From Isurus oxyrinchus (lineage: Eukaryota): a stretch of 64,000 nt of DNA. The notes below the pieces were generated by a model, which worked only from the letters and a program-made list of their open reading frames with translations, was not told the DNA's origin and searched no databases. Made by a program: the position numbers and the translations under genes. Positions within the stretch are counted from its first letter, which is position 1; each line of letters opens with the position of its first letter. Of the stretch, positions 1 to 64,000 are shown in pieces. The stretch lies in contig JANJGN010000005.1 of NCBI GenBank assembly GCA_026770705.1, forward strand, positions 21,328,001 through 21,392,000, read 5' to 3'.

Positions 1-346
1 CAATCTTGTAAATGTGAATTTATGGCCTAATTTGCCTACACTGGAGCCTACAAACTCGCATAATTAAGGTTCAGATTCATCTGAACCAGTACCAGTATCA
101 TCCTAGATTTCTATATTTGAAATGGCCAGACAAAAACTTAAATTACTTGCTATTTAGCTTTGTCCAATAAAACATAATACACCTATATGGTAACATTTTT
201 TTACATCATTGAATATTTCTATAAATAATCAAACCTGTTAATTTAACTTTCCTTCTCCACTTGCTAAGTGCAACTAATTCAGAAAGCCCAAAATATGAAA
301 TTTCGAAAAACTGAAATGAATAGTAGAACAATTTGAATTTTTAAAA

Positions 347-415
347 AATCATTCATATGATGTGGGTGTCACTGGCTAGACTAGCATTTATGCCCATCCC
401 TAATTGCCCTCAAGA
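347..415 (-). repeat. Isolated 3' tail of HE1 SINE / HER1-like LINE
   Basis: Reverse complement of the shared tail (gagggcaattagggatgggcataaatgctag...cacccacatc...aatga) seen many times in the window. Confidence 0.7.
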
Positions 416-975
416 ATTAGCTGAAGTCTGCCATATAAGATGGTGGGGACCTTGGGATGAGGCCAAGAGGGATCCATCCACTGGGCGCTTCTGGTCAAAG
501 GTGATTGCAAACACTTCAGCATTGTTTTCCACTTAACTGCTGAATTCCTAGATGTAATCTGACTGGTTACAGTAATAGCTGCAACATAACATCTAGCTAT
601 CAAATGTAACTCTTCAGTTTAACAAGGTGGAAGGGCTATTAACATTTTAGAAGTTGGTAAGAACAAGATAGAAACTTTTAGCTAGCGTATATTGGTATCT
701 GTAACAATTTATTTCTGACCAGTCATGAATCTTAGTGCCGCTCAGTTGACCATTGTGCATAATTCTCAAATTGACATTTGTATCATGTTGTTCACACCCC
801 AGAATACTTACAATCAAGGAATTTTAATTGTGACCACAAAGGTAATGCAAGCAAACAACACCCAGGGTCCTAGGTGTTAAGTGACAGTAACAGCTAATCA
901 AACCTTGTGCCTGGATATTTTGAAGTAGACTTAAGTTGGAGGTCGGCCAAACCTATCTCTAGTCGCCATTGATTT

Positions 976-1715
976 GCAAGTGATGTTCATGCCAGGCAAT
1001 GGCCACCTCCAACAAGAGAGAATCTAGCTGTCGCCCCATTACATTCACTGAACCCCCACTATCAACATCCTGGGGGTTACCATTGACCACAAACTGAACT
1101 AGACTAGCCATATAAATACCCTGGCTACAAGAGCAGTTCAGAGGCTAGGAATCCTGTAGCGAATAAGTCACCGTCTAACTCCCAAAGCCTGTCCACCAGC
1201 TACAAGTCAGGAGTGTGATGGAATATTCTCCACTTGCCTGGATGAATGCAGCTCCAACAACACAAGAAGCTTGACACAATCCAGGACAAAGCAGCCCGTG
1301 TGCTTGACACCCCATCCACAAACACGGACTCATTCTGCCACCACCGCACAGTGACAGCAGTGTGTATCATCTACAGGATGTACTGCAGGAATTCACTAAG
1401 ACTCCTTAGACAGCACCTTCCAAACCCACGACCATCAAGAAGGACAAGGGCAGCTTGGGAACACCACCATCTGGAATTTCCCCTGCAAGCCACTCACCAT
1501 CCTGACTTGGAAATATATCGCCGTTCCTTCACTGTCGCTGGGTCAAAGTCTTGGAACTCCCTTCGTAACATCACTGCGGGTGTGCCTACGCCACAGAGAC
1601 TGCAGCGGTTCAAGAAGGCAGCTCACCATCACCTTTTCAAGGGCCATTAGGAATTGACAATAAATGCTGGCCTAGCCAGTGAAGCCCACAATCTATGAAT
1701 GAATAATAAAAAAAC
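976..1715 (+). mobile_element. HER1-like (CR1-clade) LINE, 5'-truncated 3' fragment
   Basis: ORF2 C-terminal remnant (LGVTIDHKL, KKLDTIQDKAA, KSWNSL, FKKAAHHHL) followed by the shared 3' tail and A-run. Confidence 0.85.
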
Positions 1716-2306
1716 TTATCCATCTTTACTGTTTTAGGGGGTTAGTGAACATGAATTGGATTCCAATTTCAAGAAATTAGACAAAAGTCCCTAGCAGCCA
1801 CTGGTTAATGATGAGGTAGAAAATGTCCTCGTTCAGAAAATGTTTTAGTCTCTTGCCTGCCCATACTGCTAATTTTGAAATTAGTCTTTTAACTATTGAA
1901 CTAAAACTGTAGATAAAGGTAAGATGAATATACAGACATATGTCCCAGAATAGCTTTTGATCACGTTGGCAAGTGGAATAACTTGAGAGCATCTTGAATA
2001 GAAAGCCCACGCACAATTTAAATATTTTTGTTTTCACTGCAGTGGGTGCACCTAGCATTCTGTTCTCTAAGTATTCTTGTGTGTCCTTAGTGCAAAGTGT
2101 TTAAAAATCCTACTGATGAAATGCAGTTAACTGGTAAAATCTTATACAATTAAATTTAAACCTCTTGGGGGTTTGTCATCAACGAACACCATTGTGTCAT
2201 CTTGTACCTAGTGCCACTGATGCCACAAATACTTTTATAAGTGCGTATTCCTCTGTACAGAGCACAGTTAAAATCCTAGTTTGATTAACTTTGAAAAATG
2301 TATTGC

Positions 2307-2655
2307 TTTTATTCGTTCATGGGATGTGGGCATCTCTGGCCAGGTCAGCATTTATCACCCATCTCCAGCTGCTCTAGTTCAGAGGGCATTTCAGAGTCAA
2401 CATTGCTGTGGGCCTGGAGTCACATTTAGGCCAGAGCAGGTAAGGACAGCAGATTTCCTTCCCTAAAGGACATTAGTGAATGGCTTTTATGACAATCGGC
2501 AATGGTTTCATGATCATCATTAGGCTTTTAATTCCAGATTTTTGTTGAATTCAAATTTCACCATCTGCTGTGGCAAGATTTGAAACCAAATCCTCAGAAC
2601 ATTACCCTGGGTCCCTGGATTACTGGTCCAGCAACAATACCATTACACCATTGCC
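2307..2655 (-). mobile_element. HE1-like tRNA-derived SINE
   Basis: Minus-strand A box TGGTGTAATGG and B-box-like GGTTTCAAATC; 3' tail shared with the HER1-like LINE; similar copies at 15348 and 58103. Confidence 0.85.
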
Positions 2656-2824
2656 ATGTCTTCTAAGGGTACTTTATAAAGTTGTTAAATAATAAATTTT
2701 CCTCATGAATATTTGTATAATTGATTTGCAGTTTTTCATCGGGAAAGTAGGATTTTTATTTGTGTGAAGATAATGCAAAATTTTGTCATTTTCTCCCCAA
2801 CCAGAGGGAATAATAGTCTTTTCT

Positions 2825-3310
2825 TATTCACTCTATCAGAACTTCCATAATTTTAAAAGCTTCTATTAAATCTTCTCTGGGTCTGTTTTGCTGTGGTGAA
2901 AATAGTCTCAATATCTTTGGTCTGTCTTCATAACTAAGTTTTGTGTGCCTGCTATAATCCTGATCAATGAATGCTCTCCATAGTTTTAATGCCCTTTCTA
3001 TTCCAAGATATCCAAAACTGCGCACAATACTCCATGATGTAGCCAATGTTTTTACAAATTTGCCATTACTCTTGTACTCTGTATCCTTTTACATAAAACC
3101 AAAAAGATTTTTACTTTGATGGGTTTGTCTGCTTCTAGCTTTCAAGGATTTCTATATTAGACCCCTTGGTTGTCTTATGTTCATCCAGATTTTCCATGGA
3201 GTGCATACTCCCTTGATTTACTTCCCAAAATGTATTATCCTCATCCTTTGCCACATTACGTGCTATCTTCCAGTTATCTGCTTATTCCATAACTTGTCTG
3301 TCTTTCTAAA
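2825..3310 (-). mobile_element. Decayed CR1 LINE fragment
   Basis: Minus-strand remnant LSYEDRPKILRLFS...DLIEAFKIM typical of the CR1 ORF2 C-terminus. Confidence 0.7.
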
Positions 3311-3431
3311 GCCTTTCAATTCTATGATTTGCATACGAAAATGAACAATCTTATGACACTTAATGAATTTTTTTCATTAAAAATTTATTTGGCACTTTGC
3401 AAACAATTCTTCAATGTTGGGTAACTTTCAG

Positions 3432-3572
3432 ATGCCTCCTGTTCGACAAGCAGCCACTGGAATGGATTCCGCACCATCAAGTGGTGCGGATACAGAAGAT
3501 GAATTGGAGGCTGTCCAGCAACAGAGTACTTTGCAAGGACAATTGCTGTTGTCCAGTTCAACAAGGCATTTG
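3432..3572 (+). CDS. CEP192: CEP192 exon (window exon 1), phase 0-0, MPPVRQAATGMDSAPSSGADTEDE...
   Basis: tttcag acceptor at 3431, TTG|gtatgt donor, 141 nt open, joins next exon in frame. Confidence 0.8.
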
Positions 3573-6500
3573 GTATGTAGTTTCTATTATACTTCTAAGG
3601 AAGGAGGAGGGGAGGGGGAGGGTGCACTCCTTTGAAGCTACTTTCTGTTTGAAGTTGCCAAAAAATTGAATTGGTAGGGATTAATCATTATTACATTGAC
3701 TTCTGCAGGTCAGCAGTGAGTTCACTTGTCAACATCCTTTGAATTTTATGATTTTATACAGGTGTGACTCTGAAACCTAATAACTTTAGAGCTTTTGAAA
3801 CTTTTGGGGTCAGATAACTTTTGTAAATGAGTTACAGTTATCAATTCCAAAATGTTAGGTCCAGGAAGTGGGAATAGATTATATATGGGAAAAAGTATAT
3901 TAACGGGAATGCAGGGGAAACAAAGATGACAGATGAGTATAAAACTCAGTCTTCACTCAAATACCAGAACTATCTTCAAATAGGAAATCTCAGTGGAAAG
4001 ATAGTACAGTCTTTGTCATAAGTCTGCCTGTAACCTAAGAATTAAATTTAGCACAGTGAGTTGCTTGTCTTTTGGTTTTAACGTTATCTTAAATTTCCAT
4101 TGTACAAGTGAATGCTGCCAATTGTTTATTAAGCTTACCAGTAAGTAGCAAAGCATTACATTTCTGAAAGGACTCCGATTTGATTCCTGGTCTAGGATGT
4201 GTTAGCTCAGCAGCGATAAAGTGCTACAACTGACGGCACATCCCCCTGAGTTTAAGCATGTGAAAAAGTGGCTAGCTTTCCCAATTGTATTTGCCTACTG
4301 GAATTAGTCATATGTGGGCATTGAGTGACAACAGTCTGAAACCTGGCTGTTTAGCAACACCCTGCTGATGTTTTCTGTTGAGGTGTGCGCATGTATATGT
4401 GTGCTTGCAACAATGATGGCCACTTAAACTGTCGGGCACATGTATGGCTTCACACCTTGGAGAGAAAATTGTTGAGGAAGCAAATGAACATGGGAATGAT
4501 TATGTATCCTACATAATGTTTATATTAAGTGTACTTTCATATAATTTAGGTTAATTTTCCACAATGCATTTTAGTCGGCGTTATTGCAAGGGGATTGGAG
4601 TACAAGAATAAGGACATCTTGCTACAATTGGCTTTGTTGAGACTGCACCTGAAGTACTGTGTGCAGTTTTGGCCTTGGTGTTTAAGGAAGGATATACTTG
4701 CATTTTAGGCAGTACAGTGAATGTTTGAAAGATTGGTCTCTGGGATGAGAGGCTGAGTAAATTGGGTCTTATATTCTCTGGAGTTTAGAAGAATGAGAGT
4801 TGATGTCACTGAAATACATAGGATTCTGAAGGAACTTAACTGAGAGATTGTTTCCCCTGACTAGGGAACCTAGAACATAGCACAGTCTCAGGGTGAGGGA
4901 TCAATCATTTAGGATTGAGTAATTTCTCCACAGCTCAATGTTGTGAATCTCTGGAATTCTCTACCACAGTGGAAACTTAATTGTTGACTATATTTAAGGC
5001 TGGAATAAGGCACGTTTTTGGGCTCTTGCGCACCAAGGGATATGGGGAGAGGTAGGAAAGTGGAGTTGAAGCCCAAGATCAGCCATGATCGTGTTGAATG
5101 GCAGGGCAGGCTTCACAGGACATAGGGGCTTCTCCTGCTCCTATCTCTTGTATTCTTAACATGGGAGAATTTCCCTACGGATTCAAAGATGGTGATTCAT
5201 GTTGGCATAGTTTAACAAATGCTACCAGCTGCTTAGCTTCTTGTGTGAATCTGGATGATAAGTAGTGATGGATTATTTAACTGTGGAAGATGTTTATAGG
5301 TGAACATAATCCCATACTTGCCTGGTGTCCTTACATGGCATTGCTATCCCGAGGCAAGTTATCTTCGCATAAAATGGGGATTGAACATAAGTTAATTAGT
5401 ATTCTGTGAAAAATATTTAATATCTTAACTTGCAATGCAGCTTGGAGAGAGCAATCATCCCAGCTTTAGGCCAGGATTGGAAGGTGGTAGCTCTGATGAG
5501 TCCATTGGACCACTTGATGAACTAAATGACATTGGATTTGAATTCAGAAGATCAGCAGAGGGTCAGGTCATAAACTCACCAGTTGTAGGTAAGCACATTA
5601 TTACTTCATATAAGACTGCTACTTAATCACTTTTCATACAATTAGGACGATACCTAGCTAAAGCTACAGGAGCATTATTCTGACGACGTTTTGCTCTCTT
5701 TATCCCTTTCTGTTGAAAGCTGGTCTCTGGTTGCCATTCTTGTTTTAACACTTGTTTCTTGTGCAATTAATTTTTTTTTGCTGAGTTCAAAACATTTTCT
5801 CCGTTTTTTTTTGTAATACACATCTAACCTTTTGACTGACTGCCTAGGCATAGGAAGTTTTATTTTTTCAGATGAGCTCCTTAACATTTTTTTGAGATTC
5901 CTATTAAAAACCTGAAGCAGGGTCCCAGTGTTGCCAGTTGGATCTTTGGTGGCATGCTTTGTTGGACTGAGTTATTTTTGGAAACCTTGGGCTCCAGCTG
6001 TGCATAGAAGGTTTCTATTCCTATGTCAAATTGGGATGGAAGTGTTTATTAGTAGTATTTTCTTGCGCGTTCAAGATGTCATGATAATTGTGCTCTTCAA
6101 AGTCTTATATGGAGAGCCAGTATCAAGAGTTCTTTTGGTCCATATTTTTGACCTCTGGCATCATTCACTGACCTGTCTCATGTTGTGGTTTCACTATCAG
6201 CTCTGGTTTATTGCGCCTGGATGATTTTATCTGTTTCAACTTTAGAAGAAGTAGCATTGACCCTGACAGTAGTGCTTTTACGCTGTTAACACAATTGTTA
6301 AAACCCTAATCTTACAGGTGGTGGAGGGGATGGTAGCAGTGGGAATGAAGAAGATGGAAATGTCGGTGTGTCAGTTATTCCTTCTGATTCTACAACCCAG
6401 GATGATCGGTGGGGATGTGAAATAGTGGACAGAAATATAGCTGGAGAAGAAGATAACAATATTAGTACAGCAACTGTTCCCTCTAATACTGCAACATACG

Positions 6501-9500
6501 ATAATTTGCGAGGCTTCAGAATTGTGGATAGGAATGTTGCTGGCCAAGATCAAGCACATAGTACACTTTCATTAAATGAGAATAAGGAATTTATTGTTGG
6601 TCAGAATGAGGTAAGAAAGTAAATGAAACACATTTAAAGTTTTCCATGTCATTTTTCAACCTAATGAACTCTATACCGCATCTGTAGATTTGAGTTGCTG
6701 TGATGATTAAATTTGTAGGATGTAATTTATTTACAAACTGCTTCCAATGCTGTAGTTATCTTCTCTTTTAGACAGAGGGTCGTTTAGGCCCAGTAGGCAA
6801 TGGAAAAGTTATTACCACTGTTCCTGGAACAGCTCTTAATTTATCCTCCAGAAGAAGTTCAACTCATCATCAGGAAGCTTCAGTAAGTGAAGTCCCTTCA
6901 AAGACCATAATTGCTATGATGTTTAAATCACTTCGGAATTTCTACCTACCGGAGGTAACATCAATGTCTGGCTTCAAAAGGATTGACTTATGGCCAATCT
7001 CTTAAGATATAAATGGAGAGAGAGAATTATGCAAGAAAGTGGAAATAGTTGCAGGGTGGGAGGGCCCTGGGCGCACCAACCTGGTGAGTATTCTGGAGTG
7101 AGAGAGAGAGCCTCACAGCATTATATCTCTCACAAAGATGTTCCCTCAAGTGAGGACTTGTATTAAGCATTTGCTAAGTTCAGTGTTGGGTTTTGGATAT
7201 CAAAAGTTGCCTTGCAGAAATCCTTCCCTATGCAGGGCATTGTAATGAGGAAACCCTTGAGCATGGAACAACAGCTGCAGGCTAGGGTTTGCAAGCATGC
7301 ATTCTTATTTTCATGGCTTGGTGCTTCTGCTTTTTTGTTTTTGGAATCTGAGCTCACAAAGCTGCGATTGTTGCCTATCCCTGCAGTCATTTGGAGGCAT
7401 AGGAGCAACCAGATACTGGTCAGACCCCACACTTCCAACTGGTGAATACAAGAAATAGGAGCGAGAGTAGGCCACAAGACCCATCAAGCCTCCTCTGCCA
7501 TTCAATATGATCATGGCCGATCTTGGGCTTCAACTTCATTTTCCTGCCCATTCCTCATATCCCTGAATTCCCTGAGACCAAAACTCTTGTCTATCCCAGC
7601 CTTAAATGTATTCAGCAATAGAGTACCTGCAATCCTCTAAGTAGGGAATTTCAAATATTCTCAACCCTTTGAGTGAAGTAATTTCTCCTCATCTCGGTTC
7701 GAAATGATCGGCCTCTTATCCTGAGACTGTGCTCTCTTGTTTTAGATTCCCTGACCAGTGGAAACAATCTCTCAGCGTCCACCTTATCAAGCCCCTTTGA
7801 AATCTTGTATGTTTCAATAAGGTCGTTTCTCATTATTCCAAACTCCAGAGAACATAAGTCCAATTTATTCAGCCAATCCTCCATAGGACAACCCTTTCAG
7901 CCCAGGGACCAATTTAGTGAACCTTCACTGTACCACCTCCAATGCAAGTATATCCTTTCTGAAATGTGGATATCAAAACTGCACATGGTATTCCAGTTGT
8001 GGTCTTGCCAAAACCCTGTACAATTGTAGCAAAACTTCTTTATTCTTGTACTCCAGTTTCTTTGCAATAAAGGCCAACATGCCATTTGCCTACCTAATTG
8101 CTTGCTGCACTTGCATGCTAACTTTCCATGCTGCTTGAATGAACATACCCAAGTCTCTTTGAACATTAACACTTGCAAGTTTCTCATCTTTTGAAAAATC
8201 TTCTGCTTTTCTAGTCTTTCGACCAAAGTGAATAACTTCACACTTCCCTGCATTATACTCCATCTGCTATCTTGTTGCCCACTCACTTTACCTGTCTATA
8301 TCTCTTTGCAGCATCTGTGTCCTCCTCACAGCTTACTTTTCTACTTAGCTTTGTATCATCAGCAAACTTAGATGAAGAGACAGAGTAATGTATCTAAGAC
8401 ATTAATATAGATTGTAAATAGCTGAGGCCCCAGTACTGATCCTTGCGGCACTCCACTGTTCTGCCTGCCAACTTGGAAAAAGCCCTGTTTATGCCTGCTT
8501 TCTGCTTCCTATCTGTTAACTAACCTTCTATCCATGCTAATATACTACCCCCCACTCCATGAGCCCTTATCTTGCCTATTAACCTCTTGTGTGGCACCTT
8601 ATTGAATGCCATTTGGAAATCCAGGTATACTAAATCTACTGGTTCACTTTTATTTGCCTGTTACACCCTCTGAGAAACTTGAGTAAATTTGTTAAACAGG
8701 ATTTCCCTTCAGTGAAGCCATGTTGACTTGTTCTAATCACACTGTGCTTTTCTAAGTGCGGTGTTAAGACTTCTTTAATAATAGATCCCAGCATGTTCCC
8801 AACAACTGACGTTAGGCTAGCTGGCCTGTAGTTCACTGTTTTTTCTCTCTCACTGCTTTTTAAGAAAGGAGGGAAACATTTGCCAACTTCCAATCTAATG
8901 GGACCATCCCCATTGAAACCACTTTGGTAGTAAATTCTGCTTGCCCATGCTGTGATTAGGAGAATTGTAGCATTGCATTTGATCATCTTAACAGGAAGTT
9001 GCACTGCTCATAATGACATTTGCAAAAACAAAAGCTACCTCTCGTCACATTATTTCTGCTGAACAGCCTGCACATTGAATTTATTCCCAGCTTCACGGTT
9101 CCACAATTCTTAAATGGCACTTTTATTGAATACACATGTTTCCGGTCTCAGCATTTTATTCCTAATGCTTTAGCATTTAAAGAAAGGCTCCCAATTTGAT
9201 TGAGTCTTTTGTCTTGGGTCTTTAGTTTACGGTATTATTTCGTGTTTTCTTCTCTGATTCTCTAACTTCCAAGTTCTGCTTTTCCACAGTACAATCTGGC
9301 CATTCTTCTTCTATGTCTAGTTTTGATTCCATTCGTTATTAGCAAATCTTCATCTTCCTAATTAGAAGCGCTCCATCTTTCATGAAGTAACCAGATTTAC
9401 TCTGTTTTCTGTTATTTATAAAACTAACACCATTTAGCACACCCAATAAGCCAGCTACATCATCTGCTATGATTCAATTCATTGGCTGATTATCCTACCA

Positions 9501-12500
9501 AAGACCAGGAATTGTCCTCCAAATGTAATTTCTGAGCCCTCATACTTCAGTTTCTTGATAATTAACCTAAAGCTATTTGAGCATACTCCTCTCCTGCATT
9601 ATTTATTCCTGCATGAACACCCACTTCCCTTCACTTTGGAATCTGAAACTTCGTGCCTGAGGCAGAGGAATAAGATGTTGATGGGGCCATAGTTTTTGTT
9701 TGAGCAGTGGAAATTGACAAGAGTTATAGATTGGATGGGAGGATGTCTGGGAGAAGGACCAAGAGGAAGCAGTTCAAGAGAGTAATCAGGGTCTCAAGCA
9801 TGTGGTGATGAAAAAGTGGTCTCATGCGTGGTATGACCATTGATGGGAAATCGATATGGAGAGCGAGGTTGATTGAAATGGACAGGCAAGGAAACAAAGA
9901 ACAAGGGGACTGGTTAGTTTTAAGTTGGAAACCGGTTGTATTACTTTGCAGCGTTAAAATTCCAATAAACTATTACTTTTTAGAATTGATTTCAGATTTC
10001 ACTAATGCCTTCTATGAAGCTAAATGCACTAGCACCTGCATATCAGTTGAGTAGACAGATGTAGAGTCAGTCTTTTTCTTTTTTTATTGTGACATGATCT
10101 CAAGCTCTGAAAAGCAAGTTCCCTTTAAAGATTGTTATTAAGCCCTGAATATTTTTTTTTGCTGTAAATTTGTGAGTCAGAACTTATAAAGACTGCAAAG
10201 TAATTTCACGAAGGATCCTTGGAGAGTTGGCACATATTACAATAGTCTGGGGTGGATTCAGTGGAGCCAGGAGAAGCAGTAGTGCAGTGGGCTTCAAGAA
10301 AATATGGTTTGTTTCTAATTATCTATCTCTTTTAGTTAAAAGCATTGTGCATGCAGTAGCATTGTTTTGTTTGATGGTTTTTATGGTGGCTTATAGCTTT
10401 AAAGATTTCTGCAACTGAGCCATTGGTAGCCTAAATTTATTTCTGTTTTGGTTCCACAGAATGCTATGAATACCAATGAAATGAAGCTGGATTCTGCATA
10501 TTTTCGCACTGTGGGAGGCAATATTACCACAGATGATCAGTTACTTTTTGCTGTTCAAGACTCACCTTTTCATCTTTCTCAGATCACCTGCTCACCTTGT
10601 GATAATGACGACTTGGGTCTTGGAGGTGGACCTTGTGGAGACATTACAATAGGCCAGTCAGCAGCTACAGGAAGTTGTAATGATGCTGATTGGACCTTAT
10701 GTGCTGATTCAGGCCCACCTCTTGCTGCTGCCTACTTATCACCTGTGTATCCAGATGAAAGTGCAATTGAGACATGGCAAGATTCCTCAAAAAACTCTCA
10801 GTTTCGTAAACAGCAGAAAGCTGAGTGGAGCACTGGGTGCTCCCAATGGGATAGTGGAGAAGGTACCCTTTTACAGTTACTAATTCTAGTCTGCATATTC
10901 ATGTAGATTGATTGAAGATGCTATGTGTTTTGCAGCTAGCTTGTGTAACTGATTCCAAAGGATTTACGCAATGAAAATATTGAATCCAATTGCTTTAATA
11001 TTACTACTTCAGCTTTTTTATCCTTTTAAAAAGAAGCAGTGATTCTATTCAACAAAAACTGCTGAGAACACAGAGGATGCAGCACTCCTGGGCACATGAA
11101 CATCATGTCGATTGCCTAATTGTCATCAGTAACATATTAACAAAAATCTTTTAGAAGTGGGACACTGATCCACACAGCCACGATGTAACTTTGAATTGAT
11201 AACATCAAGCAGGTGCAAAATGCATAGTGATATCTCTCTTTCTCTTCCCTGCTATGCCTACATAACATATACCTCCTGTGTCTATTCACCTGTTTGTTGG
11301 GATTAAAGCGAATGGGTTTGGGCGAATGGGAGACAGATAGAAAACTGATTGGCAGACAGGAAATAAACAGTAGGAATAAACGGGTCTTTTTCCGAACGGC
11401 AGGCAGTGACTAGTGGGGTACTGCAGGGGTCGGTGCTGGGACCCCAGCTATTCACAAAATATATATTAATAATTTTAGATGAGGGAACTAAATGTAATAT
11501 CTCTAAATTTGCAGATGACACAGAAGCTAGATGGTAGAGTGAGCTGAGAAGGAGGATGCAGAGATGTTTCAGTGTGATTTGGACAAGCTGAATGAGTGGG
11601 CAAATGCATGGCAGATGCAGCATAATGTGGATAAACGTGAGGTTATGCACTTTGGTAGCAAAAACAAGAAGGCAGATTATTATCTGAATGGCTATAAATT
11701 GAGAGAGGGGAATGTTCAACGAGACCTGGGTGTCCTCATACACCAGTCGCTGAAGGGAAGCATGCAGGCAAATGGAATGTTGGCCTTCATAGCCAGAGAA
11801 TTTGAGTACAGGAGCAGGGATGTCTTGCTGCAATTATACAGGGCCTTGGTGAGACAACACCTGGAATATTGTATGCAATTTTGGTCTCCTTATCTGAGGA
11901 AGGATGTTCTTGCTATAGAGGGAGTGCAGTGAAGGTTTACCAGACAGATTCCTGGGATGGTGGGTTTGACATATAAGGCGAAATTGAGTCGGTTAGGATT
12001 ATATTCGCTGGAGTTCAGAAGAATGAGGGGGGATCTAATAGAAACCTATAAAATTCTAACAAGACCAGGTAGGAGGGATGTTCTTGATGGTAGGGGAGCC
12101 CAGAACCAGGGGTCACAGCCTGAGGATATGGGGTAAACCATTTAGGACTGAGATGAAGAGAAATTCCTTCACCCGGAGAGTGGTGAGCCTGTGGAATTCG
12201 CTACCGCAGAAAGTAGTTGAGGACAAAACATTGTATGTTTTCAAGAAGGAGTTAGATATAGCTCTTGGGGTGAAAGGGATCAAAGGATATGGGGAGAAAA
12301 CGGGAGCAGGCTGTTGAGTTGGATGATCAGCCATGATCATGATGAATGGCAGAACAGGCTCGAAGGGCAGAATAGCCTACTCCTGCTATTTTCTATATTT
12401 CTTCTCTCTTCTCTGGAATCCTTCCCTCTCATTTCCCCCTTTTCTGTGGGAAAGTGAGAAAACATAGGAACTTCACCTGGAGAACTGCATTCAGTTTTGT

Positions 12501-15500
12501 GTCAATGCACCTTGCTAAAGAGATATTAGGAGAGGGGTACAGTTTAAAAAGTTAAATGAGGGTGGCTTGTATGAACTTAGTTTGTATTCCATTGAGTTTA
12601 GAAAATTGAGAGCTGATCAAAGGTGTTTAAAACATCCCTTTGGCCACGAAGTGACACTTCTTTCCAGGCTTCCCTTGACCCTAGGTCTGATCCCATATTG
12701 TTTTCTTGTTTCCTCATGCCCCCTCCCAGCTCACTGAAATCTAGTTCCTCCTCCCGGTATCCTATTCCCGCTGAACTGCTAACCACTTGGCTTCCCTTCC
12801 AGGCCACTATGCTAGCTGACATTGTAATTAATACCCTCTCAGGTGCCGTTCCTCTCCATTTCAAAATAACCTCATTCTCTGAAAATTTTTAAAAAAAAAT
12901 CCCCCTACCCCACAGTCCTTTCAAACTACTTTCCCATCTCCAAAGCCCATTTCTTCAGTTCTTACTTTTGACACCAGCCAAATCTTCACCTATCTTTCCC
13001 ACAACTCCAGGTTTGAATCTCTGAATCTCCTAGTTTCTGGTCATTCAACAGCACAAACAGTTCTAATCAAATCACAACTGACATTGTTTGATTGTGACTA
13101 TATACAGTATTCCTCCTCCTCTGCAATCTTGGAAGTGATCTGTCACAGCACCCTCCTCCAACACCACCCCTGTTGTCGACCTTGGTGGGACTAACTTTAG
13201 TTGGTTTCATGGTTTCTCCTCTTCCACATACTGTTACCTTTGGAGTCCCTCAAAGATCAATCTATGGCCACATTCTCTTCTGCATGTTGGTCTTCAATGA
13301 CAACATCTGAAGAATTGGCCACTATATGTCATATAGCTAGCTTCTGTGCACCTAAATTTAAAGGGGGGAAATCAGTCAGGTTTCTGCTTTTGATCAAAAT
13401 CCAGGATGTAGATGTATGTTAGTGTCAGATGAGGGTGGTATCTGGCTCAACTTTGATATTTGAAAGTCAAAAAAACTGTCTTTATTCATGGAGACTGCAA
13501 ATGTGGAATGAGTGTAGTAGTAGAGGATTGCTGATACTATAGAACCGTACCATACAACGTTCATATCTTCAACAAAGGAGATGGAGAAGACTGGACATAA
13601 AAGGCTCCTGTTAAGTATGTACTCAAAATGCCTTCCTTTTGCAGGGGAGAAACCTAGTGTGGTTTACCAAAATGAAGAAGGAAACTGGGTGACAGATCTG
13701 GCTTATTATTATTCATTGGATAAAGAACAGGATCAGTTCAGTTTGCCAACCGATCTAGCCAATAGTATTCAAGAAGAAGAATTCGTAACTGGCAGTAAGA
13801 TTTTAGCTACTCTATAACATTTTTAAAGGAATAGCTTTGAGGAAACTTTTTTTACTAATGTTTTACTGAATCCTTTTAAATGTGTTTTACAGATAAAGCT
13901 GCTGCATTGATTAAAGAAGATCAAAAGGAGTTTGAGGAAAAACACCCATTTCTTCAGGTTTGAGAGAATTATTTTGTTGTTCTTCCTAATGTACTTCAAT
14001 GAAAAACTTGTCTAGATTAAGGTAAATGTGAATGCCTTTGACGATCTAGGGAATTGGGGCTTACCTCTGAAAACAGACTGAAATAGGGAGCCTGGAATTT
14101 CTAGAGTAAGAACCATAGGGAAGGCTCACAGAAAATACAGTATTTATTTCTGAACCAGACTAATAGGATTGAAAATTCCTGATGTTTTCACTTTTGCTTC
14201 TGTTTTAAGTTTTACAACAGATAAAACAGTTTCACTAACTTAGAGAAAAATCAAGGACTCTGCAGCAGTTCTCTACAACAGTTTTATGAAACACAAGACA
14301 AATTTGCACCTGTACAGTGATTAGCGAACTCATAAGGCTCCAGCATTCATCATCTGGCAGCTCAGTGCTCAAAACTCTATTCTATAATGACGGTGTTATT
14401 CTGGACACCCTAATAGTTTTTTATTTGCACTCCTTTAGTTAATATTTCTTTAATATACATTTACAGGGCTTTCCTTTTACTTTCCTGGCTGTTTGACAAT
14501 GCCTTCAACTCTATTAAATAGTAAAGGAGCAAGTGAATAATAACTCTATATGTATAGTTATATATGTTTATATATAAAATATATGTTTATATATTGTCTG
14601 CAGTGGTATTTAAGCTTATAAAGCTGCTCAATGCAATTTAAAACAAGTTAATGCTGCAGTGGTCCCCAGCTGATGAAATCATGTATCATGCTGTAATGCT
14701 GCTAATCTTGTTTGCATTGAATTGTACTTCTCCCTCTTAAAAGTTCCAAGAATCGCTGGTTGCTGAACAGGTGATTCTGTAATCTCGCATCCTTGTACAG
14801 CAAACTGAGAGTGGTTGATTTTTCACTTGTCGTGCACATGGGGAATGCAAAGTTTTCAGATCTCTGTCACCTTGACATCACTCCAGGAGTTGCCAGCTGT
14901 TGGAGGTGGAAGGCAAATCAGAATGCCTGCACCTACAAAATGAGTGGCTAAACATAGCCAAGAAGTGGTATAGACTAATGATTAGAACATGGAAAATCAC
15001 CATCTATGGATGTGTCTGGCTAATTTTGCAGTGAGGCTTCTGCAAAATGCTCATACGAAGTAAACCGTGATTTGGGAAAAGGAGACTGATAACTCTTTCA
15101 AACAATAAGCAGCTAAGCAGAATGTAAATAACTTGCTGTGAAATTCACAAAACTCACAATCAGATACCTATCTGAATTTTTTATATTAAAACTTGGTGCT
15201 TTTTAACCTCCCAAGTAATTGGCCAGTGACTAATGAATAATTGTAACAATAATTTGATTTGAGCTGGGTCATAGCTTCCAAGTAAAGTAAGGCTTTTTAA
15301 GCCACTTAAGTGCCATAGCAAAACTGAAGAAGTCAACATCAAGCTAATTTTTTTTTTATTCATTCATGGGATGTGGGCATCACGGGTTAGGATGGGCATT
15401 TGCCCACTCCTAATTGTTCTTGTTCAAAGGGCATTTAAGAGTCAACCACATTGCTGTGAGAGAGTCTGGAGTCACGTGTAGACCAGACCAGGTAAGGATA

Positions 15501-18500
15501 GTAGATTTCTTTCTTTAAAGGATATTAGTGAACCAGATGGGTTTTTACAACTATCAGCAATGATTTCATAGTCATCATCAGACTTTTAATTCCAAATTTT
15601 TATTGAATTCAAATTTCACCATCTGCCATGGTGAGCTTGGAACCCGGATCCTCAGTCTTACTCTGGGTCTCTGGATTACTAGTCCAGTGACACTGCCACT
15701 GCCTCCCTTCTTGGACATAAAATTTGAGGATAAAAATTTAGCATTTACTATCCTATAATTTTCTAGCTCCTAAGTAATTGTTGAATCAGATACAATTTTG
15801 CAGCCATTCCTACTGTAGCAGTGAACAATGACACAAGAAGTCATCTGGTTCTCATCTTGTCTTTAGCCTTTCATGATTTTCTTAAAGCTTTGAGCCAAAT
15901 TTTGTTAGATTGGTTGTAAACAGCCATGCAATAGCACCTTTTAAATGATTACCATTTAGGCCAGACAAAATTTCATTAAAAAATTGCAAAATAAGATCCT
16001 TAATGATTTGTAATATATCTATGATCCATCACCAGTTTGTTTGCGATGGTTAATTCTGGACTTAAATCAGGTAAGTTTTCATTTTTTCTTATCAACTGAA
16101 TTTGGCCTTGTGATTATAACAGTAACTGCTTTAAGTATTTTTGATATACAAATGAATTAAACTAATTTATTGAAGATTGTAATTTAAAAATAAGTTTGGA
16201 TAGCCAAGTGCATTCTTTCCTATTGAAACAAATTTGTTCATAATAGGCAGGTGAAAAGTTATGGAATTCAAGATGACAGACAGATGACTTTTGCCAACTA
16301 CTTTAAATGTGAACCTGGATGTATTTTTCCATGTTTTACACCTACTAAGGTGTATTGTATGTGTATCTATTCAGCACAATTTCCCTAACAATTTCTGAGC
16401 ATTTTAATTTCAAATGTATTGACTATTCACCAACAAAGTGAAGAGGAATTACAAAAAAAAGAGAAGATTCAATTAATTGAATTAATTGTGAAACTAGCAA
16501 TTATTCCTACTGTTTGGCATCCATAAACATAGAGACCTTATGTACAGTTAACTATCATATTGAGAACCAAGGTTCATAATTTGAAGTGTCTTCTCACCTG
16601 TACAGGAGGATAAAATGGACACGACAGTTACAAATGGAGCATGTGGAACTGATTCATGGCAGCTGCCAGCTAATAGCTGCTTGATATTGAGAGCATCTCA
16701 GGCAGGATCTGACTTTATGCAAGGCAGTCAGAGTTATCTTCGCCTCACTCTGGGAGAATTCTTTGGTGAAAGATCAGAGGCTCTTGGATGTCTTGGAGAA
16801 CAAAACAGTGGCATAAAACGGGTTAGTTCAAGGTTGCAATCGACATATTTTTAAAAAAAAAATAAGTATTAAAAATAACTGTCTCAGCCTCTAATTGAAT
16901 TCTCATTTCACATTTCCACATTAAGTAAAATCTTAACCCATTCTCTTTAGACTATTTGGGTAACTAAGAAGAGACCCTCCAAAGAAATTGTTCAAAACTA
17001 GAAATGTACAACTAAACTTCTGTTGTCTATGTATTTTTCCTTAATTTATGTTGGTAATAATTGAGACTATTCCTAAATCTATTAGCCTTCATTTGGATAT
17101 TCCATAACGTCACCAGAACACCGAGCACCTGTTCCTTTATTTGAACCTAATTTGTCACAAGTCCACAATGAAACCAGCAAGCTTTGCCGTGATGATGCAC
17201 TTTATTCAGGTAAAATAAAACCTATATTTTTGTTTGCACAAGTTGAATATTCTTTAATAAATGTGCAAGTGCCAAAATTGATTAAAATAAATAACGAGAA
17301 ACTATTGTTTTGACTGGCAGGTGGGTCACTAACTGAAGAACACTATTTAAGATGATTGGGAAAAGAGCCAGCGGGGAGATGAGGATATTTTAATTTTATA
17401 ACCTGGAATGCACTGCCTGAAGGGTGGAAGAAGATTGAATAACAACTTTTAAAAATGAATTGTAAATATATTTCAAAAGGAAAAATTTACAGGGGCATGG
17501 GAAACGAGCAATGGAGCGGCTCTTCTGTCAAGTTGGCATGAGCCAAATGGCCACCACTGTTTATTTTTATTCATCCACAGGGTGTGGGCTTCACTGGCTG
17601 GGCCAGCATTTATTGCCCATCCCCAGTTGCTTTCGAGAAGGTGGTGATGAGCTGCCTTCTTGAGCTGTCCATGTGGTGCACATACACCCACAGTGCTGTT
17701 AGGAAGGGAGTTCCAGGATTTAGACCCCGTGGCAGTGAAGGAACAGCGATATATTTCCAAGCCAGGATGATGAGTGACTTGGAGGGGAACTTCCAGATGG
17801 TGGCATTCCCATCCATCTGCTGCCCTTGTCCTTCTAGATGGGTCGTGAGTTTGGAAGATGCTGTCGAAGGAGCCTTGGTGAATTCCTGCAATGCATCTTG
17901 TAGATGTTACACACTGCTGCTACTGTGTGTCGGTGGTGGAGGGAGTGAATGTTTGTGGATGTGATGCCAATTAAGCAGGCTGCTTTGTCCTGAACGCTGT
18001 CAAGCTTCTTGAGTGTTGTCGGAGCTGCACTCATCCAGTCAAGTGGGGAGTATTCCATCACACTCCTGACTTGTACCTTGTAGATGGTGAACAGGCTTTG
18101 GGGAGTCAGGAGATGAGTTATTTGTTGCACGATTCCTAGCCTCTGACCTGCTCTCATAGGCACAGTATTTAAATGGCTGGTCCAGTTCAATTTCTAGTCA
18201 ATGGTAAACCCCAGGATGTTGATAGTGCGGAATTCAGTGATGTTAATGTCATTGAGCATCAAGGTACGATCGTTGGATTCTTTTGTTGGCGATGGTCATT
18301 GCTTGACACTTGTGTTGCGTGAATGTTACTTGCCACTTGTCAGCCCAAGCCTGGATGTTGTCCAGATCTTACTGCATTTGGACATGGACTGCTTCAGTAT
18401 CTGAGGAGTTGCGAATGGTGCTGAACATTGTGCAATCATCAACAAACATCTCCACTTCTGACCTTATGATAGAAGGAAGGTCATTGATGAAGCAGCTGAA

Positions 18501-21500
18501 GATGGTTGGGCCAAGGACACTGTCCTGAGGAACTCTTGCAGTGATGTCCTGGAGCTGAGATGACTGACCTCCAACAACCACAACTATCTTCCTTTGTGCT
18601 AGGCATGACTCCAACTAGCCCTTGATTTTCATTGACTCCAGTTTTGCTAGGGCTCCTTGATGCCGCACTCAGTCAAATGCTGCCTTGATGTCAAGGGCAG
18701 TCACCCAGGAGTTCAGCTCTTTTGTCCATGTTTGAACCAAGGCTGTAATGAGGTCAGGAGCTGAGTGGCCCTGCCAAAACCCAAACTGGGCCTCTGAGCA
18801 GGTTATTGCTAAGCAAGTGCTGCTTCCATTACTTTACTGATGATCAAGAGTAGACTGGGGCAGTAATTAGCTGAGTTGGATTTACCCTGCTTTTTTGTAC
18901 AGGACATAACCTGGGCAATTTTCCATGTAGCTGGGTAGATGCTAGTGTTGTAGCTGTACTAGAACAGCTTGACTAGGGGTACAGCAAGTTCTGGAGCGCA
19001 AGTCTTCAGTGCTATTGCCAGAATGTTGTCAGGGCCTATAGCCTTTGTAGTACCTGGTGCCTTCAGCAGCTTCTTGGTATCATGTGGAGTGAATCGAATT
19101 GGTGAAAACTGGCATCTATGATATTGGGGTCCTCTGGAGGAGGCCAAGATGGACCATCCGCTCAGCACTTCTGGCTGAAGATTGTAGCAAATGCTTCAGC
19201 CTTATCTCTTGCACTGATGTGCTGGGCTCCTCCATCCTTGAGGATTGGGATATTTGTGCAGCAGCCTCCTCCATTGAGTTGTTTTAATGGTCCACCACCA
19301 TTCATGACTGGACGTGGCAGGACTGCAGAGCTTAGACCTGATCCGTTGGTTGAGGGATTGCTTAGCCCTATCTATCACTTACTGCTTATACTGTTTGGCA
19401 CACAAGTAGCCCTGTGTTATGGCTTCACTAGGTTGACATCCCATTTTTAGGTATTCCTGATGTTGCTCCTGCCATGTCCTCCTGCACTCTTAAATGAAGC
19501 AGGGTTGATCCCCTGGCTTGATGATAATGGTAGAGTGGGAGGATATGCTGGGCCATGAGGTTACAGATTGTGTCCGAGTACAGTTTGCTGCTGCTGCTGA
19601 AGGCCCAGAGCGCCTCATGGATGCCCAGTCTTGAGTTGCTAGACCTGTTCAAAATCTATCCCATTTAGCACGGTAGTAGTGCCACACAACATGATGGAGG
19701 GTATCCTCAGTGTGAAGATGGGACTTCATCTCCTCAATGACTGTGCGATGGCCACTCCAACCAATACTGTCATGGACAGGTGCATCTGCGGCAGGCAGGT
19801 TGGTGAGGATGAGGTCAAGTAAGTTGTTCCCTCACTACCTGCTGCAGACCCAGTCTAGCAGCTATGTCCTTTAGGCCTCGGTCAGTAGTGGTGCTACCGA
19901 GCCACTTTTGGTGATGGACATTGAAGTCCCCCACCCAGAGTATATTCCATGCCCTCACCACCCTCAGTACTTCCCCCAAGTGGTGTTCAACATGGATTCA
20001 TCAGCTGAGGGAGGGCGGTACATGGTAATCAGCAGGTGGTTTCCTAGCCCGTGTTTGACCTGAAACTTCATGGGGTCCAGAGTTGATATTGAGGACTACC
20101 AGGGCAACTCCCTCCCAACTGTATACCACTGTGCCCACCATCTCTGCTGGGCCTGTCCTGCTGGTGGGTCAGGACATACCCAGGGATGGTGATGGTGGTG
20201 CTTGGGACATTATCGGTAAGGTATGATTCTGTGAGGATGACTATGTCAGGCTGTTGCTTGACCAGTCTGTGAGACTGCTCTCCCAATTTCAGCACTAGCC
20301 CCTGGATGTTAGTAAGGAGGACTTTGCAGGGTTGACAGGGCTGCAATTGTTTCCGGTGCCTAAGTCGATGCTGGGTGATCTATCCGGTTTCATTCCTTAC
20401 CTACACTAAGATTCTGTTACTAAGGTGCAAATCGTAGGATGAGAGGTGATCATTAGATTTGTTTGTCATACACAAATATAATGCCTTATTTGCTGGGCCA
20501 AAACCCAGGAGCAATCTCCTTTTATGACACTGAGTATGCCTGCACAGCAACATTTCAGAGGTTCAAAAAGGCAGCTTACCATCACCACCTCGAGGGCAAT
20601 TGGGGATGTGTAGTATTTTCTAGCCTTGCAAGCAATGTACACATCCCATGAACAAAAACCCTTTCTTATCCCATTCCCCCCACCCCGGATACTCCATCGG
20701 AATAAAGTGGCATCTGGTTATTCAGACCGATATGCAGTATTTTTTTTTAAATGGCCAGTGGAATGTTTGCCTTTATCTCAAGGGGGTTGAAATACCATGG
20801 ATGCAAATTTTGTACAGCTGTACAGTGTCCTGGTTAGACCCCAGCATTGCCTTGGGGGGGGGGGTTAAGTTCAGATACACCAGAATTACATTGGATCTTA
20901 AAGTTAAATTATGAAGACAGGTTGCTTTGGCTAGGCTTGAAGTCCCTTGAATATTATTTAAGTGACCTTATTATGATGGGACAGATAAGGAGATACTATT
21001 TCCTTGAATCGAATGGGTTGGGGGAATCAAGCAAGGGGCACAAAACTTTAAAATTAAAGTTAGGCATTAAGTAGGAAGTACTTCTAAATGTAAAGGGCAG
21101 TGTAAATCTAAAATTCTCTCCTCCAAAAGGCTGTTGAGGCTACATCAGCTGAAAATTTCAAAAGTTTTTTTTCTTGGTGTGTCAAGGATATTAAGTATTA
21201 TGGAGCTACAATGGGTATGATAGATCAGCCATGAGCAACTGAATGGCCCAACAGGCTTAAGGAGCGATAAGGCCTATTCCTGTTCCTCTGAAAGAAAGAA
21301 GGCAAGATATGAGATCGAAAGTTTTAAATTAGCTCTTGTGGTATAGGGAACACTAGCAAGTCAGCATTTTTTTAAAAAATTTCCATACTTAGTTGCCTGG
21401 AGAGCATTGGGACTCAAATACCCCTGGATAATCTTTAGTGTACCAGTGCAGGAGTAATGGGAAGATTAACCTCCTTGCATCCTGTAAAATTCAATAATTT

Positions 21501-24500
21501 TTTAACTGGTTAGCTGCCAGAAGAACCAAATACAGGTTTGCATAAACAATTGTTTAGAAATTCCTCGCCAACCCAAGCTCCCAGGAGACCTGATGACCCA
21601 CCTGCCTTCAGTATGTAGATTTGAGACACTAAAAAATTCATCCAGTTCCCTTTTGAATGCTTGCATTGAATCAACATATGTTATGGTAGCAACTTATTCC
21701 AGTGATCTTTGTAAATCAAAGTACCTCCTAGCATTGTTTTTGTAACATGGAACTTATGTCCCTGGTCCTCCTTTTCCTGGGCCTCCTTTAAAGCAATCCT
21801 TTTGAATGGCCTGTTCTCTTGTACTGAGAATTTTGTTTTGTTATCTTAGAGGCTTCAAAATCTGTGCTTTACTAAATGATTAAGGTGCCTGCAAGATTAC
21901 ATTTCTTGTTTTGTGTGAACTTAACTTATAACTACTTCAAGTTGATGCTTATTGTCATCGTAAATTCTGATTAAAACTTGCATAATTCACTTGGCTAATT
22001 TATATGGGTAATATCATATTGCCATGGTGAAATCTTCTATCACCAGGTGGTATTGTTTTAGAGGAAAAGCACAATTCTAGTCACAGAACTTGTATTTGTT
22101 GCTGTTTGTTCATTCTCAATCTCATTTTTCATTAATATTACATTATGAAATATCCAGGAGTTTGTTTTTATGCAGCTGACCTGAAGAAAATGGACCAAGA
22201 AATTCCTACAGAATTTTCAACTACATTTCTAATTAATAAGCTGACTGAAAATGACACATTTCAAACCAAGGAATCAAATTCAGATATTCACATGAATGAA
22301 TGTGGGGTCAGTGTGCCATTTTGTTCTTTAATTTTTTTTATTATTTCATGGGACATGACTGTTGCTGGCGAGGCCAGCATTTTTATTGCCCATTCGTAAT
22401 TTCCCTTGAGGATGGTGATGAACCACCGTCTTGAGCCACTGCTATGTTTAAATGTATGTTATGTTTTAAACTCTGAAAAATTTTAATCATTGACTTGTTG
22501 AATAATGGCTTGCATTCAAAACATCATTTGGATATTTGCTTTAAATTGTACTTCAAATAATAAGCATATGGCTAAAAACTTTTCCCTTCTTCTTAGAGTA
22601 TGAAACTTTTGAGTTCACATGCGAAAGCTGAAGAACCTAAATTAGTCAATGGCACAGATTCCTTCTTGAGCATAAGTGCAATTGCTTCTGCTATAGCTGA
22701 TGCGTCAGTGAGTGCTGACCCTGCTCAGCTAGCTACAATGATTTTGGAGCTTTCTAATAAGAACAGGAAGAAAATTGAGCACGCAACAACTAGCAGCAAA
22801 CCAAGTGTGCAGCTGCACGACCAGGAAAGCAACATGAAGGATTTGTGTGTTCTTGTGGAGAAGAATTGTGAAAGACCTGAGACCAGTGAAAGTGAAGTCC
22901 TGAAATCTGAATTTAAACCATTGTCAGAATCTGTTTCTGCTTACAGTTTAGATTCTGTTGTTTCATCTGAAAATTCCAGAAATCCTCACAGCACATCAAG
23001 TTCATTTTCAGAGCAATCTATCTCAAGTAGAACCAGCAAGCAGGAAAATAAGGAAACAATATATTCAAAAGAAGAGTTGGGCCAATTTAATGCTATTGAA
23101 ACACGAAATGTAACTCAGTCAGATGAAACTTGTCTGTCAGTCAAATTAGTTGACGGTAAGAGCAGATCACATAGTCAGAATGATCGCACAAAAACTTTTG
23201 TACTTGAGAAGAGCAAATTTCCTGGCCCCAAACATGGTGGAAGTCAACTTATCGATGTCAAATTAATGACAAAAGAAGAATTTTTTGATAACCAAGGTAC
23301 GTCAGTTGGAAGTACACTCACTGATGTGCCAAAGTTAACTGGCACTGTTAAATCAGTGGAGAAACATGGTGAATCTTTTTTAACTGTTTCTTCTACACAG
23401 AAGGTTTGTCTGGTGGATAATGAACCAAACTTGGATAAAACTCTTTGTAAAACAAAGAATGAAAGTGGAACAGAGATAATGCAAAAAGATGTTGAGGAAG
23501 GGTCTTCAAAAACATTATCTGATGACAGAATATTTAAGACAGAACAGAAAAACATGAAGGTCACTGTTTCTTCACAACCCACTGCTGTTCAAGGTGTGGC
23601 AATGAATAATTCCAGTTTGCATTGTCCAAAAATACATACTATTGAGCAAAGATTTAGAAAATCAAAGAGTGATACAATATGTGAAGATGACAAAGCAATA
23701 CATGTAATTTCAAAGCCACAAGTGGGAAGAGATGAACCAGAAAGCTCAGATCCCCATGACCAAGTGAGAGTCAGCTTTGAACAATCAAATCATGACCCAA
23801 CTGCACCAAAAAACAATGAAACTGGTGAGCAGTCATTAAATAATGAAGTACCCATTGCATTAAAATGATATTGGCTATTGTAATTTAAAAATAATAAAAT
23901 GTCAAATTTTCTAGGGTTACCTTCTTAGAACCATCCATTGCAGTTCTGTGTAAACTTGAGATCATCCAATACTCTGCCTGTGCCTTAACTTGGTGAAAGT
24001 TCCATTCCCCTATCATCCTTGTGCTTGCTGACCGACATTGGCCTCTGACCAAGCAATGTCATGGGGTTTTAAAATTCTCATCCATTTCTTTTCTTCCAAA
24101 ACTCTTCATAGCTTCGATCCTCCCTATGCACGTACCCTCCTCCAGCCCCACAACCTCCAAGATCTAATTCTGGTCTCTTGTGAATCCCAACTTTAATTAT
24201 CTACCACTGACAGTCACTCTTCAAGTTGTCTAGGCCCTAAGCCCCTTAAAAGCTACCTCTTTGACAATCTGACCTAATATCTCCTATGTGGCTTGGTGTC
24301 ATATTTTGTTTTATAACGCTCCTGTGGAGTTCCTTGAGACATTTTATTATGTGCGATATTAATATAAGTTGATAATGGAATCACTTGAACATCATTTTTA
24401 ACAGATCAAGTGTGTGTGGTGATGCACAACAAATGTAGATAATTTTTAGTGGTTCAGTACTTTTGACATTGCATGTAATTTTAGCCAAAAAATACATAGT

Positions 24501-27500
24501 CAACTTCTGTAGTTCGCGCCCCCCTCCATCAGGGTTATGTTTACCCGCATTATCTGTGTATCCAATTGTGGTTGCCCCCCACCCCCGAAACTTTGCTTAT
24601 CCACGATTAAAAGTGTAACAATCCAGATGCCCCAAGTGATATTTAAACAGCATACACCTGTGGAATGTGTGGCAAACCCCATGTTTTGGGACCTTCTTAA
24701 AGTACTGGTGCCACTGCACACTTACAAACATTGTACTCAAAGTGTTGCTGCTCCCCTGCCCACCAAGCTTTTTTTATACTAAAAAATTAAACAGCACTTA
24801 CACTAGCAAAAGATTTAAAATTTCTGCACATGGTCCTGAAAGGTTAATTAAGAACTTCATAAAATTCTTCAGAAACCATAAAAAAAACGTTTGTCCTCTT
24901 TTCCTTGAAGAAAGCGTGCAGTACAAATATCCCTTCACTATGTGCAGTCTCCATGTGCACGTGTACAATACTGTGATTTGTAAATTGCACTATAGGTATG
25001 TACTGTATTCTGTAATAGAAAAGCTTTAAATTGTTTTCTTGTGTTGACACAATTCAGCAAAATTGTCATCAATTTAATTTTAAAAAATAGTTTTAATTGA
25101 CTCCATCAATATAAAATTGTGAAATTTGGGGATGGCTGGAACATATCCAATTCAGTCCCATAATAAACTGTCATTCGCGATTTCACCTTTCGAGAGATCG
25201 TGGGAACGGAGCTCCCCCACCCCCAAATGACAGGAGTTGACTACTGACTTTCAAAGTAACATACTTTATATGTAATGTAACCCATTGATCAGACCTGAAT
25301 TGCATTGGATAGTTATGTAAAATATTTTGGGATAGAAAATAGCAGCCTTGTGAATTATGTAAAGAAATCGCAAGCAGCAACTTCTGTTGTAACATAGAAG
25401 AAGCATTATATTTGCCAATAAATTCATTGCTTCTAAATTTGTAGGATAAAGTGAAGCATGAATTATAAACTGTGATCAGAATACGTTAATCTCATGCAGC
25501 TCTGGTATTGTGCGTTGGTGCTGTTTCATACTGAAGTTAAAATACAATGATCTTAATGGGTAGTAGATACATAATTTTTAACTGAAATACATAATTTTCT
25601 TTCATTATAGATCATTGTTCTGTGGCAGATCAGGTAAACTTGAGGCCATTGACTCATTCTTCACCAAGCCAAGTAACAGATTTACAAACTGCCACAAGGT
25701 AAAGAGGTTTTCTTTCGCGCGTCCCTGTTCAATTTTATGAATATTGTTTTGGGTGCATCCACAAAGTGGCAGGTTACTCAGACCAGAAGCTTGAAACATT
25801 TCTAATTACTTAGGCACCTTATTCAGTAGAATCTTAGCATGTTTTTTGCAAAGTGAGCACTCTGAGCACTTTGCTGAAATCTGTCGTTCAAAACCAATTT
25901 ACAAAGCTCTATTATCCAACCATGAGTAAGAACTCTGGGGTGGCCATCTATGAATTGGCTGCCCAGCTAGTCTGAAGCTTCCTTTAAAAAAGGGCAATAA
26001 GCATCCCAGATTAGTTCCAAATTAGTGCTGTCATGAATGGTCTAGTACAGAGGAGAGATACTGGCCTGTGCATTTGATGTCTGTAATGGCAATGTATAGA
26101 GATAATTGTTGAATAATTTTATCGTATTTTTAAAACTTCAGAGAGGAAATGGGATTTTTTTCTTTTAACGATATTTCTTTAGATAACCTCTGATTTTCAA
26201 AGAGCCACTTCAAAATATGAAGACCACTCCTCTGGTTGAGTTAATAAATTCAACACTGTTCATAAAGCTGAACCATACATTTGTAACAGCAAGATCCCAG
26301 ATTCTGTTTTCGGTTAGGTGATGCAGGCTAGGGTGCCAGTCGGGGCCTGGTGCTTCTAGATTTGGGAGCAGAGAAAATCAGCTATACTTTTTGCTTGTTT
26401 GCTATCCAGAGGTCCATGTTGGGAAATGTAGGACTTTGATCCTTGGATGAGGATGGGATCTAGCTTAGCTGTGATTCTTTCCTTCCTCCTCCTTCCCCAA
26501 CAGTTGAATAGTTTGCTTGTGTACTGTGTTGCTTCAAACATGAAAATTAGACACATGGCAAGGTACTGAAACTTGGCCAACTTCTGTAGAAACATAACCT
26601 ATGGGAAAGGAGGGGAGAAATTGAATAAAGTAACAGAAAAATAGCCTGCCTGGCTCTTGGATGGTGGTTATCATGGATCGCAATAAATTTTGCCTATTTT
26701 TCAAAACCCATCCAGGCTGAGCAGAAAGGTGTGCCATAATCTTAAAAATAATCATACTTTTGACTAGGGTTGTACTGCTTGAAAGACTATTAACAACAGA
26801 ATCCCTATAAACATATTTTCAAAGTAGTTAGAATCGAGCCTGTGAATGGGGTTAATCTTGAGTAAAATCATTTACCAGTTACTGTATTGCCCCGAGAGAT
26901 TAATCTAATAGTAAATTTTGTGCCTGTTTCAGCCTGGAGACACTGCCTGGTGTAGAATAAAGCCATACAGAGCAGTGACCCTCCTTCAATTTTTGATCTT
27001 TGCATTAGCAGATCTCATCTAGACCAGCAGATGGAGTGCTGCAGTTGACTGCTGGAAAGACTGCAGTTTGTCCAAGGATGAGCATCTGGGCAAGTTACAG
27101 TGCCCTTTGGTAAATAGGCTACTGACATTCTCTGTCATGAACTCCAGTGAGTACTGGAAATCTACCAGTATCCAAGGAACTGGGGAACTTGGGACCGGTG
27201 GAAAAAGAGGGCAAACAAAACTATCATTGTCTTACATTGATGGTTTATTATCTTAATGTGTTAATTGCAGGGCTGATTTTCTATTCCTTAAAGTACATTT
27301 TCCCTTTTCCAGCAGTTCTTCCTCATTGACATACTCCAACCCAAACCTTAGCAGACTGAGCTATATCTCTGGTGTTGACACAACACTGCAAAACAGCACT
27401 GCCATTGATGGTCCAGCGAATGCTAAGGTAGGAGAATGCTGTGAAACCTGAAATAGCAACTTAGATTTATATAAGCAATTTTAACATATTAAAATGTCCC

Positions 27501-30500
27501 AAAGTATTTCATAGGAACGTTATCAAACAATATTTAACACTAAGCCACATAAGGAAGTGTTAAGAGAGGTTTAGGAAAGGAACTCCAGAAGGTAGGACCC
27601 AAGCAGCTGAAGGCACAATGACCAGTGGTCAGAATTAGAGGTGCATACATACTTTGGTAAACTTTGGGAAGGATGGGGTTACAAGATAGGGAGGGACAAG
27701 GCCATGGAGGGATTTGAAAATCATTGGGAGTTATAAAATCAAGGCATTGCCTGACCGGAAGCAGGTTAGGGAATACAGGGTGATGGATGAGAGGATAAGG
27801 GCAACAGTTTTGGGTGAGCACAAGTTTACCTGGGGTGCAAAGTGGAAGACTGGCCAGGTAAGCATTGGAATAATTGCATCTAGAAGCAACAAAGGCATGA
27901 ATGAGGGTTTCAGCAGAAGACCTGAGGCAGGGTGGAGAGGACATCTTAAAGCTGAAAGTAAATAGGTAAATGAAGTGGCACTCCTCAGTGTTGGGTTATT
28001 GCACTGCCTGCTGTGAAAGACATTTCAAAAGATTTCCAGATCACAATTTCTGATCAATGCACAAATTTTCAATTATAACCACTTGCTTGAAGAAACAAAT
28101 GTAGGAAGCACTTAGCAAAAAAAAATTTCTGCTACCAAAGCAGAAACATACAGCAAGCAAGGTGGCATCAGAAAAGTAAAACAGATCAACATTTCAGTTA
28201 GGCAGCAGCATTTTAACTTTTGATCTCTGATGAAGGATTTCTACTTATTTTTCGTTACGGACGCTAATATTCATGCCATGTACCAGCAGCATTTTCTGTT
28301 CAGTTTTATTTCCAACATTTGAAATTTCTTTATTCTCTTCTCAAGGGCAACCAGGGATGGGCAATAAATGCTGGCCCAGCCAGTGAAGCCCACATCCTGT
28401 GAATGAATGAAAAAAATATTGTTTTTGTGCGCACACATAAAATTTTAAAGGCATCTAGCTTCCTTGCAAATAAAATCATGGGTACAACTGGTAAGGCCGA
28501 AAATGGTTTGTAGTTTGTGTAACTGAGTGTGGATGATTTGCAAGTTGCTCGAATTCAGGGATGTTGCCAAATTACCCATAAATGATTGAAAATCAACTGA
28601 TGGTTTTGATCACGGAATGCTAATAGTCAAAGTGCATTTCAGTAGGAAAACCTGAATGTCAGAAAGTGCTACTTCACGCACTGTAGAGGAAACCTGGAAT
28701 TCTTTTCCCCCAAAAGCTGTTTGGGCTAGAGTCAATTGAAAATTTCAAAACCAATGATAGTTTTTGTTAATCAAGGATATTAAGGGTCAGGGTATCAAGA
28801 CTGGTAGATGGTGTTAAGATACAGGTCAACCATGATCTAACGAACTGGGGTAACAGGCTGAAGGTCTACTCCTGTTCCTATATTTCCTCTTAACCCAACT
28901 GCTGGCCATAGATTATTAATCGTCTCAATTTTTTAGTACTATACTGTCCAGTGAAAGCATTTATTCTCAGTTGGGCATATGTATTAATCTTGCTGGATTA
29001 GAACAAACTGAACTTGAATTGGAGTACAAGGAAGCATTAATAGGATTTTTTTTGGAAGGGTGTTCTTATGTCCTCTTGAGCAATAAAGCATAGCTTAAAA
29101 GCAAGGTTATGTGGTATAATTTGTGGTCCCATAATAACATCAGGTTTAACCCCCACCCCCAATAAATCATGTGGTCTTTTTTTTTAAATGGCGTTGGGAA
29201 GGGTAACAAAACATGCTTTAGGTTTTAAAAGAAACTATATATGCTTTTTGCCACTCAGACTGTGATAATTTGCCTCCACATTTAGAGGTAGTGGTCCAAG
29301 GTTGTATTGAATCACTGAATGAGGAGAGGCCATTGACTTGGTGTCTTGGACCTTTACTTATTCACTTAAGTAAAAGACTAATGCATATCTCTTACTACCA
29401 TTAACCTGAATCTTTTAGATTTTGGCCAATTATTTCTTCTTGTGTTACCTACGTTCCTTCACTAAATCTGAATAGAATACAGAAAGGATGAAAGATGTGA
29501 ATTGTTTACTCTGACCATAGATCAACAACATCAAGCAATTATTTACATACAAACTAAATTTATAGGTTCTCTCTGGTATGGTCCTGAGTTGTTGGATCTG
29601 CCTTTAATGCCAGTTGCTCCAGTCTCTGAGCAAATGGCAAAGGCAGTGAATTTGGATTGTTAATAGTCTCAACAGTAGATGTAATTAGTGCAAGAAGAAT
29701 GCAGATGAAAGTATTGATCCATTGCTTTCTGCCAGATCATTCGTTATTCTTTAATCTTGCTGCATGCTCTTATATTTTCTATTTACTTGTTTTCTCCCTA
29801 CTTAATTTATTCAAACTTCAAATCTCTTTTCGCTCCTCTTGCCCTTTCAGTCAGTTTCAGAAGTTTCTCAGAGTTCATTTGGTGTACAAGCTCTTAATGT
29901 CAGTTACAGATTAACTTTTATGGCCAATATCACCACTGAAAATGGTGACTGAGAAGTGGATGTCTCAAACAATATGGTTCTCCCTCCTTTCTTTTGTTTA
30001 GCAGATTTTGTAACTCCGGAATATACCAGGTTTTTAAAATTAGAAAGCGGTTCAATAGGATAGACAGAAAAAATGTTTCCATTTGTAGAGGAAACCAAAA
30101 GTGGGGGCGATAAGTATATAGGTAGTCACCAATAAACACAATAAAGAATGTGGTAGAAACGTCACCCATAGTGTGATTAGAATGTGGAACTTGCTACCAA
30201 AAGGAACGGTAAAGGAAATAACATTGTCTTTCAGGGGAAGCTAGATCGATACATGGGTGGGAAAGGAATTAAAGATATGTTAATAGGATGGGAGGATACT
30301 TAGATGGAGCATAAAAATGGACACCGATCTGTTAGATCAAATTGCCTATTTTTGGTTCTGTAAATTCTATGCAATATACTTCGTGAAAACTGTTCTACAT
30401 ATTTTAAATTGGGTGCTATCTGTCGGTTTACAATATTACAGCCTGAGTTTCTGAAAGGTCATACTGGAAACATTATGATATTTTAAAAAAAAATAAATCT

Positions 30501-33500
30501 GTGACAATGTGTTCTGAACTCATATATATTTGGAAGACCTTTAGGTTAGAAATAATTGACTGATGTCACACCACAGCTGAGTTGTACAGTTTGGTCTGAG
30601 TTCAGTGAATGAAAGTTTTAAGACTGGGGAAAATAAATCAGAAGCTTTACAAAAACCAGAAGACCAAAAAAATGTGTGGAACCCATAAGAGAGTAGATTG
30701 TATGTAGTGTTCAGGAGCCAGCAACTTTCTGGTTTCATGTTTATACTGTATTTGCATATAAATACAGCCCATAATTGTTAAGAAATAACTATGGTCTGCC
30801 AATACCTTTAGCAAACCAACCTACAGTGTATTCTGTTCCTAAAAGTATAATTTTCTTCCACAGAATGACAAAACCATCGAGCTAAGCACTACAATTATTC
30901 GATCAAGTCCCACTCCAACGCCAGATCAAACTCTAGTTAATCCAAGTGAATTGACAATTTCAAGCTCGTTGGAGGAACATACAGATGATTCTTGCAATCC
31001 TCGCTCACAGCCAAGACAATCGGGTTGTGATAAACAGCAAAGCCATGAATGCAAAAGTTCTGTGGATAAAGCTGAAGATGGATGTCATTTACAAATAGCT
31101 GACATATCTTCTCCACAGTCTGAGGAAGCAAAGATACTACAATCAAGTAATCAGCAATTGGGTGCTTTTCCTCCTGCAGCATCAGGCAAGCCAATGGTGT
31201 ATGAAGAATCATCTACAATACAAAAAGCTGATCATGTTCATGCATCTTGGCATGACAAGATGAACAGAATACATTGTAGAGACAACATTCAAGGATCCTA
31301 CACAACTAATAGTGGGTTAGGTGTTCTCCCACCATTAAATACTAATTGCAGATATATGCCCATTTCAAGCTTTAAACCTCAAGGAGCTTCTTCAGATGGG
31401 CCCACGGCAGGCCCGACATTACTTACTGGACATTCATTATTAACAACTCCACTGGCCCAGCAGTATCTGGGAACTCTGACCTCCACTTCCAATTGTTTAA
31501 ATGTGCCTTTGACCTCATGCCACTTGGGCAACACTTTGTCTTCTAATATACATAATCTTGCAACTGGTTTGCCTGGTGCTAATTTGCTCATTGGAAATAT
31601 TCAAGCATTTGGGACTCACCTTGATCCTAAACTGGGGGCAAGGATGTTAGACCCAGCTCAATTCTACAGTGCACACACCATACCTTTGGACTCGCAGTCT
31701 ATTAGCTACCAACCTTCTAGAATTGGCATGATTGATCAGTGGTCAGGTGGACATCAATTGAGAGATGTTGGTACGTATTTTTCTGGTATCTTTCTGGAGC
31801 TGAAGTTGCTGTTGGAACTAGATGTGCTGATATTTTTTTCAAAAAGCAAAACAGAAAAAGCACCATGCTTCATTACCCCTTTGATACACTATAGAAGTAT
31901 AGCCTCATTCATACTTTGACTTGCCATAGGACTTTTACTCTGGGGAATTATGTGTCAACAGGAAAATGTCATATCACTTCATTGCACCTAAAACAATGCA
32001 CCACATATGGTTTTGCACCATACAAGATCCACAATATTACGTAAGTTCATTTTTCTGCAACTAAACTTCTTGGCTCATCCCTGACTTGCTGCCAGATTGA
32101 AGTTAGTATCCCCAGCTCTACAGGTGTAGATTGTACGAGACAGATTGTCAAGTATGTTTATATCCAAGTGTGAATAATGCAGATTTTGTTTTCATTTTGA
32201 AGTTTTCCAGAAGCCCAAGGTGGTGGTGTTACTGGGTAGATTAAAATATTAGATGAATCTTTTCTAATCCAGCTTTTTAGAAGTAACACACACAACTATA
32301 ATCTGCTCTCTAGATAGCCATATAAAAAGCAAATGAAACAGAAAAAATAAATGAACAACATTCAATAGCTAAAGTTGACAATATAATATTGCATTTGGTA
32401 GAGTTTCCCAAGCTGGGCTTCAGTCATGTGGCATGATTTATGAAATACATTACCTGGATTGCAAAAGTATATTTAGTTCAGCATGTCTGCACCAACATAC
32501 GATGGAGGTTTTCTGTTTATGAGATGTTAGTTTGCACCTTAGTTATCTCTGTTCAGCGAAACTGGAGCGTCTTCTTCAGGGCATAAGTCTGGGCAAAATT
32601 TATAGAGACCCTGGGCTGTCCAAACGTCAAGGTCCCTCCTTTTGACCCCCCTGTTGGGTCCGAAATGATGCAGAGCACTACATTTGACCCCAGCTTGGAT
32701 GCAAGAATTGCCTGAAAGATGACTGAGTCAGGTCTATACCTGCTTTTGGGCTGTACTCTAAACTTTTTGTCAGGGTTTACTACCTTAGTCTTTACCTCTC
32801 CAGTGGGGCTATTTTCCCCTAGCTGGGAGTTTGGTTCATGAGCACCAGGGCATGTCCACACACCACTGGGCCTACAGGCTGCATGCCTGGGGACCATATT
32901 TCCTTTGGGTTTCTCAGAAGCTTTAGTTTGGAGCCACAAGGTACCCAGTTTCCATGTGTTACCATGAGGAGGCACAGCTGAGGACTTGCCTGTGGAGAGA
33001 CTGTGTATTGACAGGGAAAGACTTGTGCAATAAAAACAAAAATTGCTAGAAAAACTCAGCAGGGTCTGACAGCATCTGTGGAGAGAAAGGCAGAGTTAAC
33101 GTTTCGAGTCTGTATGACTCTTCCGTTCTGAAGAAGATACGGATTCGAAACGTTAACTCTGTCTTTCCACAGATGCCGTCAGACCTGAGCTTTATCAGCA
33201 ATTTTTGTTTTGTTTTTTTCAGATTTCCCGCATCCACAGTATTTTGCTTTTGTCTAAGGATTTATGCACTTGGCTCCATTTTTCACATTGCGACTAACCA
33301 GGTGTATAGGCTGAAAGTAAAAAGCACACAAGAGCTCTAAGCACTTTACAAAATGCAGTGATATTCTCACCTTCATTGTTTCTATATAGTGTGATTTTAT
33401 AAATTTGACTGATTCACAAAATGTATTAGGAAGGAATGACGGCACAAACACAGTAAGCCTAAAAACCAAGACAAACTTGACCCTGTTAGGGAGAGAGAGA

Positions 33501-36500
33501 TGTCTTTGGATATGCACTACAATTATGTAGGATGCTGAGGCAAGTAAGGGTGGAAATTGCAGAGGCAATGGTTATAACCATCCAATCCATGGATAAAGGG
33601 AAGGAGAATTCCAAATAATATACCCTTGTTCAAAAAAGGGTGCAAAGTTAAATTCAGCAACTACAGGCCACACAGTTTATCCTTGGTGGTGGAAAAGCTT
33701 TTAAAAACGATATCCAGAAAAAAACTAGTCGCTTGGACAAATGTGGATTAATTAAGGAAAGTCAGCACAGAGGCTAATGTGGTTAACTATTTGAGTAACA
33801 GAGGGTTGATGAGGGTAATGCAGTTGATGGTGTTTATATGGACTTCCAAAACGCACCTGATTAAAGTATTATAACTGATTTGTCAGCAAAGTTGATGCCT
33901 ATGGAATAAACAAGACAGTGGCAGCATGGAAATGAGTTACAGGAAACAGTAGTGGTGAATGGTTCTTTTTCGGAAGATGAAGAGTGGGGCTCCCCAGGAG
34001 ACACCGTTGGTTTTCAGAATCTGTATTAATGACATAATGTGGGTGTGAAGGGTGCAATTTCAAAACTTGGAAGCATTGTGATCTGAGGATAGTGCTAGAC
34101 TTCGAGGACATAAACAGGTTGGTGGAATGGGCAGACATGTAGCAGATGAAATTTAATGTAGAGAAGTGTAAAGTGATGCATTTTGGTAGGATGGACGAGA
34201 AAAATCAATTTAAGATAAAAGGGTACAATTCTAAGGGGGTGTAGGAGCAATGGGGCCTGGCGTATATCTGCACGTTCGAGGTGACAGCACAGGTTGAGAA
34301 ATCAGAAACCATTTGGGATCTTGGGATTTACAAATAGAGTACAAAAGCAAGGATGTTCTGATGAACCTTGAATATTTTGTCCAATTCTGGACACCACTCT
34401 TTAGCAAGGATACATAGACATTGGAAAGGGTGCAGTAAAGATTTAGGAGAATGGTTCCAGGGATGAGGAACTTCATTAACATGGCTAGATTGGAGAAGCT
34501 GGGGCTGTTCTCCTTAGACAAGAGAAGGTTGAGAGGAGACTTGATAGAGGTATTCAAAATCGTGAGGGACCTAAACAGAGTAGTTGAGGGTAAACTATTC
34601 CCATTGGTGGAAGGATCGAGAAACAGAGGACACCCATTTAAAGTGATTGGCAAAAGAACAAGAGTGGACAGGAGGAAAAAATGTTTTTATACAACAAGTA
34701 ATGAAAGACACTGCCTGGGTGTGTGATGGAGGCAGATTCAATTGTGGCTTTCAGACTGTAATTGGATAAGCACCTGAAGAGAAATAACTTGCAGGGCTAT
34801 GGGGGGGTGAAGGCTGGAGAGTGCAAGAGCAACTTGGCTGAAAGCCAGAGAGCTGGCATGGATTCGCCAGTCCGAATGGCCTCATTCATTGTTGTAACCA
34901 TTGTAATTCTATACTGAGACCACACCTAGAATTCTGTGCTCTGTTTTGGATGAGGAAGGATGTACTTGCCTTTAAGGTAGTACAGCGAAGATTCACAAGA
35001 TTGGTCCCTGAGATGAGAGGGTGGCCCTATGCGAGGCCAAGTAAATTGGATTTATATTCTCGAGTTTAGAAGGATGAGAGGTAATCTCGTTGAATTATTA
35101 AAATTCTGAAGAGGCTTGACAGGACTGAGGTTGTTTCCTCCTGGCTGGTGACTCAAGAACAGGGGCACGGCCTCATGATTAAGGTTCAGTTACTTATGAC
35201 TGAGATGAAGAGATATTTCTTCATTCAAAGAATTGTGATTGTTTGTTTGGAATTCTCTAGCCCGGGCAGTTGTAGATGTTCCATAGTTGAATATATTCAA
35301 GAGTGGGATAGATGGATTTTGATCTGAATCGAGGAATGTGGGGAAAGCAGAGTTGAGATAGGGGATTAGCCATGATCATATTGAATGGCAGAGCAGGCTC
35401 GAGGGTCTGCATGGTCTACTCTTCCTATTTCTTCTGTTGTCCAGTTCATACACTTGTTGAGAATGTTGGTGCCACTTGATGCTGAACAATCAGTGATTTA
35501 ACTTAAATTTATGTTGGGAACTCACCAGAATAGGGTGATGATGAAATTGCAATGGCACCCACAAGCACCAAGGAACCTTTGAAGATCCTTGGTACTGAAA
35601 GGTTACTGGCACTGGGTTTTCTGTACTGAGAAACTGCTGGCACAAGACATTTTCACTTAGTGGTGCCAGCATTGTATCCAAACAAAAGGCAAATTGCACC
35701 TGATCTCTGCAAGAAGGTAATTATCAGTCCAGTAGCATAGGACTTCTCTCAAGGGCTCAGATTTCAGGTGTGGCATCACCAGGGAAATTATTGGTCAAGC
35801 AACTTCAGTGCCAGATGGTATCAACCATTCTTCAGTGCATGTTCCCCCAGAGTTAGTCAAACCCACATGTAAATATAACCAAGGGGCATTGGAACAACTG
35901 TCAAGTAGTAATCCAAGAAAGCTTTGTACTTAGTCCTGGTTGTGGAAGATTGGTAACATTATAGTCTTCAGCAGTAAGGGAATTCAGCAGTGAATCTTTA
36001 CCGAAATAACTTATGAGAAATCAGAGCTGAATGTATGATCTACTGGCGCAGCAATGCAGCCACTAATTTGACTGGATTGATTAGAAGCATTATTTTTGTA
36101 GTGAGTTAGAGTGAGGAGGAGGGGAAATAAATAATGGTAAATGTCCCAAGGATGCATTGTTCAATCAGAGCTCCAAATATACTGTTAGTTTTCATCTTTA
36201 ATCTTCAAGTGAAAATAGAGATATTGGCAGAGGTGTGGAAGCAATTTGATGACTGAATCACTGTGTTATATCATATTTTAAGCCCTAAAAGAATGGTGTG
36301 GTTTAATAATTTTGTAAGCTGATAGACTTTGATGCAATTTTTTTTCTTCTTAACTCAGCGTTCTTTTTCCCAAAAAAATTCTATTGTGTTAGGCCATGTG
36401 CTGGTCCCGGAGGAATTGAAGTTTCCAAACTCATGTTGTGTTGGAATAGCATCGCAAACATCACTCAGCATGTTCAATCCAACTGAACGGTGGATGCAAG

Positions 36501-39500
36501 TCTCTATTGGAGTTGTTAATGTTACACTAAATGGAGAGAAGGTTTGTATAATTTTAACATATTTTCTCATCAAATAGGCTTCCAGCAGGATAAAGATAAA
36601 TACAGCCCAAAAATTGTTCAAATTTGCATCTTACAGTATCTGAGGGGATATCCTTTTTCTATTTTTGGCCAACTTTCAGTCATTCTCGGTCTTAAATGTT
36701 GGCTTTAAATCTGCTTCTGGATATTGATTTTGATTTGATTCATTCATGGTATGTGATCCTTTATTGCCCATCCCTAGTGGCCCTTGGTAGGGTGGTGATG
36801 AACTGCCTTCTTGAACCACTGTCACCCTCACTGTGTAGGTACATGCACAATGCTGTTAGGTAGCTATGTTAAGATTAGCCATTCTGGCAAACTCTAGTAA
36901 CTGAAAGCTATGATGTTTGTGTTAGCATTAGATAATTTGGACTGAGAACCTAACTTTTAATAGTCTGTGTTTTCTACGTCTAAGTTAAACTCTTGCCACA
37001 CGGTGTAAACAAATTGCTCAGCTGAATGGTGCCCTACCAGTCTGCTGCTTTTCAAATAAAAAAATTCTTCAAACAACTGAATTTTTTTCTCACCTGAAAA
37101 CTATGCTTTCTTCCCCTCGCCCCACCTGATTTCTTGTCATTTCTTCCAGTTTTTGTCTCTTTAGCATTTACAACTTCTGAACCAGAGTTTGAAATATAGA
37201 TTTTCACCAACTGGGATTCTCCTTTAATGGTGGACAGGACCATGATCATGCCTCTGCCCCATTTCCCCCTCCCTCTACCCTGCTCCCACTTTTCACCTTG
37301 CCAGCCTCTGAACTATCTGCATAAATTTTCTGCCATCTACAACACCATTACTCCATCCAGAGCATCTTTGCTTTATAGAGGGACCATTCTCTCAAAGTGT
37401 GGTCATTTTTCCACTACTCCACATTCTAGGTGCCTTTCCTTGACATTCTTAGCCAGTACTAGCAGATCTCTGGATTTGGATCTATGTGAAGGAATAGAGC
37501 TACTTTGGGTGATGTACAGGAATCACAGTCGTTAGACCCAAATGATTATTTATATCAAAGTTGGTAACTTAAAGATAAAACAAAATTTTGTTTAATTGGA
37601 AAAAAAAACAATTTTTTTTTTCTCTGCAATGGCTGACTATTTGGCACTGCATTCTTTTAGACAAAAAAATTAGAACCATTATGGTTGTGCTCATTCTTCT
37701 AATATCACAGAAAATCGGGACCAATTGGAAATAGAAGATATAGTAATATTTCAACTGGGCATTAGGCAGAAATCCAGCGGTGAAGAAGAGGGGGTTATGA
37801 ATTGTCCCAATAATGCCACTCAGTAGTTGGTCAGTTGGTCTTTGCACTACTTGGTTAGAGTAGCGAGGATGAGGTTACTGGATATTTAGTTCCATTCCTG
37901 AAGGCTCTTTGGAGCAACAAAGGCTTCGGGTTGTCCTGGTGGGTTCATTGTGCCTCTGCTACAAATGTCTATGAGATAAGGATTCATGGAATATGTGGAA
38001 TACTGCATATCAGACATTTTTTTTTGTGTGTTGATCATTGAACTTTGAAAAAGGCTAGTTGGGATCATCCAAAAGAATCCAAGAGGACCAGGGTGGAGAA
38101 AAAAACCATAAGATGTAGGAGCAGAAGCAGGCTATTCGGCCCATCGAGTCTGCTCCACCATTCAGTGAGATCATGGCTGATCTGATGATCCTCAACTCCA
38201 TTTTCCTGCCTTTTCCCCATGACCTTACTGATTAAAAATCTGTCTATCTCAGCCTTGAATATACTAACAACCCAGCTTCTACAGCCCTCTGTGGTAAAGA
38301 ATTCCACAGATTAACCAGCCTCTGAGAGAAGAAACTCCTCCTCATCTCTGTTTTAAATGGGTGATCCCTTACTCTGAGATGATGCCCTCTGGTCCTCGAC
38401 TCTCCCACAAGGGGAAACAACCTCTCAGCATCAACCCTGTCAAGCCCCCTAAGAATCTTATGTTTCAATAAGGCTGCCTCTCATTCTTTTATACTCAACC
38501 TCTCCTCATAAGAAAATCCCTCCATACCCAGGATCAATTTCGTGAAACTTCTCTGGATTACCTCCAATGCCAGTACAACTTTCCTTCGATAAGGGGGCCA
38601 AAATTGTTCACAATATTCTAGGTGTGGTCTAACTAGTATAGTTTGTACAGCCTTGTATAGCTTTAGCAAGACTTCCCTATTTTTATACTCCATTCCCTTT
38701 GAAATAAAGGCCAACATTCCATTTGCCTTCCTATTGAACTTGTATGCTTGCTTTTTGGGGTTCATGTACAAAGACTCCCACATCCACCTGTGCTGCAGCT
38801 TTCTGCAGTCTTTCTCCATTTAAATAATATTCAGCTCCTCTATTCTTCCTGCCAAAGTTCATAATCTCACATTTTCCCACATTATATTCTATCTGTCAAG
38901 TTTTTGCCCACTCACTTAACCTGCCTATAATCCCTCTGTAGATTCTTTGTATCACCCTCCCCACTTGCCTTCCCACCTATTTTTGTGTCATCCGCAAACT
39001 TGGCGATAGTACATTCTTTTCTTCATCCAAGTCATTAATACATATTGTAAATAATTGTGGCCCCAGCACTGATCCCTATGGCACACCAATAGTTACAGGT
39101 TGCCATCCTGAAAATGCCCCCCTTATCCCAATTCTCTGTTTTCTATTAGTTAGCCAACCCGCTATCCATGCTAGTAAACTGCCCCCAACACCATGGGCTG
39201 TTAAGTAGCGGTATCTTATTAAGTAGCCTTATGTGCAGTACCTTATCGAATGCCTTTTGGAAATCCAAATATATTACATCTACTGGTTCCTCTTTATCTA
39301 TCCTGCTTGTTACCACCTCGAAGCTAATAACTTTGTCAGGCATGATTTCCCCTTTGTGGAGCCATTCTGACTCTGCTTGACCAGATTAGTTGGCCTAAAT
39401 CTGTCAGCTCTAAAAGAGCTACAGTAGATAAGTATATGGAAGACATTATAAACTTTGTAATGATGCATACCTCTTTTTATGAGGCGTGGTCACTAGGACC

Positions 39501-42500
39501 TGAGCCTGGAAAAGGAGTGCACCACAGTACTTACATCTCTTGAAGTGCTAATGTTAATTCTGAAAAACTGATTTTATAGATATCTAATACTGATTTTAAT
39601 TTCAGGCAAAAGTAAGTTCTGCCTTCAGGTATTTTTTCATGAAAAGTTACTTTTAGACTTTTGTTGATCCGATTTTCCATTCAAGAAACGCCTTTCATTC
39701 ACAAATTAAAATAGTGAGCGCTGCTTGCTCGTTTATACATTGCCACCCAGTGTCTTTTTAGTGGTACTGCATGCTAACTGTCAGCCAAAACAGTTGATGG
39801 GCTGCACACCTAACATTGCTGTGACAGTCATTTAATAATGCTAATTGCGATGCCACTTACAGGTACTGTAGGTAAATGTTAGCAATTGTAAAGTGGCTGT
39901 AGGTAGACCCTGATTTGGCAGTTTTCAATCCATTTTGTACTGGAATGTTCAGATCCACTTGGCTGCCTTAAACAAGGCACAAAATTTGCAAGCAAAGTGA
40001 AAATAAGGTTATGCTTATGTGTTGGCACTGCAGGTGACTTCAAGAAGACATACATGGGCTGATTGACTTGTTACGACAGATGAATTTGGAACAATGTGTG
40101 ATGATACATTATGGGAGAAAAGAAATGACAGGAAATTTCCCCAAATGTTTAAGCTATAAGAGGAGAGACATTTAGGTTAATTATTGTCCCACTTTCAAAC
40201 ATATAAGCATAATCAGGCTGTAAAAAGGCTCATGGTGTTTTAACTTTTATAAATCGAAGTATAGAGTGCAAAAGCAAAGGAATAATGCTAAATAAATATA
40301 ACTCATGGGTTAGGCTGCAGTTAGAATATTATATCCAGTTTCATGCGCCCTAGTTTAAAGAGACCTTTGAGAAGGTAAAGAAATTTGCTAACATGATGCA
40401 AGAAACGAGAGGTTTTACTTGTGAAGAAAAGCTAAGTAAACTGGGACTCCATTAATGCGGAGCAGGTTAAAAAGAAAATGGATAGAAATGTCAGAGTGAA
40501 GATTGGTAAAGGGAGGGGTTAGGAGACTTTTTATTTACGCAGATGTTAGTGTGGAATATCCTAATCAGAAATGATGATGGAAACAGAATTCGTGATTATT
40601 TTTAGAAAGGCACTCAATACAAGTTTGACATTCAAAAGAGTTAAAAGATTATGGAAGTCAATCCCTTTTCCAGAGAGTCAGAGCAAGTTTGTTGGTTAAA
40701 TGGGCATCTTCTGTGCCACAAAATTCAATGAAGCTGTAATTTCAAGGTTATAATAAGTGACGATCCAGCCAAACTACAATGACTTATTCAATTCATAGTA
40801 CATTTTCACTCATTTTTACCTTCCAGATGGATACTTTTGCTCACCAGTGTTGGATATTCAAGAACAAAACCATCATTGGCCCTCATGTTACTGAAGATTT
40901 AAAATTGATGTTCCTTCCACGTCACTCTGGGATTTTTCAATGTGTAATGTGTGTCTCCTCATGTCCAGTCTCAGCAGATGCCAATACAATTGCCAGAGCA
41001 GAAGCACTTGCTGTAAGGGTGATTATTACAGCTGTGGCAGAAGACCCATTGATTGAGGTAGAGAACTGTTTAATATGTAATATATGTATAGTACATATGC
41101 ACCACTAGATCTTTATTGATCAAGTGTTGTTAAATTCATACAATTTTATGTTTCAACCACTACTTGCTACACTTAATCCTATGATAAAAAGCTGACCACC
41201 TTTATTTTGCACATTGAGTTATTTTTGACTGTCTGAAGAGCCTTTCAGAAAGTCTGACTTGAGGGGAAAGAAAATACCAGCGATGCATGCCTGTTTAATT
41301 GTTTCATAACTTCTTTACTAGTACTATGGATCTTCCTTGACATTGCTCATGACAAGGATTCACCATTCTTATAGCAACAAAAAAATTTTTAATGCCATGT
41401 AAGAGAGAACCACTGATTCACTGACAGTGATCAAGTGTAACTTTAGTTACAATAATAATATGCTTGGGTTTGTTGTCATAGTATCTTTGTGGAGTGAATT
41501 CCACTGCTCTGTCTGTTATTCTATAAATCTGTTTTCTTTTGGTATTCTTTATTATATATAAAATGTGTATCTATTTAGTCAATGCGAACATATATTTCAA
41601 TATCTTCTGCTCAAAGCATTGTGTACCAGATGGACAGCAGTGTGTTGTAAAAGTGTTAAGTAGTGAAGCCCGCAAGTGAAAACCTCCCTGATTTAAATTT
41701 TAAATGGGTCCCTAGGAGACGACAACCTTCTCGTTACGTTTCAAACATGTGATTTCTTTTAAATGGGAGAAGAGAATTCAAATAAATATTCTGTCTTCAC
41801 ACTAGAAGACACAAATTACATACCAGACCTAGAGGATAATAAGGAACTTAAAGTAATAAATATCAGCAGAGGAAAACGTACTGGAAAAAATTAAGGGACT
41901 AAAATCCAACAAATCCTCAGGACTTGATGGATAACATCCGAGAGTCCAAGAAGAGCTGCAGAAGTAGTGGATGTGTTGGTTATGATTTTCCAAAATTCCC
42001 TACATTTTAGAACAGTCCTAGCAAATTGAAAGCTAGCAATGCAACGCTGCTATTCAAGAAAGGAGGAAGAAAGAAATCTGCCAACTACAGGCCAGTTAAC
42101 CTGGCATCAGTTGTCAGGACAATGCTGGAATCCATTATTAAGGAAGTCTTAACAATGCACTTAGAGCATAGCATACTTGGATTTCCAAAAGTCATTTGAT
42201 AAGGTGCCAAACAATGTTAATAGGCAAGATAAGACTCAGAGTTGGGGTAATATAATTAGCATGAACAGAGGATTGCTCAATAAACAGAAAACAGAGCAGG
42301 TACAAATGGGACATTTTCAGGCCGTAACTAGTGGAGTGCCACAAGGAATAATGAAAGGGCCACAGCCCTTGACCTAGTCGAAGAGACCCAAGAATAATGT
42401 ACCTCAGTTTGTTGACAATACAAAGCTAGGTAGAAATGCAGGCAATGCAGAGGGTGCAAAGAGATATTGACTGGTCAAGTAAGTGGGTAACAAGGTGCCA

Positions 42501-44292
42501 GACGGAGTGTAATGTGGAGAAGTGTGAGGTTATTCATTTTAGTCATAAGAATAGAAAAGCAGAATTTTTTTCGAAATGCATGAAAATTTTAAATGGTAGA
42601 GACTTGGGTGTTCTCATAGAAACACAAAGTTAACATGCAGGTACAGCAACAATTAAGAAGGCAAATGGTATTATGGTCTGAATTGCAAGGAGATTGGAGT
42701 ATAAGAATAAATAAGGCTTGCTACAATTGTACAGGGCTTTGGTGAGACCACATCTAGAATGCTGTGAGCCATTTGGTCTCCATACTTAAGGAAGGATATA
42801 CTTGCATGCAGACAATACAGTGAAGGTTCACTAGATTAGCCCCTGGGTTGAGAGGATTCCCCTATGATAGGCTGAGTAAATTGGGCCTATACTCCTTGGA
42901 GTTCAGGGGAATGAGATGATCTCATTGAGATATTCAAGATTCTGATGGGGCTTTACAGGGTGTACACTGAGTGGTGGTTTCCTCTGGTTGGGGAATCAAG
43001 AACTGGGGACACAGTCTCAGGATAAGGAAGCATTCATTTAGGACTGAGATGAAGAGAAATTTCTTCATGCCAAGGGTTGTGAATCTTTGGAATTTCTGTA
43101 CCTCAGAGGTTTGTGTCTCAGAGAATCCAGGGTATGGAGAGCAGGGGGGAAATTGGAATTTAAGCTGACGATCAACCATGAGCCTGCTGGGCATGTTGTG
43201 TGGTGTAGTCCTGCATCTATTTCTTAAACTCTTCTTTCTGTCTGTTTCCAGGTTTTGGCCGGGAAAAGCAAAAGCTTGGATTTTGGTGACATGGTGCCTG
43301 GTGGTGATAAAGTGCTCTCTCTCAAATTGATTAATAGGACTCGCGCCACTGTTCCCATTCGGCTTGTCATCAGTGCAGTAAGTTTTTTATTTCTCTAAAA
43401 AGTGACTAATTGAACAAATTAATGTATTCTTGGTCAGTTATAATGCAATCTTTGCCCTTTGTATTAAGACTTAGCCTCCTTGTCCTGATGCCAGACAGTT
43501 GACTTGACAATACCATAAATACACACACGCTTTTGTTTAAATTGTTTTTATTCATTCACAGAATGTGGGTGCAGCTGGCAAGGCCAGTATTTATTGCCCA
43601 TTTCTAATTGTTCATAAGGTGGCAGTGAGTCACTGCAGTCTATGGTGTATGTTCACCCACAGTGCTGACAAGGAGGCTCAGTATTTTGATTCAGTGATGA
43701 GAAATGAACAGTGATGTATTTCCAAGTCAGGATGGTATGTGACTTGAAGAGAAACTTGGAGATAATGGTAACAAAAACAAAAAATGCTGGAAAAACTCAG
43801 CAGGCCTGAGAGCACCTGTGGAGAGAAAGACAGAGTTAAAGTTTCGAGTCCATATGACTCTTCAGAGCCTTTATCTTGGAGATAATGGTGTTCCCAAGTG
43901 CCTGATGCCCTTGTCCTTCAAGATGGTAAAGGTTGCGGGGTTTGGAGGTAATGTTGAAGAAACCATGGCGAGTTTTACAGTGCATCTTGTAGATTGTACA
44001 CACTGCTGTCACGTTGTACTAATGGTGGAAGGATTGAATGTTCCAAGTGGATGAGATGCCAATCAAGCACACTATTTTGTCCTGGATGATGTCAAGCTTC
44101 TTGAGTGTTGTTAGAGCTGTGCTTATCAGACAAATGGCAAGTATTCCTTCAGACTCTTGTTGGCACCTGAGGAGTTGTCAAACATCCCCACTTCTAACCT
44201 TATGTTGGAGGGAAGGTCATAATAAGCTAACCCTTGCACCCATGTCCTCAGGCTGCAATGATTGGAGCCTCCAATAGCCAGCTAGTGGAGAC

Positions 44293-44356
<64 letters not shown>

Positions 44357-47300
44357 CGCCCCCCAATTGTCCATTGGGATTGATTTTACCATAGCTGTTT
44401 GTTGCGACACTTGGTCAAATACTACGTTGATGTCAAGGGCAGTCACTTTTGCCTTATCTCTGGAATTCAGCTCTTTTGTTTATGTTTGGACCAAGTCTGT
44501 ACTGAGATCTGGAGCTGACTGATTCTGGCTCTGTCAGCTCTTTGCTCAGAGTACAATTCAGCTTCAACTAGTGAAAATTAAATTTAAAGAAAGAAATTAA
44601 AAAATGAAATGAGATGATGATTGGCTTTGAACACTGCATCCTGAATTCATAGAATCTGGAGCTGAGCCTGTGGATTCCCCTCATTTATAACTTCAATAGC
44701 TATGGCACCTGACATCGCATTGCAATGTTATTGAGGGATAAAAACAGAGATATGTTATTGAGGGGTTGTTCTGTTGCATAACAAGTATCAACATGGAAAG
44801 TACTGTATCAGCAAAGGTATTTTGACATGGACCAATCAATTTCTTCAGTGTTCCATACTTATTAAACTATGACCTGAAACGCATTTCAAGATAACTTGTT
44901 ACTTAAAATCTTGAAAAACATTTGAGTCTTCTGCCGTGAGCAGTATGCTAACCCAGTGCACCATCCACTGCTCTCTAGATATACAGACAACATTTCCTCA
45001 ACGGGAACTTAATTTGCTTTAGCCATCTTGTGTTGGTTTCCAATAATTCTAAATACATTTTTGTGTTATACAGAACGCTGCTGCATGGAGATGTTTTACA
45101 TTCTCCAAATCTGACACGTTAACAGAAACTGCACCGCAGGCTGAGAGAATCTCACCATTGGTGGCCCCATCAGTCATGAATCATGTGATGCGAGCCAGCT
45201 ATGATGGAGAGGTAATGAGAAATTCTGAGCCTCAGCTCAATGTGTTCTTCAATGTTCAGTTTTGATCTCCTTTCAAAAGAATAAAAGTTTTTTTCTGCTT
45301 GGATATTTATTTCTGTCATAGGATGATTTGTACATTTTGGAAGGCTGAATAATGTCAGTGTGAGAAATCAAGTGGATTTCAAACTTTCTAAATTGTTCAG
45401 TGGCTTGGAAAAATCAATTTTTGGGAAGATTTAATGCTGTTGTTGAAATTTTGCTTTTCAGTGTCCTATAGGCAAGCTTAGCAGAGTGTTTTATTCTACA
45501 TGATCTATTTTAAACTAGAAAAAAACTTATTGTGTGGCACTGAAGATCGGATCTCCTTTTGCGTGAATTTCTTTGGTCATTGATTAAGAGTATTCACAAG
45601 CATTACAGAGTGACCTCCAAAAACGACAGTGGCCATGAGTTTGGATTGGCCTGAGTGCTAATGTAGAACTCAAGGACTTTGAACTTATGATAACTGTTGT
45701 GTACTCTGCATTCTCATCATGGTTTCCCAGTATCATCTAGCTGCCGATCAGCTCTTTGGTTGAAGACATGTTTTTAGAGCCATTTTAAGATGCTATGAGT
45801 TGACCACCTCACTGAGTACTGTTGTATCTATTCGTATGAGAAAACCTATAAATTATGAACCACCAAGCAAGGCTGTGATACTGTGGGTAAATGCGAAGTT
45901 TAGGCTAGTCACTTCCAAGTCAAGGATGTTATGATGTGGCAGGCAATGTGTGCCAGGTGGACCAAATCCACGATGGAAACTTGGCCATGCTATCACAACT
46001 GTTTTGCAATTTGTATTTATTATGAGTATTTATTATGCACTGAATTCAGAAGTAATAAGTCCACTAAGGCCTTTAGAGATTTTAAAAATTAAATTAAAAC
46101 TTTTATTAACAAAATATTTCAAGCACATACACAAGATTACAGTTACTTAATGCTATAACTAATCCTAAAATTCTTAATTAATCTAACTCCCAACTACATT
46201 CTCCCTTTAAGGCAACAGTCCAAAATAGATTTTTAAATTTAAAAGCAAGCCAACAAGTTATTACAGGATGCACTTGACAGTGGAATTCCAAAGGCTTTTC
46301 TCTAATTTTAGTTACTGGACACAGCAGACTTTTCAAGTATGGCTGGAGGCTTCCCTAAGACTGTTCCATACACACCGGTTAGATCTTACATGGCTCCTGT
46401 CATTCCTCTTTATGTATGTTTCTCTCTCTTTTATCTGTAAATTCCATTGTTCCAACTGTCTTTGCAAATTTGCTTTTCCCATAATAAAAATCTTTCATGT
46501 TGCCAACTTGAATGCTTTCCTTTTGGGACAAATAAAAGCACTGCTTGGCCTTGTTTATCTTGTTAGTTGTAAACATCCTACCATCCCTTTGAAACCCAAA
46601 CAACTCCTTCTTATCTAAAAATACAAATTTCTTTTACACCTTTGTTAAGACCTCATCTGTTTACTCTTTAGCATGTCTACACCTAACTCCTTTTGATAAT
46701 TTCAAGCTTGCAATCTAGCTGACTCCAACTCAGTTAAATCACACACAGACAGAATCATCCATACTCACCTCTATAAACCTACTTTAGAATAACCCACAAT
46801 AATATTATGAAAATTATTATAGTTTAGTAACAAGGAGAGAAAATTGGAGAGCCCATTTTCACAACCATTGAATGGCATTAGTGACATTTCACTCAAAACT
46901 GCAAGGATTATAGTTTGGGGGAAGTACAAAAAAATTTTTTGAAGTCCTTCATTAATGATTTGTGCATTGCTAAAATACATTCAATTTAATTTCATGTTAT
47001 TTAAATAGTGTGGTGATAGCTGTGGTTACTTTACCAATTCCGCTGGATCTAATTGTATGTTACAGAATACCTGCACCAATGATCACAAGAACAGTATTAC
47101 CTGGAAAAACTCAGCAGGTCTGGCAGCATCGGCGGAGAAGAAAAGAGTTGACGTTTCGAGTCCTCATGACCCTTCGACAGAACTTGATTTCGAGTCCAAG
47201 AAAGAGTTGAAATATAAGCTGGTTTAAGGTGTGTGTGTGGGGGGCGGAGAGATAGAGAGAGAGAGAGGTGGTTGTGTAGACAAACAAGCAGTGATAGAAG

Positions 47301-50300
47301 CAGATCATCAAAAGATGTCAGCGACAATGGTACAAAAGAACACATAGGTGTTAAAGTTGGTGATATTATCTAAACGAATGTGCTAATTAAGAATGGATGG
47401 TAGGGCACTCAAGGTACAGCTCTAGTGGGGGTGGGGGGAGCATAAAAGATTTTAAAATATTTAAAAATAATGGAAATAGGTGGGAAAAGAAAAATCTATA
47501 TAATTTATAGGGGGAAAAAAAAGGAAAAAGGGGGAAACAGAAAGGGGGTGGGGGAGGGAGCTCACGACCTAAAGTTGTTGAATTCAATATTCAGACCGGA
47601 AGGCTGTAAGGTGCCTAGTCGGAAGATGAGGTGTTGTTCCTCCAGTTTGCGTTGGGCTTCACTGGAACAATGCAGCAAGCCAAGGACAGACATGTGGGCA
47701 AGAGAGCAGGGTGGAGTGTTAAAATGGCAAGCGACAGGGAGGTTTGGGTCATTCTTGCGGACAGACCGCAGGTGTTCTGCAAAGCGGTCGCCCGGTTTAC
47801 GTTTGGTCTCTCCAATGTAGAGGAGACCACATTGGGAGCAACGAATGCAGTAGACTAAGTTGGGGGAAATGCAAGTGAAATGCTGCTTCACTTGAAAGGA
47901 GTGTTTGGGCCCTTGGACGGTGAGGAGAGAGGAAGTGAAGGGGCAGGTGTTACATCTTTTGCGTGGGCATGGGGTGGTGCCATAGGAGGGGGTTGAGGAG
48001 TAGGGGGTGATGGAGGAGTGGACCAGGGTGTCCCGGAGGGAGCGATCCCTACGGAATGCCGATAAGGGGGGTGAAGGGAAGATGTGTTTAGTGGTGGCAT
48101 CATGCTGGAGTTGGCGGAAATGGCGGAGGATGATCCTTTGAATGCGGAGGCTGGTGGGGTGATAAGTGAGGACAAGTTTCCATTATTTTTAAATATTTTA
48201 AAATCTTTTATGCTCCCCCCACCCCCACTAGAGCTGTACCTTGAGTGCCCTACCATCCATTCTTAATTAGCACATTCGTTTAGATAATATCACCAACTTT
48301 AACTTTAACACCTATGTGTTCTTTTGTACCATTGTCGCTGACATCTTTTGATGATCTGCTTCTATCACTGCTTGTTTGTCTACACAACCACCTCTCTCTC
48401 TCTCTATCTCTCCGCCCCCCACACACACACCTTAAACCAGCTTATATTTCAACTCTTTCTTGGACTCGAAATCAAGTTCTGTCGAAGGGTCATGAGGACT
48501 CGAAACGTCAACTCTTTTCTTCTCCACCGATGCTGCCAGACCTGCTGAGTTTTTCCAGGTAATTCTGTTTTTGTTTTGGATTTCCAGCATCCGCAGTTTT
48601 TTTTTTGTTTTTATCACAAGAACAGTTACCGCTTCTATACTTCAGTTAGAATATGTTTTAATCTCTTATAGATATCAAATGGAATGTTCTGTCTATCCAT
48701 GCATGATACCCACAGCTGACAAGAGGCACAAGAATGATAAAACTGCTCCTCCGTATATCTTTTTAAAAACTGTGGTTATAAAGCAGATGCTGATTAGAAA
48801 CCACTAAAACTGCAGTCTTTGGTCAACCAAAACACTCGTGTCTATTCTCTTCACTGGGAATACCAATTTTTCTTTTGAAAAGTTTAGAATGTTTTTTCAA
48901 ACTTTGGCAAACCTGAAAAATGTATGCTCTTCACTTTTTTTTTGATGGATCTTCTGCAGCATTTTAAGATTTTTAAATGTGTTTCTTTTTTTTTACAGGA
49001 TCCTGAAAGTTTTGTTTTGTGGGTTCATTTTCATGCACCACAGAAATATATCAGTAGTTCAGGTATTTATTTCATTTTGCAGTTTGAAATGTTTTGAAAG
49101 GCTTTCTCCACCAACTAATCACAATCTGTATTGATGACGTGGATGAAGGGACCCGTGCAAATTTGCTACTAATATAAAGATGGGTAGGGGAGCAACTCGT
49201 GTGCAAAAGGATAGGTTAAGTGAGTGGGCAAGATTTAGCAGATGGAGTATAAATGGAAAATGTGGGGTTATCAGCTTTGGTAGGAAGAATAGAAAAGCAG
49301 AATATTATTTAAATGGAGAACGACTGCAGAATACTATGGTTCAAAGGGACCTGGGTGTCCTTTACATGAAGCATAAAAAGTTTGCATGAGGATACAGCAA
49401 GTACTTAGAAGGCAAATGGAATGCTGGCCTTTATTGCCTGGGGTTTGGATTATAACATGGAGAAGTCTTGCTAGAACTGTAGGGCATTGGTGAGAACACA
49501 CCTAGAGTATTACGTACAGTTCGGTCTCCCAACTTAAGGATGGATATACTTGCATTGGAGGCAGTGAGAGAAGGCTCAGTAGGTTGGTTCATGGAATGAA
49601 AGAGTTGTCTTATGTGGGAAGGTTGAGCAGGTTGGACCTATACTCATGGGAGTTTAGAAGAATGCGAGGTGATCTTATTGAAAGGTTTAGCATACTGAGG
49701 GGGGCTTGATAGGGTAGTTTTTTTTTATTCACTCATGGGATGTGGACTTCGCTGGCTGGGCAACCATTTAGTGCCCATCCCTAGTTGCCCTTGAGAAGGT
49801 GGCGGTGAGCCGCCGCCTTGAACCGCTGCAGTCCGTGTGGTGTAGGTACACCCACAGCACTGTTGGGAAGGGAGTTCCAGGATTTTGACACGGTGACAGT
49901 GAAGGAACAGCGATATATTTCTAAGTCAGGATGATGAGTGACTTGCAGGGGAACTTCCAGATGGTGGTGTTCCCATCTATCTGCAGCCCTTGTCCTTCTA
50001 GATGGTAGTGGTCGTGGGTTTGGAAGGTGCTGTCTAGGGAGCCTTGTTGAATTCCTGCAGTGCATCTTGTAGATGGTACACACTGCTACTGTGCGTCAGT
50101 GGTGGAGGGAGTGAATGTTAGTGGATGTGATGCCAATCAAGCGGGCTGCCTTGTCCTGGGCGGTGTCAAGCTTCTTGAGTGTTGTGGGAGCTGCACTCAT
50201 CCAGGCAAGTGGAGAGTATTCCATCACACTCCCGACTTGTGCCATGTAGATGGTGAACAGGCTTTGAGGATAAGTTACTCGTCACACAATTTCTAGCCTC

Positions 50301-53300
50301 TGACCTGCTCTTATAGCCACAGTGTTTATATGGCTAGTCCAGTTCAGTTTCTGTGGTAACCCCTAGGATATCGTGGGGGATTCAGTGATGGTAATGCAAT
50401 TGAACGTCATGGGGCGATGGTTAGATTCTCTCTTGTTGGAGGTGGTCATTGCCCGGCACTTGTGTGGCGCGAATGTTACTTGCCACTTGTCGGCCCAGGC
50501 CTGGACATTGTCCAGGTCTTGCTGCATTTGGACATGGACTGCTTCAGTCTTCTAAGGAGTCGTGAATGGTGCTGGACATTGTGCAATCACCAGCGAGCTT
50601 CTGACTTTATGATGGAAGGAAGGTCATTGATGAATCAGCTGAAGATGGTTGGGCCAAGGGCACTGCCCTGAGGAACCCCTGCAGTGCCGTCCTGGTGCTG
50701 AGATGACTGACCTCCAACAACCACAACCATCTTTCTTTGTGCTAGGTATGACTCCAACCAATGGGAGAGTTTTCCCCCTGATTCCCATTGACTCCAATTT
50801 TGCTAGGGCTCCTTGATGCCACACTCGGTCAAATGTCGCCATGATGTCGAGGACAGTCACATTTGCCTCACTGAGAGGATGTTTCCCCTTGGGAATCTAG
50901 AACTGGGGCACAATTTTTTGAATAAGGACGTTTAAGACAGTGATGAGGAGGCATTTTTTCTGAAAGTTGTGAACCTTTGTGCTTTCTGAGTCTTTGAATA
51001 TTTTCAAGACTGAGATAAACAGATTCTTGAAATATAAGGTCATCAAGAGTTATGCGGAACAGGCTGAAAAGTGGATTTGCAGCCATGATCTTATTGAATG
51101 CCAGAGCAGCTTCGAAGACCCATATGGCCTGCTGCTGCTCCTATTTCTTATGTTCTTATTTAAGTATGTTAATGGGTTCTTTATTTATTTTGTTTCAATT
51201 TGTGAAAAAAACTGTATATAGTTGGACAAATATGATTAGCAACATTGTGTCACAGCTTTGTGACATTAGTTTGTAAACTAGAAACCGTGCCTTTTTTTAA
51301 AAAGAGCATTAGTGATCCTGGAATAGAAACAGAAAATGAAGGAAAAACACAGCAGGTCTGGCAGCATCTGTGGAGAGAGAAACAGAGTTAATGTTTCGAG
51401 TCCAAATGACTCGTTTTCAAAAGTTATCCTGGGTTTTATCAATAGGATCAGAAAATCTTGAAAACTGAAAGGTAATTGTAAACTTGGACGAATCTTTGAT
51501 AAGGCCATAGCTGGAATACTAGGCCCTACTTTGGGGACAAAATGTCAAAGCCATGGAGTGTACAGAAGAAATTTACTAAAATGGTATGAAGGTGTAAGGT
51601 TTTAGATATGAAGAGAAACTGAGTCCCTTTCACTGCAGCAGGAAATGTTAAAAGGAGATTTAATAATGATGCTCAAAATAATGAATGATTTTATTAAGGA
51701 AAATGAGGGTAGCTATTATTCTGCTGGTTAGTGAGTTCATAACTAGGTGTTTAGGTGGTGTGGAAAGAATAAAGGAAGGAATTATTTTTGCCTTATTTGT
51801 GCCATAATGGCATCTGCTTCTAGCTACCTCTCAGTGCAGAAAGTCGTTGGGTATATGGCCGTCTTCTGCCCTGCAGATGTGCCCGAGCCAATGAAGCTGT
51901 CTTAAGTTATTTTACAAGTACTTTAAGAGTAAGAGGGTAACTACGGAAAGAGTAGGGCCCATTAAGGACCATAGTGGTAACGTGTGTGGAGCCGGAAGAC
52001 GTAGGTAGGGTTCTAAATGAATACCTTGTGTCGGTGTTCACAAGTGAGAGGGACGTCATGGGTGTGGAAATCAAGCAGGACTGATATAATTAAATAAATT
52101 AGCATAGAAAGGAAGGAGGTTCTAAGTGGACTAGCAGGCTTAAAAGTAGATAAATCTCCAGGCCCAGATGAAATGTATCTCAGGCTGTTAAGTGAGGCAA
52201 GGGAGGAGATAGGTGCGCTGGCAATAATTTTCAATACCTCTCTGGCCACAGGAGAGGTGCCAGAGGACTGGAGGACAGCCAATGTGGTATCGTTATTCAA
52301 GAAGGGAGGAAGGGATAAACCAGGGATCTACAGGCCAGTCAGTCTAACTTCAATGGTAGGGAAACTATTGGAAGCAATTCTGAGGGACAGAATTAATATG
52401 CACTTGGAGAGGCAGGGGTTAATCAAGGGCAGTCAGCATGGTTTTGTTAAGGGGAGGTCACGCCTGACCCTTAATGCGCAACAGAAGTGAAGGTGGAAGT
52501 TGCTGGACGCCCAAAGCTCCAAGTCCAGGATGCTTGCAAGCATGACGTGAAAGCCCTAGACATTGATTATCGCACCTTGGAGTCACTAACTGAAAAGGGA
52601 GGAAAATGGTGACACCTCCTGTGGGCTTGCATGCACCAGCACGATCACCAGTGGCTTAACAACAGACCTCAACGCTGAAAACAACATTCGGTAGCTTCAT
52701 GTGCGGCACTTATGGCAGAACCTGCTTGCCAAGGATTGGCCATCAGCAAAGGTGTGCCATATGAAGACCTCGACTGAAATGGATTTGTTTTCTTCATGTC
52801 CATCATCCTTCGTAGATGGAAGGATTCCAGTTAGATCTTGGGATATTCTAACCTATTGGTGGATACAAAGCCAAGTTCGCTTTTAGATGGTAAGCAACCT
52901 AATATTAAAATGGTAGTGGGGAAATTGGATTAAATGAGTTTCCGATAGCTGGCACCAATTAGATAAACCAAATGATTTTCTCTGTCTTCTGTGAAATAAT
53001 GATTCATTACAGAAACCTTGAGCTTTAAACTGTATTATAAACTTTTAATACTATGATATTTATTGCAGATCCTTTAGGTACTGCTGAGGATTACTTTGCA
53101 AGAGTTGATATAGAGGTTGACAGTCCTGGCCCCAGCAACGTTATTAACAGTGTACCACTCTGTGCCAGAGTTGGAATTGCTAGAATACATGCTCCTAAAG
53201 ACCTGCAGGTATGCTGACACAAGCACTTGAAGATATAAATGTTTTGCTTCTTGGATTTTCTGACAGCCTTGTGGGTAGAAGTAATGTCTGGCTTAGCATG

Positions 53301-56300
53301 AAACCATGTAAACAAAAGGGTAATTCATGCTCCATTTTCCACTGCTGCCATCTCTCTTTGTACACAAGTATAATTGTTAGCATGGGAGTGGGGGTGCAAA
53401 AGTGAAAATCCAAGTACTGGCATACTGTGAGATTTAATACATTTTTGTCTGCCAGATGTATGGACTGAAGTCATTTTCTGTATTCGCAAATGGATCAACT
53501 GGGCTATATTATAAAGGACTCTTACTAGCTTAAGGTAGCCAAATTGTAGTTGCAGTTGGCAGAGGATGCATCGTAACAAATAGAAGTTATAAGCATCTGC
53601 TGCATTAAAAAATCACATGATGAAAAGGTTTTGAAGAATATCATTTTTTTGAGAGTGACAATCTAGCAGAGACAAACTTATCCATGTTGACATTTTGTAC
53701 AAGTATTGAAACTGAAGATAAGTGTATTCTGATGTTAATGCAGTATGTGTTGAGGGACATGTCTGTTGCATGTGCTCTGAGGTTTTCATTGTTTTTACAT
53801 TTAGACTCTCGTAATGTGTGCTAAGCTTGGTATGACAGCTAAACAAATCCTCCCTCTAAAAAATGCAGGAAATATCACTGCACAGCTCAAGATTCAGGTG
53901 AGTTAGCAGTTACCTTAAACAACTTCACTAGTCTTTTTAAGGATTTAATGCACACTACTTCCTTCTTAGTTTTGTTTTATGTAAACTTATGCAGCGTTCG
54001 TGTGAAAACCTCCAATAATCATTTCAGCACCAAATAAGGGGGGAGGAGTTTAAAAAAGCCTTTCATTTACAAATATAATGCTAACCTCACCTCTTTAAAA
54101 AAAATGAACGCTGCATGTGTGGTATTAAGCTTGCATAGTTCAATTTGTTCTCTAATGTGGGCAATACTGGTCATCGTTGCATTTATTGCTTGACCCTAGT
54201 TGCATTGGTGTGGGCTGCCTTGCACCATTGTAGTCCTTCTGGTGCTGAATTTCCCACGATGGTCTCAAGTTGGAAATTACAGGTTGTTGACCCAGCTAGA
54301 ATGATGGAACAATAGGTGTACAGATCAAGGTGGTGTGTGTATTGAGAAAGAAATTGGAGATGATGGTGTTCCTGCAACATTACTGCGCTTGCCTTTCTTG
54401 GTGGTAAAGATTGCCCAGTGGAGAGATGCTACTGTGTATTCTACTGCAGCCAGAGTGCACCAGTGGTGTTGGAGGGTGGGGTTAGATGCTGAGTCTAGTG
54501 GTAGAAGTGCCAATCGAGCAAACTGCTCTGTCCTGTATACTGTTGTTTGAGTGTTTTTGCGACTGCACCCATTCAGACGAGTAGCATGTATAATGCCGCA
54601 CTGAGTTAAGATGGCTCTTCCCAGCATTCCCACATAATTCAGCTGCTCAAATGAGTGCTCTATGCCATTTTCTCAGGTAGTAACTCACTTTCCTGGGGTT
54701 TTATTTGGTTTAGTGGCTAGTCTGTTGCAATCAGTGGGGCAAGGAAGTATGACATTGTTGCTAACATAGCAATGACACAGGGAATTGTAGCCAACCTTGC
54801 TTGAAATGAAAGGTTGACACTTTTTTGTTAAAAGGAAAATTTGACATCATCTTTACATCTTCAAAAAAGAGGCAGTGTCATATAACAGTATACTGTGGAG
54901 TTGATGTTTTGGGATATGAATGCATGCAGCATTTCCATTGCAAAATATCCTTTTTGCTTGTTTGCCACCTGTTTTTTTTTAAATAAATGTTAGGATTTCT
55001 CTTCAAGCTCATTTCTTGTTTTTTGTTTACACATAAAATTATGTTTCATTTTCTTGGAACTATAATTTTTGCACTTTCTAGGGCTGTTAAACTAATGTCA
55101 GCAATTGGCTCAGTCCCTAACCGGCTGCTTTGGAAGCAACTCCCATCTTTGTTAGAATCATGTAATTTCATAGCATAGGAGGAGACAGCTTGGTTCGTCA
55201 TGCATGTGACAGTGCTCTCATTTTGAGTTCAGGCTGCTAATTAGATCTACAAACATAAACCTCCATATCCTCAATATCAACCAAGTAAACGAATGCCTGG
55301 TTTAATATCAATGTTATGTGGCTTATATAGCTCCCCATTAAATTTTCTGATCATTTTTCTGAAATTTGATCATCATTGGTCCAAATTATATTAATCTCAT
55401 TAGTAAACATTAGGCAAACTTTGAGTGGGAACAAAAATCTGAAATATATGTTTATATGTTTGGTCTCATGAATTACTTATTGTATAGTGAAAACTGGGTT
55501 GATTGAATGCTGGTTTTCCCATCAACCAACTATTCCTCGTGTCCTACAGTTTCATTGTTAAGCAAATAAGTTGTATTTATTGGTCATGAATAATTTGCAT
55601 AGAATTGTTCAACATTGCATCTCTTTTTTAAATGAAAATTAACATTTTATGATCATCTGTAGAGAGAGTTCTGCCTCCTAATTGGTGATACAAACATTTA
55701 CCTCTGCACCCATGATCGATCAAGTGAAAAAGAATACCTGCTTAATGTCAACTGTGTTAAAAACAAATTTATCTACATTCTTCAGTACTGAAAGCCTGTA
55801 CTTGGAAATGTTTGTTTATATTACGGATACTTAATGCTGAACTTTCCCCTAATTTATTTTAGACTGCAGAATGCTGTTTTTTAGCAAAACCTGAAAATCT
55901 TTTAATTCAGCCTGGAGAAGAATTGGAGGTTGTTGTTTCATTTACTCCACAGGATGCTCAAAGTGAGATACAAAGGTATAACATTAACATTAGTCTTTTA
56001 GCTTTGCAATATAATTGATCTTCAGTCCCCACTATATATTCCATTGATCCCCTTCCTTAGAAACTGCCTCTGGCTCATCAAGACCATTACAATTCTGCTT
56101 GACATTGAGCTTCCAATATCCTTTCCGTCACCAAGACTGATTATTTCCATCTATGCAATACCTCTAATTCTTCGCTGATGAACCCTTATGTATGTCTAAA
56201 CTATCTCCAGATGATGCTTTACTTCCTCCCATCTTCTGTAAACTCCAACTTGTTCAAAACTCCACTACTGATATTCTGGAGCAAGTCATGCTCAGCCATC

Positions 56301-59300
56301 ACTCATGTCCTCATTGACCCATATTGACTACTGTCCCACAACTCATGAAAATTCTTGTCCTTACCTTAACATCCCTTCACTGTCTTGCAGCCTTTAGCCA
56401 TCTGAGTCCCACTTTCAGGAGTTGCCTAGCTAAATTTTGCTGGCCCTCTACAATTCTCAAAATGACCAGAACCTATCTCTTCACCCCTCCTAACCCCTCA
56501 TTCCTTGGTTCAACTTCCTTTTGCCTAATTGCCATCTGTGAAGTACTTTGCAATGTGCCTTATGTCAAAGCATTATGTTAATGTTGTTACGAGTTTCTAA
56601 TAGATCTCTTGTCAAGGAAACATTGCTACATTTTACAGCTTACTGTTATGAACAGAGCCAAGGATATAAGAAATATGAGTAGGCCATGCAGTCCCTTAAG
56701 CCTGCTCCACTGTACAGTAAGATTATGGCTAACTTTAAACCTCAACTCGATTCCACATACCTTGATTATTTTAGTATCTGAAAATTTATCAATCTCAGTC
56801 TTGAATACAGTAATCAACTGAACATCAATAGTCTCTGCAGTAGGACATGACTGCAGGAGTTCCTCCAGGGTCGTACCCTAGGCTCAACCATCTTCAGCTG
56901 CTTCATCAATGACCTTCCCTCCATTGTAAGGTCAGAACTAAGGATGTTCACTGATGATTGCACAATATTCAGCATTCGTGACTCCTCAGATACTGAAGCA
57001 GTCCATGTCCAAATGCAGCAAGATCTGGACAATATCCAGGCTTGGGCTGACAAGTGGCAAGTAACATTCACGCCATACAACTGCTGGCCATTGACCATCT
57101 CCAGCCAGAGAAAATCTAACCATTGCTCTTTGACATTCAATAGCATTGCCATTGCTGAATCCCCCACATCCTGGGGGGTTACCATTGATCAGAAACTGAA
57201 CCGGAATAGCCATATTAATACGATGGCTACAAGAGCAGGCCAGAGGCTAGGAATCTTATGGTGAATAACTCACCACCTGACTCCCCAAAGCCTATCCATC
57301 ATCTACAAGGCCTGAGTCAGGAGTGTAATGGAATACTCTCCACTTGCCTGGATGAGTGCGGCTTCAATGATACTCAGGAAGCTTGACACCATCCAGGACA
57401 AAGTAACCCACTTGATTGGCGCCACATTCACTCCCTTCATCACCAATGCACAGTGGCAGTGATGTGTACCATCTAAAAGATGTGCTGCAGGAACTCACCA
57501 AGGCTTCTTCGGCAGCACCTTCCAGCCCACAACCACTACCATCTAGAAGGACAAGGGCAGCCGGCAGAAGGGAACACCACCACCTGGAAGTCCTTCTCCA
57601 AGCCACACATCATCTTGACCTGGAAATATATCATCGTTCCTTCACTTGCTGGGTCAAAATCCTGACAGTGTTGCGGGTGTACCTGCTCTATGTGGCCTGT
57701 AGTGGTTCAAGAAAGCAGATCACTGTCACCTTCTCAAGGGCGATTAGAGATGGGCAATAAATGCTGTCCTGGCCAGTGACACCCACATCCCATTAATGAA
57801 TATTTTTAAAAATGTATTCCGGATAGTTTCTTAGAACAGTACATTCTCGAACTATCCAGGAAACAAGTGATTTTTAGACCTGGTAATGTGTGCTGAGACA
57901 GGGTTCATAAATGACCTGCATAGTAAAGGATCCTCTAGGGAAGAGTGATCCATAACATGACAGCATTTCACATTGTCTGAAGGTGAGAAATGCGTCTGAA
58001 ATGAGAGTTAAGCTTAAATAAATTGGTTGACAAGGGAATCGAGCATTATGGAGGCCTGGCAGGTAAGTGGAGTTAAGGCCAGAACCAGATAAGCCATGGT
58101 CTTTTTTAAAAATTCTTTTATGGGATGTGGGTGTTGCTGATGAGGCCAACATTTGTTTCCCATTCCTAATTGCCCTTGAACTGAGTGGCTTGCTACTCCA
58201 TTTCAGCGGACAGATGAGAGTCAACCACATTGCTGTGGGTCTAGATTTGCATGTAGGCCAGACTGGGTAAGGATGGCAGATTTCCTCCCCTATAGGACAA
58301 TAGTGAAAGGGATTGTTACAAAAACCTATGAACTTTTTCATGGTCACCATTACTGAGAATAGCTTTCAATTCCAGATTTTATTGATTGAATTTAAATGCC
58401 ACCATGGCAGCTGGTGGGATTTGAACCCTTGTTCTCAGAGCATTAGTTGGGGCTTCTAAGTCACCAGTTTAGTGCCGTTACCACTAAGCCACCATCACTC
58501 CTAATTATTGAATAGTGAAACTGGCTCAATGGGCCGAATGGCCTACTCCTTTTAATTTATGATCTTTTGATCAGCTCCTCTACTGCTGAAACCCTCATTC
58601 AAGGCTTTGTTAGCTCTAGACTCAACCATTCCAATGCACCCTGGCTGGTCTTCCACATTCTACCCTCCTTAAACTTCATGTCATCCAAAGCTTGCTGCCT
58701 GTATCCTAAATCCTGTTCGCCTATCACCCACATGCTTGCTGACCTACAGTGACTCCTGGTCAACAACGTCGTGAGTTTAAAATTCTCGTACTTGTTTTCA
58801 GACGTCTTATCCTTGCTTTCAAATCGCTCCATGGTCTTGCCTCTCCCTATTTCTGTGATCTCGAAATCTGTCCTCTTGTGCCTAGGCTCCAAGCTTTGGA
58901 ATACCCTCTCTATATCTCTCCATCTTGATAGCTTGCTTCCCTCCTTTAAAATGCTCCTTAAAACCTACCTTTTTGACCAAGCATTTGGTCATCTATCCTA
59001 ATGTCTCCTCGTGTCTCAATGTATTTGTTTTATAATGCTTCTGTGAAGCACCTTGAGAGGTTTCATTATGTTAACTATGCTGTATAAATAAAGTTGTTCT
59101 GTATCTGTCATTCTGTTCAAGTGACTAACTATTTTTAGTCTAGGAAACTTTTTTGAAAAGTTTTTTTAAAGAAATTATTGTCTTAAATGGGTGAACAAAT
59201 TGAAACTAGGGAAACCCAGATATTGATGGTGGGAATTGTAATTTTAAGCCTTTAGAACTGTTTAGAATTTATCATTTTCTTTCTAGCCATTTGACTATTC

Positions 59301-59469
59301 TGGTCCAGCCTTTTGGTCCCCAGTATGAAGTTGGTTTGAAAGGATTGCTTGGGAGACCTGAATCAGTCCAGTCAATCTCCTCAACTTCAAATTCCTCGGT
59401 TGATGTACCACCAATTCTATCCAACAAGCAATTTATGTCATGGGGTGGCGTTTCTCTTGGAAGGACAGT
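3432..59469 (+). CDS. CEP192: CEP192 (centrosomal protein of 192 kDa, Spd-2 orthologue), partial multi-exon gene: 23 internal coding exons, 5' and 3' ends outside window
   Basis: Phase-consistent chain of GT-AG exons totalling 5357 nt. Peptides match recalled vertebrate CEP192 motifs: VVYQNEEGNWVTDLAYY, SYLRLTLGEFFGERSEALGCLG, SAIADASVSADPAQLATMI, ELSTTIIRSSP, VPEELKFPNSCCVGIASQT, LKLINRTRATVPIRL, ARIHAPKDLQ, LPLKNAGNI, VQPFGPQYEV, ILSNKQFMSWGGV. Confidence 0.96.
4575..5160 (+). mobile_element. CR1 LINE 3' fragment
   Basis: HLKYCVQFW, LYSLEFRRMR, VVNLWNSL remnants and CR1 tail (gatcagccatgatc...ctcctgctcct). Confidence 0.8.
5441..5588 (+). CDS. CEP192: CEP192 exon 2, phase 0-1, LGESNHPSFRPGLEGGSSDE...
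   Basis: atgcag acceptor, G|gtaagc donor, open frame, phase matches flanking exons. Confidence 0.82.
6318..6610 (+). CDS. CEP192: CEP192 exon 3, phase 1-0, (G)GGGDGSSGNEEDG...FIVGQNE
   Basis: ctaat branch + ttacag acceptor, GAG|gtaaga donor, 293 nt in frame with ORF 6368..6622. Confidence 0.82.
6772..6882 (+). CDS. CEP192: CEP192 exon 4, phase 0-0, TEGRLGPVGNGK...HQEAS
   Basis: Strong polypyrimidine tract ttctcttttag, TCA|gtaagt donor, 111 nt open; symmetric exon with no motif I recognise. Confidence 0.7.
7447..8910 (-). mobile_element. CR1 LINE fragment (RT region to 3' tail)
   Basis: ORFs 8636..9004 (NYRPASLTSVVG, SQHGFTEGKSCLTNLL) and 7651..7884 (DLIETYKI); 3' tail at about 7447. Confidence 0.88.
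10460..10862 (+). CDS. CEP192: CEP192 exon 5, phase 0-1, NAMNTNEMKLDSAYFR...WDSGE
   Basis: ccacag acceptor, G|gtaccc donor, 403 nt inside ORF 10448..10906; needed to supply phase 1 to the next exon. Confidence 0.8.
11303..12403 (+). mobile_element. CR1 LINE fragment (RT C-half to 3' tail)
   Basis: GSVLGPQLF, KFADD, WQMQHNVDK, HLEYCMQFWSP, VSLWNSLP; frameshifted. Confidence 0.9.
12630..13300 (+). mobile_element. Decayed L2-type LINE fragment
   Basis: Pyrimidine-rich remnant with DPIPAELL, NYFPIS-like and GVPQ-like segments. Confidence 0.55.
13645..13794 (+). CDS. CEP192: CEP192 exon 6, phase 1-1, EKPSVVYQNEEGNWVTDLAYY...
   Basis: ttttgcag acceptor, A|gtaaga donor; conserved VVYQNEEGxWVTDLAYY motif. 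Confidence 0.93.
13893..13957 (+). CDS. CEP192: CEP192 exon 7, phase 1-0, KAAALIKEDQKEFEEKHPFLQ
   Basis: ttttacag acceptor, CAG|gtttga donor after a 98-nt intron; resembles human LIAQDEEEFNKEHQFIQ. Confidence 0.9.
15348..15707 (-). mobile_element. HE1-like tRNA-derived SINE
   Basis: Colinear with 2307-2655; polyA/T end and shared LINE tail. Confidence 0.85.
16606..16821 (+). CDS. CEP192: CEP192 exon 8, phase 0-0, Aurora-A-binding segment SYLRLTLGEFFGERSEALGCLG
   Basis: tacag acceptor, CGG|gttagt donor, 216 nt; close match to the human SYLRLSLGEFFAQRSEALGCLG region. Confidence 0.95.
17086..17209 (+). CDS. CEP192: CEP192 exon 9, phase 0-1, PSFGYSITSPEHRAPV...
   Basis: attag acceptor, G|gtaaaa donor; resembles human PSFGYFIRSPEKREP. 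Confidence 0.92.
17315..17560 (+). mobile_element. Decayed CR1 3' fragment interrupted by the HER1-like LINE
   Basis: ctggaatgcactgcctga...gagccaaatggcc tail motif; tail appears to resume at about 20400. Confidence 0.6.
17561..20397 (-). mobile_element. HER1-like (CR1-clade) LINE, about 2.8 kb, APE endonuclease + RT + 3' tail, pseudogenised
   Basis: KVLLTNIQGL/PDIVILTESYL (APE), GPDNI..LKTCAPEL, VPQDSVLGPTIFSCFINDLP, MFVDD (RT), shared tail at 17561; many frameshifts. Confidence 0.92.
20549..20660 (+). repeat. HER1-like LINE 3' tail
   Basis: FKKAAYHHHLEGN + tail ...cacatcccatgaac. Confidence 0.7.
20735..21290 (+). mobile_element. Decayed CR1 3' fragment
   Basis: LNYEDRLL..GL remnant and tail gatcagccatga...ggcctattcctgttcct. 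Confidence 0.65.
22176..22306 (+). CDS. CEP192: CEP192 exon 10, phase 1-0, DLKKMDQEIPTEFSTTFLI...ECG
   Basis: tttatgcag acceptor, GGG|gtcagt donor, frame bridges exon 9 and exon 11. Confidence 0.82.
22333..22445 (-). repeat. HER1-like LINE 3' tail inside the 290-nt intron 10
   Basis: Reverse complement of the shared tail, starting 27 nt after the exon 10 donor. Confidence 0.7.
22597..23824 (+). CDS. CEP192: CEP192 large exon 11 (1228 nt), phase 0-1, Ser/Glu/Lys-rich disordered region
   Basis: ccttcttcttag acceptor; ORF 22600..23868; conserved ISAIASAIADASVSADPAQLATMILELSNK helix. G|gtgagc donor at 23824 gives the phase 1 required by the next exon. Confidence 0.9.
23985..24372 (+). mobile_element. 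L2-type LINE 3' fragment
   Basis: LADRHWPL-like remnant; aagctacctctttgac and ctgtggag..cttgagacattttattatg...ataagttg L2-like tail. Confidence 0.7.
24497..25243. mobile_element. Candidate non-autonomous DNA transposon (MITE-like) with 14-bp TIRs
   Basis: tagtcaacttctgt (24497-24510) and acaggagttgacta (25230-25243) are inverted repeats with 1 mismatch; no clear TSD. Confidence 0.5.
25611..25698 (+). CDS. CEP192: CEP192 exon 12, phase 1-2, HCSVADQVNLRPLTHSSPSQ...
   Basis: ttctttcattatag acceptor, AG|gtaaag donor; PLxHSSPS motif as in other vertebrate CEP192. Confidence 0.88.
27313..27427 (+). CDS. CEP192: CEP192 exon 13, phase 2-0, SSSSLTYSNPNLSRLSYISGVD...NAK
   Basis: cccttttccag acceptor (in-frame alternatives at 27271 and 27316), AAG|gtagga donor; SRLSYIS resembles human SRLTYVS. 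Confidence 0.85.
27455..27965 (-). mobile_element. L2-type LINE 3' fragment
   Basis: SSAETLIHAFVASRCNYSNAYLASLP (L2 ORF2 C-terminus) and L2-like tail. Confidence 0.8.
28135..28330. repeat. Highly decayed copy of the palindromic Penelope-derived mini-element
   Basis: cagcaag..gcatc..aacagatcaacatttc...ctgatgaagg...cagcattttctgtt..tttccaacat resembles 33030-33253. Confidence 0.45.
28335..28416 (+). repeat. HE1/HER1 shared 3' tail
   Basis: cttctcaagggcaaccagggatgggcaataaatgctggcccagccagtgaagcccacatcc...gaatgaaaaaaa. Confidence 0.8.
28670..28890 (+). mobile_element. CR1 3' tail fragment
   Basis: ctggaattct...caaccatgatct...ctactcctgttcctat. Confidence 0.6.
30030..30375 (+). mobile_element. Decayed CR1 3' fragment
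   Basis: aatgtttccatt..ggaaacca...tagaatgtggaacttgctacca...ctgtaaattctatg. Confidence 0.6.
30864..31770 (+). CDS. CEP192: CEP192 large exon 14 (907 nt), phase 0-1, NDKTIELSTTIIRSSP...PLAQQYLGTL...LRDV
   Basis: ttttcttccacag acceptor, G|gtacgt donor, in frame with ORF 30951..31919; conserved ELSTTII and AQQYLGTL motifs. Confidence 0.92.
33030..33253. mobile_element. Palindromic non-autonomous Penelope-derived element (head-to-head pLTR ends with hammerhead-like cores)
   Basis: 33030-33123 is an imperfect inverted copy of 33128-33215; arms are homologous to the 3' end of the Penelope element at 48474-48612. Confidence 0.8.
33125..33159 (+). ncRNA. Minimal type-I hammerhead ribozyme-like motif (stem II damaged)
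   Basis: gtt-CTGAAGA-agatacggattc-GAAA-cgtt-aactc: canonical CUGANGA/GAAA core, palindromic ACGU stem III, short stem I. Confidence 0.55.
33560..34910 (+). mobile_element. CR1 LINE fragment (RT to 3' tail)
   Basis: YMDFQNA, QMKFNVEKCKVMHFG, ORF 34451..34726 (RLEKLGLFSLDKRRLRGDLIEVFKI). Confidence 0.88.
34915..35440 (+). mobile_element. Second CR1 3' fragment in tandem
   Basis: RPHLEFC, QRRFTRL remnants and tail tagccatgatcatattgaatggcagagcaggctcgaggg. Confidence 0.8.
36393..36541 (+). CDS. CEP192: CEP192 exon 15, phase 1-0, HVLVPEELKFPNSCCVGIASQT...NGEK
   Basis: gttag acceptor, AAG|gtttgt donor; strong match to the start of the first CEP192 ASH/PapD-like domain. Confidence 0.95.
36740..36860 (-). 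repeat. HER1-like LINE 3' tail
   Basis: Reverse complement of FKKAVHHH + shared tail. Confidence 0.65.
37190..37440 (+). mobile_element. Decayed Penelope-like ORF remnant (RT thumb/linker region)
   Basis: cccacttttcaccttgccagcctc...gcatcttt...agggaccattctctc aligns by eye to the LTYHPTSL...HIF...RDRSL region of the element at 48176. Confidence 0.45.
38104..39380 (-). mobile_element. CR1 LINE fragment (RT to 3' tail)
   Basis: VDVIYLDFQKAFDKV, RPHLEYCEQFW, VNLWNSLPQRAVEA, CR1 tail at 38104. Confidence 0.92.
40040..40730 (+). mobile_element. Old, decayed CR1 fragment
   Basis: QLEYYIQF, FTCEEKLSKLGL remnants. Confidence 0.6.
40827..41057 (+). CDS. CEP192: CEP192 exon 16, phase 0-0, MDTFAHQCWIFKNKTIIGPH...DPLIE
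   Basis: ccttccag acceptor, GAG|gtagag donor, 231 nt; conserved FKNKxII, AEALA motifs. Confidence 0.95.
41790..43230 (+). mobile_element. CR1 LINE fragment with internal deletions
   Basis: NYRPVNL, DFQKSFDKVP, SGVPQG, CNVEKCEVIHF, VVNLWNF; ends just before the exon 17 acceptor. Confidence 0.88.
43252..43377 (+). CDS. CEP192: CEP192 exon 17, phase 0-0, VLAGKSKSLDFGD...LKLINRTRATVPIRLVISA
   Basis: Long polypyrimidine acceptor, GCA|gtaagt donor; conserved LDFGD and LKLINRTxATVPIRL. Confidence 0.95.
43770..43874 (-). mobile_element. 105-bp Penelope-derived mini-element (hammerhead-like motif + tail) with 15-bp TSD
   Basis: cttggagataatggt duplicated at 43755-43769 and 43875-43889; minus strand reads CTGAAGAgtcatatggactcGAAActttaactc...tail. 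Confidence 0.85.
44295..44354 (+). repeat. (AC)30 microsatellite
   Basis: Perfect 60-bp dinucleotide run. Confidence 0.97.
45074..45211 (+). CDS. CEP192: CEP192 exon 18, phase 0-0, NAAAWRCFTFSK...PSVMNHVMRASYDGE
   Basis: tatacag acceptor, GAG|gtaatg donor; conserved AWRCFTFSK. Confidence 0.95.
45927..46832 (-). mobile_element. Solo LTR (906 bp), Gypsy/ERV-like
   Basis: TGTTA...TAACA termini with AGGA duplicated at 45923-45926 and 46833-46836; minus-strand AATAAA near 46102 suggests the orientation. Confidence 0.72.
47145..47185 (-). ncRNA. Hammerhead-like motif in pLTR (left arm), core CUGUCGA variant
   Basis: Exact reverse complement of 48474-48514. Confidence 0.55.
47562..48176 (-). pseudogene. 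5'-truncated Penelope ORF: Cys-rich linker + GIY-YIG endonuclease (204 codons open)
   Basis: LVLTYHP...AFRRDRSLRDTLVHS...CPRKRCNTC...FTC..NLVYCIRCSQCGLLYIGETKR..DRFAEH..VACHFN..E..LI..LGTLQPSGLN; no stops or frameshifts, RT absent. Confidence 0.9.
48474..48514 (+). ncRNA. Hammerhead-like motif in pLTR (right arm), core CUGUCGA variant
   Basis: aagtt-CTGTCGA-a-gggtc-atgag-gactc-GAAA-cgtc-aactc: stems I/II, palindromic ACGU stem III, UC site; A6 replaced by U. Confidence 0.55.
48999..49062 (+). CDS. CEP192: CEP192 exon 19, phase 0-1, DPESFVLWVHFHAPQKYISSS
   Basis: T-tract+acag acceptor, G|gtattt donor; resembles human DPEFLMIWVLFHSPKKQISSS. Confidence 0.92.
49125..51160 (+). mobile_element. 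CR1 3' fragment split in two (49125-49716 and 50870-51160) by a HER1-like insertion
   Basis: ...gggcttgatagggtag | actgagaggatgtttcccc... rejoins the CR1 consensus seen at 38400-38450. Confidence 0.85.
49717..50869 (-). mobile_element. HER1-like LINE 3' fragment (RT C-half to tail)
   Basis: LDIMATFDRVWHQG, GVPQGSALGP, KSWNSLPNS, FKAAAHRHLLKGN and T-tail at 49717. Confidence 0.9.
51322..51421 (-). mobile_element. 100-bp Penelope-derived mini-element with 11-bp TSD (1 mismatch)
   Basis: agtgatcctgg (51311-51321) / agttatcctgg (51422-51432); minus strand ttgaaaac-gagtc-atttg-gactc-GAAA-catt-aactc + tail. Confidence 0.78.
51905..52467 (+). mobile_element. CR1 LINE internal fragment (RT N-terminal part)
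   Basis: DKSPGPD, VPEDWRTANVVSLFKKG, YRPVSLTSMVGKLLE, SQHGFVKGRS. Confidence 0.88.
52470..52829 (+). mobile_element. RTE-clade LINE 3' fragment
   Basis: GRPKL..DACKHDVKALDID and CG..GRTCLPRIG remnants, tail similar in type to 61200-61548. Confidence 0.6.
53069..53208 (+). CDS. CEP192: CEP192 exon 20, phase 1-0, PLGTAEDYFARVDIEVDSP...ARIHAPKDLQ
   Basis: ttgcag acceptor, CAG|gtatgc donor; conserved VDIEVDSP and GIARIHAP. Confidence 0.95.
53805..53897 (+). CDS. CEP192: CEP192 exon 21, phase 0-0, TLVMCAKLGMTAKQILPLKNAGNITAQLKIQ
   Basis: tttttacatttag acceptor, CAG|gtgagt donor; conserved LPLKNAGNI. Confidence 0.94.
54155..54610 (-). mobile_element. Old HER1-like LINE 3' fragment
   Basis: Degenerate EHHHL, GLQWCKAAH remnants and tail. 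Confidence 0.6.
55863..55975 (+). CDS. CEP192: CEP192 exon 22, phase 0-2, TAECCFLAKPENLLIQPGEELEVVVSFTPQD...
   Basis: ctaat branch + tttattttag acceptor, AG|gtataa donor; conserved PGEExEVxVSFTP. Confidence 0.93.
56095..56590 (+). mobile_element. Decayed L2-type 3' fragment
   Basis: LQLVQNSTT, ITHVLIDPY remnants; ctgtgaagtactttg...aatgttgtt tail. Confidence 0.65.
56645..56841 (-). mobile_element. CR1 3' tail fragment
   Basis: FKTEIDKF remnant and CR1 tail in reverse. Confidence 0.7.
56842..57812 (+). mobile_element. HER1-like LINE 3' fragment
   Basis: GVPPGSYP..FSCFINDLP, MFTDDCT, QQDLDNIQAWADKWQVTF, shared tail at about 57730-57812. Confidence 0.9.
57815..58560 (+). mobile_element. Internally deleted CR1 (endonuclease remnant + 3' tail) interrupted by a HE1 SINE
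   Basis: DSFLEQYI..LDLVMC..PLGKSD remnant, then tail gccatggtctt | attgaatag...gggccgaatggcctactcc. Confidence 0.7.
58103..58501 (-). mobile_element. HE1-like tRNA-derived SINE with intact A and B boxes
   Basis: Minus-strand TGGCTTAGTGG (58481-58491) and GGTTCAAATCCC (58416-58427); shared LINE tail. Confidence 0.87.
58566..59098 (+). mobile_element. L2-type LINE 3' fragment
   Basis: AETLIQGFVSSRLNHSNA, LWNTL, FKMLLKTYLFDQAF, L2-like tail. Confidence 0.85.
59287..59469 (+). CDS. CEP192: CEP192 exon 23, phase 2-2, HLTILVQPFGPQYEVGLKG...ILSNKQFMSWGGVSLGRT
   Basis: ttttctttctag acceptor, GT|gtaagt donor; conserved VQPFGPQYEV and LSNKQFxxWGGV at the start of the Spd2-domain region. Confidence 0.95.
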
Positions 59470-60559
59470 GTAAGTACTGTTGTCATGGGCAGTTAACATT
59501 ATTCTAAGATTAGTATTGGTGTTGAATTCCATTATGAAGGTGGGACTGATGGAATTTTGTTTTTAACTTAATTGTTTTTAATAAGCCATCAAACTTCCAT
59601 TTTACAATCTGCTCCTGCTAATTGCGTTATTTTTCACTTGAAAACTTTTAAATGCTCCAATTGTAAAATTGAGTTTTAATGAAATGGCATTGCATAATAT
59701 TGCAGAAACATAAATAGCATAAAACATCAAAGCAACTGTTGAAATGCATTTGTTTGAAAACCACTGTGATTGTTTGCTTCCTTCCAATAGCACATTCAAC
59801 TGTAAACTGTTTAACGTGGATAAAACTTGCATTGGAACATGAGGTGTAGCTGTTTTGGATAAGTAAGGGTGGAGGCAAACAACAACAATCTTGATCTGGA
59901 CAGTGAAGAGAGGGGCAGTGGAGAAGGATGATGTCGAACGCTGCTGCAAACGATGGGGAGGGATATTGCAGGATGATTACAGTTACAGGAAATGTCATTT
60001 ATGACTGATTAGGGCTGTTTCAGATATGTAGTGGAGCAGAAACCCAATCATAAAGACTCAAACGTGGAGTAGCGAGAAAAGCGAACATAGATACGGGGGG
60101 CAACAACACATTCAGGAAAAAGGAGTTTGGAGATAGTGTTAGTTTGCAAGAACACAGTTGTAGACTGACCAGGTAGAACACTACACTAAGGAGCAAGGTA
60201 TCCATGAATCAAGTTTCTGTCAAAGCAGTAATCCACAAAAATGGACAACACTAATCTTGTTTGAGAGTAAAGGGACATTCTGGAGAGAGATGTGGAGAGA
60301 GGTTATAATAATTCTGGCAGAGGTCAAGAGGAAAGCCCCAAGTTGGGGAGAGGTAGCAATGGGTCCCTTGATGTGCTTTTATGAGAATGCGGAGAGAGAG
60401 GTGCAGGATGGCTAAAGCCTTGTCTGTTGGCATTGAAGTTTGGGATTGCAGCAGGAAAGCAGAGGAATAGAGATGAATTGGGTTGTTGGGGAATGCCATT
60501 GCAGGTGTTCTTCTGTGTGGAAAGTTAGTGCAGCATTGTCAGCGCAGAGCAACTTGATA

Positions 60560-61548
60560 CACCTTGAATCTCAGGCGAGCAAAGCTGAACAGCTTTCAGT
60601 CAGTTCTGGTATGTAAGTAGATGCCCTCTGTAGATGACCTGAAGGCAGATGACAACAGTAAAGAGAAGAATATGTGAAAAGCGTTGGTGCCAGAACACAA
60701 CCCTGATTACAAATGAACAGATTCTCTCACCTATAAAGAGTTTGGTTTGACCATCAGCATCAGGAAGACAAATGGCATGGTCCATTGACAGTGACCCTGA
60801 GGTTGTTATTGTTAGCTTCGCACATCTAGACTCCACAATCACCAGCAATCTGCCACTTGATGCTGAAGTCAACATACATTGCAAAAAGCAGCTGTTATGT
60901 CCAAGCTGAATAAGAGAATTAAGGAGCAGCAGCAACCTGACTGAGAATACCAGAGTGAATTCTACCAAACCTGTGTCTTCAAACTCCTCTACAATGGTGA
61001 GACCTGGATAATGTACCAGGCAGGAGAAAAGGCTGAACAATTTCTACCTTTACTATCTCAGATGTATTCTCGACAGGGCAGGGTCACCAACTCAGGTCCT
61101 GGAGTGTGCTAATTCTATCAGCATTCACTCATTGCTGAGCCAGTGACATCTGCACTGGCTTGGTGCTGTATACCCAAAGACCTTATGTACAGTGAACTAG
61201 CCACTGTATCATGGTCTCCTGGGCATCCATATCTCCACAAGCGAGATATGAAGATGGCGAACTTTGATATCTGGGAGATAGTCGCAGATGGCAGTGACCT
61301 CTGGAGGCTGACTGCTTGGAAGGGTTTTGGAAGAGGTGAACAGAAACGAAAAACTCAGCTGGCCAAGAAGAAAGCCCATAGAAAACAGGCAAGCGAATTG
61401 TGCACCTTCTCTGCCCCCTGTCTTCCTCTGTGGCAAACGCGGCAGGAACTGCCGTGCCAGAGTAGAGCTCCTGAGCCACAACAGGAAATACTTAAGAGTT
61501 GACCACCACGGCACATACTGTCGTCTTATGAGACGAAGGCTGCCACTG
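60560..61548 (+). mobile_element. RTE-clade LINE 3' fragment
   Basis: FAHLDSTITSNLPLDAEVN, LLYNGETW, QEKRLNNF, KDLMYSELA, C-terminal CGKRGRNCRARVELLSH. Confidence 0.78.
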
Positions 61549-62519
61549 AAATCCTGCACTATTATCCATCTATCCCTCGGTGTGTAGAATTTTGCTGTGA
61601 GGTTTGTTGATCTGGAGATGGGGAGGCCTACTTTCAATGTATCGCCTTGGATTGCTATCAGAGATATTAGGGTTTGACCGTAGAATCAAAGATGCAGTTG
61701 TGTTTTCCCACCACAGGTTGTATAGCACTGCTCGGAGTTGGGAATCAATGGAAATTGAGGTGTTGCAAACTTGATGTTTAAATTTTAGCTGATAGTTCTT
61801 AGTTTTGCTATGATTGTAGTTGTAAAATTTCCTAAACTTCTCCATTATTTCTGTTGGCCTAGATCTTGTGTTTTTTGTTTGGATGCAAGTGTGTTGTACA
61901 GGGCGAAAGTATGTGCAGCATTTTTCTGGGGGAGGAATTGTTAACCGTGGGGAATCAGCTCTTGGTATTTGTGAAATTATTTTTGGGGAATATACAGTTC
62001 TATTTACAGAAGAATTTTTGTTCCAAAGCTGGCTTGATAATACAATTTTGCAGAGAGGTCAGAGTCTTAATTGCTGCTTTTGTCAATATAAATCTGACCC
62101 TACTGGATTGCATCAATAACTCAGCATTTTTATGGTAAATGCATGCAAAGGGTAGATATGTGTTCTTAAACAGTGCAATAATCCTAAATGTCAAGTTGTC
62201 CCATTTTTATCACAAGATAGTATTCTGTGGTTTGCTTTAGAGATGATTAGAGCTCAATATGTGCATAGAATCTCAGGCTAGTTCATCTGCTGGTCTGTGC
62301 TTTCCAAAGGACATCAAAAGAACATAATTTCAAGCACACTTAATAAAATGAGGGGTTCTAGCATGTCTTATTTTCAAATGCTGATTAATATCCAGCAGTT
62401 AGTAACCTTAATGGGAAATATTCCTCACTAGAGCTAGTTGTACAAACTAGTTGATAGCCATCACCTTCAAATTGTTCTTTGATGCCAATCTAATGTTGAA
62501 ATCATAACTTCATAGACTT

Positions 62520-63282
62520 ATTGACTCAGACGTTTACAGCACAGAAGTAGACCATTCGGCCCATCATGTCCACACTGATCAACAACAACTGACTACACTG
62601 ATCCCATTTTTCAGCGCTTGGTCCATAGTCCTGGAGGCTATGGAAATGCGAGCGAATATCTAAATACTTCTTAAATGTTACGAGAGTTCCTGACTCAACC
62701 ACCCTTTTCAGGCAGAGAGTTCCAGAATTGCACCACCCTCTGGGTGAAAACATTTCTCCTCAACTCCCCTCTTAGCCTTCCACCTCTTACCTTGAATCTA
62801 TGCTCCCTGGTTATTGATCCCTCGACTAATGGTAAAAGTGCCTTCCTATCACCCTACCTATGTCCCTCATAATCTTATACACCTCTATCAAGTCCCCTCT
62901 CAACATCACTGCTCCAAGGAAAACAATCCCAGCCTATCCAATCAGCCCAGGCAGCATTCTAATAAATCTCTGCTGCACCCTCACCAGTGCAATCACATCC
63001 TTCCTATAATGTGGTACCCAGAACTGTATGCAGTACTCTAGTTGTGACCTAATAAGCGTTTTATACAGTTCCAGCATAACCTCCCTGATCTTGTATTCTG
63101 TGCCTCAGCTAATAAAGGCAAGTATCCCATATGCATTCTTAACCACATTATCTACCTGTCCTGCTACCTTCAGGGATCTGTGGATGTGCACACCAAGGTC
63201 CCTCTCATCTTCAATATTTTCTAGGGTCCTATCTTTCATAGTGTAACCCCTTGGCTCGTTAGCCCTTCCCAAGTGCATTACC
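62520..63282 (-). mobile_element. CR1 LINE 3' fragment
   Basis: Minus-strand DLGVHIHRSLKVAGQV, QLEYCIQFW, FKKYLD remnants and tail. Confidence 0.85.
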
Positions 63283-63412
63283 TGACAGCAATGTGGATGT
63301 ATCTATTCCACACAGACCGCAGCAGTTCAAGAAAGTGGCTCATGACCACCAGCACCTGTGAAATTAGGGGTGGGCAAGAAATGCTTGCTGTGCCTGCATC
63401 CAGTGAACAAAT
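63283..63412 (+). repeat. HER1-like 3' tail
   Basis: cagttcaagaaagtggctcatgaccacc...aattaggggtgggcaagaaatgct. Confidence 0.6.
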
Positions 63413-63589
63413 CTATCTTTAAATAACATTTTAAAATTGTTGGCATACAGTGGCATCACTGTTCCTGACCGGAACAGTGATGAGTTGTTATTCTTGCCGT
63501 CAGTCATTGCTGTACATAACTGAGCTGAATCTTGCATATATAATTTGTACCCAACTATCTTCCACTTACTGTATTCTACAGTTTTTAAT

Positions 63590-64000
63590 TGGGCAAAATG
63601 TGGGGTGGGTTGGGAGGGAGAGGAAATAAATGCAATAACTATCACTAGAGAAAAAGTACTAGGGAAATTAATGGGGCTAAAGGCTGATAAATACCCTGGA
63701 CCTGATTGGTGGCATCCTGTGATATTAAAGGAAGTAGCTACAGAGATAGTGGATGCGCAGGTAGTAATCTTCCAAGAATTCTTACATTCTGGAAAAGTCC
63801 CAGAGGATTGGAAAACTGCCGATGTGACACCCTTATTCAAAAAGGGAGGAAGACAAAAAAGAAGTAACTATAGGCTAGTTAGCTTAACATCTGTCATTGA
63901 GAAAATGTTAGAGTCTATTATAAAGGATCTAATAGAGCATTTAGAAATGCATAATATAATTAAGCAGAGTGTGCATGGCTTCATGAAGGGAAAATTATGC
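63590..64000 (+). mobile_element. CR1 LINE RT N-terminal fragment, runs off the window end
   Basis: KYPGPDWWHPVILKE, VPEDWKTADVTPLFKKGG, NYRLVSLTSVIEKMLE, HGFMKGKLC. Confidence 0.88.

Follow-up and report, generated by a model that had tools for sequence, protein, structure and literature searches.

The closest described system is Poseidon of Anolis carolinensis (PAc), whose protein cuts and extends both strands in vitro, with ribozyme cleavage being dispensable, and starts at two internal sites that bound the tail of the element (Frangieh et al. 2024, PMC11167929). The inverted arrangement of pseudo-LTRs seen in related elements has been explained by self-priming or by endonuclease resolution (PMC3846280, PMC8557442). 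Additionally, the minimal hammerhead ribozymes of Penelope elements are mostly dispersed single motifs derived from truncated elements (PMC4209133), and non-LTR retrozymes are present in a cartilaginous fish (bioRxiv 10.64898/2026.07.22.740005; PMC7229834).

The locus analysed here is a short insert in a 64-kb stretch of shark DNA, which as a whole is called the window. The insert is almost certainly a dead stub of a Penelope element, not a member of a separate family. Element positions follow the ribozyme strand and count from the C of the CUGA core, taken as 0; the predicted cleavage then falls between +30 and +31, and two internal 3' sites lie 35 nt apart, site B at about +99 and site A at about +134. 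The features of the insert and its surroundings are as follows.

43540..44160, minus strand: decayed host LINE-like repeat, ~70% identical to other copies; the limits are those of the stretch searched
43755..43769, no strand: copy of the target duplication beside the site-B end; exact repeat, with an empty site in 40/40 host copies
43770..43868, minus strand: main arm, a Penelope pseudo-LTR from -3 to internal site B (~+99), ~93% identical to the family reference
43834..43865, minus strand: damaged minimal type I hammerhead, judged against its subfamily and the definition in PMC4209133; no Rfam match
43867..43874, plus strand: 8-nt scrap in inverted orientation, assigned by sequence match to the distal 3' end of the element (site A, +126 to +133)
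43875..43889, no strand: copy of the target duplication beside the site-A scrap; exact repeat

The first-pass annotation had described a 105-bp insert between perfect 15-bp direct repeats that interrupts a LINE, and this description was borne out, with the insert at 43770-43874 and the repeats at 43755-43769 and 43875-43889. In the host, degraded LINE-like coding remnants can be read on the minus strand, and this repeat is abundant: an unbiased sample of 160 evenly spaced 10-kb stretches (1.6 Mb) of the 4.98 Gb genome gave 146 HSPs in 69 of the stretches. Since the flanks are contiguous in all 40 of the other host copies of this sample in which both could be aligned, and since each 15-mer bears decayed letters private to this host copy, the repeat is a genuine target duplication. 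Read on the minus strand, the insert begins 9 nt before CTGAAGA, as had been reported; its first 8 nt, previously read as upstream element sequence, are instead the distal 3' tail of the element in reverse complement. The main arm is about 99 nt long and ends at site B, and the 8-nt scrap overlaps it by 2 nt and the target duplication possibly by 1 nt. An 8-nt match in one copy could be due to chance, and the case depends on the 11 copies considered below. The entire insert is explained by Penelope sequence. An Rfam scan of positions 30000-55000 gave six weak matches, none of them over the insert, and the insert folds no better than its shuffles (z -0.56 and -1.23).

The cleavage site predicted for the hammerhead lies near 43838, inside the insert. 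The ribozyme had been written as an intact motif, which had to be revised: position 16.2 is changed, and two extra bases stand between the named stem and GAAA because this copy lacks 3 nt of the core relative to its subfamily. The features that define a minimal type I hammerhead (core, helix II and palindromic 15.2-16.2) are present in the majority of the subfamily and broken in this copy. Judging from these changes, the ribozyme of this copy is probably inactive, and we regard it as a passenger in the formation of the stub.

Longer copies run upstream into RT and GIY-YIG coding remnants and share the same tail, although the Pfam support for the two domains is weak and below the cut-off. In seven of seven loci chosen for long frames, frames of 919-954 codons lie between pseudo-LTRs, and the ribozyme and sites B and A are situated in the 5' UTR, some 40 nt upstream of the first ATG; a pseudo-LTR is present on both sides in six of these seven loci, and one locus is a 3326-bp tandem. 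Copies with an intact 918-aa ORF are present; these belong to a younger sister subfamily that is ~85% alike in the core to the subfamily of the insert. The organization of the parent is that of an EN+ Penelope-like element, with a single ORF that encodes RT and then a C-terminal GIY-YIG, pseudo-LTRs that arise from partial tandems, and an optional 30-40-bp tail giving two 3' ends. The inverted truncated 5' arm inside one duplication, also typical of such elements, was found as well: 30 of 131 insertions are head-to-head, and the insert described here has its 8-nt scrap. These 131 insertions in the 1.6-Mb sample correspond to ~400,000 genome-wide, by a hand extrapolation that pools all subfamilies, and an existing repeat library (Dfam/Repbase) likely contains an entry for the family.

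Some further features of long copies were observed. One locus (L241, 1505-1597) combines a strong donor-like site near +79 with an acceptor-like AG immediately upstream of the ATG, which suggests a possible 5'-UTR intron of ~90 nt; such an intron would hold both start sites, so that only unspliced RNA could serve as template. The donor GT of this possible intron, seen in the sister subfamily, is absent from the subfamily of the insert. Two full-length loci (L244, L246) have a truncated upstream pseudo-LTR and a flanking repeat of ~14 bp, with no inverted arm in the alignments. A 746-codon open frame is common to six copies on several unplaced contigs, which suggests a duplicated or arrayed locus.

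The window contains five additional arms of the Penelope repeat, and the following inserts of the family were delimited in it.

33029..33251, no strand: short head-to-head insert of the same family as the insert; one arm ends at B and the other at A
47082..48626, no strand: long (1.5 kb) insert of the sister subfamily with head-to-head arms, B on the minus strand and A on the plus strand
51312..51432, minus strand: second single-arm stub (insert 51322-51422), ending at site B

No flanking duplication was found around the insert at 33029..33251, and the one at 47082..48626 is bounded by a 14-bp repeat at 47082 and 48613. A second independent insert with nearly the same two endpoints had been proposed at 51322-51421. 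It is real, shares the 3' site, and agrees on the 5' side to within a few bases, but it spans 51322-51422; it is flanked by a 10-bp repeat with one mismatch (51312-51321 and 51423-51432), and no inverted scrap was present inside these repeats.

The ends of the family were mapped in two sets of copies. The first is the unbiased 1.6-Mb sample; the second, called the anchor set, comprises 63 loci, which account for the first 65 of the 572 places where a downstream anchor of the insert's subfamily matches exactly. An earlier genome search, in which 40 of 1645 candidates were scored, favoured copies similar to the whole 105-mer and was excluded from the end counts. The reference sequence ended at -330, so the search for duplications is uninformative for long single arms.

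In the unbiased sample, 78 of 162 arms have their 3' end at site B, 69 at site A and 15 elsewhere. The two sites are paired: the 30 head-to-head inserts of this sample comprise 24 A+B, one A+A, no B+B and five unclassifiable cases, so that A+B accounts for 24 of the 25 classifiable ones (p ~4e-7 against independent choice). Exact flanking repeats of at least 8 bp, mostly 12-15 bp, were found around 20 of the 30, as compared with 4 of 580 shuffled cases. In the anchor set, 18 of the 63 loci have an inverted arm, and by eye these were scored as 13 A+B, three unclassifiable and two B+B-like. A short inverted A scrap precedes single B arms in 7 of 44 cases versus 1 of 35 (p = 0.07), which is only suggestive. 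The pairing is at odds with the in vitro results of Frangieh et al. (PMC11167929), who saw no strand difference of the start site.

Inverted structures of this kind have been attributed to self-priming of the cDNA by fold-back, perhaps on an antisense template, with the tail produced by endonuclease resolution (PMC3846280, PMC8557442), and palindromes at inverted junctions do occur in this genome as well. However, in 9 of the 24 A+B pairs the B arm outreaches the A arm on the 5' side by 9 nt or more, and the arms of the insert itself are also not nested, which excludes that either arm was copied from its partner by fold-back; moreover, later in vitro work places the starts of reverse transcription at both ends of the tail (PMC11167929). 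We therefore consider fold-back highly improbable. Two priming events probably made the insert.

The first-pass annotation had proposed that the insert is a discrete, non-autonomous unit, retrozyme- or SINE-like, mobilised by the Penelope RT/GIY-YIG. The involvement of these enzymes is supported, but a self-propagating unit is very unlikely. The idea has some appeal, given that many inserts of 100-140 bp have duplications of their own, that 11 copies share an identical 5' junction, and that non-autonomous Penelope derivatives and retrozymes exist (PMC8557442; bioRxiv 2026.07.22.740005). The junction of the insert, taken as an exact 18-mer, was found at only 10 other loci in 4.98 Gb; nine of these are flanked by exact repeats of 7-14 bp, which differ from locus to locus, and in two of the ten a longer inverted A piece precedes the junction. 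Longer inverted A scraps with the same type of junction were seen at L004, L112, L113, L252 and L279. By pairwise distance, the 11 junction copies are further from one another (0.118) than from 30 longer copies (0.099), a long-copy set partly picked for likeness; they have no private allele, and three of them carry a deletion that is also found in long copies. The absence of mutual closeness and of private changes indicates that the junction most likely arose repeatedly by microhomology. Furthermore, the stub has no TATA-like box, many copies have a second, inverted arm, and the ends vary, with the 3' end at A or B and the 5' end from -4 to +46 or far upstream. Few 5' ends fall near the ribozyme cleavage site (+29 to +35): only 4 of 158 arms, and 1 of the 63 anchor loci. 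No tandem arrays were found among the 162 arms in 1.6 Mb, where three same-strand neighbours occur, none of them a repeating unit.

Two specific versions of this proposal were rejected. A non-LTR retrozyme does not fit, as the insert is a single unit and not a tandem, and its cleavage site is internal and not a monomer boundary. A SINE-like family derived from a short master should have fixed ends and private mutations, and neither was seen, the comparison being limited to 11 copies. On one contig, a single stub with the same flanks recurs at four loci (L293-L296, near 1500), presumably carried inside another repeat or a duplication.

The 5' ends are neither random nor evenly spread, in agreement with the earlier view that the insert is not a product of random truncation. 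Among the 158 arms of the unbiased sample, 52 end between -9 and +5, 37 more than 100 nt upstream and 4 near the cleavage site. Because loss of homology in old subfamilies may inflate such a peak, the 63 anchor loci of the insert's own subfamily were taken. Here 24 copies are long, one ends at -14, none at -13 to -5, 11 at -4, nine at -3 to 0 and 18 at +3 to +46; that is, 20 of 63 stop at -4 to 0, with a sharp edge at -4, and microhomology blurs the positions from -4 to 0 in two-arm inserts. Genome-wide counts of exact words gave 2479 of 5233 leaving the element at -5 (47%) and 307 of 2754 at -6; the 47% is inflated, since 9 of 20 loci with C at -5 (the first 20 of 120) are a variant that continues upstream, four of the nine being one duplicated insertion, and after hand correction the share is ~37%. 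In the sister subfamily the edge is soft: 63 arms end between -18 and +11 with the mode at -4, and the genome counts of 18% at -5 and 5% at -6 are confounded by natural variants.

A TATA-like box begins 31 nt upstream of -4, with a pyrimidine-purine step at -5/-4. By the usual spacing between a TATA box and the start, -4 would be a likely transcription start, and on the sequence evidence as a whole we regard this putative assignment as evenly balanced. A clear cap-derived G at -5 was not seen, a hand count of the first 100 matches listed giving C 49, G 33 and A 18. Ribozyme helix I begins at this position as well, and the AG of a splice-acceptor-like tract lies here too. Several contigs from four of 23 RNA contig sets, compared with the sister subfamily, start at -4; since contigs break where genomic copies diverge, this is no evidence for a start, and these sets, which are assembled contigs only, contained no piled-up molecule starts and no informative splice joint. 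The D. virilis transcript starts in the pseudo-LTR, at a TATA-less promoter 46 bp above an intron (PMC2377424), which is a precedent for a start in this region, although the geometry differs.

Two other observations were made at this edge. At L220, L287 and L300, short repeats of the arm's first bases (from -4 onward) are found at the 5' junction, resembling stutter at the end of a template. At L262 and L288, a piece that resembles the start of the element's own ORF directly precedes the -4 junction.

Two alternative explanations of the edge were considered. With two-sided priming retained, the pile-up could represent a stop of the RT or a favoured joining point (helix I, or the palindrome at -4 to -1) instead of the end of the RNA. 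The position is exactly the 5' end of helix I, its four bases are self-complementary in this subfamily and are the mirror point of several inserts (L218, L256, L257), 18 of 63 ends lie inside the ribozyme region, the sister subfamily has a soft edge, and most ORF-bearing copies pass the position. Nevertheless, stops at -4 also occur in single-arm inserts and in subfamilies that lack the palindrome, none of the 63 ends falls at -13 to -5, and a stall due to structure should arise at the 3' foot of the helix, not just past a helix already copied; we consider this explanation rather unlikely. The second alternative supposes a spliced template RNA whose acceptor lies immediately ahead of the ribozyme, with the -4 edge marking where an upstream exon stops. 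It draws on a pyrimidine tract with AG at -4/-3 in nearly all long arms, on the intron of D. virilis that ends at helix I (PMC4209133), and on C being the most frequent letter at -5. It is the least credible explanation that we weighed: 11 junction loci with C at -5 have no common upstream sequence, the C often comes from the inverted arm, and the extra letters in short single-arm inserts with a duplication amount to only 0-18 nt.

Our preferred reading, which we hold to be moderately probable, is that the insert is a dead-end Penelope/Poseidon stub for which both strands were primed at two internal sites and the longer copy ran off the 5' end of the RNA. The enzyme would cut the two strands ~14-15 nt apart in a staggered manner; one 3' end would prime at site B and copy ~100 nt, whereas the other strand would prime at site A, 35 nt further on, here copying only 8 nt; and the cDNA ends would join over 2 nt of microhomology. 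The weakest steps of the scheme concern the template, which would begin at -4 under a pseudo-LTR promoter. Priming at the 5'-proximal A/B sites would then give run-off products of 100-140 nt, similar to retroviral strong-stop DNA, the short cDNA that runs off the 5' end of the RNA, and priming at the downstream pseudo-LTR would give long copies that are variably truncated.

A more extensive version of this reading is offered tentatively, as we think it rather less likely than otherwise. In it twin priming uses two fixed sites, with one strand always at A and the other at B, and the strong-stop-like run-off cDNAs either jump to the downstream pseudo-LTR, which would rebuild the promoter and the partial tandem, or are pasted into the genome as stubs of 100-140 bp. 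The jump has to be assumed, a point that tells against the preferred reading as well, because full-length products rarely stop at the -4 edge: among 11 ORF-reaching copies with a readable 5' end upstream of +60, most of them chosen for intact ORFs, nine have an upstream pseudo-LTR, one ends near the edge and one at +55. If true, the stubs, in their hundreds of thousands, would record both the transcription start and a missing step of the Penelope cycle.

The element itself is ordinary, a Penelope stub and not a new element. Its value is as evidence on how Penelope makes inverted and tandem structures, a matter that the literature, in its accessible portions, calls unresolved; because a purified Penelope system is available, both the A+B rule and the run-off step can be put to direct test. 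The layout and the two start sites are already published. No statement of the A+B rule or of a run-off origin was found in the full texts searched, which included few subscription papers; end maps that bear on the novelty of either may be contained in paper supplements. It is also a warning that dispersed short hammerhead repeats of sharks can mimic SINEs or retrozymes while being neither.

In the twin priming of L1, the second target strand primes on the RNA and gives an inverted arm, the priming point being variable and driven by homology and the arms not overlapping; here, in contrast, both priming points are fixed and the arms often overlap. The similarity to PAc (PMC11167929) extends to the C-terminal GIY-YIG, the hammerhead in the pseudo-LTR, and two internal start sites bounding a 30-40-bp tail, with a ribozyme that is dispensable in PAc. 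In PAc the start of the ORF falls within the ribozyme and the ORF contains the two sites, whereas in the shark family these sites are located in the 5' UTR, ~40 nt upstream of the ATG, and neither a strand-specific A+B pairing nor a fixed 5' edge is reported in the accessible portion of that paper. Head-to-head arms and a one-sided tail are shared with A. vaga Pen2/Pen2a (PMC3846280; scheme in PMC8557442), as are TATA and initiator-like motifs in the pseudo-LTR; the duplications of Pen2/Pen2a are 8-10 bp as compared with 12-15 bp here, and, unlike those elements (PMC3846280), the insert has no body and an inverted arm of only 8 nt. With the minimal metazoan Penelope hammerheads (Cervera and de la Pena 2014, PMC4209133) it shares the extra base before helix II, the missing loop 3 and the palindromic 15.2-16.2, but the core of this copy is broken. 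Finally, non-LTR retrozymes (bioRxiv 10.64898/2026.07.22.740005; PMC7229834) resemble it in being non-coding, in their type I hammerhead and in their kinship to the Penelope pseudo-LTR; they are tandem units that each contain a ribozyme, whereas the insert is a lone stub with two arms, the ends of which bear no relation to the cleavage site.
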